DNA from: a virus | Direction: 5' to 3' (one strand) | IMG/VR virus record: IMGVR_UViG_3300027969_000043 | Span: 104,872 to 168,871 of that record | DNA length: 64,000 bases | Shown: piece by piece, positions 1 to 64,000 of the stretch | Numbering within the stretch: the stretch's first letter is position 1 | Layout of the letters: every line of letters starts with the position of its first letter | Notes under the pieces: generated by a model | Told to the model about the DNA's origin: nothing | The model's input: the letters and a program-made list of their open reading frames with translations, nothing else | The model's database searches: none | Made by a program: the position numbers and the translations under genes

Positions 1-8
1 ATTCATAT

Positions 9-311
9 GTGGTACCAACAATAACACTTTACGATTTTATTAATTTATATAATATTGAACACATTGATTATCTGTGGATAGATGCCCAAGGTCATGATTT
101 TAATGTTATTAAAAGCCTTAAAGATAAAATTAATATAGTAAAAGAAGGCAGATGCGAAGCCGCTCATAATGTTACGTTGTACGAAGGTGTTAATAACAAT
201 TATCAAGATATTATCGATTATTTAAGTAACTTTGGATTTGAATCAGAAATTGAATTAGACCGTTCTGGATTTGGTGCTGAATGTGATGTTTCATTTAAAA
301 AAAGAATATGA
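9..311 (+). CDS. FkbM-family methyltransferase, C-terminal part (probably truncated by window edge)
   Basis: TITLYDF...IDYLWIDAQGHDFNVIKS matches the FkbM 'LD..IDxLKIDxEGxE' motif. Confidence 0.75.
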   Translation: MVPTITLYDFINLYNIEHIDYLWIDAQGHDFNVIKSLKDKINIVKEGRCEAAHNVTLYEGVNNNYQDIIDYLSNFGFESEIELDRSGFGAECDVSFKKRI

Positions 312-757
312 TATTAATATCACATAGAGGAAATACCATTGGGCCAATACCTAATTTGGAAAATGAACCAAAATATATAGATAATGCAATTTCTGATGGT
401 TTTGATGTTGAAGTTGATGTTTGGTGTATAAAAAATAAAGAAGATAATTGGCAATTATTTTTAGGTCATGATGAACCACAATATGGTATAAATTATGATT
501 GGCTTTCTGATAGAATTGCAAATCTTTGGGTACATTGTAAAAATATCGAAGCTATTGAATTTTTTAAAAATACAAAAATTAATTATTTTTGGCATCAATA
601 TGATACATTAACACTAACATCAAACAAATATATTTGGGCGTATCCTGGAAAACAACCAATAAGTGGTAGCATTGCTGTTATGCCTGAAATTAATTCTGAT
701 AACATAACTAAATGTATTGGTGTTTGCTCTGATTATATAAAAAATTATAAAAAATGA
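308..757 (+). CDS. Glycerophosphodiester phosphodiesterase-like protein
   Basis: ISHRGN...EN...GFDVEVDVW...LGHD...HCKN motifs. Confidence 0.7.
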   Translation: MILISHRGNTIGPIPNLENEPKYIDNAISDGFDVEVDVWCIKNKEDNWQLFLGHDEPQYGINYDWLSDRIANLWVHCKNIEAIEFFKNTKINYFWHQYDTLTLTSNKYIWAYPGKQPISGSIAVMPEINSDNITKCIGVCSDYIKNYKK

Positions 758-1758
758 TATTATTAACTTACGGGACTAGACCAGAATATATAAAAATTAA
801 ACCATTAATTAACGAAATGGTGAAACAAAATATATCATTTAAAACATTATTTACAGGTCAACATAAAGACATAGTAAATAATGATGCTGATTTTGTTTTA
901 GATATGAAAAATTATGGTGAAAATAGATTGGATAATATTATACAAAATTGTATGAATATGCCGTCAAGCTGGTTTGATGGGATTGACTATATTTTAGTTC
1001 AAGGCGATACAACATCGGTTACTGGATTAGCGCTAGCGGCACTACATAGAAAAATAAAATTAATACATCTAGAAGCTGGCCTTAGAACATATGACACCGA
1101 AAATCCTTACCCCGAAGAAAATAATAGACGAATCGTTTCAACAATTGCTGACATACATCTATGTCCAACAGAGCAAAATAAAATTAATTTATTAAACGAA
1201 AACATTCCTGAGAATAAAATATATGTTGTTGGTAATACTGGTTTAGATAATTTATTAAATTTAAACTATGAAATAAAATACGATAATAAAATTTTAATAA
1301 CTCTTCATAGACGTGAAAATCATGAAAAAATGGATGAGTGGTTTATTGCTTTAAACAATATTGCAAAAAGATACAAAGATTACGAATTTATATTACCAAT
1401 ACATCCAAACCCAAATGTTCAAAAACATAAACATTTGTTAACAGACATTAAAGTTATCAACCCATTAAATCATGAAGAACTTATAAAATATTTATTTACT
1501 ATAAAATTAGTTATTACCGATAGCGGTGGTATACAAGAAGAATGTAGTTTTTTAAACAAAAAATGTTTGGTTTGTCGAAAAATAACAGAAAGACCAGAAT
1601 CGGTAGGTTTAACCAGTTTTTTAGTTGATGAACCAGAAAATTTATATGGGCTGTTTGAAGAACATATTAAATCAGCAACATCAATGGATGACCAAAAATG
1701 TCCATTCGGTGACGGAAAATCATCCGAAAGAATTTGTAATATTTTTAGATATTTATAG
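754..1758 (+). CDS. wecB: UDP-N-acetylglucosamine 2-epimerase
   Basis: GTRPEYIK, TGQH, VQGDT, HLEAGLRT, PEENNR, TLHRREN, TDSGGIQEE, TERPE. Confidence 0.95.
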   Translation: MILLTYGTRPEYIKIKPLINEMVKQNISFKTLFTGQHKDIVNNDADFVLDMKNYGENRLDNIIQNCMNMPSSWFDGIDYILVQGDTTSVTGLALAALHRKIKLIHLEAGLRTYDTENPYPEENNRRIVSTIADIHLCPTEQNKINLLNENIPENKIYVVGNTGLDNLLNLNYEIKYDNKILITLHRRENHEKMDEWFIALNNIAKRYKDYEFILPIHPNPNVQKHKHLLTDIKVINPLNHEELIKYLFTIKLVITDSGGIQEECSFLNKKCLVCRKITERPESVGLTSFLVDEPENLYGLFEEHIKSATSMDDQKCPFGDGKSSERICNIFRYL

Positions 1759-1767
1759 TAAAAATAC

Positions 1768-2616
1768 ATGAACAAAAAAAGCACAGATAGAAAACCAAAA
1801 ACAAGAAGAAATGCTGATATTGAACTATCAGCATTTTCTGAATCTAACGGTGAAACAACCCCAAAAAAAGAAGTCTTATCAACAATTAGACTTGAAATAA
1901 AACATAAAAACGAGACACAAAAAAAGTTAACACAAGCAATAAAAAAGAACGATGTTACAATATGCGCTGGACCCGCTGGTACAGGCAAAACCCTGCTTAG
2001 TGTATTTGAAGCTTTGCTATTGTTGAAAACCTATCCAGAAAAATATAAAGAAATCAAGTTGGTTAAATCAATAACACAACTTAAAAATGAAGACCTTGGT
2101 ATACTGCCTGGTGATGAGAAAGAAAAAATGAAATTTCTCATGATGTCTTATTTAGATGCTTTTTATAAAATTATTGGCGAAGGTCTTACAAATAAACTAA
2201 TTGATTCTGGGTTAATTAAAATGGAGGTTTTTGGTGCTATACGTGGAAGGTCTTTTACAAACTGCATTATATTAGTTGACGAATTTCAAAACATTACCCA
2301 CGATAATGCAAAAACATTCCTAACTAGATTTTCAGACGATACAAAGGTTATTGTTTTAGGTGATACGGGTCAAATTGATTTAAAAAATAAAAAAGATAGT
2401 TCATTAGAAAGATTAATTGAAAGGGTAAATTTAACACCAATCGAAGGCGTTGGAGTTGTTGAATTTAATGAATCAGAAACTGTTAGACACAGACTTACTA
2501 GCTACTTTATTAACGTATTTAAAGAACCAGAACAACCCAAACAAGAACAGCAACAAAACAAAAAAAATACAAAAAAATCTATTTTTAAAAGTTTTATCGA
2601 TTTATTTAAAAAATAA
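1768..2616 (+). CDS. phoH: PhoH-like ATPase
   Basis: GPAGTGKT Walker A, LGILPGD, RGRSF, DEFQN, GDTGQID, VRH. Confidence 0.93.
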   Translation: MNKKSTDRKPKTRRNADIELSAFSESNGETTPKKEVLSTIRLEIKHKNETQKKLTQAIKKNDVTICAGPAGTGKTLLSVFEALLLLKTYPEKYKEIKLVKSITQLKNEDLGILPGDEKEKMKFLMMSYLDAFYKIIGEGLTNKLIDSGLIKMEVFGAIRGRSFTNCIILVDEFQNITHDNAKTFLTRFSDDTKVIVLGDTGQIDLKNKKDSSLERLIERVNLTPIEGVGVVEFNESETVRHRLTSYFINVFKEPEQPKQEQQQNKKNTKKSIFKSFIDLFKK

Positions 2617-2651
2617 CTTGACTTTATTCTTATAATTACTATCATTCTACC

Positions 2652-3254
2652 ATGAATATAGGTATATCAATAAATGAAGTTTTAAGAGATTTTTTAGGTC
2701 AGTTATTATACACATACGACAAGTATATTGAAAAAACTGATATTAAAGAAACAGAAATTACCAGTCTAAACTTAACAGAATTTTTAAAATTCGAGAGCGT
2801 AGACGAATGTAATAAGTTTTTATATTTAGAAGCACCCCTAGAAATCTTTGGCCATGCAGATTTAAAATTTGATGGCGTAATGGCTCACTTTAATAATCTT
2901 TTAATGGACATTAAAGATGAGGAAGAACACCAAATTATTTTGGTTGGTAAAGAAATAAACAAAAGCATCCCATCAACATTTTTCTTTTTATCCAAAACTG
3001 GATGTAGAGCAGAAAAAATAAATTTTGTTCAAAACGCAATAAACGAATGGGATAATGTTGATTTATTAATTACCGCAAACCCAGATGCGCTTCAAAATAA
3101 ACCGAACGGTAAAATTAGCGTAAAGGTTAAAGCACCATACAACGAAAATGTATCCGCCGATTACGAAATCGATTCTATTTTAGATTTTATTAAAGACCAA
3201 GACTTAAGAGATAAAATCATAAATTCAAAAATAACAACTTACGAAGAAATTTAA
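2652..3254 (+). CDS. HAD-fold 5'(3')-deoxyribonucleotidase-like protein with degenerate catalytic motif
   Basis: N-terminal IGISINEVLRDF resembles IxIDxDxVLxDF; C-terminal APYN motif. Confidence 0.5.
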   Translation: MNIGISINEVLRDFLGQLLYTYDKYIEKTDIKETEITSLNLTEFLKFESVDECNKFLYLEAPLEIFGHADLKFDGVMAHFNNLLMDIKDEEEHQIILVGKEINKSIPSTFFFLSKTGCRAEKINFVQNAINEWDNVDLLITANPDALQNKPNGKISVKVKAPYNENVSADYEIDSILDFIKDQDLRDKIINSKITTYEEI

Positions 3255-3257
3255 ACT

Positions 3258-3617
3258 ATGTTAGAATTTGGTGACTCAGTCTTTTATATAGACTTAAAAG
3301 CTTTTGACAAAGCCATTACTATTATTGATGGTAAAAACCCAGAAGATTTAAATGTAGAAACAGAAACAAAAACAACACTAAATGAAAAAGGTGAAATTTT
3401 AATGAGTGAAGTGTTTCAAAGAACAAGCCAAAGAGGTAAAGAAATTGATGCAACAAAATATGATTTACTTAAAACATTTATTGAGTACATTATAGATTAT
3501 GAAGACGAAAGCGACGACACACTAGGTGCCGACAGAGCGCTATCTCAAACACCTCTAGGATATAAAATAGTATTTAATACCTTATTAAAGGAGAATATAT
3601 TAAAAGAAAAACCATAA
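3258..3617 (+). CDS. Hypothetical protein
   Basis: 119-aa ORF tightly packed in operon. Confidence 0.7.
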   Translation: MLEFGDSVFYIDLKAFDKAITIIDGKNPEDLNVETETKTTLNEKGEILMSEVFQRTSQRGKEIDATKYDLLKTFIEYIIDYEDESDDTLGADRALSQTPLGYKIVFNTLLKENILKEKP

Positions 3618-3644
3618 TAAAAAATAAAAATAAAAAAAAAAGAA

Positions 3645-4766
3645 ATGGTAGACGAAAAAGTAAAACAAGTTAATGAGATTATTGAAAAATTAGACAAAAA
3701 AGATTTTAGTCTATATTTTTTCACACTTGACACAAAGGGAAACCCAACAGCAGGAATTGCAAACATTTATGAGCACGTAAAAGTATTAAATGAATTGGGT
3801 TACAATGCAAAAATTTTGCATGAGAAAAATGATTACAAATTAAGAGGTGATGAAAGTGGTATGGGTATTGCAGATTGGTTAGGTGAAGAATATGCTGCAC
3901 TACCACACGCATCAATCGAAAATCAAAATTTAAATGTTTCACCAGCTGACTTTATTGTCATCCCAGAAATATTTCCAACACTAATGGACCAAATTAAAGG
4001 ATTTCCATGTAGAAAAATTGTATTATCTCAGTGTTATGATTATTTATTGGACCTTTTACCAATCGGAAAAAGATGGGAAGCCGATTATGGTTTTGGACAT
4101 GTGATTACAACTAGCGATAAACAAGCTAATTATCTAAGAAATCTTTTTCCGTCTATTAAAACACATACAATACCTGTATCAATACCAAGTTATTTCAAAC
4201 CAAATGAAAAACCAAAAGTTCCAGTTATTGCAATCTTAACAAGAAATCAAGGTGATGCGGCTAAAATGGCAAAATCATTTTATTTACAATATCCAATTTA
4301 CAAATGGGTTAGTTTTAAAGAATTAAGAGGTCTATCTAGACAACAATTTGCTGAGGAATTATCTAAATGTTGTTTAGCTGTATGGATTGACGATAATTCT
4401 GGATTTGGAACATTCCCAATTGAAGCTATGGAGTGCGGAACGCCTGTTATTGGTAAAATACCAAACATGGTTCCTGAGTGGATGGAAACAATTGACGAGA
4501 CTGGTAATCAAGCTATCAATAATAACGGAGTTTGGACAAACACAACACTTAATATCCCAGAATTAATTGCAACATACATGAAGGTTTGGTTTGAAGATTC
4601 AGTACCATCTGATTTAATCGAATCAATTAAAAAATCTACTGGTTTATATTCACCTGAAAAACAAAAAGAAACAATTGAACGCGTATACGGTCAACTAATT
4701 GAAGAAAGAATACAAGAATTTAATAACATTTTAAAAGCTCAAACAGCTGTAGAAGAAAGTAAATAA
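3645..4766 (+). CDS. GT-B (GT4-like) glycosyltransferase
   Basis: GFGTFPIEAMECGTPVIG nucleotide-sugar binding motif. Confidence 0.8.
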   Translation: MVDEKVKQVNEIIEKLDKKDFSLYFFTLDTKGNPTAGIANIYEHVKVLNELGYNAKILHEKNDYKLRGDESGMGIADWLGEEYAALPHASIENQNLNVSPADFIVIPEIFPTLMDQIKGFPCRKIVLSQCYDYLLDLLPIGKRWEADYGFGHVITTSDKQANYLRNLFPSIKTHTIPVSIPSYFKPNEKPKVPVIAILTRNQGDAAKMAKSFYLQYPIYKWVSFKELRGLSRQQFAEELSKCCLAVWIDDNSGFGTFPIEAMECGTPVIGKIPNMVPEWMETIDETGNQAINNNGVWTNTTLNIPELIATYMKVWFEDSVPSDLIESIKKSTGLYSPEKQKETIERVYGQLIEERIQEFNNILKAQTAVEESK

Positions 4767-4775
4767 TTTAAAAAT

Positions 4776-5579
4776 ATGAAAAAAAGTAACTCAAATATCT
4801 CGGTAATCTTACCTGTACACGAATTAACCGAAGAAACAAAACCAATGTTTTTAAACGCCATTAAAAGCGTTGAACAACAAACTGTAAAACCTGATGAATT
4901 AGTTATTGTAATTCCAAAAGGTAGCGGTATTGCTAAATATATCAAAACCGTAGATTTCGGCGAAATAAAAGAAATCGTGTCGGTTGTTGAAAATGACGGT
5001 GAAACTGATTTTGCTAGCCAAATAAATTACGGTGTATCTAAAGCAAAATCTGAATGGGTTTCATTCTTAGAATTAGATGACGAATATGCTAACATCTGGT
5101 TTAAAAATGTTTTAGAATACACAAAGGCTCATACCAATGTTGAATTGTTTATGCCACTTGTTGTTGATGTAGATGCAAATGGCTCATTTGTTGGGTTTAC
5201 TAACGAAGCTGTTTGGGCAACTGGATTCTCAGACGAATTAGGTGTGTTAGATTTAAACGCATTATTAATGTATCAGAATTTTAATATTGATGGTATTGTT
5301 GTTAAAAAATCTATATTTGAATCATATGGTGGATTTAAACCTAGTATTAAATTAACATTTATATATGAATTCTTATTAAGAATGACATTTAAAGATGTTA
5401 AGGTAATGACAATTCCTAGATTTGGATACAAACACGTAAATCAAAGACCTGGTTCTTTATTTGATAATTACAAAAATACAATTGACCCAGCTGAAGCTAG
5501 ATGGTGGTTAAGTCAAGCAAAAAAAGAATATTATTTCGATAAAGATAGAAAAATAACGTATGAAACACAAAAAGTGTAA
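4776..5579 (+). CDS. GT2-family glycosyltransferase
   Basis: ISVILPVH...SVEQQT...INYGV...WVSFLELDD. Confidence 0.85.
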   Translation: MKKSNSNISVILPVHELTEETKPMFLNAIKSVEQQTVKPDELVIVIPKGSGIAKYIKTVDFGEIKEIVSVVENDGETDFASQINYGVSKAKSEWVSFLELDDEYANIWFKNVLEYTKAHTNVELFMPLVVDVDANGSFVGFTNEAVWATGFSDELGVLDLNALLMYQNFNIDGIVVKKSIFESYGGFKPSIKLTFIYEFLLRMTFKDVKVMTIPRFGYKHVNQRPGSLFDNYKNTIDPAEARWWLSQAKKEYYFDKDRKITYETQKV

Positions 5580-6308
5580 ATGGTTAGCAAAAGAGGACGC
5601 AAAAGAAAGAATGAAATGTATTTTGGTCCAGACGAAGAAAATGCCGTTAACGAATACTTAGCATCAACTGATGATACCGAAAGAAACTTGATTTACAACA
5701 AATGGTTAAAAGAGCCATTGGATAAAATGATAGAATCTATTATTAGAAAATATAAATTATATAGAAAGGGTGAAACGTTTGAAGATTTACACAGCGACAC
5801 CCTTTCATTTCTAATGACAAAAGCACATAAGTTTGAACATGGTAGAGGTAAAAAAGCATATTCTTACTATGGCACGATATGTAAACATTATATTTTAGGA
5901 TTATTAATCAAGGATGAAAAGTATATTAAACAAACAGCATCCTATGAAGATATATCTTCCGACTTAGAAGAACGTAAAGAGTTAAGCTATGTTATTGATG
6001 AAGATGATTTTCAAATGGATGAGTTTTTTAAAAAACTTACAAATGGTATCAAGGATGAATTAGACGATGAGAACTTACCACCAAAAAAACGATTAACCGA
6101 AAATGAAAAAAAAGTAGGTCAATCCCTGATTGAAATATTACAAAATTGGGAAACATCGTTTGATGCTATGAGTGGTGGTTCTAAATATAATAAAAACTCC
6201 GTACTAGAAACCATGCGAAACTACACCAATCTATCAACCAAAGATATAAGATTGGCTATGAGAAGATTTAAAGAGTTATACGAATTTTTAAAATTCAAAA
6301 CCCTGTAA
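5580..6308 (+). CDS. Late-transcription sigma factor (T4 gp55-like)
   Basis: YF..E.A..EYL, KFEHGRGKKAYSYYGTICKHY resembling the sigma region-2 segment of gp55-like proteins. Confidence 0.7.
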   Translation: MVSKRGRKRKNEMYFGPDEENAVNEYLASTDDTERNLIYNKWLKEPLDKMIESIIRKYKLYRKGETFEDLHSDTLSFLMTKAHKFEHGRGKKAYSYYGTICKHYILGLLIKDEKYIKQTASYEDISSDLEERKELSYVIDEDDFQMDEFFKKLTNGIKDELDDENLPPKKRLTENEKKVGQSLIEILQNWETSFDAMSGGSKYNKNSVLETMRNYTNLSTKDIRLAMRRFKELYEFLKFKTL

Positions 6309-6356
6309 ACGTATTTAAAAATCTTTTACTTAATATTTATATAAAAATATATTATC

Positions 6357-6740
6357 ATGCCAAGGAAAAAAAAACAAGATGTAAAAGTAAATGACGTTGA
6401 AAGCTTAGAGGGTTTAATGCAAGAAACTTACAATGATGCGTGTCTACAAATAAATGATGCTCAACGAAGCATAAATGAATTAGCATCAAGCGCCACACCA
6501 CAAGATGTAGACGATTTAACAAAAATAGCTAAAGAAAAAGGTGGTCTTTTAAAGGTAAAAGATTCTGCGATTAGAATTAAACTAGAATTAGCAAAACTAC
6601 AAAGCGATATACTTAAAAATAGAGGCGATGCCGAAACAGCAATTCAAGAAAGAACTGATGGCAAAGCGTCTTTAAATGATTTTAAATCAATTAGGGAAAT
6701 GCTTAAAAACGATAAGGATATTGAGAACCAACAAGATTAA
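6357..6740 (+). CDS. Helical hypothetical protein (possibly small terminase-like)
   Basis: Late motif at 6333; coiled-coil character; function is a guess. Confidence 0.35.
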   Translation: MPRKKKQDVKVNDVESLEGLMQETYNDACLQINDAQRSINELASSATPQDVDDLTKIAKEKGGLLKVKDSAIRIKLELAKLQSDILKNRGDAETAIQERTDGKASLNDFKSIREMLKNDKDIENQQD

Positions 6741-6742
6741 TA

Positions 6743-8257
6743 ATGTCTAATTTAGTCAAAAAAAAGCAAATATTTGGTAACATTGCGGCAGACAGGACGA
6801 TTACTGAGGGTATGCCAAAATTAAAGACTACCTCATCAATGCCATCAATTAATAACACTGGCAATGTGGTTGCTTTTTTAACAGATTTAATCAAGGCGCT
6901 TGATGGTTATGAAGAACTAGTAGATACTGTAATTGATACAATCACAAAATATCTTGGTACAATTGAAACCGAGATAAAAAATGCGCTTCAACTAGAATTA
7001 AAAGCTATCGTAAGCTGTGGTGTCAACCCTAGCCTACCCGATTATATTAAATCAACAGGTAACGGGATAAAATTTACTGTTGATAAGATAGATTTTACAA
7101 ACATATTAAAAATTGACCCAAGTTCAACTGCTGGTGGACTTATTTATACCGATTTAACACCAAATCTAATTGATAGCAAAGATTTTAATACTTTTTTATA
7201 CCAAGTAATACAAAATGATGGGTCTGTTAATGGATGGGGTCATCAAACAACGGGTGCTGACATATTAACGTTTCAGTTTAAATCTGTTGACATTGCGGGT
7301 ATAGACCCAAACAATACTCTAACTATTAAAGCGGCTCAATCATATGATAATAAATCATTAAGCGACATAAACAATAATTTTATAAATAGTGTGACACTAT
7401 TTGATTCAGCAAAACTATTAACAAAACTAGTTGATAATATATTTGGTACTGTATCTAACCTAGCAAAAACATCAAAAAACTTTTTAGAGAGTAAATCAAA
7501 AACAAATTTTATTATTAATAAAATTACAAATACCGAGGGTAATGATATACTTTCAGACAATTTTTTTGATTTTTCAAATAAAGATAAAAAATTTTTTGAA
7601 GACGAAGCTAATTTATGGAAACAAGGAAAAGCCATATATAAAACATCTGGCGAATTCACTTCACAAATATCAGATGTATCATTAAAAAATATGACCAAAT
7701 CTGTTTCTGGTGCAACAACCGAAGCAGCAAAAAAAGATGCGATAAAAAAATCTTTAAACGACTTAACAAATCAAATTACAAAAGCGTCAAATGATGCAAC
7801 CAAATTGATTAACAATAGAAACAATCAATTAAAAAAATTAAGTAATAAACTTGATTCTTTTAGTAAAATTAAAATTGACCATAAAGCATTAAGCTTAAAT
7901 TTTATTCAACAAATTATAAATGATTTTGTTAAAGTTATTGTTAATGTTTTATTATCGCCAAAGATTGTTACAATATTTCTTTTAAATTTTAAAATTATAT
8001 ACGGCCCAAACGAAACATTTTCAGACCCAATTGATTTTATCAAAAAAAATAGAAATTTAGTTAAAAATGTTGTAAAAAGAGTAAGTGGTATTATAATAAA
8101 AATATTATTAAAAAAAGTAATAAAAAGAATAACAAAGTTAATTGCAGAATCTAGACTTAAAAAAGAAATTGATAAAAACAAAGCAAAAGTAACACAATTG
8201 TTAAGTTTAGTTGGCGTTCCGCAAGATGTACTTAGACAAATAAACGGACTTATATGA
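6743..8257 (+). CDS. Hypothetical virion-associated protein
   Basis: 504-aa ORF in late operon leading to baseplate gene. Confidence 0.55.
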   Translation: MSNLVKKKQIFGNIAADRTITEGMPKLKTTSSMPSINNTGNVVAFLTDLIKALDGYEELVDTVIDTITKYLGTIETEIKNALQLELKAIVSCGVNPSLPDYIKSTGNGIKFTVDKIDFTNILKIDPSSTAGGLIYTDLTPNLIDSKDFNTFLYQVIQNDGSVNGWGHQTTGADILTFQFKSVDIAGIDPNNTLTIKAAQSYDNKSLSDINNNFINSVTLFDSAKLLTKLVDNIFGTVSNLAKTSKNFLESKSKTNFIINKITNTEGNDILSDNFFDFSNKDKKFFEDEANLWKQGKAIYKTSGEFTSQISDVSLKNMTKSVSGATTEAAKKDAIKKSLNDLTNQITKASNDATKLINNRNNQLKKLSNKLDSFSKIKIDHKALSLNFIQQIINDFVKVIVNVLLSPKIVTIFLLNFKIIYGPNETFSDPIDFIKKNRNLVKNVVKRVSGIIIKILLKKVIKRITKLIAESRLKKEIDKNKAKVTQLLSLVGVPQDVLRQINGLI

Positions 8258-8703
8258 GTGATGCTAACACAGAAAAAAAATCAGAATTTTCAACTGATGA
8301 TTTAAATTTTAACTCTATTGGTAGTGTACTAGATTTAATATTATCAGCCTTTAAATTACAAAAACCTCCAATCGAGGCATTACCACCACCATTATTATTA
8401 GCTGGCGGTCAATTACGCCCAGGCGTAACCGCAACCGAAGTAGCCGCTAGAATAATATCTAGACAATCCGAATCGGGTGCGCTTGTTGGTGATGTTTTTG
8501 CTGATGGAGATAATATTGCTCAAGCAATGGAGTTAATTAGAATTCAAGAAATAATGGACTCCCTATTAACCGAAGGCAAAATAGAAGTTATAATACCACC
8601 TGGGATACCTGTACAAACACTTGGAATTGGTAATCTCGGTGCACCAGTCGCTTCATTTGGCGCAACTACAACATTTGCATCTGGATGGGGTGTTTTACGT
8701 TAA
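8254..8703 (+). CDS. Hypothetical virion protein
   Basis: Overlaps upstream gene; Gly/Pro-rich C-terminus. Confidence 0.55.
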   Translation: MSDANTEKKSEFSTDDLNFNSIGSVLDLILSAFKLQKPPIEALPPPLLLAGGQLRPGVTATEVAARIISRQSESGALVGDVFADGDNIAQAMELIRIQEIMDSLLTEGKIEVIIPPGIPVQTLGIGNLGAPVASFGATTTFASGWGVLR

Positions 8704-8713
8704 AAAAATTTTT

Positions 8714-8917
8714 ATGGAAAAAAATGAAAAAAAATCTTTGTTTGAAGAATTAGAAGAAAAATCTAATAATGAAATTTTATTTGAAATCAAACAAATGGAG
8801 GCTGACCACGAAGCCTTAAAATTAAAAATGATAAAAGATTACGATAAATTAATCGAAATCGAAAAAAAATTTGAAAGAGCAAATTTAATATTACTTAAAA
8901 GATTAAAAGGGGAATAA
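8714..8917 (+). CDS. Small coiled-coil protein (ATG 8714 preferred to 8621)
   Basis: ATG just after stop of previous gene; abuts next gene. Confidence 0.6.
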   Translation: MEKNEKKSLFEELEEKSNNEILFEIKQMEADHEALKLKMIKDYDKLIEIEKKFERANLILLKRLKGE

Positions 8918-8918
8918 T

Positions 8919-9884
8919 ATGGGTGCCGAAAATAAATATATTACCAACCTACCAACCGTACTATCCGAAGTAAGCAAAGTCAGAACGGTTCAACTAGGTA
9001 TTGTTGCAAGTGTTGAAGACCCAAATGGGTTAGGTAGAATAAAAATTAGAATTCCAGGCCAACCAAACGTTGGCGGTGACGCTGATTCAACAATTGACGA
9101 ATTACCGTGGGCAACCCCAATGGAATCAAAATTTTTTACCAGCCAACCAAAAGTTGGTGAAGGTGTTTTTGTATTAACATTTAGTAATCAAAAAGCCCAT
9201 TCTGATAGATTATATTTTGGGCCGATAATATCACAGCTAGACAAATTAAATTTTGATTCATTAAATGTAACTGGTTTAAATTCTTTTACATTTGGTACAA
9301 CAACCCCAAATGTTTCAATGAATAGAATTCCAGCAATAAAGGGTGTTTTCCCAAAACAAGATGATATCTCGGTACAGGGTAGATACAACACTGATATTAT
9401 ACTAAGAAAAAATGAAATATTAATACGCGCTGGTAAATTTGTTGAATCAAAAGCCGATATAAATAATCCATACCCATTTCAATTTAATAATACAACACAA
9501 GGATTTATTCAAATTAAAAATAATGTTAATTTAGTTAGGGATGGTCAAGATTTGGGTAGCGTAACAAATATTGTTGGTAGTAAAATCAATTTAATCACAC
9601 ATAAAGATGGTACCCCTAGATTTAATGTTATGAATCAAGATTCACAAGTTAGTGATGAAGAAATTCTAAACATTCTTGAAAATGCACACCCACTACCATT
9701 TGGCGATTTACTTGTTGAATATTTAAGACTCCTAAAAAATGCGTTTTTAAACCACGTACACAATTACCATGGCATACCACCAACCGATTTAACCGTCGGA
9801 GTAACACTTCCAGTTAAAGAATTTAATGATAAAGCTGAAGACCTAGAAAGTAGAATGTTATCGAAGAATATCCGCATAAATTAA
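8919..9884 (+). CDS. Baseplate hub/spike protein with gp5/VgrG-type OB fold
   Basis: EDPNGLGRIKIRIP...LPWATP...PKVGEGVFV; C-terminal HVH. Confidence 0.8.
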   Translation: MGAENKYITNLPTVLSEVSKVRTVQLGIVASVEDPNGLGRIKIRIPGQPNVGGDADSTIDELPWATPMESKFFTSQPKVGEGVFVLTFSNQKAHSDRLYFGPIISQLDKLNFDSLNVTGLNSFTFGTTTPNVSMNRIPAIKGVFPKQDDISVQGRYNTDIILRKNEILIRAGKFVESKADINNPYPFQFNNTTQGFIQIKNNVNLVRDGQDLGSVTNIVGSKINLITHKDGTPRFNVMNQDSQVSDEEILNILENAHPLPFGDLLVEYLRLLKNAFLNHVHNYHGIPPTDLTVGVTLPVKEFNDKAEDLESRMLSKNIRIN

Positions 9885-9913
9885 TATTACCAGATATTTA
9901 TTAATAAAAAGAA

Positions 9914-11320
9914 ATGGTAATTAGAACATTTTTCGACAAGAATAATACCATAGTTAGAAATGAAGTTGTTAATACAGCTAGAAACCCAGTAACCGAATTA
10001 TTTTACGGTGGGCCTACTGGTGAAAACAAATATAGCCGTTACTTATTTCATTTTGATGAAACTAGATTAGTCAACATGTATGATAATGGTACATTTACTG
10101 ATTTAACTAAACTAAAACACACATTAAAACTAACTAATACAGCGTCATTTGACGAAGGGTTATTAAATGGTTCGTATCAATCAAAAGAAAGAGCGTGCTC
10201 ATTCGACCTAATTGTTTTTAAAGTGGGTCAAGAGTGGGACGAAGGTGTTGGTTATGACTATTTATCCTGTAACCTGCTAACTGGCGATTGTGCTATATCA
10301 ACAAAACCATCAACATGGGTTAATCCACAAACTGGTATAGTTTGGACTGGCGGTTCTGGTGTCTACTCAGGTTCACCAAGTGGGTTAACAATTGCAACAC
10401 AACATTTTGATTTAGGTAATGAAAACCTAGAAGTTGATATTACAGATTACGTTAATGGTGTTATGACAGGAAACACAAATAATGGACTAGGTATAGCATA
10501 CGCTCTCCCGTTTGAAATAACAAGTACACAAAATATGCAATACGTTGGTTTTTTTACCAAATATACACAAACATTTTACGAGCCATACATTGAAACCATA
10601 TATAGCAATTACATAACAGACGATAGAAATAATTTCTTTTTGGATAAACCAAATAAACTTTATCTATACGTTAACGTAGCTGGAAACCCAACAAATTTAG
10701 ATAACCTACCAACAGTATCAATACTTGACGAAAACGGTGTAGCGTATACCTTTATTGAATCATCTGGTGTAACGCACGTAACAAAAGGTGTTTATTCAGT
10801 TGATTTAACAATTCCATCTGGGGATGGTGAAATAGGAACATTATTTAATGATGTTTGGCAGGATTTAGTAATCAACGGGGTTTCTAGACCAGATGTTAAT
10901 CTCTATTTTGAATTAAAAGATAGTTTTGGTTATTATAACCTAGGCGACAGTGATTCGTTACCGAAAAAAGTAGCTGTATCGATATCTGGGGTTAGAAACC
11001 AAGAAAAAATAAAAAGGGGTGACACTAGAAAAGTAATTGTATCAACTAGAATACCATATACCATAGAACAAACACAAAACATATCAAATATAAAATATAG
11101 AATATATGTAACCGAAGGTAAAAATGAACTAACCGTAGTTGATTTTCAACCTGTTGAACTAGCATCTAATTATAATTATTTCTTATTAGACACCCTAAGC
11201 CTAATTCCAAATGTATATTATTTAGATATGTTAGTTGAATCTAATTTAGAGGTAACAACGTTAAAAAATGTTTTAAATTTTACTATTGTTAGCGAATCAA
11301 ACTTAAGACAATCACAATGA
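9914..11320 (+). CDS. Beta-rich virion structural protein
   Basis: SRYLFHFD, WDEGVG, VDITDYV, YEPYIE; late motif at 9894. Confidence 0.6.
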   Translation: MVIRTFFDKNNTIVRNEVVNTARNPVTELFYGGPTGENKYSRYLFHFDETRLVNMYDNGTFTDLTKLKHTLKLTNTASFDEGLLNGSYQSKERACSFDLIVFKVGQEWDEGVGYDYLSCNLLTGDCAISTKPSTWVNPQTGIVWTGGSGVYSGSPSGLTIATQHFDLGNENLEVDITDYVNGVMTGNTNNGLGIAYALPFEITSTQNMQYVGFFTKYTQTFYEPYIETIYSNYITDDRNNFFLDKPNKLYLYVNVAGNPTNLDNLPTVSILDENGVAYTFIESSGVTHVTKGVYSVDLTIPSGDGEIGTLFNDVWQDLVINGVSRPDVNLYFELKDSFGYYNLGDSDSLPKKVAVSISGVRNQEKIKRGDTRKVIVSTRIPYTIEQTQNISNIKYRIYVTEGKNELTVVDFQPVELASNYNYFLLDTLSLIPNVYYLDMLVESNLEVTTLKNVLNFTIVSESNLRQSQ

Positions 11321-11670
11321 TGAAAGAATTTATAAGAGAAAACTTAAGACTTAATACCCTTATTACAGAGAAAATAATTGACGGCCAAAAAATGAATCCG
11401 CAATTACAAACATTATGTAACACAATGAGTGTGAGAAGTTACCATGAAGTTTTGGGTAGACTCATTGCTGCTATTGGACACCCAGAAGAAAACCATGAAT
11501 TATGGGCTAAGATAAAAAAACCCCTAGATATGCTTGAAAAAGCTAGCAAAGATTTAAATAAAGAAAAAAAAGAAAATGGTATGACAGGTGATTCAGAAGT
11601 AGACGAAGCAAATACTTGGTGGTCCGCAATACAATCAACTCTTTGTGAACAAGGTCCAGAATTTCAATAA
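11317..11670 (+). CDS. Hypothetical protein with N-terminal (I/L)xE tag
   Basis: MKEFIRENLRLNTLITE. Confidence 0.6.
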   Translation: MMKEFIRENLRLNTLITEKIIDGQKMNPQLQTLCNTMSVRSYHEVLGRLIAAIGHPEENHELWAKIKKPLDMLEKASKDLNKEKKENGMTGDSEVDEANTWWSAIQSTLCEQGPEFQ

Positions 11671-11709
11671 TTAACTTTACATTTTTTTATTTTTTATTAT
11701 ATTTATTTT

Positions 11710-11779
11710 ATACGTTAACTCACGTATTGGTATCGAGCTATAAGCTTTAGAGTTGTCTAGGCAACAAAGATATTAGTAC
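11710..11779 (+). promoter_or_regulatory. Structured 5' leader (three-way junction)
   Basis: 11-bp stem 11724-34/11769-79 with three G-U pairs enclosing two hairpins; starts just after late motif 11699-11706. Confidence 0.6.
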
Positions 11780-11809
11780 ATAATAACAAAAATTAAAAGT
11801 TAAAAAAAA

Positions 11810-12652
11810 ATGAAAAGAAGAATCTCTATCGGGGAACCGATATCTAATCCTACAGCACAAATCTGTATCAACAAATCCAGACTTAAAGTCTACAACAAAG
11901 AAACCTCACCAACTTATTATTTAGAAAAAGGACAAGAGTTTCAAATCGAATTATTCAATCCAACAAAAAACACACTTTTAGCAAAAATCCAATTAAATGG
12001 AAAAGCTATATCACAAGGTGGTTTGGTGTTAAAGCCTGGCCAACGCGTGTTTTTAGAACGCTATTTAGATGTTGCTAAAAAATTCATGTTTGACACATAC
12101 GAAGTATCAAATACAGAAGAAGTTAAAAAAGCCATCGAAGACAACGGCGATTTTAAAGTTGAATTTTATAAAGAATCTAATCCAACCCTTGTATATGGTA
12201 CGGTAACAACATATAATACAAACAATCGATTTACACTAACTGATAATTTTAATACTACAGCTCCTAATAATTACCTTAATCTTACTGGTAATATTACAAA
12301 TACAACTTCGACGTATAGCTCTGGTATTGTAAATTGTAGTAATAGCTTTACTAATAATGTAACCAATGATAGCTTTGAACCTATACAACAAAAACCAAGA
12401 CTTAGAAAAAGCTTAACCAAAAGCATAGAAACTGGTCGTGTTGAAGCTGGAAGTAGTTCAGACCAAAAATTTGAATATGTAAACAAAAGTTTTGATTACT
12501 ACGCATTTCACACCGTAGAATGTAAACTACTACCAATATCACAAAAAATAAATACGGCAGAAGATATCAACGTAAAAAGATATTGCACAAACTGTGGGAC
12601 AAAACAAAAACCAGAATTTAAATTTTGTCCTAGCTGCGGAGAAAAATGCTAA
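11810..12652 (+). CDS. Hypothetical protein with C-terminal zinc ribbon
   Basis: YCTNCG...FCPSCG; Thr/Asn-rich linker. Confidence 0.75.
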   Translation: MKRRISIGEPISNPTAQICINKSRLKVYNKETSPTYYLEKGQEFQIELFNPTKNTLLAKIQLNGKAISQGGLVLKPGQRVFLERYLDVAKKFMFDTYEVSNTEEVKKAIEDNGDFKVEFYKESNPTLVYGTVTTYNTNNRFTLTDNFNTTAPNNYLNLTGNITNTTSTYSSGIVNCSNSFTNNVTNDSFEPIQQKPRLRKSLTKSIETGRVEAGSSSDQKFEYVNKSFDYYAFHTVECKLLPISQKINTAEDINVKRYCTNCGTKQKPEFKFCPSCGEKC

Positions 12653-12680
12653 AATAATAACTAGAGTTAACGTATTAAAA

Positions 12681-12702
12681 AAGCCCAGATTGTCTGGGCT
12701 TT
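12681..12702. terminator. Bidirectional intrinsic terminator
   Basis: AAGCCCAGA-TTG-TCTGGGCTT with A/T tracts between convergent genes. Confidence 0.8.
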
Positions 12703-13087
12703 ATTTATTTGGATATCTAATCATTGTATTTCTAAACCTGAAATCTTTATACTTACCAGTATTTGAACCAAAACCAAATCGTTTATAGAAGCGTAATAAG
12801 CCTGTTTTAGAGCTTTCTGTGTCTTCTGGGGTTAATACACATAATAAATCATATTTATCACACAGCGCTGTTATTTCCGTCATCAATGCCGTTCCTAACC
12901 CCTGTCTTCTTTGCGCCTTGTCTTTTACCTTGATTGAGGCTACTTCAATTGCATCATTACCTTTCAAATATATCCAACAAGCCATACCCAATGCATCATA
13001 TTTTTGTATGATACCATCTAATTCTGCTTGAATTTTAAATCTTGCATCATCTTCAACAACCTCTTGTAATATTTGTAATATTTTCAT
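12701..13087 (-). CDS. GNAT acetyltransferase with N-terminal LxE tag
   Basis: QRRQGLGTALM acetyl-CoA motif A; RFYKRFGF. Confidence 0.85.
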   Translation of the reverse strand: MKILQILQEVVEDDARFKIQAELDGIIQKYDALGMACWIYLKGNDAIEVASIKVKDKAQRRQGLGTALMTEITALCDKYDLLCVLTPEDTESSKTGLLRFYKRFGFGSNTGKYKDFRFRNTMIRYPNK

Positions 13088-13090
13088 ATA

Positions 13091-13855
13091 TTAATTTCTC
13101 ATATTTTTACCCAGCAAACCTTCTCTATGCATTCTAAGTTTTAATTCTTTACGCCATTTGGCCCTTGTTTCACCTGTAAACTTATTATTAACACTATGCA
13201 ATGATGGCGATAACTCTAACATATCTTGGAATGTCATCTCATCCCACATATCTTTATGTTTATTATACACTTGTTTAACATTATGAATTTGAGCTTGAAT
13301 TTCCATTCTTGTTGCGTCTACAGGTATACCACCTAAACTTGTTGTATTACGCTCCCTTGCTTTATCAACTCTTGCCTCAATATGTTTATTATTTAAAGTA
13401 TCATCAATCCAATGTGCTAATTCATGATGTATACTACCTTTGATTCTTGCCTCGGTAAACTCTTTAATCAAGCTTTTTCTTTGTTTTTCATCGCTTAATT
13501 CGTCCAATGCCTTTTCTATATTGCCTTTAGCATAATTCATAACAAAACTAATAGCGTTTTTAAATGCGCCAATACCAATTATTTTATGTTTTGGGTTATA
13601 GAAATTAAGGCCTGGGTTTATTTTTATAACGCATGGATTTAATTCATGACACTTAATTGAATCAGGTGACATTAAAATCGAAGTATCCGTTTCAGCCTCT
13701 TCAAACATTGAGCTAGTAACAAATCCTGTTCTTTCAATAGCATCAACATCATCCTTAAAATATTTATCATACAACATATCAACATCGCTATCAACTTCTG
13801 TTAATTTTTCTGACAAAAGATTTTCACGTAATAATTTTTTAATAAATGATTTCAT
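13091..13855 (-). CDS. HExxH metallopeptidase-like protein with LxE tag
   Basis: IHHELAHWID...EIQAQ; MKSFIKKLLRENLLSE. Confidence 0.6.
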   Translation of the reverse strand: MKSFIKKLLRENLLSEKLTEVDSDVDMLYDKYFKDDVDAIERTGFVTSSMFEEAETDTSILMSPDSIKCHELNPCVIKINPGLNFYNPKHKIIGIGAFKNAISFVMNYAKGNIEKALDELSDEKQRKSLIKEFTEARIKGSIHHELAHWIDDTLNNKHIEARVDKARERNTTSLGGIPVDATRMEIQAQIHNVKQVYNKHKDMWDEMTFQDMLELSPSLHSVNNKFTGETRAKWRKELKLRMHREGLLGKNMRN

Positions 13856-13856
13856 A

Positions 13857-14447
13857 TTATTTTACCAAAAATTTAGAATAGTCCATAGTCGATGGTTTAT
13901 CATTTTTAAAATAATACTTTTCAACTTTATTACCGTACTTGATTGTTTTATAATAACCATCTGGAATTGTCGCACCTGTACTTAACTTAATTGATGATTT
14001 TGAAAAAACACATTGTATCTCAACATTAACAATTTTATTTTCATTTGCCAATAATCTTTCACGCGCTTCTAATAATCGCCATGTTGTTCTATTTAAATCT
14101 TGATTTTGAAGTGAACAGTTTAAATAACTAAATGTTTTATACAGCATCTCTTTAGTACAATTAAAATCAGCTGCTGGTGCCATATGACCCTTATCATATA
14201 TATTATTCACATAATCCATGTGGTCAGATGTTTTAACACTATCTATGGTATAAAAATCCATACCCTTTCTAGACGCGTCGCCATTAGGACACTTTACAGT
14301 ATATTTAACCCACACAGGTTGTTCCAAAACTTCAGAATATATTACCTCGTAGATATCGGTTTTAATATGAACCTTATCTCTTAATTTTTGTGAAAATATA
14401 CTTAACGGTATAATACCAATTAGTATAATTAATAACATTTTTTTCAT
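13857..14447 (-). CDS. Secreted DNA/RNA non-specific endonuclease (NucA/EndoG type)
   Basis: Signal peptide; YDKGHMAPAADF; LNRTTWRLLE; IPDGYYK. Confidence 0.9.
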   Translation of the reverse strand: MKKMLLIILIGIIPLSIFSQKLRDKVHIKTDIYEVIYSEVLEQPVWVKYTVKCPNGDASRKGMDFYTIDSVKTSDHMDYVNNIYDKGHMAPAADFNCTKEMLYKTFSYLNCSLQNQDLNRTTWRLLEARERLLANENKIVNVEIQCVFSKSSIKLSTGATIPDGYYKTIKYGNKVEKYYFKNDKPSTMDYSKFLVK

Positions 14448-15139
14448 ACTAATAAATATCTTGAACCCTTAGAAAGATTTTCAGTTCCCCATAGAGGTTG
14501 AAGATTACATAAATCCCAACATTCCTTAAACTCTGGGTCATCCAATGATGTAAAATTAAAACTAGACATTGGTCTTATATGGTCAACATGCCATTGACCA
14601 TAATTATCCCATGTCATACCTTCAGTAAATTGTTTTTCCAAATGCTGCATCAACTCTTCAATTGTATAACCAAGTAATGCAAATGTAGAGCGATACTTAG
14701 CGACATTTTTTTCTTTTAAACATGTCCATAGCGCTGTTCGTGTATTTCTACTTAACCTATATCTAGGGTCAATAGCGCATTTATTTTTATTGTATTCTCT
14801 AGAATATGCATTTACGTGCTCTCTATTTTCTTCCCTCCATTTAGTGTGTTGTTTGCGCACATAATTCCTATTTTTTTTAGACCATTTTTTATAAAATTCA
14901 CTTCTTTTTAATCTTGTACCCACTTTAGTCTCATATTTTTTTTGTGCGACGGACCTACCACCAATGTTACGTCTTCCAGATGGACCAATCACAACCCCAT
15001 TTTCTTTTAATGTTCTTATTATAATTGTTTTATGTATACCCATATGTTCACTTATAGTTGTGGAGCCTAATAATTCCTTAGTATACATTCTTATACACTC
15101 ATCTACTTGCTCTTTTGTTAATTCAATTTTTTTACTCAT
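14444..15139 (-). CDS. HNH homing-endonuclease-like protein
   Basis: MTWDNYGQWHVDHIRP...NLQPLW..NLSK; N-terminal HTH-like segment; immediately downstream of capsid gene. Confidence 0.8.
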   Translation of the reverse strand: MSKKIELTKEQVDECIRMYTKELLGSTTISEHMGIHKTIIIRTLKENGVVIGPSGRRNIGGRSVAQKKYETKVGTRLKRSEFYKKWSKKNRNYVRKQHTKWREENREHVNAYSREYNKNKCAIDPRYRLSRNTRTALWTCLKEKNVAKYRSTFALLGYTIEELMQHLEKQFTEGMTWDNYGQWHVDHIRPMSSFNFTSLDDPEFKECWDLCNLQPLWGTENLSKGSRYLLV

Positions 15140-15187
15140 AATTATAAATATACAAACAACCTATATAAAAGTCAAGTTATTAAAACA

Positions 15188-15214
15188 AAAAAGGTGGAAA
15201 TTATTCCACCTTTT
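15188..15214 (-). terminator. Intrinsic terminator after major capsid gene
   Basis: AAAAGGTGGAA-ATTA-TTCCACCTTTT. Confidence 0.75.
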
Positions 15215-15236
15215 AAGTTTATAGTTTTAGAAATGA

Positions 15237-17087
15237 TTATCTCAATTCAGCAACATTAAATGTTGGAATACCATCTACTCTTACATGTCCGTAAAATCTA
15301 TTATTGACACTCTTCTTAGCGTAACGAGTCATGATACCTTTAACTGGAGCAAAGTTAAATGGATTGTACATGGTTGGAGTTAATTGCAACGGCACGTATG
15401 GTGCGTAGATGTAACCTGTATCCAACAATGACTTACCTTTATGTCCAATAATTATAGAGTATGATGGAGAATACGGGTCACGATAAACTTGATATCTACC
15501 GCCTAATGTACCGATTCTTTCAATACCCATGTTATATTGGTCTTGCTCAGGATTAGCATCACTTACGTGGAAATATTCTAAATCATCGAATACTGCAGAT
15601 ACTTCTGAAGATACAACGATAAAGTTAGCACCACCACGAAGAGTTGACTTGTGGATTTGAGCAGAAATTTGGTTAACTTTAGTTATTAAAGTTTGGTTCC
15701 AATCTTTCTGTGTGTAAGGACTAGAAGATGAAGAAGCTTTTCTCCAACCGTTATAATCCCAACGTAATTGCCATGCAGCAACTTTACGCAAATCTCTCAA
15801 GATTTCTCTATCGATTTCCGCAGCAACTTGCTCAGATAACATTGCTGTTAATTCAGCTTCAGCATCGATGTTGTGGAATGCACTAACGTCTTGCGCTAAT
15901 TCTGGAGACCAAGTAGCTCTTAATTTTCTTTCTTCTACAGAAACTACAACGTCAGTTAAAGTGAAAGAAACTTCACCCATTTCAGTTTCAAGTTCCAATG
16001 TAGCGTATTCAGCCCAAGCAGCAGTAAGTGCAGAGAATGAAGCTAATGTAGTTGCAGAAGCACCAACATAACCATCAAAAGTAGCCGTACCAGCAGCAGC
16101 AGAACCAGATGCAGTTGTACCAACTGGGTGAGTTAAGTCAAGACCCAAGAAGATATAACCAGTGTTATCAGTTAAATTTGTGTAATTAACGATACCTTGA
16201 CCATATACTTGAGTAATAACACGGAAAGGAATAGCTCTGTTAGCAGCAACAATAACATTACCAGCATTATCTAAAATGTTAGAGCTAGTAACAACTTGTA
16301 AAGAAGCTAAGAAAGATTCTGTATCCATTGGGTTACCATCAGGACCAGTTAATACTTGTTTGTTAGAAGCACCACCTGTAAAACCAGATACAGCAACAAC
16401 TAATTGTCTTAACGAACCATCAGCAGCAACAGGACCTACAACAGCTGTAGAAACCGCAGCAACACGTGTGTATGAACCATCGCCGTTACCAGAGAAAACT
16501 GGAACATTACTCATAGTACGGATAGTCAATGTACCTTTTGAGTTATCAAATAAACCATCATCATAGAATAAATCATAAAGATTTTTTGCTAAGAATGGTG
16601 TAACTACGCAAGTACCAGCAGCTGGTAATACGCAACTAGGAATACCAGAAGATGCAAAGCTAGTATGAGCTGAGAATGTTGTACCGTAAACATCAGAACC
16701 AGGTTGGTTTTGTGTATAGTCATTACCAGCAACACCAGAACCGTCTACACGACTAGAAGTCTGAGGTACGAAATAGAACAATTTACCAATTGGCATGTTC
16801 ATAGCTTGTACAGACACGATGTCATTAGCTAATAATTTAGAGAATACTCTTCTCACGATAGGGAATACAACAGTTTCGAATGAACCTGAAGAGGTTGAAG
16901 TTGTTGATTCAGTTAATAATGAAGAAGCTTGGTTCTCATATAATTGAGCGATGTTTTCTTTTACGTGTCCTTTAAGACCTTCAAGAAAACCTAAGCTTTC
17001 CCATTTTGCTTGGGTTTCTTTACGGATAGCCTTCATGTGGTTTAATCCGATGTTCCCAACTTGTCCAGATGTTAATAAATGTGACAT
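15237..17087 (-). CDS. gp23: Major capsid protein (T4 gp23-like)
   Basis: PIVRRVF, VSVQAM, RKLRATWSPELAQD, DAEAEL, EIDREI, YAPYVPL, GIMTRYA. Confidence 0.97.
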   Translation of the reverse strand: MSHLLTSGQVGNIGLNHMKAIRKETQAKWESLGFLEGLKGHVKENIAQLYENQASSLLTESTTSTSSGSFETVVFPIVRRVFSKLLANDIVSVQAMNMPIGKLFYFVPQTSSRVDGSGVAGNDYTQNQPGSDVYGTTFSAHTSFASSGIPSCVLPAAGTCVVTPFLAKNLYDLFYDDGLFDNSKGTLTIRTMSNVPVFSGNGDGSYTRVAAVSTAVVGPVAADGSLRQLVVAVSGFTGGASNKQVLTGPDGNPMDTESFLASLQVVTSSNILDNAGNVIVAANRAIPFRVITQVYGQGIVNYTNLTDNTGYIFLGLDLTHPVGTTASGSAAAGTATFDGYVGASATTLASFSALTAAWAEYATLELETEMGEVSFTLTDVVVSVEERKLRATWSPELAQDVSAFHNIDAEAELTAMLSEQVAAEIDREILRDLRKVAAWQLRWDYNGWRKASSSSSPYTQKDWNQTLITKVNQISAQIHKSTLRGGANFIVVSSEVSAVFDDLEYFHVSDANPEQDQYNMGIERIGTLGGRYQVYRDPYSPSYSIIIGHKGKSLLDTGYIYAPYVPLQLTPTMYNPFNFAPVKGIMTRYAKKSVNNRFYGHVRVDGIPTFNVAELR

Positions 17088-17109
17088 AATTTTTTTAGGT
17101 TTTTATTTT

Positions 17110-18399
17110 TTAATATTTATCTTTATTTTCAACTCTATTAATTAAATCTTTAATTCTTTGAGTCGAAGGGTCAACATACGCAGTAGCTTCGTTTAATTGT
17201 TTTGAGCTACCTGTTGCAACCTCTTTGATTATTTTACTACCGATTGATTCGTTAACTGGCTTTCTGCTAGATAATTCGTTAATGATAGTTTTGTATAACT
17301 TTTTAGACTCTTTAAGGTTAGTTACTTCCTCATCAAATCTTTGAATTATTTTTTTCTTTTCTTCTTTAGTAGTAGAATGTTCCATGAATAACTTAGTTAC
17401 GTAACTTAAATTCGAATTGAAAACTACAGTTTCTACCAACATGCCTCTGAATTTCTTAAGAGCTTTTCTAAAGTCTTCATTTTCGGCTTTTAATTGTGTT
17501 GCTTCGTTTAACAATTTCTTGTACTTAACCTCAGCTTCAATGATAACATTTTTAGAAGACACGGATTCTTTTTTTACGCCTGGACCTTTTGTGTAAATGT
17601 CTGGAAGATTAGAATGACCACCAACGCTTTTACCAACACCAGATTTAATTTTTTCTTGTACAGGGTTTTCGTCAGTTTCTTCTACTTCAGCAACAACTTC
17701 GTCAGATTCGTCAGACTCTTCTAAATTAGCATCATCTTTGTCTTCATCTTCCATCATTGTTGAATCTTCACCCATAGCTATTTCATAAGTTAACTCTTCT
17801 ATTCCCTCATAGCCTTCTTCCATCTCATATCCTTCCTCTTCCATAGACTCATCGCCCATTTCAGATTGGCCGCCCATTCCAAGTGCACCTTTTTTAACGA
17901 TGTACTCGCCTGGTTCTGAGATGTTAAGGTGGATTTCATCACCAACAATTTCGATTTCATCATCACCACTCAATTTCTTGTAAATAGCGATAACGTCATC
18001 ATCTGATGCGTCAGTCATATCCAAATCATCTCCTCCTAGTGCATCGTCTGCACTCGTGCCTATTTCTTGGTCGTCTTCTGGACCAACTTCTGGAGACATT
18101 TCGTCGTCGTCATCAGATTCGTCGTCTCCGATTTCAATATCAGTATCATCATCTTCAGTACCTTCAACATCATCACCTTCTGGTGAATCAGTTTCGTCTC
18201 CTTCAGAATCAGAACCTTCAATCTCATCTTCAACGGCTTCTTCTTCGTAGCCAGCTTCTTCAAGCGACTCTTTCACCATACCATCAATTTCTTCTCTCGC
18301 AACGGAGCGAAGTATTTCTTTGGTGTTGGCATTTAAAGCTTCTTGGATAACTTTGATATCCAAAAGAGCTCCTTCATAAATTGATTTTTTTTCTGCCAT
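17110..18399 (-). CDS. Prohead core/scaffold protein (gp22-like)
   Basis: Very acidic; C-terminal coiled coil; lies between protease and capsid genes. Confidence 0.75.
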   Translation of the reverse strand: MAEKKSIYEGALLDIKVIQEALNANTKEILRSVAREEIDGMVKESLEEAGYEEEAVEDEIEGSDSEGDETDSPEGDDVEGTEDDDTDIEIGDDESDDDDEMSPEVGPEDDQEIGTSADDALGGDDLDMTDASDDDVIAIYKKLSGDDEIEIVGDEIHLNISEPGEYIVKKGALGMGGQSEMGDESMEEEGYEMEEGYEGIEELTYEIAMGEDSTMMEDEDKDDANLEESDESDEVVAEVEETDENPVQEKIKSGVGKSVGGHSNLPDIYTKGPGVKKESVSSKNVIIEAEVKYKKLLNEATQLKAENEDFRKALKKFRGMLVETVVFNSNLSYVTKLFMEHSTTKEEKKKIIQRFDEEVTNLKESKKLYKTIINELSSRKPVNESIGSKIIKEVATGSSKQLNEATAYVDPSTQRIKDLINRVENKDKY

Positions 18400-18520
18400 T
18401 GTATTTTTTTTGTTATTTTAATTATTATTAAATAATAAATAGTGAGTACACCCCACGTACATAATAAATATGTAATTATTTATGAAAAATTCTTTTTTGC
18501 TAAAAAATTTAGAAATATAA

Positions 18521-19219
18521 TTAACCGATTAAGAAATTATCTAAACCCTCATTAAGATTTGATTTTTGTATGATTTTGTTTTCAACAAAGGGTTTTGCTT
18601 CTTCTCTGTTTTTAAACATCCAAGAGCCTGGGGTACTAGGCGCAGTAACAACGTCCCAACATATTAATTCAAAGTCGTCTTGAACAATGAAATCACCCTT
18701 GATTTCTTTTAATGAACCTACACCTCTAGAAGACACACCAATCATGATATTATTTCTTAATAAGTTTGCAACTTCGTCACCCTTTGTTGAAACAATACCG
18801 TAATTAATATACCCCTTGGTCATTAGGATTTCCATTTTACCCATTAGGGTTTTTCCTTCCCACCATGTTTGTATGATATTATGGGATACTCTATCACCAG
18901 CAATAACGCTAGATTCAGGGTGGTCTAATTCTCCAATCGCCCTTCTTTCCCTGATGGCTTGTTGATAAATTTCGTTTTGTGTTTTAAGTATTTCTTCTGG
19001 ATAAATCCTTCCGTTTCTATTTTTTACACCATATTTTTGGAGCACCACATAAACAACTAGGCTATCTGAGTCATCTTGACCCATTTCTAATTTTTTAAAC
19101 TCTCTTATAAGAGATTGGTTTTTAGGGTCACTAGGTGATATGAATCCAGCGTCATTTTCAATCAAATAACCTGTACCAACTTGACCAGCCTTTATTACTT
19201 TTAAATCCATATTTATCAT
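18521..19219 (-). CDS. gp21: Prohead protease (T4 gp21-like)
   Basis: KNRNGRIYP, GELDHP, VSH, GVSSRGVGS, DVVTAPS. Confidence 0.95.
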   Translation of the reverse strand: MINMDLKVIKAGQVGTGYLIENDAGFISPSDPKNQSLIREFKKLEMGQDDSDSLVVYVVLQKYGVKNRNGRIYPEEILKTQNEIYQQAIRERRAIGELDHPESSVIAGDRVSHNIIQTWWEGKTLMGKMEILMTKGYINYGIVSTKGDEVANLLRNNIMIGVSSRGVGSLKEIKGDFIVQDDFELICWDVVTAPSTPGSWMFKNREEAKPFVENKIIQKSNLNEGLDNFLIG

Positions 19220-19435
19220 TTATTACAATAAATATGTTAAAAGAATAAAAAACCCCGAATTAATCGGGGCTTTATTTATCTTTTAATTTTATCATTTTTG
19301 TGAAAGGAATCAATTAACTCATTAATTGATATTAGTTTATCTTCAGTACTTAACGATGAATTTTGTAATATTTCACTTATTGGTAAAATGCAGTTATAGT
19401 ACATTTCAGTTCTTGTGTATACTAAATAGTTCATA

Positions 19436-19879
19436 TTATTTTTTTCTTTTGTAAAACTTAAAATACTCGTTATTTTCAAATACCGAATTAATAGATGTTT
19501 CGATTAGGTTATATATTGTTGGCTTTAACGCATCCGAATTTACTGGAATCTCATTTTTCATGTAAAGCGTCACTTCACAGTTTGTAAAACTTCTTTTACC
19601 ATACTTAACCCCCGATTCTCTAATATCAAAATCTACGATTGTTTTATCTTTAAAAAAAGGTACTAAAGTATTCGATTCAATCGAATTATAGACCGTTTGT
19701 CTTAAATTTTTATCGGTGTCTCGTATAACTCTATTATAATTTGATAACCCCTCTATTTTTGGTTCGGCCCACGCTGAAATATTAATATAAATTGCTTTTG
19801 GGTTTTTATTGTTTACACTACCATAAACAACATTGTAGTTTTTAAATTCGTTGACTTTTAATTCTTTTCCTTTTTTCAT
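19436..19879 (-). CDS. Hypothetical protein
   Basis: 147-aa ORF in head module. Confidence 0.65.
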   Translation of the reverse strand: MKKGKELKVNEFKNYNVVYGSVNNKNPKAIYINISAWAEPKIEGLSNYNRVIRDTDKNLRQTVYNSIESNTLVPFFKDKTIVDFDIRESGVKYGKRSFTNCEVTLYMKNEIPVNSDALKPTIYNLIETSINSVFENNEYFKFYKRKK

Positions 19880-19940
19880 ATACCTGGTGTTTTTTATTCA
19901 AGTATAGTAAAAAATAATTAACCTGTCAATACCCCTAACC

Positions 19941-20273
19941 CTATTTTTTAAGGAAAAATATAACAAATCCTAGAACAATTTGTAAAAATGTGACAATAGC
20001 AACCGTAGCTACCCATTTATTTTTTTGACTATAAATTTCGTCTTTGGCTTCTTTCATTTGCTGCGGTGACCAAACGTCATTAACTTTTTCAATCCAAGCC
20101 TTGTGGTCAGAAACTAATCTTTCGGTATTTTTAAAATCTGATAACGTATTTTGCATTTCTTGAAAACGAGAATCTATATCTAGTCTCATTTTTTCATAGT
20201 TATCATTTAATCTTTCTAGTTCTTTAAGAACTAATTTACTATAATCACCCCAAGTTTCGTTTTGTGTGCTCAT
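19941..20273 (-). CDS. Hypothetical protein with C-terminal transmembrane helix
   Basis: WVATVAIVTFLQIVLGFVIFFLKK; ATG of MSTQ preferred as start. Confidence 0.65.
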   Translation of the reverse strand: MSTQNETWGDYSKLVLKELERLNDNYEKMRLDIDSRFQEMQNTLSDFKNTERLVSDHKAWIEKVNDVWSPQQMKEAKDEIYSQKNKWVATVAIVTFLQIVLGFVIFFLKK

Positions 20274-20275
20274 CT

Positions 20276-20527
20276 TTAACAAAATTTAAATTGACTCACC
20301 ATTATTTTTAAATTTTGAAACATTTTTTCGTAACATTTTACTTTCTCGTCAACATCTTTTTGGTCACTAATTTTTGACGCTTCCAAATCTATTATTTTAT
20401 TGATTTCAGACGCAATAATTTTATTATTATTGTCATCAGTTTCTTCTTCAAAACTATTTAAACAAAGTTTATCACTTAGTTCTTTAAGTTTATTTAAATT
20501 TGAACTTGTTTCAATAGAACTATTCAT
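20276..20527 (-). CDS. Hypothetical protein
   Basis: 83-aa ORF in operon. Confidence 0.55.
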   Translation of the reverse strand: MNSSIETSSNLNKLKELSDKLCLNSFEEETDDNNNKIIASEINKIIDLEASKISDQKDVDEKVKCYEKMFQNLKIMVSQFKFC

Positions 20528-20549
20528 TTTAATTATGAATTAAATTGTC

Positions 20550-21329
20550 TTAATTATCAATTAAGTTATTTTTCAATTCCATAAGTTTAGAAATCTTATC
20601 AAGAAATTTATCGTTGTCAATTTCTTGGTCTTCTAATAACTTAGCTTTAACCTTTAATAATTTTTCTTTAGCTTCACCTGATTCTTCAGTTAACAACGTA
20701 TCAATTATCTTAACACACTCATTAACTTCTTTTTGGTATAACTCTTTTTTCGCGTCAACATCTGGATTGATTAAAACCTTGATTACTTCTTTGTCAGCCT
20801 CGCTTAATGATGAATATTTGTCATTATATTTCTCAACCATTAATTTTGATAACATACTTAACGGTAAATCAAAACTCTCGTTGACTTCTTTTGGTTTATT
20901 GGCTAAAATATAATCTGTTATATTTTTAACCTCGGTCATAACGCTCTCAATATTTTGAGGTGTTTTATTAATAAACGTTAATTTTGTGATTGATTCGTGT
21001 AAATTCGATAAATTATATTTATCATCAACATTGTGTTTAATACCAATCAACATTGATGCCAATTTTGAATTTTCTTTCAAAATATCTTTTTGATTATACT
21101 TTTCTAATAATCTTAAGTTTTCTGAAACAAAAGAAAAAACAGATAATGAATCATCACCTATTTTATTTTCTATATTACTATAAATTAAAAATTGAGTTCT
21201 TAATATTTCACTTTCTTTAATTGTTTTAATGTATTTTTTAAACAACTTTTTAGTGTTTTCATCTTTTTTTGCAATAGCCTCAACTAGTAAATTATTGAAC
21301 GTATTTTTAATTTTACCAAAATTTTGCAT
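20550..21329 (-). CDS. Hypothetical head-module protein
   Basis: Late motif 21347-54; several LxE sites. Confidence 0.65.
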   Translation of the reverse strand: MQNFGKIKNTFNNLLVEAIAKKDENTKKLFKKYIKTIKESEILRTQFLIYSNIENKIGDDSLSVFSFVSENLRLLEKYNQKDILKENSKLASMLIGIKHNVDDKYNLSNLHESITKLTFINKTPQNIESVMTEVKNITDYILANKPKEVNESFDLPLSMLSKLMVEKYNDKYSSLSEADKEVIKVLINPDVDAKKELYQKEVNECVKIIDTLLTEESGEAKEKLLKVKAKLLEDQEIDNDKFLDKISKLMELKNNLIDN

Positions 21330-21379
21330 TAGTACTATTTTACTTTATAAATATCATTATTTGTATGAAAAAAAATAAA

Positions 21380-23425
21380 TTATTTGTTTAACATGTCATC
21401 AATATCGTTAATCATATTGTTAATACCCTCATTTATTTTTAAATTTTTATTGTAAATTTTGGTATTTTCTATTGGTTTAGGTTCGTTATCAACCATAGTG
21501 ATTAACCTGTCAACAAATATAGATTTATATTTTTCAGCCCTTTCGTTTAATTTATTTTGAATTTTTTTCTTTTCCTCAACTAATAAATTATCAATTCTTT
21601 TAATTTCTTCAGCGGTTGTTTCAGCTGCGGTCTCTTCAGCACCAGCAACTTCACCAGCAGCCGCTGCTTCACCACCAGCTTCAGTAGAAGCTGCCGCTTC
21701 TTCACCCTCAGCACCAGCTTCACCACCACTAAAATCTAAATCAGTTTCAGTTGTACCACCACCACCAAATCCGCCACCTAATCCAGCTGTGCTACCACCG
21801 CCTCCACCTCCACCCGCAGGGGCTGCACCACCATCAGCTGCCGCACCACCGCCACCTTCCATTGCAGCATTAATATCACCATAAATTCTATCAACAGTAT
21901 CAAACATACCAGTATGCTTGATAACTTGTGCTGTATTTGCAATTTCTGCAGCTGCTGCTTTTTCCATTCTTTGCTCTAGAAGGTCTTGCTTGATATCGTC
22001 ATCAGACCAACCAAGAATTTCTCTCTTAGCTCTTGTCATTGACATAGCACCAAAACCATTACCAGCATCAGAAACAGCATCTTTGTACAACGTAACTTTT
22101 AATTGCGTATGTTCAACCTTAAGCATTTCGGCCTGTGTTGATGGGTTATTTAATGTTAATGTAAAATTATCCAAATCATCCTCAAAACCCAATACGTATA
22201 AGTGAATGATAACAATTTTATTTAATTCTTGTAACATTGCTTGCTGTATTCTATTAACGGTTCTAGAGAATCTGATATCCTGAAGCGCTAGGTTTTTACC
22301 CTCACCAGTTGTTTCATCAAAACCTAAAAATGGTTTAGGAACTCTTAGTGCTGTAAATAATTTTTTCTGTAAGTATTCAATATCGGCTATCTGGTCTAGA
22401 TTAGCAGCACCAGGCAACGTATCAATCGGATTTGGTGCGTCCTCGGTTCTTACTGGAATGAAGTAATCTTGGTCGTTTGATAATTGATTGTATCTTAAAT
22501 CAATTTGACCTGTTGCGGGGTCAACAATAGGTGCTCTTTTAAATCTATTGGCAATTTCATTTACGTATGCTTCAACATCCTTATCATCAATATTACCAAC
22601 ATAAATTTTATATATCCTTCTTTCTGGTGCTCTAGTAACACGATATACCAACATAGCATCTTCAGAAAGAATTAGTTGTTTCCAAATTCTTCTAGCCTTT
22701 TCCAAAACAGATGTACCGTATGGTAATCTTCTATCATCACCTAACAATCTAAAGTGCGCCATTTGCCAAGAATTAAACTCAACGTCACGACCTCTCCAGT
22801 AAAATTTAACCTTGTCTGATATATAATTTTCATCTGTTTTTTGTGTTAGCATATCAAATAAGCCACCATCACGTCTTTCCATTTCATAGTTTGGCATTTG
22901 TTTAACACCAACAACACCATTCTCATCGTCAATGTTAAGGTACACAAAATTATCACCATATTTACAAGTATTTCTTGTCCACATTGGTAACGATGTATGT
23001 ATATCAAGTCTATTAAACAATAAATCCTCAACTATACCCTTAACTCTTTTGCTTTCAGAATAAACATTAACCATTCTACCGCTAGAATTTAATGTTGTTG
23101 ATTCCTCCATCATGATATCCAAAGCAGCAGCAATTTCTGGATAAAATTCCATTGCTTCAAAATCAGAATAAGAACCAATTCTAGTTGTTTCATAATTTAC
23201 AGCTTGTTGAAATAACCCAGTCTCAACTTTTTTCCATACTTGTCCTAAGTATCTATTTTGTTGCGCTTGTAATTTTGCTGTTTCGTATTCTTGCTTATCT
23301 GTTGTCTTTAGTAAGACATCCTTATTAATATTAAACCTTTGAGGTGCAGGTTCATTAATTTTAAATCCTTCAGGTCCTAATATTTTGCCTAGTTTCTGAA
23401 ATATGGTTAAATTATTTTTTGCCAT
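21380..23425 (-). CDS. gp20: Portal protein (T4 gp20-like) with long Gly/Ala/Glu C-terminal tail
   Basis: EDAMLVYRVTRAPERRIYKIYVGN, DYFIPVR, IDTLPGA, DIEYLQKKLFTALRVP. Confidence 0.96.
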   Translation of the reverse strand: MAKNNLTIFQKLGKILGPEGFKINEPAPQRFNINKDVLLKTTDKQEYETAKLQAQQNRYLGQVWKKVETGLFQQAVNYETTRIGSYSDFEAMEFYPEIAAALDIMMEESTTLNSSGRMVNVYSESKRVKGIVEDLLFNRLDIHTSLPMWTRNTCKYGDNFVYLNIDDENGVVGVKQMPNYEMERRDGGLFDMLTQKTDENYISDKVKFYWRGRDVEFNSWQMAHFRLLGDDRRLPYGTSVLEKARRIWKQLILSEDAMLVYRVTRAPERRIYKIYVGNIDDKDVEAYVNEIANRFKRAPIVDPATGQIDLRYNQLSNDQDYFIPVRTEDAPNPIDTLPGAANLDQIADIEYLQKKLFTALRVPKPFLGFDETTGEGKNLALQDIRFSRTVNRIQQAMLQELNKIVIIHLYVLGFEDDLDNFTLTLNNPSTQAEMLKVEHTQLKVTLYKDAVSDAGNGFGAMSMTRAKREILGWSDDDIKQDLLEQRMEKAAAAEIANTAQVIKHTGMFDTVDRIYGDINAAMEGGGGAAADGGAAPAGGGGGGGSTAGLGGGFGGGGTTETDLDFSGGEAGAEGEEAAASTEAGGEAAAAGEVAGAEETAAETTAEEIKRIDNLLVEEKKKIQNKLNERAEKYKSIFVDRLITMVDNEPKPIENTKIYNKNLKINEGINNMINDIDDMLNK

Positions 23426-23467
23426 TTTTTTTATTTAATTATAACGATTTTTTAATTTAAATCAAGT

Positions 23468-23713
23468 TTATTTTACATAATCACATTCTACATATGCCAA
23501 TCTTTGTTGTTCACCATTAAATACTGATATGTCATAAACATAAGTACAAATCCAATCTTGACCTTGTGAGCCTGGTAAAGCGTCACAATATGATTTTTTA
23601 TCACCCGTATTTTTTCCTTTGCTATATGTTGGGGTTTGGGGTGTCCAAGTATATAAATAATTGCCATAAGTTTTTATGGCGTATTTACCTCTAGATTCTG
23701 GTTTAGTACTCAT
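23468..23713 (-). CDS. Small hypothetical protein
   Basis: 81-aa ORF between terminase and portal. Confidence 0.6.
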   Translation of the reverse strand: MSTKPESRGKYAIKTYGNYLYTWTPQTPTYSKGKNTGDKKSYCDALPGSQGQDWICTYVYDISVFNGEQQRLAYVECDYVK

Positions 23714-23724
23714 ATTATATTTTT

Positions 23725-25506
23725 TTATTTTGAACCGCTAAATAACCACATATACTGACCTTTTGGGTCCTGCATATTTTTAGCAACAACTGGGCTAAAA
23801 TTTGGTTTCGGTGCGGCTGTTTTATGTCTATTTTCTTTCGATACAAACCCATTACCTCTCTGCGCATCAGTATCAACTTGGGTTGTACTTGCTACCCAAC
23901 TATTTAACATAGCTTTAGTTTGTTTTTCTAACTTCTCAAGATTTTTAAATGAATGCTCTATAACCCATAAACACATTGCCATTGACATAATTAAATCATC
24001 ATGATACCCGTCCATATGGTCAGCGCGGCCATTTTTATAAATAAACGTTTTCATTTCTGAAATCATTCTAGCCGACCTTATCTTAACAATGTTGTTTCTA
24101 ATCTTTTCTTCAAAGTTTGAAACCATTTGTGTTCGGATTGAACTTACCTGAAGGCCAGGCACCTTGTTATCTTTTTTATAAGCATCCATTTGTCTTTGCT
24201 TGGTTGACAATATTTTACCGTTAGGTGTATCATAATGCAAACGTTTGTAATCAAATTCCAATAATTTTAACACCGTTGAAACACCCATACCACCAGTTAT
24301 ATCGACAACCGTATATGCTTTGTATAGCTCGCCATACTCCTCAACCAATTGAGCTAATAAATCTGGCTGTATTTTACCCTGATATTCCATAACTTGCTCC
24401 ATTGTTGTAAAATCCAACATAACTATTGTGGACGAATCCTCGCTATCACCTCTAGATACATCGACACCCATTATATATTGGTGCCCTTCCTCAGGTTGTT
24501 TCCAAATCCAAACTTCATTTTCAGCCCCACTAACAAATTCTGGTTCCATAACATTTAATCTATCCTGCTCTTGAATAATGTCCTCGCTGATAACGTTACC
24601 ACCAGAACCAATAAATGATACGTCCAATTCCTGCGCTATCATTCTAGAATCATTATTCATACCCCTACACATTTCTTCATACCAAGATGACGTAGGTTTA
24701 AACCCCCCATCAATCATTCTAGTATATGAATCAAAACAAAACTCAATCTCATCAAATATCTCATCACCCTTAACCCATTTAAGGTCTTTATTATACCTTA
24801 AATCTTCATACCATTTCATTTCAATGATATTAAAGTTGTTCTTTTTTGCTTTTGATTGGGCGTATGTTTCATAATAAAGTTTATCCATACCATTTGGTGT
24901 TGATATAAGCGTGGCCTTACCACCAGTACCAAGCGCTGTTAACGCAGCACCAAACACAATAGCACCATTATCAATATATGCGGCCTCATCCATAACAAGA
25001 TATGTCGGCGTAAAACCTCTAAGGGCATCTTTTGAAGTTGCAACCGCTTTTACACGGCTACCGTTTGGTAATTTTATTTCTTTTTTGGAATCTGTAATGA
25101 AAATACTTTTTGATTCATTTTTGTGTGAACCATAATACTCTGGGCCCCAAACCCATCTAGGTAATTGTGAAACAAAATCTTTAATTTTGGCCAAGAATTC
25201 AAAAGCCAATTCTTGCTTATTTGCGATGATAAGAACCGCTTCTGGATTCTCTTCATCGGCAAAACCTACCTTAATTGATAGATAAGCTGCTGTTGTTGTA
25301 GATACACCCGCCTGTCTAGGTTTAGTTATTAAATTAAACCTATGATGCTCATAAGCGTGGCAAATTTCTTTTTGTCTTGGGAATAGTTTAAATTGAACAA
25401 AGCCTTCTTGGGTTTTATCAAATGTTTCTAAATAAGTCTCAATAGCGTATATTGGGCTAGATAAACATTTTGCATACTCCTTCATTATTTCTTGTCTTGT
25501 CAACAT
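23725..25506 (-). CDS. gp17: Large terminase subunit (T4 gp17-like)
   Basis: KPRQAGVST, LVMDEAA, ISTPNG, GVDVSRG, HDDLIMS. Confidence 0.96.
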   Translation of the reverse strand: MLTRQEIMKEYAKCLSSPIYAIETYLETFDKTQEGFVQFKLFPRQKEICHAYEHHRFNLITKPRQAGVSTTTAAYLSIKVGFADEENPEAVLIIANKQELAFEFLAKIKDFVSQLPRWVWGPEYYGSHKNESKSIFITDSKKEIKLPNGSRVKAVATSKDALRGFTPTYLVMDEAAYIDNGAIVFGAALTALGTGGKATLISTPNGMDKLYYETYAQSKAKKNNFNIIEMKWYEDLRYNKDLKWVKGDEIFDEIEFCFDSYTRMIDGGFKPTSSWYEEMCRGMNNDSRMIAQELDVSFIGSGGNVISEDIIQEQDRLNVMEPEFVSGAENEVWIWKQPEEGHQYIMGVDVSRGDSEDSSTIVMLDFTTMEQVMEYQGKIQPDLLAQLVEEYGELYKAYTVVDITGGMGVSTVLKLLEFDYKRLHYDTPNGKILSTKQRQMDAYKKDNKVPGLQVSSIRTQMVSNFEEKIRNNIVKIRSARMISEMKTFIYKNGRADHMDGYHDDLIMSMAMCLWVIEHSFKNLEKLEKQTKAMLNSWVASTTQVDTDAQRGNGFVSKENRHKTAAPKPNFSPVVAKNMQDPKGQYMWLFSGSK

Positions 25507-25552
25507 ATTCTTTTTACTAATAAATATGCTAGTAGACGATTAAAACCGTATT

Positions 25553-26578
25553 TTAATGTTTTTTGAAATATTTAACCCATGCTTTTGTTGCAACCTCACC
25601 AGTCATGATAAGCCCTAATTTATTTAATTTTTGAAAATTAAATCTTCTAAACCTGTAAGCAAATTTCATTTTTTTTACGATATCATCACTTGATGTTTGG
25701 TTAGCTTTATAAAAACAACTTAACCAATTAATCTCATTAGAACCAACAATTGGTATATTATTAGAAACAAAATCAGCGGCAACAATATTAAATGTTTCGT
25801 TTAACGATACTTGTAATCCAATGTCCATTTTACGGATAACATCATTAAAATCTTCATGGCTATACCACGGATGTTCAACTAACGTATGAACTTCTTGGTT
25901 CTCAAATAACGCTCTAATATTTCTTAAAGCGCTATCACCCTTTTCAATCCTTTCACTGTTTATATGAAAGTGAACTGGTTTGGTAATTTTATTCCCAAAA
26001 TCAATAGCGGACACTGCTTGTATTAGTTGATTTTTCATTGGTCTTATCGCACCAAAACAACCTATATCAACATGATTCTTATCTTTAAAAATATTTTTGT
26101 CAGCCCCTACCACAGGATAATAGTTTGGTAAAAAAATCATATTTTTAACACCAGCTTTTTTCAAATCACCATACATTTTTTCAGTATTTGGGGCGATATG
26201 AATTTTGTTCCTCTTACCCATTTTATCATATATAAAAATCCATTCCATTGCCATACCCTCATTTGCTATGAACGGCATTTCGGAGTGTAATCTAATAATC
26301 CAATTTACTTTTGGATGTAATTTATGTAACGCATCAAATTTTTCTGGTATCACCCAAAGAGCTTCGATAATAACATGTGTTGGTTTATATTTTGAAACTT
26401 CTCTATCAATACAATTGTTATCATCAACTTGTACTAAGTTAGATTCAATGCCATTACGATTAAGCATTTCGTTTACAAACGTTGCGCTATTAAAAAGACC
26501 TGAATGCAACGTTTTTGCTGTTGGCATGTTATACAGTCTTCTCTTTTTTAAAACAAATAAAATTTTTGGGGTTGTCAT
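25553..26578 (-). CDS. GT-B glycosyltransferase
   Basis: GCFGAIRPMKNQ, SLNETFNIVAADF. Confidence 0.7.
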   Translation of the reverse strand: MTTPKILFVLKKRRLYNMPTAKTLHSGLFNSATFVNEMLNRNGIESNLVQVDDNNCIDREVSKYKPTHVIIEALWVIPEKFDALHKLHPKVNWIIRLHSEMPFIANEGMAMEWIFIYDKMGKRNKIHIAPNTEKMYGDLKKAGVKNMIFLPNYYPVVGADKNIFKDKNHVDIGCFGAIRPMKNQLIQAVSAIDFGNKITKPVHFHINSERIEKGDSALRNIRALFENQEVHTLVEHPWYSHEDFNDVIRKMDIGLQVSLNETFNIVAADFVSNNIPIVGSNEINWLSCFYKANQTSSDDIVKKMKFAYRFRRFNFQKLNKLGLIMTGEVATKAWVKYFKKH

Positions 26579-26677
26579 GTGAGGCTTTTTTAATAAATAT
26601 AACTTACCCCCGCATTTTATAAACTATTTTTTAAAAAAAATGTAAAAAAAAACACTCATTTTTGAGTGTCTTAATTT

Positions 26678-27886
26678 TTATAAAAATTCTTCAAAACCAT
26701 CGTTGTTTTCTTCCCAATCATTACCCATATTCAGTTCATTTATTGCTTGGTTAAACTCATCTTCTTGCAACCCTCTTTTAACACCATGTAATATTTCATC
26801 TATAACTTTTTGACCTCTCTTGGTACCTGCCATAATCTCTCTCATTTGATTATGAAATTCTTTTGCTGGCAATGATGCTAGTTCAGAATATACATGATGT
26901 TTTAAACCAAAATCATCAGCAGGTATTTTGTCTGTAAATTTACCCCAAACGGCTGGACCTAATCTCATGTCCCATGGTTCTGCTGCTAAGAAATCTGCTT
27001 TATTAACAACATAGTTTGCCATGCTTTTATCTTTTGGTAAACCATGTGCTGAAAGCAATTCCATAACCCCCTTAACAATTTCATGGATTAACACAGGGAA
27101 TACCATAGCCTGTGCATGTATTTTAGCTTTAGGATTTTCAGCTGTTGGAAATTCAACTCTAACAACACCACCATTAACTTGATTTTCCATTTTAGGTATA
27201 ACATAATACATATAATCGGCTGCCGACATCATCTTGTTATACTTATTTGGTAATTTAGGGTCCATATCAGTTAATTCGTCATCAGCCATATGAAACATGT
27301 GATTACATTTTTTAGCGGCACCCTGTGTCATAGCGTTTAAAAATCTTCTTTTATAAACTTCATCAGTCGCATTAACCATATCATCATGAGACTCAAATTC
27401 CATACCTTCAACTGGCATTGGTTTTGCGTTTTTCTTGGTTCCTTCTATATTAATATTTGGTGTTAACTCAGCAATAATTTCAACCGCATCTTCACCCATA
27501 TCATACTCTTGCCTAATCATCTTTATTGCCAAATCCTCAAGCTTTTTCTTATGCTTAGATTCTAATGCAATAGTTTCATAAACCATTGGCATCATTTCCA
27601 TCATAACACTTTGATTGTCTATATTATCAACATCAAATGCTCTTTTATAACGCTTACAAACTTCATTAAAACGCTCACCCATGATTTTTTGGGTAAATGA
27701 ATGCTCGTCACCTTCAGGTATAGCTGGATGTTTACCTATGGATGTTTTATCATTAGCCAATTCCTCTTCTAAACTCGGATGCATCCTTTCGGTTAACCCT
27801 TCTGGATACATAACAGCCTCGTTTAATACTTTTTTTTCTTTTGACTTAGCCAAAGCTTTTTCTGCTAATTTTTTAAATTCGCTCAT
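26678..27886 (-). CDS. Hypothetical late protein
   Basis: 402-aa ORF; KKVLNE N-terminal tag. Confidence 0.65.
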   Translation of the reverse strand: MSEFKKLAEKALAKSKEKKVLNEAVMYPEGLTERMHPSLEEELANDKTSIGKHPAIPEGDEHSFTQKIMGERFNEVCKRYKRAFDVDNIDNQSVMMEMMPMVYETIALESKHKKKLEDLAIKMIRQEYDMGEDAVEIIAELTPNINIEGTKKNAKPMPVEGMEFESHDDMVNATDEVYKRRFLNAMTQGAAKKCNHMFHMADDELTDMDPKLPNKYNKMMSAADYMYYVIPKMENQVNGGVVRVEFPTAENPKAKIHAQAMVFPVLIHEIVKGVMELLSAHGLPKDKSMANYVVNKADFLAAEPWDMRLGPAVWGKFTDKIPADDFGLKHHVYSELASLPAKEFHNQMREIMAGTKRGQKVIDEILHGVKRGLQEDEFNQAINELNMGNDWEENNDGFEEFL

Positions 27887-27890
27887 AGTT

Positions 27891-28943
27891 TTATTTTATA
27901 TCTTTTACTTTAATTATTCTTTTTTCTGTAACGGCTGCAGGTTCTTCAGCTGGTTTTCCTTGTGTTTGTTGTTGACTCTTTGCAATATCTTTAATACCAG
28001 TAATCAACGCTGACAATCCGTTTCTAGGTACACCTATCAATTCGGCAAAAGCCGCAATAACTTCTCTTTGCGCAACTTTATTTGTTTTAATAGTATCAAT
28101 TATGGTTGTAGGTATTCTTTTACCTATCATCTTCATTAGTTTCTGAGCCTTAGCATTCATTTCTTCATCTGTCTCTTGACCTGTTGGTGTTACTTCATTA
28201 ACAACACCCATACCTCTACCACTAGCACCAAATAAAGCTTCATCAACAAACTTTTTGAATTCTCTAATACCCATATATTTTTCATCTTCACCCATTTGAG
28301 CCTTAGCTAATTCTTCAATAGACTTAAACTTTCTAGCTTTACCAGTTTTTTCGTTTACAATAAAGTGTTTATGGCCTGCAAAACTATTTTCTTTTTTTTC
28401 TTCTAACCCCATTAACGTTGCCATTTCAGGACCATCAGGTTCTACAACACCAGTTTCTTGAATTGCTTTTTTTGCTATATTTTCTTCAAAATGCTTAACA
28501 TCATGTATGATATTATTACCCTCGTCATCAACTTCATCCATGCAATACACACCCATAACCTTTTGTCTATCGGGTGTCATTGCTCTAACCATTTGATATT
28601 TTTTATCAGCTATTGTGAACGGTTTAGATACTTCACCAGTTTCAAAGTCTTTAATTTCGGATAGATATTCTAATTTCATAGGTGTATTCATTTCAGATTC
28701 ATTAACTATTTTAACGTCCATCTTATCTTGTTTTGCTTTTTCTATCGCTTTTTTTACTTTAGTCTTATTCATCTCAGCTCCACTAAAATAAAGAGTTCCC
28801 TCAGGACTTGGTTTTGCTGAAATTGATTTGCTAGGTGAACTAGTATCAGTTGTTGAGCTAGTATCATCCGTTGATGGCGAATCCCCAGTTCCGTCACTTC
28901 CCTTGGTTACATCTTCTTCTTTTATTTTATTTTTGTTTTTCAT
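27891..28943 (-). CDS. Hypothetical head-associated protein
   Basis: Ser/Thr/Asp-rich N-terminus; several IxE/VNE sites. Confidence 0.6.
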   Translation of the reverse strand: MKNKNKIKEEDVTKGSDGTGDSPSTDDTSSTTDTSSPSKSISAKPSPEGTLYFSGAEMNKTKVKKAIEKAKQDKMDVKIVNESEMNTPMKLEYLSEIKDFETGEVSKPFTIADKKYQMVRAMTPDRQKVMGVYCMDEVDDEGNNIIHDVKHFEENIAKKAIQETGVVEPDGPEMATLMGLEEKKENSFAGHKHFIVNEKTGKARKFKSIEELAKAQMGEDEKYMGIREFKKFVDEALFGASGRGMGVVNEVTPTGQETDEEMNAKAQKLMKMIGKRIPTTIIDTIKTNKVAQREVIAAFAELIGVPRNGLSALITGIKDIAKSQQQTQGKPAEEPAAVTEKRIIKVKDIK

Positions 28944-29337
28944 ATTTGTCAAAATTTACCAATATTAAATCTTTTTCATAAAGCTTATCTTCAACTTCTT
29001 TTACTGATTCACCAAACTTAAAACACAATCTGTGTTCTGGATACGAATCATAAGCGTTTACATTCTCCCAAGCCAACGCAATAACTCCGTCAACCGCGTC
29101 CCAAACAGCAAATGTATCACTATTTTGAACAACATCCAATTTTAAATTAGAATCTAGTTTACCAACGTATTTTATAAATATTTCATGCGGCGGTTCAGGT
29201 CTTCCAGATGCGGGAAATGTATCCCACTCTTCACCATCAATACCACTTGTTGTATCGGAAAAAAGGAACTCATAGATATGGTTTCCTTTATAATTTTTCC
29301 CTACATGATTTACATATATTAAATACAAATCTTTCAT
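28927..29337 (-). CDS. Hypothetical protein
   Basis: 136-aa ORF coupled to neighbours. Confidence 0.65.
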   Translation of the reverse strand: MKDLYLIYVNHVGKNYKGNHIYEFLFSDTTSGIDGEEWDTFPASGRPEPPHEIFIKYVGKLDSNLKLDVVQNSDTFAVWDAVDGVIALAWENVNAYDSYPEHRLCFKFGESVKEVEDKLYEKDLILVNFDKYEKQK

Positions 29338-31361
29338 TATACTTTAGCCTTAGGGTCTGTTTTGATTCCTGGGGCAACTTCTGGTAAAAATGGTTTATTT
29401 TTTCTACTTGGTTGCGCAGGTTTGTTTGGTTCAGTAGTTCTTGGTTTTGTTTCAGGTACCAATGGTTTTGTTGTTGGTTGTGTCATATTTTCATTTTTAA
29501 CAAAGATACGACTATTTTCATCAAAACCAAAATTTTCTCCAACTATTTTAGAAACAGGTTTTTTAGACCACATTCTACAAGACCAATACTTAGGACTTGT
29601 TCTATCTTTAGCTTGAGCACATTTATGTCTAGCCCTAAATGATTTTCTTCTTTTTGGGTTATCACGCTTGATTTCCATATTCTTATCACCAAAGTTAACC
29701 TTTACAACTTTACCCTTTGCATTTTTAACAAATACTTTGTATTTTTTAACATCACCTCTGGTTGGCTTACCCAATTGAACTTTTCTACCCTTATATTCGG
29801 CTTCATTCATAGGTACGTTATCAACACTACCATACTCATCTTCATAACCACCTTCTGTTTCGCCGTCATAAGAATCTGGCTCATGCTCACCTAACGTCGC
29901 GCTTAAGAAATGATAAACCTCATCAATATCATCCGCTGATGTAGCCAAATGGTCAGTAGCCCAATTATGACCATCTGATAATAATTGGTCAACAGCATGG
30001 GCATCCATTTGAAGAATTTCGTCAATTGCATCTTTGATTGTTTTTAAGTTATTAAAGAACATATAGTTTTGGAATTCACCATGTCCTTCTTCTACCATTT
30101 CGTGTAATTTTTGTGTAATTAAGTTTTTCATGTTTTCTTCTTTTAAGTCTTCAGTGTTAAAATATTTTTTTAAATCTATTTTATTATTTATAGCATCTTT
30201 TACCGTAATAGTTTCTGGCATCTCACCTTCTACCCATTTGGTATTAGGAACCGCTAATACTATATCTTCTAGTTTTATTATTTCAGCTTTTATTTCTGGT
30301 ATACCACCAATTTTAAAAGCCCCTAATCTATGGTTACCATCTATAACTAAATATTTTCCATTCATTAATGGATGTTCTAAAGCTATAATTGGTGGAAATG
30401 ATTCAATACCTTTTTCTTTTGCTGATTTAATTATTTTTTCAACATAATCTTTTTTTTCTGTATTGAAATAATTTAACCCTTTGTTTGGTTCATTTCCAAA
30501 ACAATCACTAACGTTTAAAATTTTATTATCGCCAGTTATATTGTCTTCATAATCAACACCTTGAAAATCTGGATAAACTATTACTTTGTTTTCAAAATTT
30601 TCATTTTCATTTTCATTAGTGCTCTTTTTACCCCATTTTTTACCCTTGCCTCTTGTACCACAAGAAGCTGGTGTTGGTCTACAAGCTGGGTATTTTCTTT
30701 TTTCACCATCTTGTCTACCACATGGTTTACATTTTTTCCTACCTGTTTTAGGGTTTTTTCTACATGTGTTGCAATCTACCCAACCACTACTTCCGCCACC
30801 ACCTTTTCTAGCAAACCAACCATGCAAACCCTGTGATTTTTCTTTTGAATAATCAGTTTTTTTAGCCTCATTCATGTGCTCATTACTAAATGATAATTTA
30901 AGATTATCATTAATATAAACATCAACTTCTCCCAATGCTTTGCCTGCTTGAATTAACCTTTTTTCGTTTTCATCATCGTATGAATGGTCAAAAAATCCAG
31001 AGCCGTGACCATTTCTAGTAAACCATATATCATGACCTAATCTTTCCAACCCTTTTGTTTCTATCGCCTCTATTACGCTATCACCAGCCAAGTCTAAAAA
31101 TTTTTTTATTTCGGTATATGCTTTTATTAGTGAATCTGGCTCAATATCCTCTCTGGTAAAATTTTCAAATGATTTTTTATTTAAATTAGCTGATAATTTA
31201 ACTAATTTTTCTAATTCATCATCTTCGTCATCATCTTCGTCATCTTCATCATAACCATATTCTGATTGATAGTCATCCTTCAATCGCTCTTCTTCAGTCC
31301 AAAGAGCGGCGTCGATGTAGCCTTTTAATATTTGATTAATATCGTTTGGTTTTAACGTCAT
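29337..31361 (-). CDS. Modular protein: ParB/Srx-like domain plus basic Cys/His modules
   Basis: PPIIALE...YLVIDGNHRL; GWVDC..C..CGR..YPACRP; VNFGD...RRKSFRARHKC...YWSC. Confidence 0.7.
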   Translation of the reverse strand: MTLKPNDINQILKGYIDAALWTEEERLKDDYQSEYGYDEDDEDDDEDDELEKLVKLSANLNKKSFENFTREDIEPDSLIKAYTEIKKFLDLAGDSVIEAIETKGLERLGHDIWFTRNGHGSGFFDHSYDDENEKRLIQAGKALGEVDVYINDNLKLSFSNEHMNEAKKTDYSKEKSQGLHGWFARKGGGGSSGWVDCNTCRKNPKTGRKKCKPCGRQDGEKRKYPACRPTPASCGTRGKGKKWGKKSTNENENENFENKVIVYPDFQGVDYEDNITGDNKILNVSDCFGNEPNKGLNYFNTEKKDYVEKIIKSAKEKGIESFPPIIALEHPLMNGKYLVIDGNHRLGAFKIGGIPEIKAEIIKLEDIVLAVPNTKWVEGEMPETITVKDAINNKIDLKKYFNTEDLKEENMKNLITQKLHEMVEEGHGEFQNYMFFNNLKTIKDAIDEILQMDAHAVDQLLSDGHNWATDHLATSADDIDEVYHFLSATLGEHEPDSYDGETEGGYEDEYGSVDNVPMNEAEYKGRKVQLGKPTRGDVKKYKVFVKNAKGKVVKVNFGDKNMEIKRDNPKRRKSFRARHKCAQAKDRTSPKYWSCRMWSKKPVSKIVGENFGFDENSRIFVKNENMTQPTTKPLVPETKPRTTEPNKPAQPSRKNKPFLPEVAPGIKTDPKAKV

Positions 31362-31364
31362 TAC

Positions 31365-33041
31365 TTACTTTTTTCTACCTTGACAATGCGCCTTTTGGCT
31401 AAATCCCTTTGGGTTATTACAATCTATGCTTTTTTTATATTTTGCTGACCACTTTTCTTTTAGTGCTTCCATATCAACAGATTCATCTGTACTATTTCCC
31501 CAGTTGGCAGCGCCAGCTTTTCTACACTTAACCAAAGCCCCAGAAGCATAAGCCGATGGCCATACATCATATCTAGCTCTTACTTTATGGTAACAAGCAT
31601 CTTTTTTTGTTTTCTTTTTTTTCTTTTTACCCTCTTCTACTACTTCATATATTTCATATTCATCTAAGATGTCATTAGAACCTTCTTGGAACATGTTATT
31701 TTTTTTAATGTTTTTTAATATAAATGCATTTTCAAACATTTTGTTATAATCAACTTCTTCTTCATATGATTCAACATCAACACCTAAATTTTTTAATTTA
31801 TCTAAGATATAATACATTTCCTCATTATCAGAAATTTCGGACTGAACGTCTTGTATGAATTCTTCTCGATTTATTTTATCACTAAAAGAAACCAATCTAG
31901 TTAAAATATGTAAAATTTTAGTATTTTCTTGTTTAAGATTATCATCATATATTTTGATTAACATCTTAGATTTCCAATCATCCAACGACATTTCGGCTAA
32001 CATTGACGATTTCTCGAATTCATCTTGGTCAATTTCTCCACTTTTATATTTTTGTGTTATATCTCCTATTTTTTTACCATGCTCACCACTCAATCTTTGA
32101 AATTCGGCTTTCCAACCAGTTTTCATTGGTGTATTATCTTTTAATTTTTCAAAAGTATTTGGGTTAGCCAATTCGTTTACTTTAACGATTTCTTTTTCGT
32201 AAATCATTGATTTGAAAATATTATCATTTAACTTACGATTTTCACTACGAGTTCTATGCCACGTTACGAAAAAAAGTATACTATTTGATTTCCAATCAAC
32301 TTTAGTTACTGTATAGTTACAATCCCTATTTTTGTCGTAATATATATCACCTTCTTGTACCCATAAATCTGCCCATGGTGCCGATTCCCCATCCTCAAAT
32401 AAATTTTCTGAATCATCAGTTTCTTCAGTATCTTTAGTTTCGGTATCAGTTGTTTCACCGTCATCAGTGGTTTCGGTATCCGTAGTTTCTGTGTCAGTTG
32501 TTTCGGTATCGGTGTCATCAGTAGTTTCGGTGTCATCCGTTGATTCTTCATCGCCGTCACCCTTTCCAGAACTTTTTACTTTCTTTATGATATCTTTTTG
32601 GTCTTCAGCATCCATCTCACCAGTATGCGTTGCTGACAATAAAGAATTTACAGCAAATTTTTCTAAATCAAAATCTGGCTGACCTTGGTCTTCATTATAT
32701 TTTCTAAGAGATTGTCCTAATTTACCTGTAAGTTGTTCTATGAATTTTTTAGGGTCTGACTCTTCGTCAGCTTCAACACCAGCATCAAACGGTTCGTCGT
32801 CAAATGGTTTATCACTTGAACCGCTATCATCAGTTGCTGTATCATCAGTTGGAGTTTCTTCAGACGATGTATCTGCTTGGTCTTCTGTACCAGCATCATC
32901 TGTACTAAAATCTAAATCATCTGTAGGTTCTTCAGCGGGCGCTGAATCGGTTGGGGGTTCAGCTGGAGCTGGGGCCGCTTTAGCCCCTAGCTTCAACTTG
33001 TATTTTACTTCTTCTAATGGAGCTTCAAAAGACTCAATTAG
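31365..33041 (-). CDS. C-terminal part of modular head protein, probably reached by -1 frameshift from 33038..33979
   Basis: Only a TTG start; frame is open up to the A10 run; acidic T/D/E repeats; DACYHKV...KCRK and KSIDCNNPKGFSQKAHC modules. Confidence 0.65.
   Translation of the reverse strand, partial: LIESFEAPLEEVKYKLKLGAKAAPAPAEPPTDSAPAEEPTDDLDFSTDDAGTEDQADTSSEETPTDDTATDDSGSSDKPFDDEPFDAGVEADEESDPKKFIEQLTGKLGQSLRKYNEDQGQPDFDLEKFAVNSLLSATHTGEMDAEDQKDIIKKVKSSGKGDGDEESTDDTETTDDTDTETTDTETTDTETTDDGETTDTETKDTEETDDSENLFEDGESAPWADLWVQEGDIYYDKNRDCNYTVTKVDWKSNSILFFVTWHRTRSENRKLNDNIFKSMIYEKEIVKVNELANPNTFEKLKDNTPMKTGWKAEFQRLSGEHGKKIGDITQKYKSGEIDQDEFEKSSMLAEMSLDDWKSKMLIKIYDDNLKQENTKILHILTRLVSFSDKINREEFIQDVQSEISDNEEMYYILDKLKNLGVDVESYEEEVDYNKMFENAFILKNIKKNNMFQEGSNDILDEYEIYEVVEEGKKKKKKTKKDACYHKVRARYDVWPSAYASGALVKCRKAGAANWGNSTDESVDMEALKEKWSAKYKKSIDCNNPKGFSQKAHCQGRKK
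32410..32545 (-). repeat. Degenerate coding repeat (TDTET/TDD)n
   Basis: Protein reads TDDTETTDDTDTETTDTETTDTETTDDGETTDTETKDTEETDD. Confidence 0.7.
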
Positions 33042-33979
33042 ATTTTTTTTTTACTTCTAGACTCTTGTAACTCATCAATCATCTCATCCATCATACCCAT
33101 TGCTCTTTCGATTGATAATTTACCTTCATTTTTTTTATTCATTTTACCAGCTCTTAAAGCAGCTAAATCATCAGCGCCAATCTCATCAGGGTCACCAGCT
33201 AATTTAGCAATCTTTTCTTGTGCTGGGCTTAAGTCTTTTTCCATCATTCCATGAACAGCAGCCATTTCTGGCATTAAATCTTCATCAACCCCATGAACAT
33301 CAACCCAATCATCACTCATACCTTCATTTTTTTCAAATGTTTCTGGGTCACGGTCTTGTTTATTAGCTGTAGCGTAATAAACTTTTTCACCCTTCTCGTC
33401 ACCGTATTGTTTTTTCATGCTACCCATAGCTGGTTTGTCATACTCTTCCATTCCACCACCCATACCATAGGCTGAACCACCACATTCTAAACACATGCCC
33501 TCCATTGTCTGCGCTCCGCAACATTCGCTTGTCATATGACCTTCCATATTACCCTCTGCTTTAAAACCAGAACCTGACATTGATTCAAAAGCTGCATAAT
33601 CTTCAGTTAAAAGTTTATCATCCAAGAAAACATTAACCTGTCCAGATTTACCATAAGCCTCGTTAAGGCTATGAAACTTAAGATTTAAGTGCTTTAGAGC
33701 TTTAGCATAAGAAGGATATACCTCTTGTTTCTTATTTTGAAGACCACCCATGTATTGGAAATCTTCAACAACAAGATTGTTTTGCTTTTTAGTTATTTTA
33801 ATATAATATTCGTGATTTTCTCTTACGATACCGTAAACATTACCATCTGGTCCTTTTTTTGTTAATTCAACAACCGATGTTTTTTTGTTTTCATTAATAG
33901 GCTTAATACCCATCAACTCTTTCATGCGCTCGGTTACTTGATAACCTTTAAGCCCAACTGGATTTATTTTTTCGTTCAT
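33038..33979 (-). CDS. Head-associated protein (N-terminal part of frameshift fusion)
   Basis: Late motif 33995-34002; INE/LNE/LTE sites; ends in AAA AAA AAA ATC TAA. Confidence 0.75.
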   Translation of the reverse strand: MNEKINPVGLKGYQVTERMKELMGIKPINENKKTSVVELTKKGPDGNVYGIVRENHEYYIKITKKQNNLVVEDFQYMGGLQNKKQEVYPSYAKALKHLNLKFHSLNEAYGKSGQVNVFLDDKLLTEDYAAFESMSGSGFKAEGNMEGHMTSECCGAQTMEGMCLECGGSAYGMGGGMEEYDKPAMGSMKKQYGDEKGEKVYYATANKQDRDPETFEKNEGMSDDWVDVHGVDEDLMPEMAAVHGMMEKDLSPAQEKIAKLAGDPDEIGADDLAALRAGKMNKKNEGKLSIERAMGMMDEMIDELQESRSKKKI

Positions 33980-34009
33980 AATTTTATTTATTTAATAAAT
34001 ATCTTAATT

Positions 34010-34264
34010 TTATGCAAAATAGCCACCTAAATAAGGTGTGCCAAGTACGGTATTTATATTCTCACCTAAAAGGTAAGTGCCTGTTCCGTTAGAAATACTT
34101 CTAACCACAATTTTTATAGATGTTCCAGCTACCATTGACACCGAAACACCATTAATTATTGGTGTTACCGTCGTCGCAGCATATACTTCAGTATAACTGT
34201 GAGCTGAAAAATTAGGACTTCCACCTGAAACTATAATACTATGTATATCATTTAATAATGGCAT
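34010..34264 (-). CDS. Small beta-rich virion-type protein
   Basis: Late motif 34278-85. Confidence 0.6.
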   Translation of the reverse strand: MPLLNDIHSIIVSGGSPNFSAHSYTEVYAATTVTPIINGVSVSMVAGTSIKIVVRSISNGTGTYLLGENINTVLGTPYLGGYFA

Positions 34265-34324
34265 AATGTTTTTTATTATAAATATTCGTAAAAAATAAAA
34301 AAAGCACTAACTTATAGCGCTTTT

Positions 34325-34531
34325 CTATTTTAATTTCTTTATTTTGTCTATTTTACCATCTTTCCAATGATAAACCATCCAACCGTCGCCATCTATATAA
34401 ACCATAGGTAGGTCATTACCCCAAGTATCTTTCTCAATTTGCTTTCTAAACGCTTCTTTAAACTCCTTAGATTCAAAAGCTTCTTTTACACGATTATTAT
34501 TTTCGATATTATCTAAACTTTCTTTTTTCAT
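34325..34531 (-). CDS. Hypothetical protein
   Basis: 68-aa ORF followed by hairpin at ~34301-34324. Confidence 0.55.
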   Translation of the reverse strand: MKKESLDNIENNNRVKEAFESKEFKEAFRKQIEKDTWGNDLPMVYIDGDGWMVYHWKDGKIDKIKKLK

Positions 34532-34536
34532 ATTTT

Positions 34537-35115
34537 TTATAATCTACCACCATTTAAGTATATTCTTTTATAAAATGAATCGTTTAAATCACTAATCATC
34601 ACATTTCTACCCTTGCCTGAAGCATGTACAAATTTATCATCACCCAAAAAAACACCAACATGCCAACCAGAACCCCTTTTGGTTCTAAAAAATATCAAGT
34701 CACCTAACTCTAAACATTCTTTTTTTACTTTCTTTACTATTTGATATTGGTAAATACAAGTTCTGGGTAATGAAACGTCATAAACAGATTTATATAATCT
34801 ACGAACAAAAGCAGAACAGTCAATACCCTTTCTACTATCACCACCAAAAACATACCTAACCCCCATCCAATTGTTTATAAAATCTTTTAATTTATCTTCG
34901 GTTTCAGGAATTTCTTTTTTCGGTGCTTCTGGCTCAATAATAACCATTTTTGCTGAGCTATCAACCACTTTATTTTCAATAACAGGTTGTTTTTTAGGTT
35001 CTACCTTAGAAACACTTTGTGGTTTTGGCCTATTCCAATTTATTCTAATCTTATATTGTGAATAGCATGTATTAATTAAAAAAACAGATATAAAAAGTGA
35101 TATCAATTTTTTCAT
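34537..35115 (-). CDS. NlpC/P60 cell-wall peptidase with signal peptide
   Basis: YVFGG...GIDCSAF, LPRT, GDLIFF, HVGVFLG, FVHAS. Confidence 0.93.
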   Translation of the reverse strand: MKKLISLFISVFLINTCYSQYKIRINWNRPKPQSVSKVEPKKQPVIENKVVDSSAKMVIIEPEAPKKEIPETEDKLKDFINNWMGVRYVFGGDSRKGIDCSAFVRRLYKSVYDVSLPRTCIYQYQIVKKVKKECLELGDLIFFRTKRGSGWHVGVFLGDDKFVHASGKGRNVMISDLNDSFYKRIYLNGGRL

Positions 35116-35144
35116 GGGTATTTTTTTATATAAATACTCAAAAA

Positions 35145-35621
35145 TTAAGCCGAAATAGCGTCACCATTTAATTCTTTGAAAAATTCATCAATAGTTGTTT
35201 TAAGCACAATTAAGTTTTCTAAAAATAACGTATCCCACTCATTAGTTTTTTGTTTGGTGTCATTGATATGTGCTAAATAATTAATTTTATTTACCACTTC
35301 TAATTTTTTTGCCTCGATAAGCGCTGCCTTTTCTTGATGTTTTAAATCATCAGCCTCAATTGAAATCTTAGAAGTATCAATATCGTCTAATTTTACATAT
35401 GAATACTTCTTAATATGGGTGTTAAAAACTTTACCTTGACTTTCAGCAATCTCAAATCTCATGTAATCTGATTTGGAAACACCATTATATTTGTATTGGG
35501 TTCCAGCTTTAAAAATTAAAGTCAAATCACCAGTATTTGAATCATACGTTGACCCTAATATATTGGATGAGTCATAAAGTGCTTTAATTTTGTTTTCTTT
35601 TTCTTTTCTTTTTAATATCAT
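35145..35621 (-). CDS. KTSC-domain protein
   Basis: SSNI...YD...L.LIFKAG.QYKY.GV...AESQGKVFNTHIK. Confidence 0.85.
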   Translation of the reverse strand: MILKRKEKENKIKALYDSSNILGSTYDSNTGDLTLIFKAGTQYKYNGVSKSDYMRFEIAESQGKVFNTHIKKYSYVKLDDIDTSKISIEADDLKHQEKAALIEAKKLEVVNKINYLAHINDTKQKTNEWDTLFLENLIVLKTTIDEFFKELNGDAISA

Positions 35622-35633
35622 AAATTTATTTTT

Positions 35634-35870
35634 TTAAACGGCGTGTGTTTTATATGCAATAACATTGTCAAGATGAAAAATCTTGCCAGTGCTAGTCAGT
35701 GTGTTATTTAATTCATCTTTCTCGTCAATTACTACGATAATATGGTTACCTGTTATCATCAATCCAGAATCTAAAAATTCAATTCGTTTTGATGGTTGAA
35801 TATCTTTATCTCTAGTATGTGGTTGTTTTAATAATAACTCTATTTTTCCAAATTTTGGTGCTCTATTCAT
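35634..35870 (-). CDS. Hypothetical protein
   Basis: 78-aa ORF with host-type promoter upstream. Confidence 0.6.
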   Translation of the reverse strand: MNRAPKFGKIELLLKQPHTRDKDIQPSKRIEFLDSGLMITGNHIIVVIDEKDELNNTLTSTGKIFHLDNVIAYKTHAV

Positions 35871-35963
35871 TATTTACATTTTACCCAAATATACAAATAT
35901 TTATCTTAAGAGTCAAGTTGACAAGTTTCAAAATAAAATGTATATTTGCTAAAAGGTTATAAA

Positions 35964-38483
35964 ATGAATAGAGAGATATATCCAAAAGTTAAATTAATAA
36001 TGAGGGAAGCAATGAAAGAGGCAAAAACTTTTGATGATATAAAAGTTAGGCCAGAACATATTGCTTTATCAATGATTAATGACAACGATAATGAGAGCAT
36101 TACAATCTTAAATAAATTAAAGGTTGATACCGCTGAATTACACGACAAAATAAGTGATTACCTTAGAAAAAACGACCTTAATCCTAGGATAACACAAACT
36201 AGCAGAGGTAAATTACCGTTATCCGAGGAAACAAAATTGGTTTTTAGAAACGTTGATAGTGAATCTGAAAAATTAAATGACAATATGATAGATACAACAC
36301 ATGTCATGTTATCAATTTTAGCCAGCAAGACACCAACAACAAAAATAATGTCTGACATGGGAATTAATTATAAAAGTTTTAAAAAAGTAGCAATGGATAT
36401 TAGAAACAACACAAAAAACATGGGCGGCCTAGATGAAGAACAATTCAATGACGACTTCAGCGAACAAGACCGCTTTAAGAAAAACAAAAAAAAGAACGAC
36501 TTGTCAAAAACACCTGTTTTAGATAACTTTTGTAGAGATATCAGCAAAGCAGTTGAAAAAAATGAGATTGACCCTGTCGTTGGTAGAACAAATGAAATTA
36601 AAAGAATTTCACAAATTCTTTCTAGAAGAAAGAAAAACAATCCAGTTCTTATCGGTGAACCAGGCGTAGGTAAAACCTCAATTGTTGAAGGGTTAACACA
36701 ATTAATTAAAGACGGTAATGCACCAAGAACAATTGCAAACAAAAAGGTATACAGCCTAGACCTAGCATCAATTGTCGCTGGTACAAAATATCGCGGACAA
36801 TTTGAAGAAAGAATGAAAGCAATCTTAGAAGAGTGCAAAGCAAATCCAGATATCATTCTTTTTATTGATGAATTACATACAATCATTGGTGCGGGCAACG
36901 CATCTGGTTCGTTAGATGCCTCAAACATCTTTAAACCAGCATTAGCGCGTGGAGAAATTCAAATCATTGGTGCCACAACTCTTGATGAATATCGTGAACA
37001 CATTGAAAAAGATGGTGCATTAACTAGAAGGTTCCAACAAGTCCTTGTTGAAGAACCAACACTAGAGGAAACCAAAATCATCCTTACCAACATCAAAGAA
37101 AAATACGAAAAGCACCATAAAGTTCAATATACTGACGACGCCATCGAAGAATGTGTAAAATTATCACATAGATATATAATGGATAGGTCAATGCCAGATA
37201 AAGCTATTGACGTATTGGATGAAGCTGGCGCCGCAACAAATGTTACCATCGAAAAACCACAATCAATTAAAGATTTGGAGGCTAAAAGAAACCAAATCTT
37301 AGATAAGAAAAAAGATGTTGTTAGCAAACAAAAATATGAAGAGGCTGCTAAGCTTCGTGATGAAGAAAGAAAAATTGAAGAGCAATTAGCTAACGCTTTA
37401 ACTGATTGGGCGAATAAATTAGAGAAAAAAATCACAACTGTTGGTGTTGAGCAAATTTCAGAAGTTGTATCTATGATGACTGGAATACCGCTAACAAAAA
37501 TCTCAACCCAAGAAAGCAAACGCTTGATGAATCTTGATAAAGAATTGATGGGTAGGGTAATTGGTCAAGACCCAGCGGTTACAAAGGTTGTTAAAGCAAT
37601 CAAAAGAAATCGTATTGGTATTAAAGATAAAAACAAACCCATTGGTTCATTTATATTCTTAGGTCCAACAGGTGTTGGTAAAACATACCTTGCTAAATTA
37701 CTTGCTGAACATGTGTTTGGTGATGAAGAAGCTCTTGTTAGAATCGATATGAGTGAATATATGGAAAAACACTCTGTATCTAGATTAATCGGACCCCCAC
37801 CAGGCTACGTCGGGTACGACCAAGGTGGTCAATTAACCGAAAAAGTTAGAAGAAAACCACACTGTGTTATTTTATTTGATGAAATTGAAAAAGCACACGA
37901 TGACGTATTTAATTTATTGCTTCAATTATTGGATGAAGGACAATTAACCGACGGATTAGGTAGAAAGATTAATTTTAAGAACTCTTTAATCATCATGACA
38001 TCAAATATTGGTGTTAGAGAATTAAGTTCTTTCGGTAAATCAATGGGCTTTGACACTGGCGCATCAATTGCTGATGAAGAAGCTAGGGCTCGTGCTATCA
38101 TCGAGAAAGCACTTAAGAAAAAATTCAAACCTGAATTCTTAAATCGTATTGATGAATCAATTGTGTTTAATGGTCTAAAACAAGAGGACATCCATAAAAT
38201 TATCTATATGGAAATTGAAAAACTTGAGTCTAGAATTTCAGAAGTTGGGTACAAACTTAAAATAAACAAATCAGCTATTGAGTATTTAGCCAAAGAGGGA
38301 TACGATGAAGCATACGGCGCCAGACCACTCGCCAGAACAATCCAACGGTTCATAGAAGACCCTGTCGCAGATGAAATACTAAGTGGCAATGTTAAAGATG
38401 GTGATACAATTAAAATAACACTAGATAAAACAACCAACCAAATAGTACTAAAATCCGATAAAACGGTAAAAATAGAAGAATAA
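35964..38483 (+). CDS. clpC: ClpC-like AAA+ unfoldase
   Basis: Clp N-domain; GEPGVGKT and GPTGVGKT Walker A motifs; UVR-like YEEAAKLRDEE; PEFLNRID; GARPL. Confidence 0.92.
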   Translation: MNREIYPKVKLIMREAMKEAKTFDDIKVRPEHIALSMINDNDNESITILNKLKVDTAELHDKISDYLRKNDLNPRITQTSRGKLPLSEETKLVFRNVDSESEKLNDNMIDTTHVMLSILASKTPTTKIMSDMGINYKSFKKVAMDIRNNTKNMGGLDEEQFNDDFSEQDRFKKNKKKNDLSKTPVLDNFCRDISKAVEKNEIDPVVGRTNEIKRISQILSRRKKNNPVLIGEPGVGKTSIVEGLTQLIKDGNAPRTIANKKVYSLDLASIVAGTKYRGQFEERMKAILEECKANPDIILFIDELHTIIGAGNASGSLDASNIFKPALARGEIQIIGATTLDEYREHIEKDGALTRRFQQVLVEEPTLEETKIILTNIKEKYEKHHKVQYTDDAIEECVKLSHRYIMDRSMPDKAIDVLDEAGAATNVTIEKPQSIKDLEAKRNQILDKKKDVVSKQKYEEAAKLRDEERKIEEQLANALTDWANKLEKKITTVGVEQISEVVSMMTGIPLTKISTQESKRLMNLDKELMGRVIGQDPAVTKVVKAIKRNRIGIKDKNKPIGSFIFLGPTGVGKTYLAKLLAEHVFGDEEALVRIDMSEYMEKHSVSRLIGPPPGYVGYDQGGQLTEKVRRKPHCVILFDEIEKAHDDVFNLLLQLLDEGQLTDGLGRKINFKNSLIIMTSNIGVRELSSFGKSMGFDTGASIADEEARARAIIEKALKKKFKPEFLNRIDESIVFNGLKQEDIHKIIYMEIEKLESRISEVGYKLKINKSAIEYLAKEGYDEAYGARPLARTIQRFIEDPVADEILSGNVKDGDTIKITLDKTTNQIVLKSDKTVKIEE

Positions 38484-38487
38484 CAAT

Positions 38488-38511
38488 AAAACCCACATTT
38501 TTGTGGGTTTT
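38488..38511 (+). terminator. Intrinsic terminator
   Basis: AAAACCCACA-TTTT-TGTGGGTTTT. Confidence 0.75.
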
Positions 38512-38527
38512 ATAATATTTATTTGAT

Positions 38528-38920
38528 ATGAAAAAGTCATTATTAAAAGAACATCTATTTGACAGGGATTCTGAACCGCAAATAAAGCTGTTAAAATTAT
38601 TCCTTAATTTTACCTGTAAGTTCTTGGGTATTAAATGCCCAAAAATAAATCTAAGGTTTAATAGAGATGGACTGACAACAACTGCAAGTTATAGTACTAA
38701 CAATGTTATCATATATGCTAAGGATAGAGCTTTGGTCGATATCATGAGGTCAATTGCTCACGAACTAGTACACCTAAAACAAGATGTTGAGGGTAGACTA
38801 GAACAAACTGAACATGACAAAAATAACGAAGCTGGCTCACCAATTGAAAACGAAGCAAATGCTGTAGCTGGACAGATAATAAGAAAATTTGGTGAAGAAC
38901 ACCCAGAAATATATGTATAA
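38528..38920 (+). CDS. HExxH zincin-like protein with LxE tag
   Basis: SIAHELVHLKQ...ENEANA; MKKSLLKE. Confidence 0.7.
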   Translation: MKKSLLKEHLFDRDSEPQIKLLKLFLNFTCKFLGIKCPKINLRFNRDGLTTTASYSTNNVIIYAKDRALVDIMRSIAHELVHLKQDVEGRLEQTEHDKNNEAGSPIENEANAVAGQIIRKFGEEHPEIYV

Positions 38921-39767
38921 TATTAAAAAAATATTAAACGAAGAACTCTTACTGAATAGTAGAAAAAATCTATTGTCAGAACAATCTCTTATTTTAATCA
39001 ACGACCATAGTCATATAAACCACGTTCTAGGTATAAAAACACCTATCAATGAAATTTACTCATTAGCATTAAGAAAACAAATCATAGAAGAACAATTAAT
39101 GTTGGAAGACCTTTTAGGTTCGATAAGCAAATTTGTTGGTTCAGCTGTTGAAAAAGGAAAAGAAAAAGTTATATCTGTTGTAGACTCAATAAAAAATGTT
39201 AAAGATATTGCTTTATTATTTAAAGACTTGATACTATCACCAGAATACATGGCAAAAGCTACAACCGTTATGGGTAAAACCTGTAATAATATTGCTGATA
39301 GATTAAAAAACAAACTAGTAACAATAGGAACCAAACTAGGCGATGCAGCTGGAAATATGTTAGATAAATTTAATGCGTTGATTCAAAAAGCTATTGACCT
39401 TCTGATTAAACTAGCTAATGGTACTGGATGGAAAGGATTTTTAACAATGTTAGGGTTTAGTATTTTAATGACACTACTCGAAACAAAAATACTTGATATG
39501 ATTATTAATCAAGGTATTAAAATTTTAGATAAATTCACAAATATCATTGATGGAGCAACAGACATGCTGAACGGTTTTAAAGAATTCGCAACTAGCATTA
39601 TTTCAACTCTAGAAATCTCACCGATAATATCTTGGATTACAGATAACGTAATCAAAACAACGTTGGGTAGTTTTTTTAGTGGTGTTAATATAATTAATGT
39701 TATAGGACTTATTTTGATTCCAGTAATCAAAGCAATCGATTGGTCAAAAAAATTAGTAAAAAAATAA
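38913..39767 (+). CDS. Helical, partly hydrophobic protein with LxE tag
   Basis: MYNIKKILNEE; hydrophobic segments in C-terminal half. Confidence 0.65.
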   Translation: MYNIKKILNEELLLNSRKNLLSEQSLILINDHSHINHVLGIKTPINEIYSLALRKQIIEEQLMLEDLLGSISKFVGSAVEKGKEKVISVVDSIKNVKDIALLFKDLILSPEYMAKATTVMGKTCNNIADRLKNKLVTIGTKLGDAAGNMLDKFNALIQKAIDLLIKLANGTGWKGFLTMLGFSILMTLLETKILDMIINQGIKILDKFTNIIDGATDMLNGFKEFATSIISTLEISPIISWITDNVIKTTLGSFFSGVNIINVIGLILIPVIKAIDWSKKLVKK

Positions 39768-39770
39768 AAA

Positions 39771-41213
39771 ATGAATAGAGAAGAACTTATTGCAAAAGCT
39801 AGAGATATCGTTAATCAAGACGTTGTTAAAGGATTTACAGCAGATTTTTTAAAAATGGCAGCTAATGATACCGTTAACCCAAATAGATTTGAAACATATT
39901 TAAAAAATATCTCAGAACAAGCTTGGGACCCAGGCACTGAAGAAAATACTATCTTTACATATAGTCAAGAATTGGTTGATATTGTAAAAGAATTATTCCC
40001 CAAAAATCTAGATTATCCATATCTTCAAGAAAGCGGCGTAAATACAGTTACAACAACACATATAAAAAGTAAAAAAAAAATCGAAAAAGGTCCTAATGAG
40101 ATGAAAACATTTATTAAAAGTTCATTACGCGAATCTATCGTACCCCAAGAACCATTAACACCAAAAGAAGCGGCTATAAAAGTATTAAAAATGACCAAGG
40201 CAAGAGAGTTTCCAACGAAACCGCTACATAAGCTAATGGTAAATATGATAGAGCATATTGAAGGTTTAGAGGATGTTAAACTTATTGAAGAATACCTATT
40301 AGAAAAACTTAGAGATAAAAAAATATCACACGCTGTAAGAGTTTATGTTATTAATAAGGCTAGAATGGCACTTATTGATGCCAATACACCGCCACCCTCA
40401 ATAAACGAAGGTAGAGAACACACCGATGACGAAATTGTAGATTTTAATGAGATTGACCTTCAACAAGAATACAATAAATTAAATCAGCTGCTATTTAATG
40501 GTAATCTTCAGCCAGTAACAATGTTATGGAATAAAAGAAAAGGAGCACACGGCGTTGTTAAAGGTACTAGAAGCAGAGCTACAGGTAAAATAACCCTTAA
40601 ATCCCTTAGCATGTCCCAATTCCTTAAAGTACCATATAGATTCTTTAAAGATGTCTTAGCACATGAAATGATTCACGTATTCTGGATGCAACAAGATGTC
40701 AATGCTAAACATGGTCCTTTGTTTGTCCAACAAATGAACAGAATTAACTCAATGGGGTTAGGATTTAACGTTAGTGTAAGGTCTGATTCATCAGAAACAT
40801 CTAAGTTTGAAATGTCTTCAGACGTTGTAAAGGAAGGTATGGAACTTGTTTTTCTATTAATGAAGACAGATAAAGATGATAATATGTTTTCGGTTATGAA
40901 ATATGATGCATATAAATCACAAGGATATAGAATTATTGATATCTACAATTACTTAGTTAACAAAAAACCTAAGTATAGATTTGCCGATGGTGAATTCTTT
41001 TTATCAACAAATCCAAGACTACAAGCTTCAAAAATACAAAGAAGCTTTGGTAGCGTAAGTTATTCAAGGATAGATAATGCTGTGGCTAATGAACTTAAGC
41101 AAAACGCTAAATTTTTGTGTAAATTTGAAATTAATAATTCAAATGACGAACCACAGTTGTCTGGCCCTGACCAACCAAATCCAGCACCACCAAAAAGCTT
41201 ATTAGGATTTTAA
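39771..41213 (+). CDS. Multidomain protein with SprT-like metalloprotease
   Basis: YNKLNQLLFNG.L...VLAHEMIHV...HGPLFVQQMNRIN. Confidence 0.8.
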   Translation: MNREELIAKARDIVNQDVVKGFTADFLKMAANDTVNPNRFETYLKNISEQAWDPGTEENTIFTYSQELVDIVKELFPKNLDYPYLQESGVNTVTTTHIKSKKKIEKGPNEMKTFIKSSLRESIVPQEPLTPKEAAIKVLKMTKAREFPTKPLHKLMVNMIEHIEGLEDVKLIEEYLLEKLRDKKISHAVRVYVINKARMALIDANTPPPSINEGREHTDDEIVDFNEIDLQQEYNKLNQLLFNGNLQPVTMLWNKRKGAHGVVKGTRSRATGKITLKSLSMSQFLKVPYRFFKDVLAHEMIHVFWMQQDVNAKHGPLFVQQMNRINSMGLGFNVSVRSDSSETSKFEMSSDVVKEGMELVFLLMKTDKDDNMFSVMKYDAYKSQGYRIIDIYNYLVNKKPKYRFADGEFFLSTNPRLQASKIQRSFGSVSYSRIDNAVANELKQNAKFLCKFEINNSNDEPQLSGPDQPNPAPPKSLLGF

Positions 41214-41223
41214 ATATAAAAAT

Positions 41224-41247
41224 AAACCCCGATTAAATCGGGGTTTT
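41224..41247. terminator. Bidirectional terminator
   Basis: AAACCCCGATT-A-AATCGGGGTTT type hairpin between convergent genes. Confidence 0.75.
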
Positions 41248-41282
41248 ATATTACCAAAATCTATACCAGTACATGTCAACAA

Positions 41283-42368
41283 TTATTTAATGTAAAATTC
41301 ACCATTTTTCATTAACCACTTATGAAAATCAACATCTCCGTTCTCTAATGGGGAGATAATATATTCAGTAAATATTTCACTTTCATAGTTACCTATTATA
41401 CCCTGATGAATTTTATTAATAATATCGTTATCTTCATTTTCAACATCATTCATAGCATCTAAAAACAATTTGTTAATTTCAGATTCTTCAAATAAATCTT
41501 TATCACACAACCAAAAATTATGTATCATATATCTATCTAAACTAATTGGCTCAACATAAACAATGTTAATTTGCTGTGCCCATAAATCAATAAAAACATT
41601 AGGAAATATGTTTAACCATGTAACAGCATAATCATTAACACCATCATTTTTAATACTAAAACCTAAAGATTTTAATTTTTTAAAATATTCAGTAAACCTG
41701 TTGTTTTTTTTATTTTCCCAGTTAGAGCTAAATTTTAGTCTATGTGCTGAGTAATCTACCCCAAACTCCCATTCTATTGATGTTTCATCAATAACTTCAT
41801 TCATTTCTGGATGAAAAAACTTAATATGATTTGAATCGTTAAATACAATACCATATTCTTTCCAATTACCTCTTTGCTCATAACTGTTTTTTTCTAAAAT
41901 TTCATATTTTGAAAAATCAAAGTCTTTTAAAAATTTTGATTTTTTTAATTCATCCGCTAAACTTTCACTACTAAATAAAAACATTTCGTATTCAAAAATT
42001 TCTTTTTTACTTTTTATAGATAAATTTTTTGATTTACAATCAAAATTACTACAAGGGGCTACTAACAATTTACCATCCAAATCATATGTCCAAAAATGTA
42101 CAGGACAAATTAATTTATCTTTTTTAACATCTTTTTCGCTTGAAATTAACTTGGCATTTTTATGAAGACAAGAATTATTTAATAAATTATATTTATCTGT
42201 TTTTGTTATAATATATCTTTCTGACAAAAAATCAACAACGTAAAAGTTCCTATCATTAACTAATTGCTTTAAACCTATAAAATTAGAAGGTGAAAAAAAA
42301 TTTACAATTTCATTATAAAAAATATCATAATTTGTAAAATTTTTTTTATTCCAGTTAATCTCAAACAT
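41283..42368 (-). CDS. Rieske non-heme iron oxygenase alpha subunit (ring-hydroxylating/choline monooxygenase-like)
   Basis: NSCLH...CPVHFWTYDLDGKL Rieske ligands; NWK...DSNHIKFFH and EDNDI iron-site motifs. Confidence 0.85.
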   Translation of the reverse strand: MFEINWNKKNFTNYDIFYNEIVNFFSPSNFIGLKQLVNDRNFYVVDFLSERYIITKTDKYNLLNNSCLHKNAKLISSEKDVKKDKLICPVHFWTYDLDGKLLVAPCSNFDCKSKNLSIKSKKEIFEYEMFLFSSESLADELKKSKFLKDFDFSKYEILEKNSYEQRGNWKEYGIVFNDSNHIKFFHPEMNEVIDETSIEWEFGVDYSAHRLKFSSNWENKKNNRFTEYFKKLKSLGFSIKNDGVNDYAVTWLNIFPNVFIDLWAQQINIVYVEPISLDRYMIHNFWLCDKDLFEESEINKLFLDAMNDVENEDNDIINKIHQGIIGNYESEIFTEYIISPLENGDVDFHKWLMKNGEFYIK

Positions 42369-42388
42369 TTCTATTTTTTATATAAATA

Positions 42389-42868
42389 TCACACCTCCCC
42401 AATAAATTCATGGCTAAAACAAATTCTCCTATTGTCAAAGTAATGTTCTTTATACATGTTTTTTATGGAAACATCTTTTCTAAGTTTTTTATTTTTACTT
42501 GTTGCAACCCACAATGGCGAATTTTCTCGATAATACCCCATCTTAGGGTGCGCGGTTCTTGAAAAGAATCTAAGACCTTGTTCCACGTGGATTTCACCTA
42601 TTCCATTAGAAAATCTAACACCCATACCCATACCTTGATAATCTGGGAGAATAACCGTCCTATGACTACGCCATGCATCCTTTAGTGTACCACTCGGCAT
42701 TGCAATACTAGCACAAAACGCAACAATCTCATCTTCCCATACACCTAAATAACACCTAGCTGCTTTATTTATGTTACCATCTAAATAATGATAGTCTTTA
42801 AACATGGGCCAGATATTATGGCTTGTTCGATATATCTCGAGATTGATTTTTGGGCGGGCAAAAAAAAA
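42389..42868 (-). CDS. GNAT acetyltransferase domain, probably fused to upstream ATPase by -1 frameshift
   Basis: RTVILPDYQGMGMG motif A; frame open upstream as RPKINLEIYR...WPMFKDYHYL. Confidence 0.75.
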   Translation of the reverse strand, partial: FFFARPKINLEIYRTSHNIWPMFKDYHYLDGNINKAARCYLGVWEDEIVAFCASIAMPSGTLKDAWRSHRTVILPDYQGMGMGVRFSNGIGEIHVEQGLRFFSRTAHPKMGYYRENSPLWVATSKNKKLRKDVSIKNMYKEHYFDNRRICFSHEFIGEV

Positions 42869-43458
42869 CCCTGATGGAATTCACCAGTATCAGTATCTAT
42901 AACCCAATCAGGTTCTAACCAATCTAGTATATCGCGGTGACATGTAGCTAAAACAATATTGTTTATATCATTATTTTTAACATATTTACTCAAAGACACG
43001 CTAGCAGCTTTTGCTACATTCCTATCTACAACGCTTGTAAACTCATCAATGACAGCATTTGACTTTAATTTTCTAGCTAAATCAGCTCTAAACTTTTCAC
43101 CGTTTGATAATACATGATATGGTTTATACCAAGAAGGTATTGTATTTAACCCAACGGCACCTAACTTGTTTATTGATTCATCTGGAGATTCAAAATGTGA
43201 TACGATTGATTTTGTACCATCCCATTCTGGTGAATCTTCAACACCAAAGTTTTTTAGTAATGTTGACTTACCAGAACCGCTGGAACCAACAATTACACCA
43301 ATCTTAAATTGTTTTGGAATGTTACTTGGAAGAATCCAAGGATAAAATTTAGATGTACCGTCAAATATACAATCAAATGCTCTTTCACTGGCTTTGATAA
43401 AATCATCTCTATCTACTGTAGAGATTAAAGGGGTTGAAGTTTTAATTAATTTTTCCAT
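42781..43458 (-). CDS. ABC-type ATPase domain
   Basis: GSSGSGKST, LSNGEKFRA, IDEFTSVVDR, ATCH. Confidence 0.9.
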   Translation of the reverse strand: MEKLIKTSTPLISTVDRDDFIKASERAFDCIFDGTSKFYPWILPSNIPKQFKIGVIVGSSGSGKSTLLKNFGVEDSPEWDGTKSIVSHFESPDESINKLGAVGLNTIPSWYKPYHVLSNGEKFRADLARKLKSNAVIDEFTSVVDRNVAKAASVSLSKYVKNNDINNIVLATCHRDILDWLEPDWVIDTDTGEFHQGFFLPAQKSISRYIEQAIISGPCLKTIII

Positions 43459-43565
43459 CTATGATAAATATAGATATCTACCATACGATGTAAAGTATAT
43501 AAAATACAATAGCTATTGGGTCTCTCAACCCAATAGCCTTTAATATTTTTAAAACTTAATTTAGA

Positions 43566-43766
43566 TTACTTACCTTCAGTAAGTTTGTTGATTTTAGCTT
43601 CCAAAGCAGCTAATTTTGTTTCTAAAATAGAGTTTTTGTTACCTTTAGATGCTTGTTCTGCTAACCATTCTGTTTTCTTGATTTGAACCGCTTCACTAAC
43701 GATATTGTCGATTAAGTTAACTAAATCGCTTTCAGAAATTTTAACTGTTTTTGTTGTTTTAGACAT
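43566..43766 (-). CDS. Small protein with KISESDL tag
   Basis: Late motif 43805-12; VKISESDLVNLIDNIVSE. Confidence 0.65.
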   Translation of the reverse strand: MSKTTKTVKISESDLVNLIDNIVSEAVQIKKTEWLAEQASKGNKNSILETKLAALEAKINKLTEGK

Positions 43767-43840
43767 ATGCATAAGTTTTTTAAAAAGATAGATTATCTTA
43801 ATATATAAATATATTAAATTTTATAAAAAGATAAAAAAAA

Positions 43841-44350
43841 TTACTTGGCATATTTATCGCCGCAATAACTTGCAGCCCACGCACTCGGCTTTACCTTAAA
43901 CTCATAACCCATACCCAATATATAACCAATGGCTTGACTTAACGATTTGCTAGATTCCCATTTTGGGTCTGGGTTTATATCAGCATGAATCTCCATGCTT
44001 ATACCATACAATTCAAGCAATGGCGCAATCTCATAAGCAACCTCAATTGATTTGCCAACTTCTGTTAACATCCTTTCATTCACGCCCTCTTTATCTTTAC
44101 CAAAAACATTGATATTATATGTTGCAGATATAATCTTCCCACCCCTACCAACTGTTACACCACCACCAATATCTTCTCTAACGGTAATCAAGATAACTGT
44201 TGCAAACTTATAACCCCTACTATTTTTTTGTGAGTCGGTACCAACAGAAACCCTTAACTCATGTTTCAATTCTAATTCTTCCTTGATTAAAGATTCTAAA
44301 TACTCTAACAATGGAACATTAATTTTTTTACCAGCTCTTTCCCATTTCAT
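43841..44350 (-). CDS. YkuK/DUF458 RNase H-like protein
   Basis: VGTDSQ, RGG, EVGKSIEVA, EIHADIN, KPSAWAAS. Confidence 0.85.
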   Translation of the reverse strand: MKWERAGKKINVPLLEYLESLIKEELELKHELRVSVGTDSQKNSRGYKFATVILITVREDIGGGVTVGRGGKIISATYNINVFGKDKEGVNERMLTEVGKSIEVAYEIAPLLELYGISMEIHADINPDPKWESSKSLSQAIGYILGMGYEFKVKPSAWAASYCGDKYAK

Positions 44351-44507
44351 AACTTTTAATTTTTTAAAATATTTATGTATAACATTTAGTTTTTATATGA
44401 CGATAAAACAAATACAGTCTGTTAATAATACAATAATATGTATTATTATAAACCCTATTATCGCTATAATAGATACTAAACAAAAGTCCCCATTTCTGGG
44501 GACTTTT

Positions 44508-45917
44508 TTATAATTTAACTGAAGGCAACAACTTTTTGAGCCTTTCATAATTATTTTCCCCTATTTGTTCTTTTTTAACTGCTAAACGAAATAACGAACC
44601 ACCATTTGATTTATCTAATTTAGAAATCTCATCAGGAATCTCCGTTATCGGATTACCAATTAGATTTAAAAACGTTAGATTTTTTAAATTACCTATTTCT
44701 CTTGGTAATGCTTTAATTTTATTTTCCGACAATACCAACATCTCTAGGTTTTCAAGCGCCCCAATTGACGGATGCAATTCAACCATACCCGCGTTTGTTA
44801 TTATCAACTGGTCAACATCTTTAAACTTACTAATATCTGGCATTCTAGGAATTTCCCTAGTCATAAATCTAATAACAGGTGTTTTTTCATCCAACAACTC
44901 AAATAAACTCTCACAAAAGCCAAATTTAATTAAGAAATCTAAGTATTTGTTATTATCTAATCCTGTTGAAACCATTTTAGCCATTTCCATCAACTCATCA
45001 TGAAAAAAACTTGAAAGGTTTTCACTTTGGTTAATTACATTTTCAAAAATACTAACATTTTGTGAATTATGCCTGTCCTTTATCTGACCAGTTTCAAAAT
45101 GAATTTGATAGATTTCATTTGATTCATTTTCAAAAAACTTATTGTTTATGATAATGTAAATCTTAGATTTATCACCATTTGGTTTTCTATTGTTTTCGGT
45201 ATAACTCTTAAACATACCATTCTCTGGTTTAGCCGTACACCAGTTAGCAAACTTATCAAACACAACATTAGCATCCCTTACTTTTGGTATAAACAACGTA
45301 AACTTTCTATCTCTGACTGGTATCTCTGCTTGACCTAAATTAACAAACCTTTCCATCATGCTCTCAACTTCACTTGGTTTACGTTCAATAAACGGGTCAA
45401 CAGCATCAAATAATTGCGCTAATGAAACATACTGATTAATATCCGTTGGGTCTTTAATATGTTTTAATATATGAGAAGAGCTGCAAAAATCTTTAAACTT
45501 TTTCTTCCTTTTGTTCGATTCAAATAGCGTAATATATGAACTAGCCTGCGGTAAATCTTCAACAACAAATCTAATAGCTACATGGGTGTTACTACCACCA
45601 GATTTAATCAATCTAGTAAAAACATTTAACATCCATTGAACACATGATTTGTTTGGTGTCGGGTCTGCTTCAATTATTTTGGTGAAAATATCAAAAGATA
45701 TGCTGACATTTTTCTGTATACGACCTTCATTTTTTTTATATGAAACTAAACATAGCAACACATCTGATGAAGTTATATTACTAACTTCAAACTCATCATC
45801 ATTTAACTTTTTTATCTTACGCTCCACAGCTTTGGCGTCTTCTGTCTCGAAAACATCAAATTTTTCAGCTAAAAATGTTAACCTATCTTTTACTATATTT
45901 TTTTTGTCGTCAAACAT
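44508..45917 (-). CDS. Protein with C-terminal leucine-rich repeats
   Basis: LEMLVLSENKIKALPREIGNLKNLTFLNLIGNPITEIP; host-type promoter 45934-45965. Confidence 0.8.
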   Translation of the reverse strand: MFDDKKNIVKDRLTFLAEKFDVFETEDAKAVERKIKKLNDDEFEVSNITSSDVLLCLVSYKKNEGRIQKNVSISFDIFTKIIEADPTPNKSCVQWMLNVFTRLIKSGGSNTHVAIRFVVEDLPQASSYITLFESNKRKKKFKDFCSSSHILKHIKDPTDINQYVSLAQLFDAVDPFIERKPSEVESMMERFVNLGQAEIPVRDRKFTLFIPKVRDANVVFDKFANWCTAKPENGMFKSYTENNRKPNGDKSKIYIIINNKFFENESNEIYQIHFETGQIKDRHNSQNVSIFENVINQSENLSSFFHDELMEMAKMVSTGLDNNKYLDFLIKFGFCESLFELLDEKTPVIRFMTREIPRMPDISKFKDVDQLIITNAGMVELHPSIGALENLEMLVLSENKIKALPREIGNLKNLTFLNLIGNPITEIPDEISKLDKSNGGSLFRLAVKKEQIGENNYERLKKLLPSVKL

Positions 45918-45965
45918 ATAACCGTATTTATTACAAATATACAAAAACTAAATTGATTATACAAA

Positions 45966-46310
45966 CTATTCAAAAAATCTTTTGTAAAAATCATCCTCAG
46001 CGTATTCTTCAAGTCTTCGTTTAAGATTCCAAACTAAATAACTTAAATCAGATTCTTTATATCTAGAAATAACATCTAATATGACATGATTTGGGTCCTC
46101 GCCATCGGTTATCCTGTATTTTATTTCTTGGAAATATTTACCCCCGTCGGTATCACATAACTCACTTATTATTAAATTGTAAGTTTCCCATCTAATCTCC
46201 TTATCTTCATCATTTGTTAAAATGACATTATTGATTATTTTTCTGTATTCATTATCTAATGTCGTATGTTTACCCGTCCCAGCTTTTACGATAAAATTAA
46301 AAATCTCCAT
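45966..46310 (-). CDS. Hypothetical protein (paralogue of 46416..46739)
   Basis: WETYNLIISEL...YRITDGEDPNHV. Confidence 0.65.
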   Translation of the reverse strand: MEIFNFIVKAGTGKHTTLDNEYRKIINNVILTNDEDKEIRWETYNLIISELCDTDGGKYFQEIKYRITDGEDPNHVILDVISRYKESDLSYLVWNLKRRLEEYAEDDFYKRFFE

Positions 46311-46415
46311 AGGTCTAGTTTTTAATAAACGTTATATACATAAATATCTTTTAAATCTTCATAGGACTAACCCAAATAAAGCTAAAAGGTTAAATTTAAA
46401 TTTTTTCAAAATTTT

Positions 46416-46739
46416 TTAAATGAAATTAATTATTTTGTAATATAGTCTCTCTAATTCGGGTGAACGATGTTTAACATCTTCCATCACCTCTATACAGACC
46501 TCATTCGGGTCAAGATTGTCGGTTAGTTTATATTGTAGTTCTTTGACTTTTAGATTATCTTTAATTGAATGCTTGAGCTCTAAAATGACTTGATTGTAGG
46601 TGAGCCAAGCTTTCTTATTTTTCATGTTACCACCAATTAAAATATCGGTCACCTTATCTTCGTATATGTGCTCTAAATGAGTTTTAAAATCACCATATTC
46701 CGTTCTCAAAGTTTCTTTTATCTTATTCTTGATGTTCAT
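46416..46739 (-). CDS. Hypothetical protein (paralogue of 45966..46310)
   Basis: WLTYNQVILEL...YKLTDNLDPNEV. Confidence 0.65.
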   Translation of the reverse strand: MNIKNKIKETLRTEYGDFKTHLEHIYEDKVTDILIGGNMKNKKAWLTYNQVILELKHSIKDNLKVKELQYKLTDNLDPNEVCIEVMEDVKHRSPELERLYYKIINFI

Positions 46740-46745
46740 ACCATC

Positions 46746-47084
46746 TTAATTTATAGGCACATTTTTGGTTAGCTGGTTGTTTTTAATATTACCAAACATC
46801 CAATCTTGAATTACTTGTTGGGTAAATGAATCACCCAATTTATATTTCTTTTTAAAATATTCAAATAACTCTTTAGGTGTTATCCCCTCGCCATCAACTT
46901 TAATTTTAATCATTGGTTCTTCCTTATATTCACCGTTCTCCCTCACCACACCAAGCATAGGCTCATAATTCATATCTAAATCAGAAACCAATTCCGCAAC
47001 CAATTTTTGGTGGGTATTGCTCTCATTGATATGATTTAGTATTTTTTTATACTGATTTTCCGTTATAATTAATTTAACACTCAT
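46746..47084 (-). CDS. Hypothetical protein with ITENQY tag
   Basis: MSVKLIITENQYKKILNHINES; late motif 47090-97. Confidence 0.65.
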   Translation of the reverse strand: MSVKLIITENQYKKILNHINESNTHQKLVAELVSDLDMNYEPMLGVVRENGEYKEEPMIKIKVDGEGITPKELFEYFKKKYKLGDSFTQQVIQDWMFGNIKNNQLTKNVPIN

Positions 47085-47136
47085 ATACCATAAATATCTT
47101 TATAAATAAAAAAGAGCTGTCAAGCAGCTCTTTAAT

Positions 47137-47451
47137 TTAATTTTTAAATTCGTCTATAACGCTTTGTAGAGCTGATTTAGGTACCGCACCCTTTTGTCTG
47201 TAAACCTCAGCACCATCTTTTAAAAAGATAATTGTTGGGATGCTGGTAACACCGTATTTTGCCGATGCTTCTGGGTTGCTAGTAACATCTACCTTGCCAA
47301 TAACAACGTCAGTGTTTTCATTAGCTAATTCGTTAATGATAGGTCCTATCATTCTGCATGGGCCGCACCAAGCCGCCCAAAAATCCATAACAACAAGTTT
47401 TTCACTTGTTAAAACCTCACCAATGTTCTGGTCTGTAATCTCTAATGCCAT
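47137..47451 (-). CDS. trxA: Thioredoxin
   Basis: DFWAAWCGPCRM; SIPT. Confidence 0.95.
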   Translation of the reverse strand: MALEITDQNIGEVLTSEKLVVMDFWAAWCGPCRMIGPIINELANENTDVVIGKVDVTSNPEASAKYGVTSIPTIIFLKDGAEVYRQKGAVPKSALQSVIDEFKN

Positions 47452-47499
47452 AATTTAATTTTTGTTTAATATAATTTTATTGTTCTGAAAATAAATACC

Positions 47500-47808
47500 T
47501 CAATTTAATGAGTTTTTAAAATATTCGTTGATTAACCTTATAGGTCTTTCAAATTCTCTAAATTTTTCCTCTATAAAGTATTCCTTGATATAATCACCAC
47601 TCTCGTTGTATTCCAACCCGTATATTTTTCTGATATAATCAAATATATCCATAATTCTATGACTATCCGCATAATCCATTTCTTCCAATAAAATAGAATT
47701 CTTTATACCGTTACAAAAAGCGGTATACGTCATATAGTTTGTTTTTTCAAACAATTCATATGATTTCTCACATATACTATAATAAATATAATTTTTTAAA
47801 TTGTCCAT
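47500..47808 (-). CDS. Hypothetical protein
   Basis: Divergent from 47836 around a palindromic late motif. Confidence 0.6.
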   Translation of the reverse strand: MDNLKNYIYYSICEKSYELFEKTNYMTYTAFCNGIKNSILLEEMDYADSHRIMDIFDYIRKIYGLEYNESGDYIKEYFIEEKFREFERPIRLINEYFKNSLN

Positions 47809-47817
47809 TTTATATTA

Positions 47818-47831
47818 GATAAATATTTATC
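47818..47831. promoter_or_regulatory. Palindromic bidirectional late promoter GATAAATATTTATC
   Basis: Contains ATATTTAT on both strands between divergent genes. Confidence 0.65.
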
Positions 47832-47835
47832 ATAT

Positions 47836-48084
47836 ATGATAGAATTGCAAGAACAAGAATTAATGCTAAAATTTCTTAAAAAGAATTTTCCTGTTTATAG
47901 GTTAAAAAATGGTCTAAGATTTAAAAGGACAATAATACTTGAAACTGGAGAATCGTACTTATTAAGCAACAAGGATTCGGTTAATGACCTGTATTTTAAA
48001 TTATACGATGTACTTAGAACCGTATTTAATACCGATAAAAATACGAATAAATTTGTTTTAGATAAATTTTTAAACGTAAAATAA
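47836..48084 (+). CDS. Hypothetical protein
   Basis: 82-aa ORF. Confidence 0.55.
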   Translation: MIELQEQELMLKFLKKNFPVYRLKNGLRFKRTIILETGESYLLSNKDSVNDLYFKLYDVLRTVFNTDKNTNKFVLDKFLNVK

Positions 48085-48244
48085 TATTAGTTCTAATAAA
48101 ACTAACTAGTGGTATTATACCTAAAAAGTACAATATATTTGGGTGTCCATCTCCGCACAGCCCAAATGAATGCTTTAAAATTTCTATCATTTTATTTTTT
48201 TGCAACAAAGATACAAATTTTTGACACAAAAAACAAATTTTTTC

Positions 48245-48670
48245 TTAAATTTCTAGCGGTTTAATATTATTAAACTGAGCCGTTATATTGAAATCTTCTT
48301 GGTAATCTTGAATCTCTTCCAATTTGTCTAATATTAATGTAAGGTTTGTAGCTTTATCCGTAACAACATCTGCCATATCATATATTGCCGATTCTATTTC
48401 GCCATCATCGTCCTGTCCGTACATGCTCATGAACTGTTTTCTTGCTTTATACATAAAATCCTCAATACTATACACAATCTTGCCAAGATTTTTTATGTTT
48501 ATGTTCATAGATAAGATATCACCAACACTCTCAAATGTAATTTTTGAATATATTTTATCCAGTTCAGCAGATTTTTCATTACACAATTGCTTAAATTTGG
48601 CTAATTGGTCTTCGCTCTCCTTTATAAGCCTAATTTTATTATACTGATTTTCAGTTACTTTTATTTTCAT
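48245..48670 (-). CDS. Hypothetical protein with VTENQY tag
   Basis: MKIKVTENQYNKIRLIKES; late motif 48686-93. Confidence 0.65.
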   Translation of the reverse strand: MKIKVTENQYNKIRLIKESEDQLAKFKQLCNEKSAELDKIYSKITFESVGDILSMNINIKNLGKIVYSIEDFMYKARKQFMSMYGQDDDGEIESAIYDMADVVTDKATNLTLILDKLEEIQDYQEDFNITAQFNNIKPLEI

Positions 48671-48731
48671 TTTCTTTATTTTAATATAAATATATTTGAC
48701 AATCACAAAAATATTTAGTATATTTTAGCAT

Positions 48732-49226
48732 ATGGCTAATTACAATTTTAATAAAGACCTTATACTAGGTGAAGAAGGTGAAGAAGTTATAATAAAAGAC
48801 CTGCTAACGATGGGCGCTAATTATGACTCAAACAATAAAAATAACACACATGACGTTATCGTTACCTATTTAGGTAGAAAAATTAGTTATGAGTGTAAAA
48901 CAGATTTCTTTGATGATACTGGTAATATGTTTATTGAAACATCTTGTCGTGGTAAAGAATCAGGTATATCGGTAACAAAAGCCGATTGGTTTGTAACATA
49001 CTTTAAAGTATTAAATGAAATCTGGTACATCAAAACGGCTAAATTAAAAGAAATCTTAAGTAGCCATGACCATAAAAAAGCTACCCAAAGCGGTGACCTT
49101 GGTAGCGATACCGAAGGTGTCCTTCTAAATAAAAACATGTTTCGTGACGATTTTATTGTTAGACATGCGACAAAACATATTGAAATCATTAAAAAATGGC
49201 AAAAAAAGTACAAGAGCCAAAACTAA
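48732..49226 (+). CDS. PD-(D/E)xK nuclease-like protein
   Basis: GEEGE...HD...YECKTD...TGNMFIE...SGISVTKADW. Confidence 0.65.
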   Translation: MANYNFNKDLILGEEGEEVIIKDLLTMGANYDSNNKNNTHDVIVTYLGRKISYECKTDFFDDTGNMFIETSCRGKESGISVTKADWFVTYFKVLNEIWYIKTAKLKEILSSHDHKKATQSGDLGSDTEGVLLNKNMFRDDFIVRHATKHIEIIKKWQKKYKSQN

Positions 49227-49774
49227 TCGTAGAACTAATACCTAAAACTTGCCAATACTCAAATGTCAGAACCACACTCAAAAAAAAAGAATGGGATAAA
49301 ATACGATTAATCGTATACGAAAAAGCTGGACATAAATGTGAAATATGTCACCAAACTGGTTTAGAACAAGGTTATCGACATAAATTAGAATGTCACGAAA
49401 TCTGGAAATATAACGACACAAAAAAAATACAAAAACTTGTTGGTCTTATAGCACTATGCCCACTATGCCACCAAGTAAAACATATCGGAAGAACCTCATT
49501 CATTGGCAAACAAAAAATAGCGCTAGATAGACTATCCAATATAAACAAATGGAATCTAGAAGAAGTTACACAACACGTAGCTGAAGCCTATGAAAAAAAT
49601 AAAGAAAGGTCCAATTTTGATTGGACCCTTGATATATCTTTATTGAAAAAATCACCCTATAATATTGTTATCAATTCAACAGAAACTCGTAAATACGAAA
49701 AAGTTAAATACAAAAAACGTAAATATATAAAAAAGAAAACCGCTAAAAGAAAAAGACCAAAGAAAAAAAATTAG
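49196..49774 (+). CDS. HNH-type zinc-binding endonuclease-like protein
   Basis: CEIC...LECHEIW...ALCPLCHQVKH. Confidence 0.75.
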   Translation: MAKKVQEPKLIVELIPKTCQYSNVRTTLKKKEWDKIRLIVYEKAGHKCEICHQTGLEQGYRHKLECHEIWKYNDTKKIQKLVGLIALCPLCHQVKHIGRTSFIGKQKIALDRLSNINKWNLEEVTQHVAEAYEKNKERSNFDWTLDISLLKKSPYNIVINSTETRKYEKVKYKKRKYIKKKTAKRKRPKKKN

Positions 49775-50001
49775 CCTTTATTGCTAGCAGGTATGCTCTT
49801 AAATAATATACCAAAAAGGGTATAAAGTGCAAACGATTCCCAATAGCTAATTGCTGGCAATTGGAAAATATCTACAATAACCCAATTCCATAACCACATC
49901 ACTGGAAAGGCCAACAATAACGCCGCGCCAAATAATCCAATGGTAACAAGCGCTAACGCACCTAAAAAAACTCCTAAATACTGTAATAAATTTCTTTTCA
50001 T
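49771..50001 (-). CDS. Small membrane protein
   Basis: Hydrophobic; PVMWLWNW...LPAISYW. Confidence 0.6.
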   Translation of the reverse strand: MKRNLLQYLGVFLGALALVTIGLFGAALLLAFPVMWLWNWVIVDIFQLPAISYWESFALYTLFGILFKSIPASNKG

Positions 50002-50011
50002 TTTTTTAATT

Positions 50012-50185
50012 TTATTTTTTATCATTATTAATAATTGATTTATATCTAATACTGTCTTCTTTTGTAAATTCCACAATTTTCCACACTTTTGGATTAAATG
50101 TAAAATTTATATTTTCTTTTTTAACTGTTGTCATTGATGGTTTACATGCTGTAAACAACAAAGCAATTAATAATAATTTTTTCAT
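50012..50185 (-). CDS. Small lipoprotein
   Basis: MKKLLLIALLFTAC lipobox. Confidence 0.55.
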   Translation of the reverse strand: MKKLLLIALLFTACKPSMTTVKKENINFTFNPKVWKIVEFTKEDSIRYKSIINNDKK

Positions 50186-50219
50186 AATTTTTTTTATAAA
50201 TGTGTAAAGCAAAACCCTA

Positions 50220-50486
50220 CTAATATGTAAACTCGTATTCAGAATTACCAGTTTTAAACTTAACGTAGCCATCCCGCTCCTCCAATATCTCAGTAACTGT
50301 TGTTGTTAGCCAATAATCTTGACCCGAATAACTTCTAGCCGTTACAGCGCCAACCAATAAACTACACCCAATCGTTGGTCTGTTGCCAACAACCTCTTTA
50401 AATGTGCCATCTTCATTCCAAGATATTGCTTCAACCCTAGAACCAGAATCACCAGCACCATCTCGTAAACGTTTTAAATTTGCCAT
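50220..50486 (-). CDS. Hypothetical protein
   Basis: 88-aa ORF; WLTTTVTEI...FKTGNSEY. Confidence 0.6.
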   Translation of the reverse strand: MANLKRLRDGAGDSGSRVEAISWNEDGTFKEVVGNRPTIGCSLLVGAVTARSYSGQDYWLTTTVTEILEERDGYVKFKTGNSEYEFTY

Positions 50487-50550
50487 GATATAATTTTTGT
50501 GTAAATATACGCACTTTCTTTATAAAATGCAAATATTTATAATAAAAACT

Positions 50551-51405
50551 GTGATATTTTATAAAAACATATTATTAGAAGCTGACGACGTTATTAAACG
50601 CCCAATATTTCATTTTACGGAATTAACAGGTATGTATGAAACGGCTATGAAAGGGTTGGATACAGAACTAAACATTCCAAAGGATGTGTTTAAAAGTTTC
50701 CAAATAAAAGATGAACTATACCCAAAAATGTGGGCAAATGAACAACTTAAACCAGAAATTAGAAAACAATTACTCAAAATAGCTGTAGATTTTTTTACAA
50801 AATTAGAATTACCAGATGAAATAAAACTAAAAGATGTCTTGTTGGTCGGCAGCCTAGCTAATTATAATTGGTCCGAATACTCAGATGTTGATATGCATCT
50901 TGTTGTTGATTTCTCACAATTTAAAGAAGATGAAGAATTTATAAAAAAATTCTTTGACGCACAAAAAAATCTTTATAATATAAAACACGACATCAAAATC
51001 GCTGGCCATGACGTAGAAGTCTACGTACAAGACAAAAACGACAAGGTACACGCTGGCGGCATATACTCATTGCCTAAAGATAATTGGGTACGTATGCCTA
51101 TTAAAAATAGATTTACAGTTGATAGAAAAAATGTTAAACTAAAGGTAGATAAGTTCTTTGATAAAATCAAAAGCATTGAAAACACTTACAAAAAAGAAAA
51201 TTATAAAGACGTAATCACTAAAATAGACGCACTAAAAGACTCGATAAAAAAAATGAGACAGGCTGGATTAGAAAAAGGTGGGGAGTACTCAATAGAAAAT
51301 ATTGTCTTTAAAGTGCTAAGAAGAACCGATTTTATGGAACTTCTAGATACATATAAAAATAAATCTTACGATAAAATGGTAAGTGTAAACGAAGAACAAC
51401 CATGA
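50551..51405 (+). CDS. Pol-beta superfamily nucleotidyltransferase
   Basis: VGSLANYNWSEYSDVDMH (GS..DxD) plus VEVYVQ; late motif just upstream of GTG 50551. Confidence 0.75.
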   Translation: MIFYKNILLEADDVIKRPIFHFTELTGMYETAMKGLDTELNIPKDVFKSFQIKDELYPKMWANEQLKPEIRKQLLKIAVDFFTKLELPDEIKLKDVLLVGSLANYNWSEYSDVDMHLVVDFSQFKEDEEFIKKFFDAQKNLYNIKHDIKIAGHDVEVYVQDKNDKVHAGGIYSLPKDNWVRMPIKNRFTVDRKNVKLKVDKFFDKIKSIENTYKKENYKDVITKIDALKDSIKKMRQAGLEKGGEYSIENIVFKVLRRTDFMELLDTYKNKSYDKMVSVNEEQP

Positions 51406-52424
51406 AAAATCTTATTTTAGAAAAATTACATATATTGCTTGAAGATAAGGGCTATAGGATTGCACCCCAAGACTACGGTGCGGAATTTAGACAAACTGGC
51501 TCAGGTAAGTCTATGACTGGTATTCCAAACAAAAATGTTATCTCTGACGAAAAACTTAATCAAGTAATGGCTCAATTAGCCCTAGCAAAAGAAATATCTC
51601 TAAAATATAAAAGAGCTTGGGATAAAGGTGAAGAAGGCATTTTCGTAAATTGGATGGGTAGAAAAATGCTTATGAGAATTCCTAAAGAACTTAGAACAGC
51701 TACAGACCCTAACGGAAGACCAGTAGACTATTCTAACTACTTTAATATCGCAACAATTGGTGATGGCGGATTCCAATACAAATTATACCCAAACGGAAAT
51801 ATACTAGGTGGTGTTGTACAATCTAGACCAGATATGGCCGATAGACCAAATTTAACTGGCGCCGTAGATGCTGGATATGACAAAACATTTGACGATAGAA
51901 TCAAATACTTTTTTGTTAAAGCTGGTATCATGGGCAAATATAAAGAAGAAGCTGGCAGATTCGCTAGCGTATTGGACACACCTGCCATAGACGCATCTGT
52001 TAAAGTACGTGTAATATTCCATGACGAAATACTAGACTTTCTTACCAAAGATAAAGGTGCAGCACAATATACCGCAGATAAAAAAGGTGCCGAAATAGCA
52101 AACAAAATGGAATTCGAAAAGAAATTAGAAAAGATTAGAAAAGACGCTGAAATCGCAATCGGTAAACCAGTTTATGGTAGCAAAACTTGGATGGACTTTA
52201 AAGATAAGCTTAAAATCATGTTTGATAACCCAGAAGAACAAAAGGCTATGGATATCAACCAAATGACCAAAGATTTTATTAAACAATATCAAGAAACCAA
52301 TACCGTTCTATATAAAGGTAAACAACAAATAACCATGGACCCAGACGAAGAAGCAGAATGGGAAAAAGAACAAAAAGAAAAATTAGCTAGAATAACAGCT
52401 GCTAAAGCTAGAATGAAAAAATAA
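51402..52424 (+). CDS. Hypothetical protein with LxE tag
   Basis: MKNLILEKLHILLE. Confidence 0.65.
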   Translation: MKNLILEKLHILLEDKGYRIAPQDYGAEFRQTGSGKSMTGIPNKNVISDEKLNQVMAQLALAKEISLKYKRAWDKGEEGIFVNWMGRKMLMRIPKELRTATDPNGRPVDYSNYFNIATIGDGGFQYKLYPNGNILGGVVQSRPDMADRPNLTGAVDAGYDKTFDDRIKYFFVKAGIMGKYKEEAGRFASVLDTPAIDASVKVRVIFHDEILDFLTKDKGAAQYTADKKGAEIANKMEFEKKLEKIRKDAEIAIGKPVYGSKTWMDFKDKLKIMFDNPEEQKAMDINQMTKDFIKQYQETNTVLYKGKQQITMDPDEEAEWEKEQKEKLARITAAKARMKK

Positions 52425-52428
52425 ACAT

Positions 52429-53121
52429 ATGAAAAAGAAACTATTAAAACAAAAAGAAAGGGCTATCATCGAAAGCTTTGCTAAGAATTTTAATAAAATT
52501 AAAAGACTTGACGAAAATGAAATTAGTGAAGAACCATTAAACGCCACCAATCATTTACAGGTGGGCGATAGATTAGAAAAAATAAATACATCAACACCAG
52601 ACACTTTAACTATTGTAAAAATAGATGGTAATAAACTTTTTATAAAATCAGATGCGGCCAACCACGAATTTCAATGGACTCTAGATAGCGTCGATGATGA
52701 AATTAAAAGAGGTAAATTAAAATGGTTTCCAAAAAATGAATCACTAGATGAAATCAACCTTAAAAAAAGTTTGGCAACCCTAGGGTTAGCAGCAACCATG
52801 ATGGGTGCACCTAAAGACGCTGCAGCTCAAATGCCACAACAACCACAAGGTATAGAAAAATCGGTTGCTAGTGCTCAAGCTTTGGGCTTGCCAGAAGACA
52901 ATCGCAAAGCGGGTAAAGTAGTTATTGATTCTTACACAAGAAATCCTTTTACTGCCGATATGTGGAGCAAAAAAAGCCGTGAAAATCTAAGGTTTTTTAA
53001 AACACTTAAAAAACTTGTTGATTATTATATGGGCGGTGGACAAGTAGACGATTCTGATATTGAAGAATTAGGCGCAATGGTAAAACAATCACCAGTTGCT
53101 ATGGATTTCTTACAAAGATAA
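52429..53121 (+). CDS. Hypothetical protein with LxE sites
   Basis: AIIES, LDENE, ESLDE. Confidence 0.6.
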   Translation: MKKKLLKQKERAIIESFAKNFNKIKRLDENEISEEPLNATNHLQVGDRLEKINTSTPDTLTIVKIDGNKLFIKSDAANHEFQWTLDSVDDEIKRGKLKWFPKNESLDEINLKKSLATLGLAATMMGAPKDAAAQMPQQPQGIEKSVASAQALGLPEDNRKAGKVVIDSYTRNPFTADMWSKKSRENLRFFKTLKKLVDYYMGGGQVDDSDIEELGAMVKQSPVAMDFLQR

Positions 53122-53124
53122 TAA

Positions 53125-53147
53125 AAAAGGGGCCTAAAGCCCCTTTC
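53125..53147. terminator. Bidirectional terminator
   Basis: AAAGGGGC-CTAAA-GCCCCTTT between convergent genes. Confidence 0.7.
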
Positions 53148-53152
53148 TTATT

Positions 53153-54493
53153 TTAAAATGGTAATATATTATTCTCGGTAAAATCATCGACGTCCATTAA
53201 ATTTAATCTATCCGCCATTGTAATTTCTCGTATCTCAAACTCTTGGACATTGTTCTCAAAATTAACATCGTACATCATAACCTTTGGCTTATTCTGAATC
53301 AACAATTGCATATCCCCGTCACACTTATGAGCATTGGCCAAAGCCTTGTTAAATGCCAATATCTTTTCTTGAACCTCAATCTGTAATTCAACAGGTGTAT
53401 TACAATTATACTTGCCCCTGAATTGACCATTTTCCAAATATTTGTTTTGAGTACTTACCGTCCTAAAATTATCACCAATACCATATGATGATAATTGACG
53501 ATAGTTTAATTCTAATGTATAACCGTTAATGTGATATATCCCAGCACCACCGTTGTCAATTTTATTGATGTAAGTGGCAACACAATGCTTTTGTGTCATA
53601 CCCTCATATAGAACCTCTCTATTGGTTGTCAATAACTTATACCCAGTCACCTCAGCAAACTTACGATATATCTTGGCAACATTTAATTCACGATGCTCCT
53701 CAAATTCTAATACCGTGTTGGTAATCTCTTTGGACCAATCATTATGCATTTGAACCAATCGCTTAACACTCCAAGAACAATTAACCTTCATATCTAGTGT
53801 TCTGGCCATCTTACACGTATCAACAAACATATGATGTGACATCAATTCTGGCTTGAGGCTCTCGATGTTTGTCAAAACCTGTTTCATCTCCTTCCAAATC
53901 TTAAATGTATCTGTGGCTTGGTATTCTTTAAAATGAGCAATTAAAACCTTGATGACTGGAGCTGGCACCTTGAACTTAAATTTTAAAGCGTCGGTTTGAT
54001 TAAAAAGCTTATTTCTAACAATCGTGTTAAACGCCATGCCTTGTAAAGCTGGTGTCTCAGATATAAATCTTATCCAAGAAAACTTCTTCATAAAGGCCTT
54101 CATTATTGGATGCGTATCGATGCTGTCCCAACTAGCAATATTGCCAACATAAGCACGCAACCCAGCATATGTTAATTGAGAGAATTTACCGTGGCCACGC
54201 TTGCTAGAATACCAAAACTTACCCCCCTTATAAATGATGCTCTCCATTTTCTTTTTTCGGATATACATCTTGTTCGTAATGCTAATACCAACGGTCTCAT
54301 GAAACGTACAAATCTCAAAATCACCATTTTCTTGTGTAAACTTAACAACTCGTGTGATGTAATAACTACCTCGATTGTTGAAATACAAAATCCTAGCCTT
54401 GTACTTGTCTTTCGCGTAAACTTCAAATAGTTTGTCAACCAACGAAGATTTGGACTCCTGTATCAAGGTCCACTCTGGTTTATTTTTTTCCAT
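53153..54493 (-). CDS. PcfJ-like domain protein
   Basis: EGMTQKHCVATY, YTLEL, QFRGKYN; host-type promoter 54515-54545. Confidence 0.75.
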   Translation of the reverse strand: MEKNKPEWTLIQESKSSLVDKLFEVYAKDKYKARILYFNNRGSYYITRVVKFTQENGDFEICTFHETVGISITNKMYIRKKKMESIIYKGGKFWYSSKRGHGKFSQLTYAGLRAYVGNIASWDSIDTHPIMKAFMKKFSWIRFISETPALQGMAFNTIVRNKLFNQTDALKFKFKVPAPVIKVLIAHFKEYQATDTFKIWKEMKQVLTNIESLKPELMSHHMFVDTCKMARTLDMKVNCSWSVKRLVQMHNDWSKEITNTVLEFEEHRELNVAKIYRKFAEVTGYKLLTTNREVLYEGMTQKHCVATYINKIDNGGAGIYHINGYTLELNYRQLSSYGIGDNFRTVSTQNKYLENGQFRGKYNCNTPVELQIEVQEKILAFNKALANAHKCDGDMQLLIQNKPKVMMYDVNFENNVQEFEIREITMADRLNLMDVDDFTENNILPF

Positions 54494-54546
54494 ATGTAAA
54501 TTGATTTATTTTGGCAAATATACCAAAAAAAATCAAATCACCAAAA

Positions 54547-55026
54547 TTATTTTTTAAGATTTGCATAATATACTATGTAACTCTTTAAACACTTAGATTT
54601 AAAATCTATCCACGTATCCATATTTATCTTAATCCCCAGCCGATTACCCAATTTCAATCCCTCATCCCAAGCAGCAAATTCTTCCTCTAGGCTCGCAACA
54701 ACATAAGAATCCCTACGCATATATCTTTTATCATTGGTTGTTAAATTAACCTCTTCAGCATACGCCGAAGTTGGAAACCGCTTGGTAAACTTCTTCCAAT
54801 TCTTTCTAATTTCGTGATGACCCAACTCATGTAACATCAAATAGGTTTTTATCTCTACACCATATTTACCCTCGATATATATTGATTTTGGCTCATTTAA
54901 GGTTTGTAGGTTCCATTTTATCATGGATACACCCTTGTGATTAAGACTTATGTTAGCATAACCCTCATTAACAGCATATTCAGTTAAATGCCCAATTGCC
55001 CTCTTGTAACTATATCTACCTGCCAA
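54547..55026 (-). CDS. HExxH zincin-like protein
   Basis: LHELGHH...EEFAAWDEG. Confidence 0.7.
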   Translation of the reverse strand: MAGRYSYKRAIGHLTEYAVNEGYANISLNHKGVSMIKWNLQTLNEPKSIYIEGKYGVEIKTYLMLHELGHHEIRKNWKKFTKRFPTSAYAEEVNLTTNDKRYMRRDSYVVASLEEEFAAWDEGLKLGNRLGIKINMDTWIDFKSKCLKSYIVYYANLKK

Positions 55027-55132
55027 AACCTTTTTTTTATAAATATCCAGTATATCTATATTAACATGTGAAGGTCAAACAAGCTCTGCAATTTACACTT
55101 CCAAAAGCAGGTACGGCGACATCGCCAGCTAC

Positions 55133-55735
55133 CTAGATGGAGCCAGGACCGACGTAATTAAATCTAAACTCTGGGTTGACCCAAACATTTCCACCACCAG
55201 TTATCTTGGCTGTTCTATCTATTATCAGCTGTCTAACAGCTACCGCATCTGGACTAAATGCACTGCCATCAGATGGTCTTAAATATTTCTTGGCCTCCTC
55301 TTTAGGGAATTCAACAAACTTTCCACCATCCATTACAGCAAATGAATATTGAGACCCCGTAGGATATATAGGCAAATACAAACCACTCTTGCCAGTCTCT
55401 AACATATCAAAACCCTCTAATCTTTCATATGTGCCACGGCGTTGACCAGGCTCCGACTCAATACCCTTGCGCTCCTGAGCCCTGCGATACGTATCTAACC
55501 ATGGAAACATAAACATTGTATGCTTATATAATTTACCATACATAGGATTGGGCATCTTGCCCTCTGGGGTAACAAGGTTCTTATTCATGTTGCTATCCAT
55601 GCTAGCAACATAATACGCTGTACCAGTTGTCATCTTGCCAAATCCCTGAGCCAAAAACTCAAAAAGGTCTGTATAACTACCTTCGTTTAAAATAGCCTCA
55701 GAAATTAAATCATTTAAAATTTTTTGTATTTTCAT
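55133..55735 (-). CDS. Hypothetical protein with LxE tag
   Basis: MKIQKILNDLISEAILNE; late motif 55749-56. Confidence 0.7.
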   Translation of the reverse strand: MKIQKILNDLISEAILNEGSYTDLFEFLAQGFGKMTTGTAYYVASMDSNMNKNLVTPEGKMPNPMYGKLYKHTMFMFPWLDTYRRAQERKGIESEPGQRRGTYERLEGFDMLETGKSGLYLPIYPTGSQYSFAVMDGGKFVEFPKEEAKKYLRPSDGSAFSPDAVAVRQLIIDRTAKITGGGNVWVNPEFRFNYVGPGSI

Positions 55736-55807
55736 AACTTTTTTTTATATAAATATACGGAAAAATCCCCCAGAAAAAATTTTTTAAAAGGGGGGTACCA
55801 CACCTTT

Positions 55808-56560
55808 TTATTTAATCTTTATATGTTCAACAACCTTGATATTATCCGTATTAAATATTATGTATTCATAATCCTGATAGTCAAACCCATCATATCCACA
55901 CTTTTTAAAAAATAACGACATGTCTTTTTCGTACTCCGCAGTTTTGTAATTAAACGCAAATATAAGAAAATCATTAATGCTCTTATCTGTGTTTTTTTTC
56001 AAATCATATAATATCTCGGTGTTTTTATCACCACCCTTTTGGTTGCCTAAAATCTCTTTGACATTAGAAAGAACATCCTGTATTTCTTTATACTCCGCAT
56101 TATTTTTAACACGCATTAACACATCTTCCAGCTTATTGACCAAAAATTTTAAATCATCTAAATCATTGATATCGTAATCCCTTAGATTTTCGTATTTAGG
56201 ATTTGTGTTAATTTCATTCCTAATCTCACTAGTATACTTTAATTTTAATTCAATACTTCTAATAAAATCAGAACTTATCTTTTCATCCAAAGATAATAAC
56301 TTTAAATTTGATTTATCAACTATTGTCATATATGCGCCATAATCCGATGCCTTAAATGGCGTAGAAGCAAAATATATTCCCCACCCATGTATACCCCTAG
56401 AACCACCCTTGATATAATCAGTATGAAATTTGTACCTAAAATCATCACCACAATGATACATGATATCTTGCTTTGAATACTTTCTAGCAATATCTTGAGT
56501 TATATTACTCACCATTTCATTCAAATACCTTCGTAAACTATTTTTTATAATATTTTTCAT
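55808..56560 (-). CDS. ADP-ribosyltransferase-fold protein with LxE tag
   Basis: MYHCG...F...HGWGIYFAST..KA..YG...GYDGF...EYIIFN. Confidence 0.6.
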   Translation of the reverse strand: MKNIIKNSLRRYLNEMVSNITQDIARKYSKQDIMYHCGDDFRYKFHTDYIKGGSRGIHGWGIYFASTPFKASDYGAYMTIVDKSNLKLLSLDEKISSDFIRSIELKLKYTSEIRNEINTNPKYENLRDYDINDLDDLKFLVNKLEDVLMRVKNNAEYKEIQDVLSNVKEILGNQKGGDKNTEILYDLKKNTDKSINDFLIFAFNYKTAEYEKDMSLFFKKCGYDGFDYQDYEYIIFNTDNIKVVEHIKIK

Positions 56561-56675
56561 ACCCTATAAATATCACGAAAAATTTCCCAGAAAAAAATTT
56601 TTAAAAAAGGACCCCCTCTTATATTTTAAGTCGAAAATTTCCCAGAAAAAAATTTTTTAAAAAGGGGTACCCCTC

Positions 56676-57380
56676 TTATTTTATCTTTTTACCATCAACA
56701 AATAATTTATTCAACATATCATCACTTATAAGATTAAGCTTAATATTACTACCCAAAATCTTTTGTACAGGAAAATTTCTTAATAACACATTGCTTGATA
56801 ACCAAAAACCACCAGAACCATTAAAAGCATTGGAAATAACCCTTTTTTTATCTTTATACGTGTTCTTATTTATAACAAGTATATAATTTGACCCCCCATC
56901 CTCAAACGTAAAAAATACCAATTCTTTACCCTTGACATGCGAAGATATATCAGGATAATCATCTAACTCTTCACTTACCGTAATATTAAAACCTAATCCC
57001 ATCCCGTTAATCCTATTCATCTCTTTTAAAAATGGTTCGTCATGCTCATGCTCAATACCCTGTTGAGATAAATAAACATGTATCATCTCATGCGCTAACG
57101 TATTCTTAAATTGACTATATGTTAAATCGTAAAACCTAGACATCCTTAAACCACGTATAATTTCTTTACCCGATTCATCTTTCGCATAATATACTGTACC
57201 AATAAGATTTTTATCCATACCCCACCTTATTGGTATTGGCGCTATCTCACCCCCAAATAACAACCCATTTAATCTATTAAATTCTGACGTTAAATTAATA
57301 TCATTAAAATCAATAACATCTTTATCATTAATCGTTTCTAATATCATACGCCTAAATAACTCCTGTATTAACTTTCTCAT
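56676..57380 (-). CDS. SprT-like metalloprotease (paralogue of domain in 39771..41213)
   Basis: FNRLNGLLFGG...LAHEMIHV...HDEPFLKEMNRIN; start MRKLIQELFRRMILE follows late motif 57387-94. Confidence 0.8.
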   Translation of the reverse strand: MRKLIQELFRRMILETINDKDVIDFNDINLTSEFNRLNGLLFGGEIAPIPIRWGMDKNLIGTVYYAKDESGKEIIRGLRMSRFYDLTYSQFKNTLAHEMIHVYLSQQGIEHEHDEPFLKEMNRINGMGLGFNITVSEELDDYPDISSHVKGKELVFFTFEDGGSNYILVINKNTYKDKKRVISNAFNGSGGFWLSSNVLLRNFPVQKILGSNIKLNLISDDMLNKLFVDGKKIK

Positions 57381-57496
57381 ATAAAGATAAATATCACGAA
57401 AAATTCCCAGAAAAAAATTTTTTAAAAAGGGGGTACCCCTATATGACCTTAAAAAAATTCCCAGAAAATTTTTGCGTGAAGGGTCACCCCCTATGT

Positions 57497-57586
57497 GGGG
57501 TGGCATACGGGGGGGTATGTAAGGGGGGTAACGGGGGGAGGGGGTACGGGGGGAGGGGTACCCCTTATATATGGGGGAGGGGTACG
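57497..57586 (+). repeat. G-run tract (nine runs of G4-G7; three GGGGGAGGGGTAC-type units)
   Basis: Directly visible in an otherwise AT-rich sequence. Confidence 0.9.
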
Positions 57587-57593
57587 TATATAA

Positions 57594-57625
57594 AAAAACC
57601 CCCTTTTGATTTTAAGGGGGTTTTT
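57594..57625 (-). terminator. Intrinsic terminator after 57644..58198
   Basis: AAAAACCCCCTT...AAGGGGGTTTTT. Confidence 0.7.
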
Positions 57626-57643
57626 AGACGTTTTAAGGATACC

Positions 57644-58198
57644 TTATTCAGTTATAAGGTATTCAGTCCCGCAGAACTTAATTAGTGTTATACGGCTAAT
57701 GTATGGGGTTATCATACGGAAATCATCTTCAACGGCTACAAGTCCACGTCCTGCTGTTTTTTTAGGTGTAGGGTTAAAATAGATAGGTGCCCACAAGTCC
57801 ATACTGATAGCCTCAGCCTCAGTAATTTCCTTGCCGTTATGAAAGTAGCCAAGTAATTCAACTGCCTCAGTTTTCAATATCTTTGCGTCTAACATCATTT
57901 CACCCGTTTTAAGTGAACGGATAAGGGTAGTTGATAGCCTTTCTTTGCCCTTCATTTCCTCAGCCTTAAATTCAGTTTCACCCGTTAAATTAATCACTTT
58001 GTTAGTGTAATTGTGGTTAAGGTAGGCATTTTTTACCCTTACAAGTTTTTGAACTTGCTTTGTACCCTTTACAACACGTGAACGGCTATCGTCCACAAAA
58101 TACGTTAAACTAATTGAAGTTGAACGTGTAAAGTCCTTTACTAATTCAGCGAAATTAGCCACACTGATAGGCTGTTGGTTTAATACTGCTGTTTGCAT
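57644..58198 (-). CDS. Early hypothetical protein
   Basis: Own promoter 58229-58260 and shared leader. Confidence 0.75.
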   Translation of the reverse strand: MQTAVLNQQPISVANFAELVKDFTRSTSISLTYFVDDSRSRVVKGTKQVQKLVRVKNAYLNHNYTNKVINLTGETEFKAEEMKGKERLSTTLIRSLKTGEMMLDAKILKTEAVELLGYFHNGKEITEAEAISMDLWAPIYFNPTPKKTAGRGLVAVEDDFRMITPYISRITLIKFCGTEYLITE

Positions 58199-58261
58199 TT
58201 TTTGTTGGTTTAATTGTGAAAAGATGATGTAATTTAGTAAAATAAATTCAATATACCAAAT

Positions 58262-58489
58262 TTATTTTTTATCATTGTAAATTATAAAAATTGTTGATGT
58301 AATAAATAAAACTAATGAAGTAACCCAACCCCAACACAAAAACCAACCTACGTGCCCTTTATCCATTGCGTGCGCGTATTCGTACATACTGCTTTCACTT
58401 GTCCCAGGTTCAGCACCCAAAATAAATAACGTACATAAACCTAAAACGATAAGGGAAATTTCTTGAGCATAGAAAATAAAATTTTTCAT
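58262..58489 (-). CDS. Small two-TM membrane protein (paralogue of 60271..60507)
   Basis: LGAEPGTSESSMYEY loop between hydrophobic helices. Confidence 0.75.
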   Translation of the reverse strand: MKNFIFYAQEISLIVLGLCTLFILGAEPGTSESSMYEYAHAMDKGHVGWFLCWGWVTSLVLFITSTIFIIYNDKK

Positions 58490-58649
58490 AATTTGAATAG
58501 TTTAATTGTTAAAAGATGATGCAATTTACAAAATAATTTTGATATAGCAAATTTATTTTTGAATTATTTTGATATTTTTTTTATTGATATATGTTGCTAA
58601 AATGTTTAGCAATTTGCTAAATTATTTAGTATGCTAATATTTTTAGCAT

Positions 58650-58701
58650 TATAGGGTGCGTTGGAGTATACTTCCCGATTTGTAGTCGTCTGTGCCTTTG
58701 C
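58650..58701 (-). ncRNA. Candidate small RNA, copy U1
   Basis: Promoter 58706-58737; core CGGGAAGTATACTCCAA at 58661-58677; no ORF. Confidence 0.55.
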
Positions 58702-58823
58702 ATAGCAAAGGTAAGGAAAGCAATTGATATAAACAAATTTATTTTGAATTATTTTTAAATTATTTTAAATAAAAAAAATCAGGATATAGAAATATCCCGA
58801 TTTATCCTTATACAATATAAACC

Positions 58824-58958
58824 CTAATTAAAACGATTGTTGCGTCGTGTCATTTTGTCCCACGACTGATTGCCGTGACAACCATATCCAGCACGACAAG
58901 ATGAACCAAAGATAGCGATTGAACCAAGCAATACCAAAGCAAATAATAATTTTTTCAT
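58824..58958 (-). CDS. 44-aa lipoprotein-like peptide (not in ORF track)
   Basis: MKKLLFALVLLGSIAIFGSSCRAGYGCHGNQSWDKMTRRNNRFN; own promoter and terminator. Confidence 0.7.
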   Translation of the reverse strand: MKKLLFALVLLGSIAIFGSSCRAGYGCHGNQSWDKMTRRNNRFN

Positions 58959-59076
58959 TTTTAAAAGTTTAATTGTTAATTGATAATGCAAATATAGGAC
59001 AATAAATTCAAACTACCAAATTTATTTTTAAAAAGATTTATTTGTTTATTTGAAATTAATTTTGTATTATTGCTGA

Positions 59077-59259
59077 ATGAAAAAATTATTATTACTTATT
59101 GCGATTGCTACCTTATCGGGTTGCTATGAATATCGTAAATTGCCCAATGTTAAACGTGTTAATAAGGGTGATGTAAGAAAAGCAATGAAACATAGCACTT
59201 CAAATTATGAAATGCCAAGACAAAGCACTTATAACGTTTCTTATCATTATAACCATTAA
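59077..59259 (+). CDS. Small lipoprotein
   Basis: MKKLLLLIAIATLSGC lipobox. Confidence 0.7.
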   Translation: MKKLLLLIAIATLSGCYEYRKLPNVKRVNKGDVRKAMKHSTSNYEMPRQSTYNVSYHYNH

Positions 59260-59270
59260 ACCAAACTAAA

Positions 59271-59459
59271 ATGAAAATCAAAACAAAATTAAGCCCAGAA
59301 AATGAAATGCTATCTTTGTATTTATCAATTATTGTTAGCCTTATATTTTTCGCCTTGTGGGTGTTTACAGACATCAACCCAACAAAGTTATTTTTTAACT
59401 ACATCGTGTTTTATTGTGTTGTTGTGCTGATTGGTTTCTTTTATCCTTTCAAAAAATAA
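59271..59459 (+). CDS. Small two-TM membrane protein
   Basis: Two hydrophobic segments. Confidence 0.6.
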   Translation: MKIKTKLSPENEMLSLYLSIIVSLIFFALWVFTDINPTKLFFNYIVFYCVVVLIGFFYPFKK

Positions 59460-59517
59460 TTTAAAAAAAGATTAAAAAAGATTTGGTAGAATGAATAATT
59501 CTACCTATCTTTGATTT

Positions 59518-59579
59518 ATCAAAGCGATAAGACGACGACAAGTCGGTAGGTATACTCCACGCTACGTGCTATTTTTTTT
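59518..59579 (+). ncRNA. Candidate small RNA, copy U2
   Basis: Promoter 59482-59513; CGGTAGGTATACTCCACGCTACGTG then T8. Confidence 0.6.
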
Positions 59580-59635
59580 ATCCAATATATAAAAAAATTG
59601 TCAGATATTACTCTGACAATCATATTATAGTTTAT

Positions 59636-60043
59636 TTAACTATAATAAATTTCCTCCAAATCCTTCAAAACAGCTTTGCCCTTATCCGTCCAAGATATAC
59701 CTTTGAGCCATACAAAATGCTCAAGGTTTTGAGGGTTGCGCCAATCCATTCCTTCGCCCTCAAATAGCCATTTTAAAGCCGTTTTATAGTCAGATGCGCC
59801 CAATTGGATAGTACGTCCAATTAACAAATCAAAAGCCTTCAAATCGGCTTGTAAACGCAATTCCTCCTCGATGGCATTCTCACGGCAAACCTCGGAAAAA
59901 CGAGCGAAATCGGCTTGTAACTGCTCGTCAGACATAGCCGAATAATCCAAGCCACGAGGGCGAAAGCCGTATGCGTCCTTGTGAAAATCGCTATAAACTT
60001 GTAGCATTTCGTTTCTCTCGGCAAGTGATAAGGTAGTAGTCAT
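59636..60043 (-). CDS. Early hypothetical protein
   Basis: YSDFHKDAYGFRPR motif; own promoter. Confidence 0.75.
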   Translation of the reverse strand: MTTTLSLAERNEMLQVYSDFHKDAYGFRPRGLDYSAMSDEQLQADFARFSEVCRENAIEEELRLQADLKAFDLLIGRTIQLGASDYKTALKWLFEGEGMDWRNPQNLEHFVWLKGISWTDKGKAVLKDLEEIYYS

Positions 60044-60152
60044 AATTTGAATGTTTAAATGTTAAAAGATAATGCAATTTAGCAAAATAAATTCAAAGCA
60101 CCAAATTTATTTTCATATAATTTTTTTTATAATATATTGGTTTATATCGCAT

Positions 60153-60216
60153 AAAAAAAATATCGTGTAGGTTGGAGTATACTTCCCGATAGTGTATATC
60201 GTATTGCAACTTTGCT
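60153..60216 (-). ncRNA. Candidate small RNA, copy U3
   Basis: Promoter 60221-60252; CGATA-TACAC-TATCG hairpin; core 60172-60188; T8. Confidence 0.6.
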
Positions 60217-60270
60217 AAAGCAAAGATAAGGTAGTTTTTTCAAACTACCAAATCTTTTGCAAAGTATTTT

Positions 60271-60507
60271 TTATATTTTTTTGTATATACGGATTGCAGT
60301 AGTAACTACAAACGTAACAAATGATAAACCTAATGCCAAAAGCAAATACCAACCAAAATTACCTTTATCGCAAAAATGCTCGTATTCATACATAGAACTC
60401 TCACTTGTCCCAGGCTCAGCGCCTAATACACATAATAGGCAAAAAGCAAAAATACACATTGAAAAAAATTGTGCGTTTTCAATAAATTCATTAAAAAACT
60501 TTTTCAT
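60271..60507 (-). CDS. Small two-TM membrane protein (paralogue of 58262..58489)
   Basis: LGAEPGTSESSMYEY; ATG 60507 follows promoter and shared leader. Confidence 0.75.
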   Translation of the reverse strand: MKKFFNEFIENAQFFSMCIFAFCLLCVLGAEPGTSESSMYEYEHFCDKGNFGWYLLLALGLSFVTFVVTTAIRIYKKI

Positions 60508-60645
60508 AATAGATTGTTTAAATGTTAAAAGATAGTGCAATTTACTAAAATAAATTCAAACTACCAAATTTATTTTTAAAAAAATAAATAAAAAATAATT
60601 GCCAAAATATTTGTTTTATAATTTAAAAACCCTTACCTTTGCTAA

Positions 60646-60706
60646 AGCAAAGGCAAAGACGTTTAAACAACGGGAAGTATACTCCACGCTACGTGTTATT
60701 TTTTTT
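60646..60706 (+). ncRNA. Candidate small RNA, copy U4
   Basis: Promoter 60610-60641; core 60671-60686; CACG-CTA-CGTG; T8. Confidence 0.6.
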
Positions 60707-60874
60707 ATATATGAAAAAAAAATTTTGCAAAGGTACAACATTATTTCCATACTACCAAATAAAGTTATCCACATAGGCAAAAAATATGTTAATAACTTTT
60801 CTAAAATAAATTTGGTAGGTTAAAAAAATAGTCCTATTTTTACATCAGTTCTTTCACATTTAAACCAATCTATT

Positions 60875-61183
60875 ATGACACAATTTGAAACGGCTATTGC
60901 CCAAGCCGAAATTGGCGAATTGCAAACTCCAAGTGTTAGTTATGGTAAAACTGCCATAGATTACTTTTGGTATCAAGTTTCAGTACATCACTTTAACCTT
61001 AAAATTATGGCAAGTGGTATGAAATGTCGGGGTATTAAATTTACCGATATTAAAAAATACTACGGCTTGAAAGGTAATTGCGCTAAAAAATGTCTGGCAC
61101 AATTTGAAAATGTCGTTACTCGTTACCGATTAAAAATGATTAACGACCATCTCAACACAATGGAAACTGAATACTCGTTTTAA
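60875..61183 (+). CDS. Early hypothetical protein
   Basis: Own promoter/leader; terminator GCACCC-TTCG-GGGTGT+T tract at ~61200-61223. Confidence 0.7.
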   Translation: MTQFETAIAQAEIGELQTPSVSYGKTAIDYFWYQVSVHHFNLKIMASGMKCRGIKFTDIKKYYGLKGNCAKKCLAQFENVVTRYRLKMINDHLNTMETEYSF

Positions 61184-61315
61184 ACTCCAATCCAACAAAG
61201 CACCCTTCGGGGTGTTTTTTTTTGCCCCATGTACACAAAAGTGTGCATTTAAAATAATTTAAAAATAATTCAAAATAAATTTGGTAGTATCAAATTAATG
61301 TACTACATTTGTATT

Positions 61316-61379
61316 GTCAATGTGAATGACAGACGATTAAAACTCGGGAGGTATACTCCAAGCTACGTCATATTTTTTT
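61316..61379 (+). ncRNA. Candidate small RNA, copy U5
   Basis: Promoter 61280-61311; CGGGAGGTATACTCCAAGCTACGT then T7. Confidence 0.6.
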
Positions 61380-61673
61380 AGCGCTCCAAAAATCTTTTCA
61401 TTCTTTCATATTCATAATTTTCATAATATAATATTTTTTTAATGAATTTAAATAATGCTTTCATAGTATATGGATTTAATTATATATATTCAAATAATAT
61501 ACCAAACCAAAATTATTTTTCATATCCTATTTGTCAGCTCAAAACTGACAATGCAGATATAAAACATAACTCATTTTAAGCCGATTTAACGGCATATATT
61601 TATCAGATAAGGTAATCATAAGGGGCATAAAAAAAGGGGCTAAATTAGCCCCTTATTCATTCGTATAGCAATT

Positions 61674-62540
61674 TTAATTTGCCGTTGCCATATCGTATAT
61701 GGTATCAAATATTTTGCCGTCTAGTGTTTTTTGCACATCAAACGATTTCGCAAATTTGGTATGCAATATCTCGTTGAAGGCATTGTAACCTAACCACATA
61801 TTAGGCGAAGTATTAAGGTATCTAGATTCAGCCAATATCGTATCTGCAACTATTTCAGCATTTAAGGACGGCTCGGGATTTTTGTCCGATTTTTCATACT
61901 TAAATATAGCAGTTTCCTTGCATACGTCCTTTACGAATTTTTGCACATCAGAAACGATTGCACCACTCAAAAACTCTGCCTTCGGTTTCAACGTGTAATA
62001 CTCGTTATTCAAAAAATTGCTAACAAGGGTTTCAATTTCGGGCAATACAAACTCAACGATACTACCTTTATGCTTTACGTTAAAAGACATTTTGGTTTCA
62101 GCAACGTGCAAACCATTAGTACAAACTTGGCGAAAATATCCAAAACTGCCCGACGTTTTACAACTGCCGTCATACGAATTAACGAAACGTAACATTGGCT
62201 TGATAATATCTTTGCCATTAGCCACAACGATATTATATCTATCATCGTTTAAGATATAATCAACTGCGAAACTACGATTATCACGATTAATACTACGTGT
62301 GTCGTATTGCACATCAGCATTAATCAAATTTTCTTCCACAACGGCAAAAAACTGCTCGTTGGGTAAATGTCCGTAATTGTCCGAAAATACGCCTACCAAC
62401 GTGCCGTTGGAATAGATTGCTTTTTCTAATCCCTTACGTGTAGGAGTGCCTAAAATTTCGGCTAAATTACGCACTTCGCTATCAACGAATACGTTGTCAT
62501 TCTGCATTGTTTGCCCCTTAAAATTGATACGTGTAGTCAT
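61674..62540 (-). CDS. DUF932/DUF945-family protein
   Basis: FVNSYDGS...GYFRQVCTNG...KHKG; W..YNAFNE. Confidence 0.8.
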   Translation of the reverse strand: MTTRINFKGQTMQNDNVFVDSEVRNLAEILGTPTRKGLEKAIYSNGTLVGVFSDNYGHLPNEQFFAVVEENLINADVQYDTRSINRDNRSFAVDYILNDDRYNIVVANGKDIIKPMLRFVNSYDGSCKTSGSFGYFRQVCTNGLHVAETKMSFNVKHKGSIVEFVLPEIETLVSNFLNNEYYTLKPKAEFLSGAIVSDVQKFVKDVCKETAIFKYEKSDKNPEPSLNAEIVADTILAESRYLNTSPNMWLGYNAFNEILHTKFAKSFDVQKTLDGKIFDTIYDMATAN

Positions 62541-62695
62541 AACTGGGTTGCATTTTAGCCACTCGCATTGTGGTTAGGTTGAATTGTGAGATACAAATAT
62601 CGCATTAGTTTTTCAAACCACCAAATTTATTTTGAATTATTTTTAAAATAGTTATACACATATTATTTTTTATAATGTGAATAACTTTGCACCCT

Positions 62696-62764
62696 AAAAA
62701 AAATAGCGTGTAGGTTGGAGTATACTTCCCGCCATTGTTAGTGCCGTATGTCATTCAAATTGAC
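62696..62764 (-). ncRNA. Candidate small RNA, copy U6
   Basis: Promoter 62769-62800; core 62715-62731; T8. Confidence 0.6.
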
Positions 62765-62854
62765 AATACAAATATAGGATAATAAATTGAAACTACCAAA
62801 TTTATTTTAAAAAAAAATGCCCTACATTTGTAAGGCATTTAATTCGTGTGCTGA

Positions 62855-63013
62855 TTAACACTGATAAGTTATCGGTATTATCTCAAACGCTTCAATAAAA
62901 CCAGTTTCTGCTTGTAACACTTCAACAAGTGCAAGAGCATCAACTCTGTGTTCAAATGCTTTGTGCATAATACCCGCACCATTTTCAAATACGAGCCAAA
63001 TTGTTTTTTCCAT
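62855..63013 (-). CDS. 52-aa early protein (not in ORF track)
   Basis: MEKTIWLVFENGAGIMHKAFEHR...; own promoter and leader. Confidence 0.65.
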   Translation of the reverse strand: MEKTIWLVFENGAGIMHKAFEHRVDALALVEVLQAETGFIEAFEIIPITYQC

Positions 63014-63258
63014 AATAGATTGTTTTAATTGTGAGATACAAATATAGGATTAATAATTCAAACTACCAAATATTTTTTGAAGTATTTTTAAAATATTTTT
63101 TTGGTGGTCTGGAATTAATGTTGTATGTTTGCTTTGTTTAAATGAATAGGTTAAAAGATAATCCCTGATGTGTCTACATCGGGGATACTTTTTATTTTGT
63201 ATAAACTAAAAAACCCCACACTTTTGGTGTAGGGAATTTATTCACAATTAAACTAACT

Positions 63259-63489
63259 TTAACTTCGTAGATATGCAATATCTTTGTTATACTTTAATGT
63301 CTTGGCTTGGCTTGTGGTCAGTCCAACAAACTCTTGTGGTCTAAAACTAATTTCATCGGGATAGAATTCAAATAAAAATTCTTCAACCCCATTTTCAAGC
63401 GTAACATAAACCTTTGGCATATCATCAAAGAAACTCTTTGGCATTGCCGTAATTCTTGCTGATACGATTTTTAATTCTTCTGCTAACAT
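63259..63489 (-). CDS. Early hypothetical protein
   Basis: ATG 63489 after promoter; FYPDEISF...EFVGLT. Confidence 0.7.
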   Translation of the reverse strand: MLAEELKIVSARITAMPKSFFDDMPKVYVTLENGVEEFLFEFYPDEISFRPQEFVGLTTSQAKTLKYNKDIAYLRS

Positions 63490-63679
63490 AATTTTATTTT
63501 TTGATTGTGAATGAATAAGCAAATTTAAGATTAATTTTCCACACTACCAAATATTTTGCAAAGTTTTTTCAACCCATGTACACAAAAGTGTATATCGTGG
63601 AATTGATTGAGAGTCGCCCCATGCTCTCATGTATTGCCGTTCTTTGTTGCGTGGACTTTCGGCACATTAAACAATTCCA

Positions 63680-64000
63680 TTATCTTTTATTCAACCATTC
63701 ATCAAAGGTGCGATAACCTCCGAATGCTCTCCATTGGTTATACATATCATTCCTATCTTTGCAAACACGCTTTGCCCACTTGTAAACCAACTCGGTTTCT
63801 TTGAATGTGGTAAAGTTATCTCGGCAATAGTTTTCAAGAAACCCTACTGCTTGGCACCAACGAATATATGATTTTTCGGTAATGCGTCTGTTTATCCAAT
63901 CATCACTTGTTCTGCCACAATCATTGAATTGTTTAATCGTATCAAACCCAGCAGACATTTTATCAATATCTACTTTGTTATATAAACTCTCAACAACCCT
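63680..64000 (-). CDS. Hypothetical protein (probably starts beyond window end)
   Basis: Frame appears open to the window edge. Confidence 0.55.
   Translation of the reverse strand, partial: RVVESLYNKVDIDKMSAGFDTIKQFNDCGRTSDDWINRRITEKSYIRWCQAVGFLENYCRDNFTTFKETELVYKWAKRVCKDRNDMYNQWRAFGGYRTFDEWLNKR

Follow-up and report, generated by a model that had tools for sequence, protein, structure and literature searches.

A cis-acting module very probably exists in the transcript of a phage gene for a 280-amino-acid zinc-ribbon protein; in this module, the two ends of the mRNA pair and close the message into a loop, and a three-way junction (3WJ) lies beside the closing helix. As the best explanation of the whole, we consider the end-pairing module to be a sensor and protector of transcript completeness, a reading in which we have slightly less than even confidence. 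Its functional part, namely, that the module couples translation and stability to the completeness of the transcript, is inferred and tentative. The features identified in the window (the whole stretch of 64,000 nucleotides of virus DNA that was analyzed) are compiled in Table 1.

Table 1. Positions, in the window, of the gene and of the predicted elements of its transcript
Feature	Position	Strand	Remarks
Promoter-like site	11676..11705	+	TTTACA (11676-81), 16-nt spacer, TATATT (11698-703)
5' arm of long-range helix	11710..11721	+	Predicted first mRNA bases; also complementary to AGUUAA (11798-803)
Local hairpin, ATACGU/ACGUAU, 6 bp	11710..11727	+	Predicted transient; overlaps base of P1
3WJ leader RNA	11724..11779	+	Minimum-free-energy fold; 95.5% paired in alignment
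P1	11724-34 with 11769-79	+	Stem of the 3WJ
P2	11735-39 with 11743-47	+	Stem of the 3WJ
P3	11752-56 with 11761-65	+	Stem of the 3WJ
Leader tail	11780..11809	+	A-rich, Shine-Dalgarno-less, highly conserved; AAGUUAA at 11797-803
ORF, 280 aa	11810..12652	+	Ig-like beta-sandwich, disordered linker, C-terminal zinc ribbon
3' arm of long-range helix	12664..12675	+	11 nt past stop codon (12650-12652), against terminator
Intrinsic-terminator-like hairpin, 10 bp, T-rich tail	12680..12711	+	Hairpin (12680-12702) plus T-run

The 5' arm, ATACGTTAACTC, is the exact reverse complement of the 3' arm, GAGTTAACGTAT, over 12 nt, and with two mismatches the inverted repeat grows to 19 nt (11703 to 11721 with 12664 to 12682). 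An earlier, sequence-only reading of this DNA had reported the 12-nt complementarity with exact coordinates and had correctly placed the second arm between stop codon and terminator. The genome is AT-rich (32.5% GC). Since exact 12-mer inverted repeats are common in such a genome, a lone match of this type proves nothing; 332 of them were seen at distances of 100 to 3,000 nt, compared with 149 ± 18 expected from Markov-1 simulations. The pair is unique in that both arms are noncoding and contain at least three G/C, the exceptions being a palindromic terminator pair at 56.7/57.6 kb and the repeat-rich region at 58 to 63 kb. When the full transcript of 1,003 nt was folded, the long-range helix and the complete 3WJ coexisted, 2 nt apart, with pair probabilities in the helix of 0.95 to 1.0 (0.68 for the terminal A-U pair). 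The proposal that end-to-end pairing releases the junction, also made in the sequence-only reading, was therefore rejected.

Sequence comparison is decisive: conservation together with compensatory change lifts the long-range complementarity far beyond chance. (i) The helix is retained in 68 of 83 unique loci. (ii) Duplexes of cognate arms average -14.4 kcal/mol, compared with -8.6 kcal/mol for non-cognate arms, and none of 20,000 permutations was as good. (iii) In the GTTAAC arm class, covariation affects the flanking positions (CG/AU/UA and AU/GC/UA), with 85% pairing, compared with 60% for shuffled partners (0 of 5,000). (iv) Other clades possess unrelated arms, such as AACGUGAUUAAACUA, ACCUUGUG, and GCCUUUUCCCGUU, and their duplexes reach 21 to 27 bp (L260 and L262), whereas the helix measures 10 to 15 bp in most loci, including most of the main clade, and 12 bp in the window. 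The length, bulges, and spacing of the arms also vary. No arms were found in approximately 10% of the loci (L040, L036, L257, and others), and Lak phages have no clear arms. Several loci seemingly without the helix are loci in which a homing endonuclease gene (HEG) or another insertion has merely displaced an arm. A GIY-YIG HEG has displaced the 3' arm in L005, and uncharacterized insertions of 0.9 to 1.2 kb have done so in L082, L066, L211, and L226; the arm persists in each. In L037, the leader has been captured by a HEG, and the message between the arms now comprises two genes. Judged by their placement, the arms follow the transcript ends rather than the ORF.

Covariation of this kind would also be produced by mutually matching inverted repeats in DNA, and G·U and A·C mismatches are equally frequent in the helix (5 versus 4), a count that does not assign the long-range helix itself to one strand. 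Both observations would be compatible with repeats acting in the DNA, either in the recombination of a cassette that inverts or moves or as paired operators for a DNA-binding protein. Such a DNA-level function is scarcely credible to us, given that gene orientation and synteny are constant in all long loci, that the transcription unit always encloses both arms, that arm sequences are unrelated between clades, and that the adjoining 3WJ is unambiguously an RNA of the + strand. Among approximately 150 loci, no inverted form of the segment was found, and the leader was always at the promoter side. The mobile-cassette and inversion readings were rejected on the constant orientation and synteny of the long loci.

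The 3WJ, which the earlier reading had also described, was recovered as the minimum-free-energy fold of the leader, with a z-score of only -1.7 and with UAGA and AAA as joiners. In an alignment of 35 leaders, 95.5% of the cells are paired, compared with 34 to 50% when the partners are slid, and double changes occur at 13 of the 23 pairs of the junction. Invariant G·U pairs are present in P1 and at the P1/P2 junction; they fit the + strand only, and the 3WJ is therefore an RNA of this strand. Conserved are also the sequence of P1 and the purine-rich joiners, and the loops are variable. In virtually all of the homologous loci that were examined, the 3WJ stands before the zinc-ribbon gene. Model R1 places the leader before the gene in 78 of 79 further viral loci, in all 10 MAG-bin loci (E-values of 1e-10 to 0.09), and in the huge phages LR756504, LR756500, and LR756508, and it gives one leader match in the window's own 169-kb record. 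For four very distant leaders, the leader model still gives a match at the right spot. A scan of viral contigs with a degenerate DNA pattern returned 80 loci, 12 of which were confirmed by the leader model; in each of these 12, the leader precedes a homologue of the gene, and the remaining loci look like chance matches. Rfam 15 contained no match to the leader, either in positions 9000 to 15000 of the window (E up to 10) or in five diverse loci (E up to 1), and gave only subthreshold terminator-type matches at the 3' hairpin. The two features on which the sequence-only reading depended, i.e., the leader structure and the 5'/3' complementarity, are clearly conserved in the relatives.

That reading had also described a local hairpin at the 5' end that competes with both the junction and the end-to-end helix. 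The hairpin (-3.4 kcal/mol) exists and is predicted to give way to P1, since in folding its probability is about 0.85 in transcripts of 26 to 51 nt and at most 0.03 once P1 is complete; it is not displaced by the 3' arm. In the homologues, it is 78% paired, compared with 22 to 57% in slid controls. No compensatory change was seen for it in the homologue alignment, since its 3' side belongs to P1 and does not vary. A role as conserved switch arm is not taken as established for a hairpin that has no such changes and that folding shows in the shortest nascent transcripts alone.

The 5' arm is placed at the predicted +1 and the 3' arm immediately next to the terminator. TATATT extends to TATATTTA (11698 to 11705), and a -35 sequence TTGACA and a TATATTTA-like motif recur at the same position in homologous loci; the first G/C of the 5' arm is located at a median distance of 7 nt past the -10-like hexamer (51 loci). 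At the other end, the 3' arm abuts the terminator. Between the end of the upstream gene (11670) and the promoter, there is no terminator. This would be expected of an RNase III processing stalk, the flanks of which are cut, as in rRNA operons, so that a defined monocistronic mRNA arises from both promoter-initiated transcripts and read-through transcripts of the upstream late operon. The long duplexes of L260 and L262 have the usual RNase III length, and the helix adjoins P1 and the terminator stem, with which it could stack into a longer helix. We consider processing improbable, however, since the helix itself is short for RNase III in the window and in most of the main clade.

A further potential partner of the 5' arm lies just before the start codon, where AAGUUAA of the leader tail duplicates the core sequence of the 3' arm and is able to base-pair with the 5' arm. 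AGTTAA is found upstream of just 3 of the 152 genes in this genome, and AGUUAA is therefore not a general ribosome-site motif here. For seven arm classes, complementarity between the 5' arm and its own -20 to +3 region was above that of shuffles (P values of 0.007 to 0.13; combined by Fisher's method, about 1e-5), in a test whose representatives were picked after data inspection and whose shuffles kept mononucleotide composition only. Where the arm has changed to CGUGAUUA, the pre-AUG sequence has changed to UAAUUAUG. This interaction between the 5' arm and the initiation region is a weak one (-3.8 to -6.8 kcal/mol), and inside the main clade there is no consistent covariation between the two. 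When the 3' arm was added in thermodynamic modeling of 65 loci, the mean accessibility of the start site went from 0.62 to just 0.66; it increased in 39 loci and decreased in 15, and the effect is clear in only a few. Of the full-length-transcript sensor suggested in the sequence-only reading, the sensing itself thus gains indirect support from the complementarity in the seven arm classes, and the junction release does not stand.

A helix that spans from the predicted first nucleotide to the terminator, with both ends paired in the folded transcript, could also act by end protection alone. In that case, helix and 3WJ would hide the 5' terminus and stack against the terminator, slowing 5'-end-dependent and 3' exonucleolytic decay, and the complementarity to the start region would be incidental. 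The A-rich, unstructured tail without a Shine-Dalgarno sequence would be nuclease sensitive, the modeled effect on start-site accessibility is small, and the hbs mRNA provides a precedent, in which a 14-bp 5'/3'-UTR interaction modulates RNase Y cleavage (PMC5737220). We regard protection alone as rather unlikely, because it leaves unexplained the pre-AUG copy of the 3' arm core, which co-changes between clades, and the need for a sequence-conserved 3WJ.

The encoded protein consists of an Ig-like beta-sandwich (residues 15 to 122 plus 205 to 242), a disordered linker rich in N, T, and S (residues 128 to 202), and a C-terminal zinc ribbon. Pfam recognized the zinc ribbon alone, PHROGs and Foldseek gave no match, a PDB sequence profile search returned nothing significant, and VIA-align retrieved just generic Ig-like or MSP-like sandwiches (Z of approximately 6.5); no recognizable RNA-binding family emerged from the Pfam, PDB profile, Foldseek, and VIA-align searches. 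The protein bears on the possibility that the 3WJ is the main device, serving as a sensor for a small molecule or a protein (e.g., the zinc-ribbon product itself, in autoregulation), with the helix stabilizing or presenting it. Covarying stems, together with the conserved P1, the invariant G·U pairs, and the purine-rich joiners, form a pattern typical of binding sites, and the leader is strictly linked to one gene. A sensor of this type is nevertheless distinctly improbable, considering that the variable loops give no sign of a ligand pocket, that the protein is of generic fold and lacks a recognizable RNA-binding family, and that the arms would be the sole expression platform.

The reading that we favor, a module that senses and protects complete transcripts, would operate as follows. 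Transcription would start at about 11710 and end at the terminator at about 12710, and the first 12 nt would pair with the 3'-UTR segment against the terminator hairpin, so that the whole message is looped. The 5' arm would have two mutually exclusive partners, the site in the initiation region and the 3' arm, of which the latter is predicted to be much the stronger. In an incomplete or 3'-trimmed message, the free 5' arm could fold over the initiation region, with the 5' end left exposed. Once transcribed, the 3' arm would capture the 5' arm, leaving the start site free and both RNA ends buried; translation and stability would therefore be tied to transcript completeness. The 3WJ may be a scaffold or a protein-binding site. 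A more specific version, possible but doubtful, is a positive license for transcript completion: the 5' end would be an anti-initiation element, neutralized only once a decoy that replicates the start region just ahead of the terminator has been transcribed and only as long as the message retains it, and the 3WJ would provide a second input by docking a protein, possibly the zinc-ribbon product. Under such a license, only intact, full-length messages would be translated and protected, and conservation of the device would extend from phages of 170 kb to huge phages of 640 kb.

To our knowledge, pairing between the UTRs of a bacterial or phage mRNA has been described in few cases (hok, hbs, and icaR), each of them experimental and in a single system. 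In Staphylococcus aureus icaR, a 3'-UTR element pairs with the 5' UTR of the same mRNA and alters translation and RNase III sensitivity. The icaR 3' UTR represses translation by pairing directly with the Shine-Dalgarno region, whereas the phage 3' arm is itself similar to the start region and has as its partner a 5' element farther upstream. Like the RNase III stalks flanking rRNAs, the phage flanks pair into a stem that brackets a long RNA; unlike those stalks, which have at least 20 bp and are cut, the phage helix is usually 10 to 15 bp and brackets an mRNA. With three-way-junction leaders and riboswitches in Rfam, the phage leader shares covarying stems and conserved junction nucleotides in a 5' UTR, but it matches no family of Rfam 15. 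In the hok mRNA of plasmid R1, an element at the 5' end pairs with the 3' end and can alternatively pair near the translation start; a transient 5' hairpin possibly forms during transcription (PMC9841398). The phage 5' arm resembles this type I toxin-antitoxin arrangement (tac/fbi) in having a 3' partner, a putative partner in the start-codon region, and a predicted early hairpin, and as in the hok fold-back, the pairing of the 5'-terminal and 3' elements is backed by covariation. The two differ in several respects: 5'-3' pairing silences the full-length hok mRNA and 3' trimming activates it, whereas the phage geometry predicts the opposite sign; the phage ORF is a 280-aa syntenic core gene, with no small toxin ORF and no known antisense RNA; and the phage mRNA adds a 3WJ and has no sequence relationship to hok. 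In Bacillus subtilis hbs, UTR-UTR pairing of approximately 14 bp limits endonuclease access in the leader (PMC5737220), and the phage helix is of similar length. However, hbs is a host gene, its pairing partly overlaps the RNase Y site and does not involve the extreme 5' end, and it contains neither a 3WJ nor a start-site copy of the 3' element.

Natural compensatory evidence supports the phage helix across hundreds of genomes and many arm sequences that are unrelated to one another; of the end-to-end mRNA helices known to us outside RNA viruses, it is one of the best supported phylogenetically. The helix is linked to a structured leader that is new and widespread, and the RNA module is undescribed. 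In all long loci, the gene, a syntenic core gene, comes after a 468-aa gene and runs convergently to the capsid cluster. It is present in at least 557 viral contigs and more than 3,500 protein clusters, and its carriers are hundreds of uncultured phages, including megaphages, the hosts of which probably belong to the Bacteroidota. Translation initiation in this phylum is independent of Shine-Dalgarno pairing and poorly understood. If licensing is true, it would show how a phage can limit translation to complete transcripts, and it would also provide a compact, portable control element; if stabilization alone is true, the module would still be a new RNA family and would offer a handle on how these hosts degrade mRNA.

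Among public RNA runs, one freshwater metatranscriptome contains only a 1.3-kb contig of a relative, which covers the upstream gene, an insertion, and the ORF; starts, ends, and strand are not readable from it. In the window, the terminator is common to the gene and a convergent GNAT gene (12701 to 13087, minus strand).

The start of the leader of the zinc-ribbon gene and its 3' untranslated region (UTR) carry two 12-nt segments, the 5' and 3' arms, which are exact reverse complements, as the sequence-only reading had claimed. The 3' arm indeed lies between the stop codon and the terminator, 11 nt past the former and 4 nt ahead of a terminator-like hairpin, and in a repeat search the complementarity could be extended to 19 nt at 89%. 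The three-way junction (3WJ) proposed for the leader was recovered as its minimum-free-energy structure; the z-score of this fold is weak (-1.7). A lone 12-mer inverted repeat is unremarkable in this genome (168.9 kb, GC content of 32.5%), which contains 332 exact 12-mer inverted repeats spaced 100 to 3,000 nt apart versus 149 ± 18 in Markov-1 simulations. Filtering for non-coding arms with at least three G/C leaves only the arm pair, a palindromic terminator pair, and the repeat-rich 58-63 kb region. The two palindromic hairpins are probably bidirectional terminators on either side of one gene. In the repeat-rich region, a 55- to 70-nt intergenic repeat occurs in at least 10 copies that lie in both orientations, and a second repeat is located among small open reading frames (ORFs); no tRNA genes were found in this region, which may represent a battery of repeated promoter/regulatory modules in an early-gene region. 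The coordinates of all features are compiled in the table.

Features of the zinc-ribbon gene module and other elements (positions in the window unless a homologous locus, L, is named)
Feature	Location (strand)	Sequence or remark
5' arm	11710-11721	ATACGTTAACTC
3' arm	12664-12675	GAGTTAACGTAT
3WJ leader, P1	11724-11734/11769-11779 (+)	
3WJ leader, P2	11735-11739/11743-11747 (+)	
3WJ leader, P3	11752-11756/11761-11765 (+)	
Local hairpin	11710-11727	ATACGU/ACGUAU
Start-region motif	11797-11803	AAGUUAA
Zinc-ribbon gene	11810-12652 (+)	280 aa
Protein N terminus	11810-11836	MKRRISIGE
Disordered linker	12191-12415	residues 128-202
Terminator-like hairpin (followed by T-rich tail)	12680-12702	
Promoter motif copies	11698-11705; 15145-15152 (-); 26594-26601 (-); 43465-43472 (-); others	TATATTTA
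gp23-type major capsid protein	15237-17087	
Palindromic hairpins	56662-56675; 57553-57566	AAGGGGTACCCCTC
ORF flanked by these hairpins	56676-57506 (-)	
Repeat-rich region	58200-63600	core AAATTCAAACTACCAAATTTATTTT; second repeat GGAGTATACTTCCCG
GIY-YIG (Seg-like) homing endonuclease gene	L005:3889-4800 (-)	confirmed
GIY-YIG (Seg-like) homing endonuclease gene	L037:398-1048 (+)	confirmed
Additional 30-nt hairpin	L023:1395-1509	CUCAAAAAC...GUUUUUGAA
Arms of another clade		AACGUGAUUAAACUA with UAGUUUAAUCACGUU
Arms of another clade		UAUAACGUAAUUAAU with own complement
Arms of another clade		ACCUUGUG with CACAAGGU
Arms, GC-richer relative	L260	GCCUUUUCCCGUU with AACGGGAAAAGG plus second segment
Arms of another clade	L262	helix of ~27 bp
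Arms of another clade	L266	AUAGAGCCUUGC with GCGAGGCUCUAU
Lak homologues (Lak-C1, Lak-A1)	L174/L175:577-1395	in-frame TAG

Homologous loci were found to retain both the 3WJ and the 5'/3' complementarity; a conserved 3WJ leader and a conserved helix between the leader start and the 3' UTR are tied to one gene family. For the leader, RNAalifold recovered the identical 23 pairs from an alignment of 35 non-identical sequences. Standard pairs occupied 95.5% of the alignment cells, compared with 34 to 50% when the 3' partners were slid by 1 to 3 columns; double-sided changes occurred in 13 of the 23 pairs (at most 6 in slid controls), and the covariation score was reached by none of 500 shuffles. 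Several G.U pairs are invariant, a pattern compatible with the + strand alone. Judged from these comparisons, the 3WJ is beyond reasonable doubt a real conserved RNA. A covariance model of the leader scored 113.7 bits at its single copy in the phage's own record. Directly 5' of the gene, the model also matched 78 of a further 79 viral loci, 10 of 10 loci from metagenome-assembled genome (MAG) bins (38 to 43% protein identity; E values of 1e-10 to 0.09), and the huge phages. The leader of Lak phages is visibly 3WJ-like, with a marginal match (E value of 0.18); the Lak homologue loci showed no clear 5'-3' arms. All 12 model-confirmed matches of an independent DNA pattern scan sit 5' of homologues of the zinc-ribbon gene. 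No Rfam family resembling the leader was found.

The long-range helix is conserved as well, and its arms show compensatory changes. (i) Among the first 38 unique loci, cognate duplexes averaged -14.4 kcal/mol versus -8.6 kcal/mol for non-cognate ones (0 of 20,000 permutations as good). (ii) Under unbiased ungapped scoring, 68 of 83 unique loci retain 9 bp or more of helix; in about 10% of loci, arms were not seen. (iii) In 44 unique arm pairs that share the palindromic core GUUAAC, one flank position is C-G in 29, A-U in 8, and U-A in 6, and the next is A-U in 19, G-C in 15, and U-A in 3; these flanks are 85% paired, compared with 60 ± 2.4% with shuffled partners (0 of 5,000). (iv) Arms differ entirely between clades, which rules out a shared protein-binding motif as the cause of their conservation. 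The conserved property of the arms is their mutual complementarity.

It is highly probable that the helix acts at the RNA level, since (i) both arms always lie within the transcription unit, (ii) orientation and synteny are fixed in ~150 loci, (iii) helix length, bulges, and spacing vary freely, and (iv) the helix is only 2 nt from the 3WJ, itself an RNA. Helix mismatches comprise 5 G.U versus 4 A.C. Recombining inverted DNA repeats would be expected to covary too; for the reasons listed, we consider such a DNA-level origin very improbable.

The sequence-only reading had further proposed that end pairing releases the junction. In the predicted 1,003-nt transcript (11710-12712), the long-range helix is part of the minimum-free-energy structure (pair probabilities of 0.95 to 1.0; terminal A-U, 0.68) and forms simultaneously with the complete 3WJ, so that proposal is not supported. 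The local hairpin was said to compete with both; it is predicted only in transcripts of 26 to 51 nt (P of ~0.85), and its probability falls to 0.03 or less after the 3' strand of P1 is made. The 5' arm would consequently be largely single stranded until the 3' arm is made. Pairing of the hairpin reaches 78% in the homologues (22 to 57% in slid controls) and is retained solely via one-sided changes and G.U pairs; its partner strand is invariant because it belongs to P1.

A candidate third partner lies at the start region, where the conserved leader tail holds a copy of the 3' arm core that is pairable with UUAACU of the 5' arm. This motif precedes 3 of the 152 genes of the phage (~1.7 by chance) and is no general ribosome-site feature in this phage. 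In the clade with the 5' arm CGUGAUUA, the tail ends with UAAUUAUG, complementary via two G.U pairs and spanning the start codon, and clades with CCUU-containing arms have AAGG in the tail 5 to 13 nt ahead of the AUG. In seven sequence-distinct arm classes, with representatives picked after inspection and shuffles preserving mononucleotide composition only, the arm's own -20 to +3 region paired better than shuffles (P values of 0.007 to 0.13; Fisher, ~1e-5). These pairings amount to only -3.8 to -6.8 kcal/mol, and in partition-function models of 65 loci, addition of the 3' arm raised start-site accessibility no further than from 0.62 to 0.66, with a clear effect in a few loci.

We infer the transcript ends, the formation of the helix in vivo, and its function. 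Our preferred reading, held with a confidence somewhat short of even, is that the module senses whether a transcript is complete and protects it: the 5' arm would switch from the start region to the 3' arm and back, the 3' arm being by far the stronger partner, and intact transcripts would thereby be both translatable and closed at both ends. The helix may instead serve end protection only, a possible but rather doubtful alternative. A stalk for RNase III processing is in keeping with the helix versions of 21 to 27 bp and with the lack of any terminator ahead of the promoter; we regard it as unlikely. That the 3WJ senses a protein or ligand and is the true regulator, which is compatible with the other readings, seems quite unlikely. 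Closest in logic to the module is hok mRNA, with its tac/fbi pairing, metastable 5' hairpin, and alternative partner at the start site (PMC9841398); the phage module is opposite in sign and has neither toxin nor antisense RNA. Also close is Bacillus subtilis hbs, in which a 14-bp 5'/3'-UTR interaction limits RNase Y cleavage (PMC5737220). In the absence of a sequence or gene relationship, the phage module belongs to neither family. The module, which is widespread among large uncultured phages, joins a new structured leader family to an end-to-end mRNA helix with exceptionally good support. Literature searches on phage mRNAs with paired ends or structured leaders turned up no description of it.

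Counted from the -10-like hexamer, the 5' arm has its first G/C a median of 7 nt downstream, and the 3' arm, which adjoins the terminator stem, starts a median of 11 nt past the stop. In locus L005, a GIY-YIG gene replaces the 3' end of the gene, and a remnant of the former C-terminal coding region and the matching 3' arm persist ~950 nt downstream; in L082, L066, L211, and L226, the matching arm is retained 0.9 to 1.2 kb past the stop. In L037, a GIY-YIG gene follows the complete leader, the zinc-ribbon gene retains a second, partial 3WJ, and the arms bracket both genes; L200 and L185 share this duplicated-leader pattern. The displaced arms indicate that arms track the ends of the transcription unit, not the ORF. 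The additional hairpin of L023, between 5' arm and P1, costs neither element, so insertions are tolerated in the linker between helix and junction. Mobile elements insert repeatedly at both ends of the gene, which look like a homing hot spot. In L005, the insert has duplicated or replaced the zinc-ribbon coding end, that of L037 captured the whole leader and start site, and 0.9- to 1.2-kb inserts or duplicated leaders occur in L082/L222, L066/L207, L211, L226, L200, and L185.

The gene family comprises more than 3,500 matching protein clusters and at least 557 viral contigs, extending to Prevotella Lak megaphages and uncultured phages of 460 to 640 kb. The gene is always downstream of, and on the same strand as, a homologue of the 468-aa gene and convergent with the capsid cluster. 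The window belongs to an IMG/VR virus record, and the closest cultured relative of its major capsid protein is from a Flavobacterium myovirus. Bacteroidota-type hosts are suggested by the TTGACA-N16/17-TATATTTA promoter, the A-rich leader devoid of a Shine-Dalgarno sequence, the Bacteroidota label of several gene-carrying MAG bins, and the Prevotella hosts of Lak phages. The promoter motif occurs in 20 copies in the window, often just 5' of start codons, several preceded by TTGAC(A/T) at 16 to 17 nt, a spacing that resembles the Bacteroidota TTG...TAnnTTTG type; the leaders behind it are mostly short, the 100-nt leader of the zinc-ribbon gene being an exception.

The model of the 280-aa protein (mean pLDDT of 70) combines an Ig-like beta-sandwich with a disordered linker rich in N/T/S and, at the C terminus, a zinc ribbon; fold and family searches gave no informative match. 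The linker, variable in length and sequence among homologues, is dense in N-x-S/T triplets (NTT, NLT, NIT, NTT, NCS, and others), and the protein may be glycosylated. The N terminus has low model confidence; its first 8 to 13 residues are unconserved, and the E that ends MKRRISIGE in the window is missing in many homologues. The Lak homologues, including L176, have a TAG in frame, at codon 10 in Lak-A/C, and ORFs that are open only with TAG as sense, in keeping with recoding of this stop codon by the Lak phages.

Follow-up and report, generated by a model that had tools for sequence, protein, structure and literature searches.

Six short units near the end of a contig (IMG/VR record IMGVR_UViG_3300027969_000043) are members of a structured small-RNA family not catalogued before and, judged by comparative analysis, candidate phage non-coding RNA genes. 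They are best read as paralogous genes for structured non-coding RNAs of ~60-75 nt in uncultured phages with Bacteroidota-type promoters, RNAs that would be independently transcribed and act in trans, each joining a constant platform to a variable hairpin; we put the probability of this reading at roughly 60%. In the window, here the whole 64-kb stretch analysed (positions 104,872 to 168,871 of the record), a search for the core GGRAGKTATACTCCA with up to two mismatches gave exactly six occurrences, at the places and on the strands of the original prediction (Table 1), as against 0.19 expected from shuffles, none of 100 of which reached six. The 168,871-b record holds no copies beyond these, which lie within 5.5 kb, 0.5-1.4 kb apart and on both strands. 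A/T-rich DNA follows each unit.

Bacteroidota promoters and translation signals are unusual, and all six units are preceded by a promoter of the Bacteroidota housekeeping-sigma type (-33 TTTG, -7 TAnnTTTG, spacer ~19-21 nt; start sites predicted). The pattern TTTG-N17-21-TAnnTTTG has 20 matches in the window, compared with 5.9 expected, and six of these stand directly upstream of the units in matching orientation, the TTTG-N20-TAnnTTTG promoter claimed for each copy being found in 6/6. Across the family, the -7 box lies 28-45 nt upstream in 100 of 110 units, with the promoter on the same side in each of these 100.

Table 1. Positions of the six units in the window, with their promoters, predicted RNAs and parts
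Feature	Position	Strand	Details
U1 promoter	58706..58737	-	pattern match: -33 TTTG, N20, -7 TACCTTTG
U1 predicted RNA	58631..58702	-	model match 58642-58710, 46.8 bits
U1 parts	P1 58693-58702; P2 58676-58688 (CGA/UCG, loop CUACAAA); core 58662-58676	-	tail AACGCAC
U1 3' end	58631-58649	-	hairpin AUGCUAA..UUAGCAU in place of U-tract
U2 promoter	59482..59513	+	pattern match; spacer is an inverted repeat GGTAG..CTACC
U2 predicted RNA	59516..59579	+	model match 59514-59579, 55.7 bits
U2 parts	P1 59516-59530 (UUAUC/GAUAA); P2 59533-59545 (CGAC/GUCG, loop GACAA); core 59545-59559 (GGUAGG variant); U-tract 59572-59579	+	
U3 promoter	60221..60252	-	pattern match; spacer is an inverted repeat GGTAG..CTACC
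U3 predicted RNA	60153..60217	-	model match 60153-60222, 53 bits
U3 parts	P1 60207-60217; P2 60187-60201 (CGAUA/UAUCG, loop UACAC); core 60173-60187; U-tract 60153-60160	-	
U4 promoter	60610..60641	+	pattern match
U4 predicted RNA	60645..60706	+	model match 60637-60706, 60.1 bits
U4 parts	weak P1 60647-60654; P2 60660-60672 (CGUU/AACG, loop UAAAC); core 60672-60686; U-tract 60699-60706	+	
U5 promoter	61280..61311	+	pattern match
U5 predicted RNA	61315..61379	+	model match 61312-61380, 63.5 bits
U5 P1 and P2	P1 61315-61331 (UGUCA/UGACA); P2 61334-61346 (CGA/UCG, loop UUAAAAC)	+	fold prediction
U5 core and U-tract	core 61346-61360 (GGGAGG); U-tract 61373-61379	+	
U6 promoter	62769..62800	-	pattern match
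U6 predicted RNA	62696..62765	-	model match 62696-62768, 56 bits
U6 parts	P1 62749-62765; P2 62730-62746 (CGGCA/UGGCG, one G-G, loop CUAACAA); core 62716-62730; U-tract 62696-62703	-	

The units share an order of 5' hairpin (P1, starting 3-4 nt past the -7 box), linker ending in A, second hairpin (P2), near-invariant block adjoining P2 and, usually, U-tract, which bears out the layout first described (ACG, a variable hairpin, CGG.A.GTATACTCCA, ..CTAC.. and T7-8, with a differing 3' end in U1). The block, GG(N)A(R)GUAUACUCC followed by RMCCUAC, is ~21 nt long, and 12 core positions are invariant among 105 distinct sequences, a figure to be taken with caution, since the core is part of both seed pattern and model, so that the search itself partly imposes its invariance. 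Two mutually exclusive hairpins are possible within the block (GGAG/CUCC or GGGAGGU/ACCU-A-CC); covariation was found for neither fold nor for a contact with the linker, and the GGAG/CUCC fold proposed for the core goes without such support since both of its sides are invariant. Runs of at least five T are present in 70 of 110 units, 61 of the 70 beginning exactly 13 or 14 nt past CUCC, and are absent from the remaining ~40. Of the members without the U-tract, some extend instead to a hairpin rich in A and U or in the direction of a gene. A scan for intrinsic terminators (G+C-rich stem, 0-2 nt, U-tract) found none at the T-runs of the units; the hairpin-plus-T-run sites that it flagged lie in other parts of the region, several of them shortly past the end of a gene. 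The closest candidate stem leaves 4-5 nt between its end and the U-tract, and in the window copies it is weak.

Both the length and the sequence of P2 vary, with strong covariation. Its maintenance by compensatory change, claimed from the six copies, holds in these and in 92 distinct rows out of a 114-match alignment, where 89.7% of cells are paired (77.9% in shuffles, at most 43% with the partner slid) and 41 cells are changed on both sides as against 12.9; the larger alignment that the original prediction had named as a possible refutation thus gave strong covariation. Stems range over CGTT/AACG, CGATACT/GGTATCG, CAATATT/AATATTG, CTAC/GTAG and CGATGTCA/TGGCATCG, with G-U and A-C counts (24 vs 15) that do not clearly show the folding strand, and the loops of 3-19 nt are A/C-rich (A 44%, C 22%) and modestly enriched in YUNR (19/52 vs 11.3 expected). 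Helices kept by compensatory substitutions, the generic mark of a structured non-coding RNA, are accompanied by low folding z-scores over 76 units in the P1 and P2 regions (means -2.6 and -2.8; Wilcoxon p < 1e-10); whole-molecule folding of the six window copies is no better than that of shuffles (z -0.9 to +1.0).

There are 70 distinct P2 sequences among 85 units. The same P2 recurs in units differing in P1 and tail, as with the P2 of U4, identical in three other contigs with a different P1 and tail, and conversely near-identical units carry unrelated P2 sequences, as in L125 and L092, which share 99% identity over 84 flanking nt. U1 and its ortholog in L143 are 94% identical in their flanks and 56% in P2, with a compensatory change from CGA/TCG to CGT/ACG, and U6 has one relative with an identical RNA part behind a different promoter spacer (L131) and another in which P2 is replaced (L079). 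On these comparisons P2 is a modular, exchangeable hairpin. The suggested guide role is left unsupported because the variable parts pair with themselves.

The covariance-model search gave 62 matches in IMG/VR-derived loci and the window and 114 in metagenome loci, which reduce to 115 distinct units from ten other IMG/VR records and ~80 metagenome contigs of lake, estuary and marine samples; the exact GTATACTCC is present in 110 of the 115, and isolate phages gave no match. The original prediction did not recognise the family, and neither does Rfam 15, which has zero matches across the window at the gathering score, no match corresponding to any unit at E up to 10 (58500-62900), no ribozyme or riboswitch match overlapping a unit, weak ones included, and no CRISPR-DR match overlapping one. 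An ARAGORN cloverleaf search found no tRNA or tmRNA gene in the window or the entire record, and a tRNA or tmRNA identity was rejected on this result and on the span of the P2 loops. From IMG/VR, Fremin et al. catalogued 10,006 unnamed candidate structured RNAs (PMC10690425), which resemble the units in being covarying intergenic motifs of uncultured phages; the abstract and section headings of that paper's main text describe nothing like the units, and the unnamed candidates lie outside this comparison.

Downstream neighbours are tandem in 54 cases and convergent in 40, and the inspected downstream genes carry their own promoters, so no operon lies downstream for the units to modify, and they appear to be free-standing and to regulate no adjacent gene. 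Neighbouring proteins include DUF932, PcfJ-like and SprT-like proteins, a protein of unknown function and small membrane proteins, and no protein gene was found to be universally linked to the units. The DUF932, PcfJ-like and SprT-like early-gene types also occur on conjugative elements.

We infer that each unit would be its own transcription unit, in which the host-type -33/-7 promoter would set the transcription start at the foot of P1, the linker ending in A would lead to P2, itself abutting the ~21-nt block, and the U-tract at its fixed distance would mark the 3' end in most members. The block would be the constant part recognised by a conserved partner, most likely a protein, and P2 an exchangeable module that, by differing among the copies of one genome, would give each copy its identity; the RNAs may act in trans, early in infection. 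A constant block combined with an exchanged hairpin points to a partner in common and to specificities that have diversified. Tentatively, this might extend to a modular RNA repertoire, in which the constant 3' platform would recruit one conserved host or phage factor, and a P2 with a U-turn-like loop, different in each copy (6-7 or more per genome) and swapped between phages, would set the target. CopA, RNA I and Sok are antisense RNAs with U-turn recognition loops, which the predicted unit RNAs resemble in size (~60-70 nt), strong constitutive promoter, 5' hairpin, U-tract end and, through the A/C-rich, modestly YUNR-enriched P2 loops, in loop composition; unlike them, the units have no identified overlapping or complementary target, and the 21-nt invariant block and the many paralogs per genome belong to the units.

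Were the block and its fixed-distance U-tract a cis-acting transcription element, either a hairpin-independent stop or pause or a put/nut-like polymerase-modifying RNA, the short transcript itself would be functionless. Class II terminators of T7 RNA polymerase are sequence-specific and hairpin-independent, and HK022 put and lambda nut are cis-acting RNAs of long operons. The position of the U-tract in 61 units with no canonical hairpin ahead, the two stem-loops directly behind a phage promoter, as in put and nut, and the members that continue into an AU-rich hairpin or towards a gene would all fit. This reading is nevertheless unlikely, because the block is seen only behind promoter, P1 and P2 (100/110), never at gene ends as for a general terminator, because an operon to act upon is lacking, and because a stop signal needs no P2 alleles conserved across different units. 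The units further differ from put and nut in their predicted end after ~65 nt, in standing alone in any neighbour orientation and in the conserved single-stranded block. Ribozyme and riboswitch cores have variable helices and many invariant unpaired nucleotides, as do the units, whose near-invariant ~21 nt, with their two mutually exclusive possible hairpins, could thus be a new small catalytic or ligand-binding core; the Rfam result, the lack of covariation for block folds and linker contact, and the free-standing position without a regulated gene make this improbable. Comparably doubtful is a DNA-level site (operator, roadblock, origin or recombination site), with a DNA-binding protein on the block or its GTATAC palindrome and hairpins that are incidental or formed in ssDNA. 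It would account for AGTATACT, an 8-bp palindrome in 4/6 window copies, for CTTTGC-N3/4-GCAAAG, a palindrome that overlaps the -7 box in U1, U3 and U4, for G-U and A-C counts compatible with either strand folding and for the clustering of units near contig ends. The orientation-independent site that the original prediction had allowed for is contradicted, however, by asymmetric conservation around the palindrome, by GTGTAC and GTAGAC variants that break it and by the fixed orientation to the promoter; P1 and P2 pairing is kept while sequence changes, something not required of a protein site in duplex DNA, and the genome has GTATAC about as often as expected (53 vs 57).

At T4 oriF and oriG, DNA synthesis is primed from a promoter by a short transcript that persists. 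The original prediction named replication primers as one role, and the units, being short, promoter-driven, oriented both ways within 5.5 kb and each bordered downstream by A/T-rich DNA, could likewise be transcription-activated origins with primer or R-loop RNAs, but an origin needs neither the 21-nt invariant block nor P2 alleles common to different phages, and we regard this as very unlikely. Still less probable is imitation of a host RNA, a CRISPR repeat or type III antitoxin, as a decoy of one defence system, even though the units are phage-encoded, promoter-driven, hairpin-containing and set among early genes (DUF932, PcfJ-like, SprT-like). ToxI is a tandem array of ~36-nt repeats beside a toxin gene, and both it and pseudo-ToxI resemble the units as small repeated RNAs of phage or host for which counter-defence has been suggested. 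The proposed analogy is not supported, since the units lie scattered over both strands with their own promoters, form no tandem direct repeats adjoining an endoribonuclease toxin gene, and have no recognised ToxN-like or other toxin gene among the neighbours tested. RNA anti-CRISPRs (Racrs) are likewise small, stand-alone, non-coding units in phage genomes and copy the host CRISPR repeat (PMC10651486). A repeat mimic has to retain its hairpin, and that of Racrs is conserved, whereas that of the units is the variable part; no CRISPR-DR match lies over a unit; and the 21-nt core-plus-tail pattern GGGARGTATACTCCNNNCTAC has only four matches in 185,579 species genomes, chance matches in unrelated MAGs, none passing the model or lying in an array. 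The family being absent from host genomes, it is not a CRISPR-repeat mimic, and sequence-level mimicry of host RNA by the units is largely refuted. Hardly credible, finally, is a micro-ORF, with the block read as codons for a conserved peptide G-(K/R)-Y-T-P-x-Y: two of the three variable block positions are synonymous third positions (GGN, CCR) and the other (AAG/AGG) is a conservative Lys/Arg second position, yet other synonymous sites never vary (TAT, ACT, G of ARG), an in-frame ATG, GTG or TTG between start site and core is missing from 72 of 100 family members, and any start codon would have to sit within a hairpin. With P2 length differences that are not multiples of three, this agrees with the earlier claim of no credible ORF, and the units are on these counts not coding.

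To our knowledge, the small RNAs of Bacteroidota-infecting phages are almost unstudied, and we know of no Hfq in Bacteroidota. The present family is multi-copy, has a wide distribution over lake, estuary and marine samples, is missing from the RNA catalogue, and joins a cassette-like hairpin with a block among the most conserved short ones seen in phage RNA. Its covariance model is now usable for annotating such genes in viromes and for finding a culturable carrier phage. If true, the modular repertoire would give Bacteroidota phages a multi-specificity system built on RNA, serving host takeover or counter-defence and without a counterpart described so far.

The core GGRAGKTATACTCCA occurs six times in the window, against 0.19 copies expected, and nowhere else in the whole record, and the six copies (U1 to U6) lie at the positions and on the strands of the original prediction. 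Each is found directly 3' of a promoter match in the same orientation, and the alignment of the six reproduces the proposed layout of promoter, ACG...CGG hairpin of changing sequence, constant block and T7-8 run (five of six). The 3' end of U1 deviates as had been described, with an AUGCUAA..UUAGCAU hairpin that is likewise present in its ortholog from a related contig. The structural description given there is right, and the six units are real, non-random and part of a widespread structured family; the whole-molecule folds of the six predicted RNAs are no more stable than those of shuffled sequences.

Units and neighbouring features in the window
Feature	Position	Strand	Remark
Poly(A)-polymerase-like nucleotidyltransferase gene	50497-51405		upstream of unit cluster
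PcfJ-like gene	53153-54493		upstream of unit cluster
SprT-like gene	56676-57506		upstream of unit cluster
Small hydrophobic protein gene (75 aa)	58262-58489	-	among units; paralog of 78-aa gene
TGCTAA/TTAGCA palindromes	58560-58650	-	3' of U1
U1	58631-58702	-	predicted RNA
U2 promoter spacer	59485-59505		GGTAG...CTACC
U2	59516-59579	+	predicted RNA
U3	60153-60217	-	predicted RNA
U3 promoter spacer	60230-60249		GGTAG...CTACC
Small hydrophobic protein gene (78 aa)	60271-60507	-	among units; paralog of 75-aa gene
14-bp hairpin and T-run	60660-60629	-	at promoter and P1 of U4
U4	60645-60706	+	predicted RNA
Promoter	60759-60728	-	directed at U4 3' end
102-aa protein gene	60875-61183		neighbour of units
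U5 promoter spacer	61284-61307		GTAGTA...TACTAC
U5	61315-61379	+	predicted RNA
U6	62696-62765	-	predicted RNA
Second ORF-less unit	63100-63205	+	promoter 63100-63131, hairpin 63161-63186

The extent of the family became apparent through increasingly permissive searches. An exact 16-mer scan of IMG/VR yielded one true relative (L007, in a record with four unit copies) and otherwise mostly chance matches in coding DNA, while a degenerate pattern added nine more virus records. A covariance model based on 22 units detected one to seven copies per record, mostly clustered, in ten other IMG/VR records. In a scan of metagenome contigs, chiefly from lake, estuary and marine samples, at least 116 stretches matched, and the model confirmed at least 114 units in these loci. 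After removal of duplicates, at least 115 distinct units remain, 110 of them with exact GTATACTCC. The family had been called unrecognized, and this held: the units match no Rfam 15 entry (at the gathering score or at E up to 10), ARAGORN assigned no tRNA or tmRNA gene, and a blastn search with two units gave no true match among 50,697 isolate phage records. Model searches were also negative in Flavobacterium phage 6H, which has a DUF932 homolog of 54% identity, and in Flavobacterium phage vB_FspM_immuto, the nearest isolate by terminase. An IMG/VR catalogue of candidate RNAs contains 10,006 unnamed entries (PMC10690425), among which the family may already be present without description.

The variable hairpin, P2, abuts the block directly through closing C-G and G-C pairs, and has a stem of 3-8 bp and a loop of 3-19 nt, with 70 distinct sequences in 85 units. 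In the model-based alignment, pairing holds for 89.7% of P2 cells (77.9% in column shuffles, at most 43% with slid partners) and 41 are altered on both sides against 12.9, bearing out the predicted compensatory change in a larger alignment; fitting to the model somewhat favours structure in these counts, but the ends of P2 are set by invariant flanks. Folded independently, P2 segments have a mean z-score of -2.8 (76 units), and the strand-of-folding test counted 24 G-U against 15 A-C combinations, compatible with folding of either strand. The same P2, loop included, recurs in units that differ in P1 and tails: CGTTTAAACAACG is shared by U4 and three other contigs, and CGACTACAAATCG by U1 and two others. 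Other units share their flanks and not P2: L125 and L092 have 99% identity across 84 flanking nt and unrelated P2 (CGTT-TAAAC-AACG and CGA-TTCGC-TCG), U6 and L079 have tail and downstream sequence in common but different P2, and U1 and its L143 ortholog share 94% identity in the flanks and 56% in P2, where an A-U pair has been exchanged for U-A in compensation. No two of the six window copies have the same P2. In these comparisons, P2 behaves as a module. Its loops are 44% A and 22% C, and YUNR is modestly over-represented in them (19 of 52, against 11.3; reached in 8 of 1000 shuffles).

In 100 of the 110 listed units a -7 box lies 28-45 nt 5' of the block. The 5' hairpin P1 begins 3-4 nt past the box, about where transcription starts in Bacteroidota, so that the predicted RNA would open with a stem-loop. 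The arms of P1 vary jointly (GUUAUC/GAUAAC, GUUCA/UGAAC, GUCA/UGAC, UAUC/GAUA, UGCUA/UAGCA, ACAAAG/CUUUGU), and its segments have a mean independent folding z-score of -2.6 (76 units). RNAalifold on MAFFT alignments detected P2 and not P1, because differing hairpin lengths shift the alignment columns, and P1 was assessed by anchored scripts instead. A linker of 2-4 nt ending in A separates P1 from P2. The promoter spacers of U2 and U3 are inverted repeats common to related contigs, and that of U5, judged by eye, is similar; such spacers may be operators. The U6 ortholog of L131 bears a U2-type spacer, suggesting promoter exchange. At the 3' side, 61 units have a run of at least five U whose first base lies exactly 13 or 14 nt past CUCC, and at the window's units the terminator scan found no canonical stem before the run; a long T-run is missing from about 40 of 110 members. 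Six loci without a U-tract (L081, L094, L101, L114, L115, L139) carry a conserved AU-rich inverted repeat, YTTATTTAGAATNATTATAAAT, after the tail, which may be an alternative 3' end. Behind U1, the palindromes replace the U-tract, and the first is kept in the L143 ortholog. The minus-strand promoter and hairpin at U4 could give an antisense RNA.

The block GG(G/U/A)A(G/A)GUAUACUCC is invariant at 12 positions in 105 sequences, partly by construction since the search seeds contained it; secondary copies found by the model only show just GGUAGG, GGAAGG, GGUAAG and GGAAAG, and five single-base variants. R-M-C-C-U-A-C follows 3'. The predicted core fold GGA(A)G-UAUA-CUCC can pair, but lacks covariation support: GGAG/CUCC and the alternative GGGAGGU/ACCU-A-CC both rest on conserved letters, and neither the two variable positions with the tail nor the tail with the linker covary. 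A catalytic or ligand-binding RNA is improbable, and a primer or origin RNA still more so. Equally improbable as the former is a DNA site, which the core palindrome had raised, and the block is not a symmetric one: conservation is one-sided, rare GTGTAC and GTAGAC variants break the symmetry, and orientation to the promoter is constant. The block can be read as a peptide, G-(K/R)-Y-T-P-x-Y, with two of its three variable positions at synonymous third positions and the third a Lys/Arg change, but a micro-ORF, the least credible reading, was rejected, as an in-frame start is missing from 72 of 100 units, in keeping with the ORF-less description, and other synonymous sites are invariant. Mimicry of a host RNA fares little better. 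The 21-nt pattern has four matches in 185,579 species genomes, all in unrelated MAGs and none passing the model; with the pattern essentially absent from these genomes, the block does not copy a CRISPR repeat or other host RNA at the sequence level, and the proposed CRISPR analogy falls. The proposed ToxI analogy likewise failed when membership was tested.

That the units are cis-acting transcription signals is unlikely, though the least so of these alternatives. The nearest downstream gene is tandem in 54 cases and convergent in 40, the nearest upstream gene divergent in 51 and tandem in 40, and same-strand downstream genes have their own promoter in inspected cases. No universal gene adjoins the units; DUF932, GP88, DUF6011, HNH and a ~98-aa protein, the neighbours met most often, belong to the common early genes.

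The source record (168,871 b, 48% complete by CheckV, the window being its final 64 kb) encodes a T4-like major head protein, portal and large terminase, the last only ~29% identical to those of the nearest isolates, which include vB_FspM_immuto and a Microcystis phage. Its final 9 kb is a patchwork of very short transcription units, encoding DUF932, PcfJ-like and SprT-like proteins, a nucleotidyltransferase and small membrane proteins, and contains 14 of the 34 sites in the record that fit TTTG-N17-21-TAnnTTTG, the Bacteroidota -33/-7 promoter type, and most of the window's 20. Immediately 5' of the units (50497-57506) are gene types known from conjugative elements (PcfJ-like and SprT-like), together with the poly(A)-polymerase-like nucleotidyltransferase gene. 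Relatives of the two hydrophobic proteins (cluster 44) occur on other unit-carrying contigs; the single-sequence fold of the 102-aa neighbour reached pLDDT 48.8 and was set aside. The second ORF-less unit (~70 nt) follows a promoter of the same type and ends in a canonical terminator hairpin and T-run, making it a small-RNA candidate unrelated to the family. In about 7 of 11 records (G000-G010, behind L007 and L022-L033), units lie within ~12 kb of a contig end; either repeated promoters and units broke the assemblies, or the region is a genome terminus.

The favoured reading, at a probability of roughly 0.6 and drawn from sequence comparison, is that the units would be independently transcribed, trans-acting small RNAs, in which a constant recognition platform is combined with an exchangeable hairpin.
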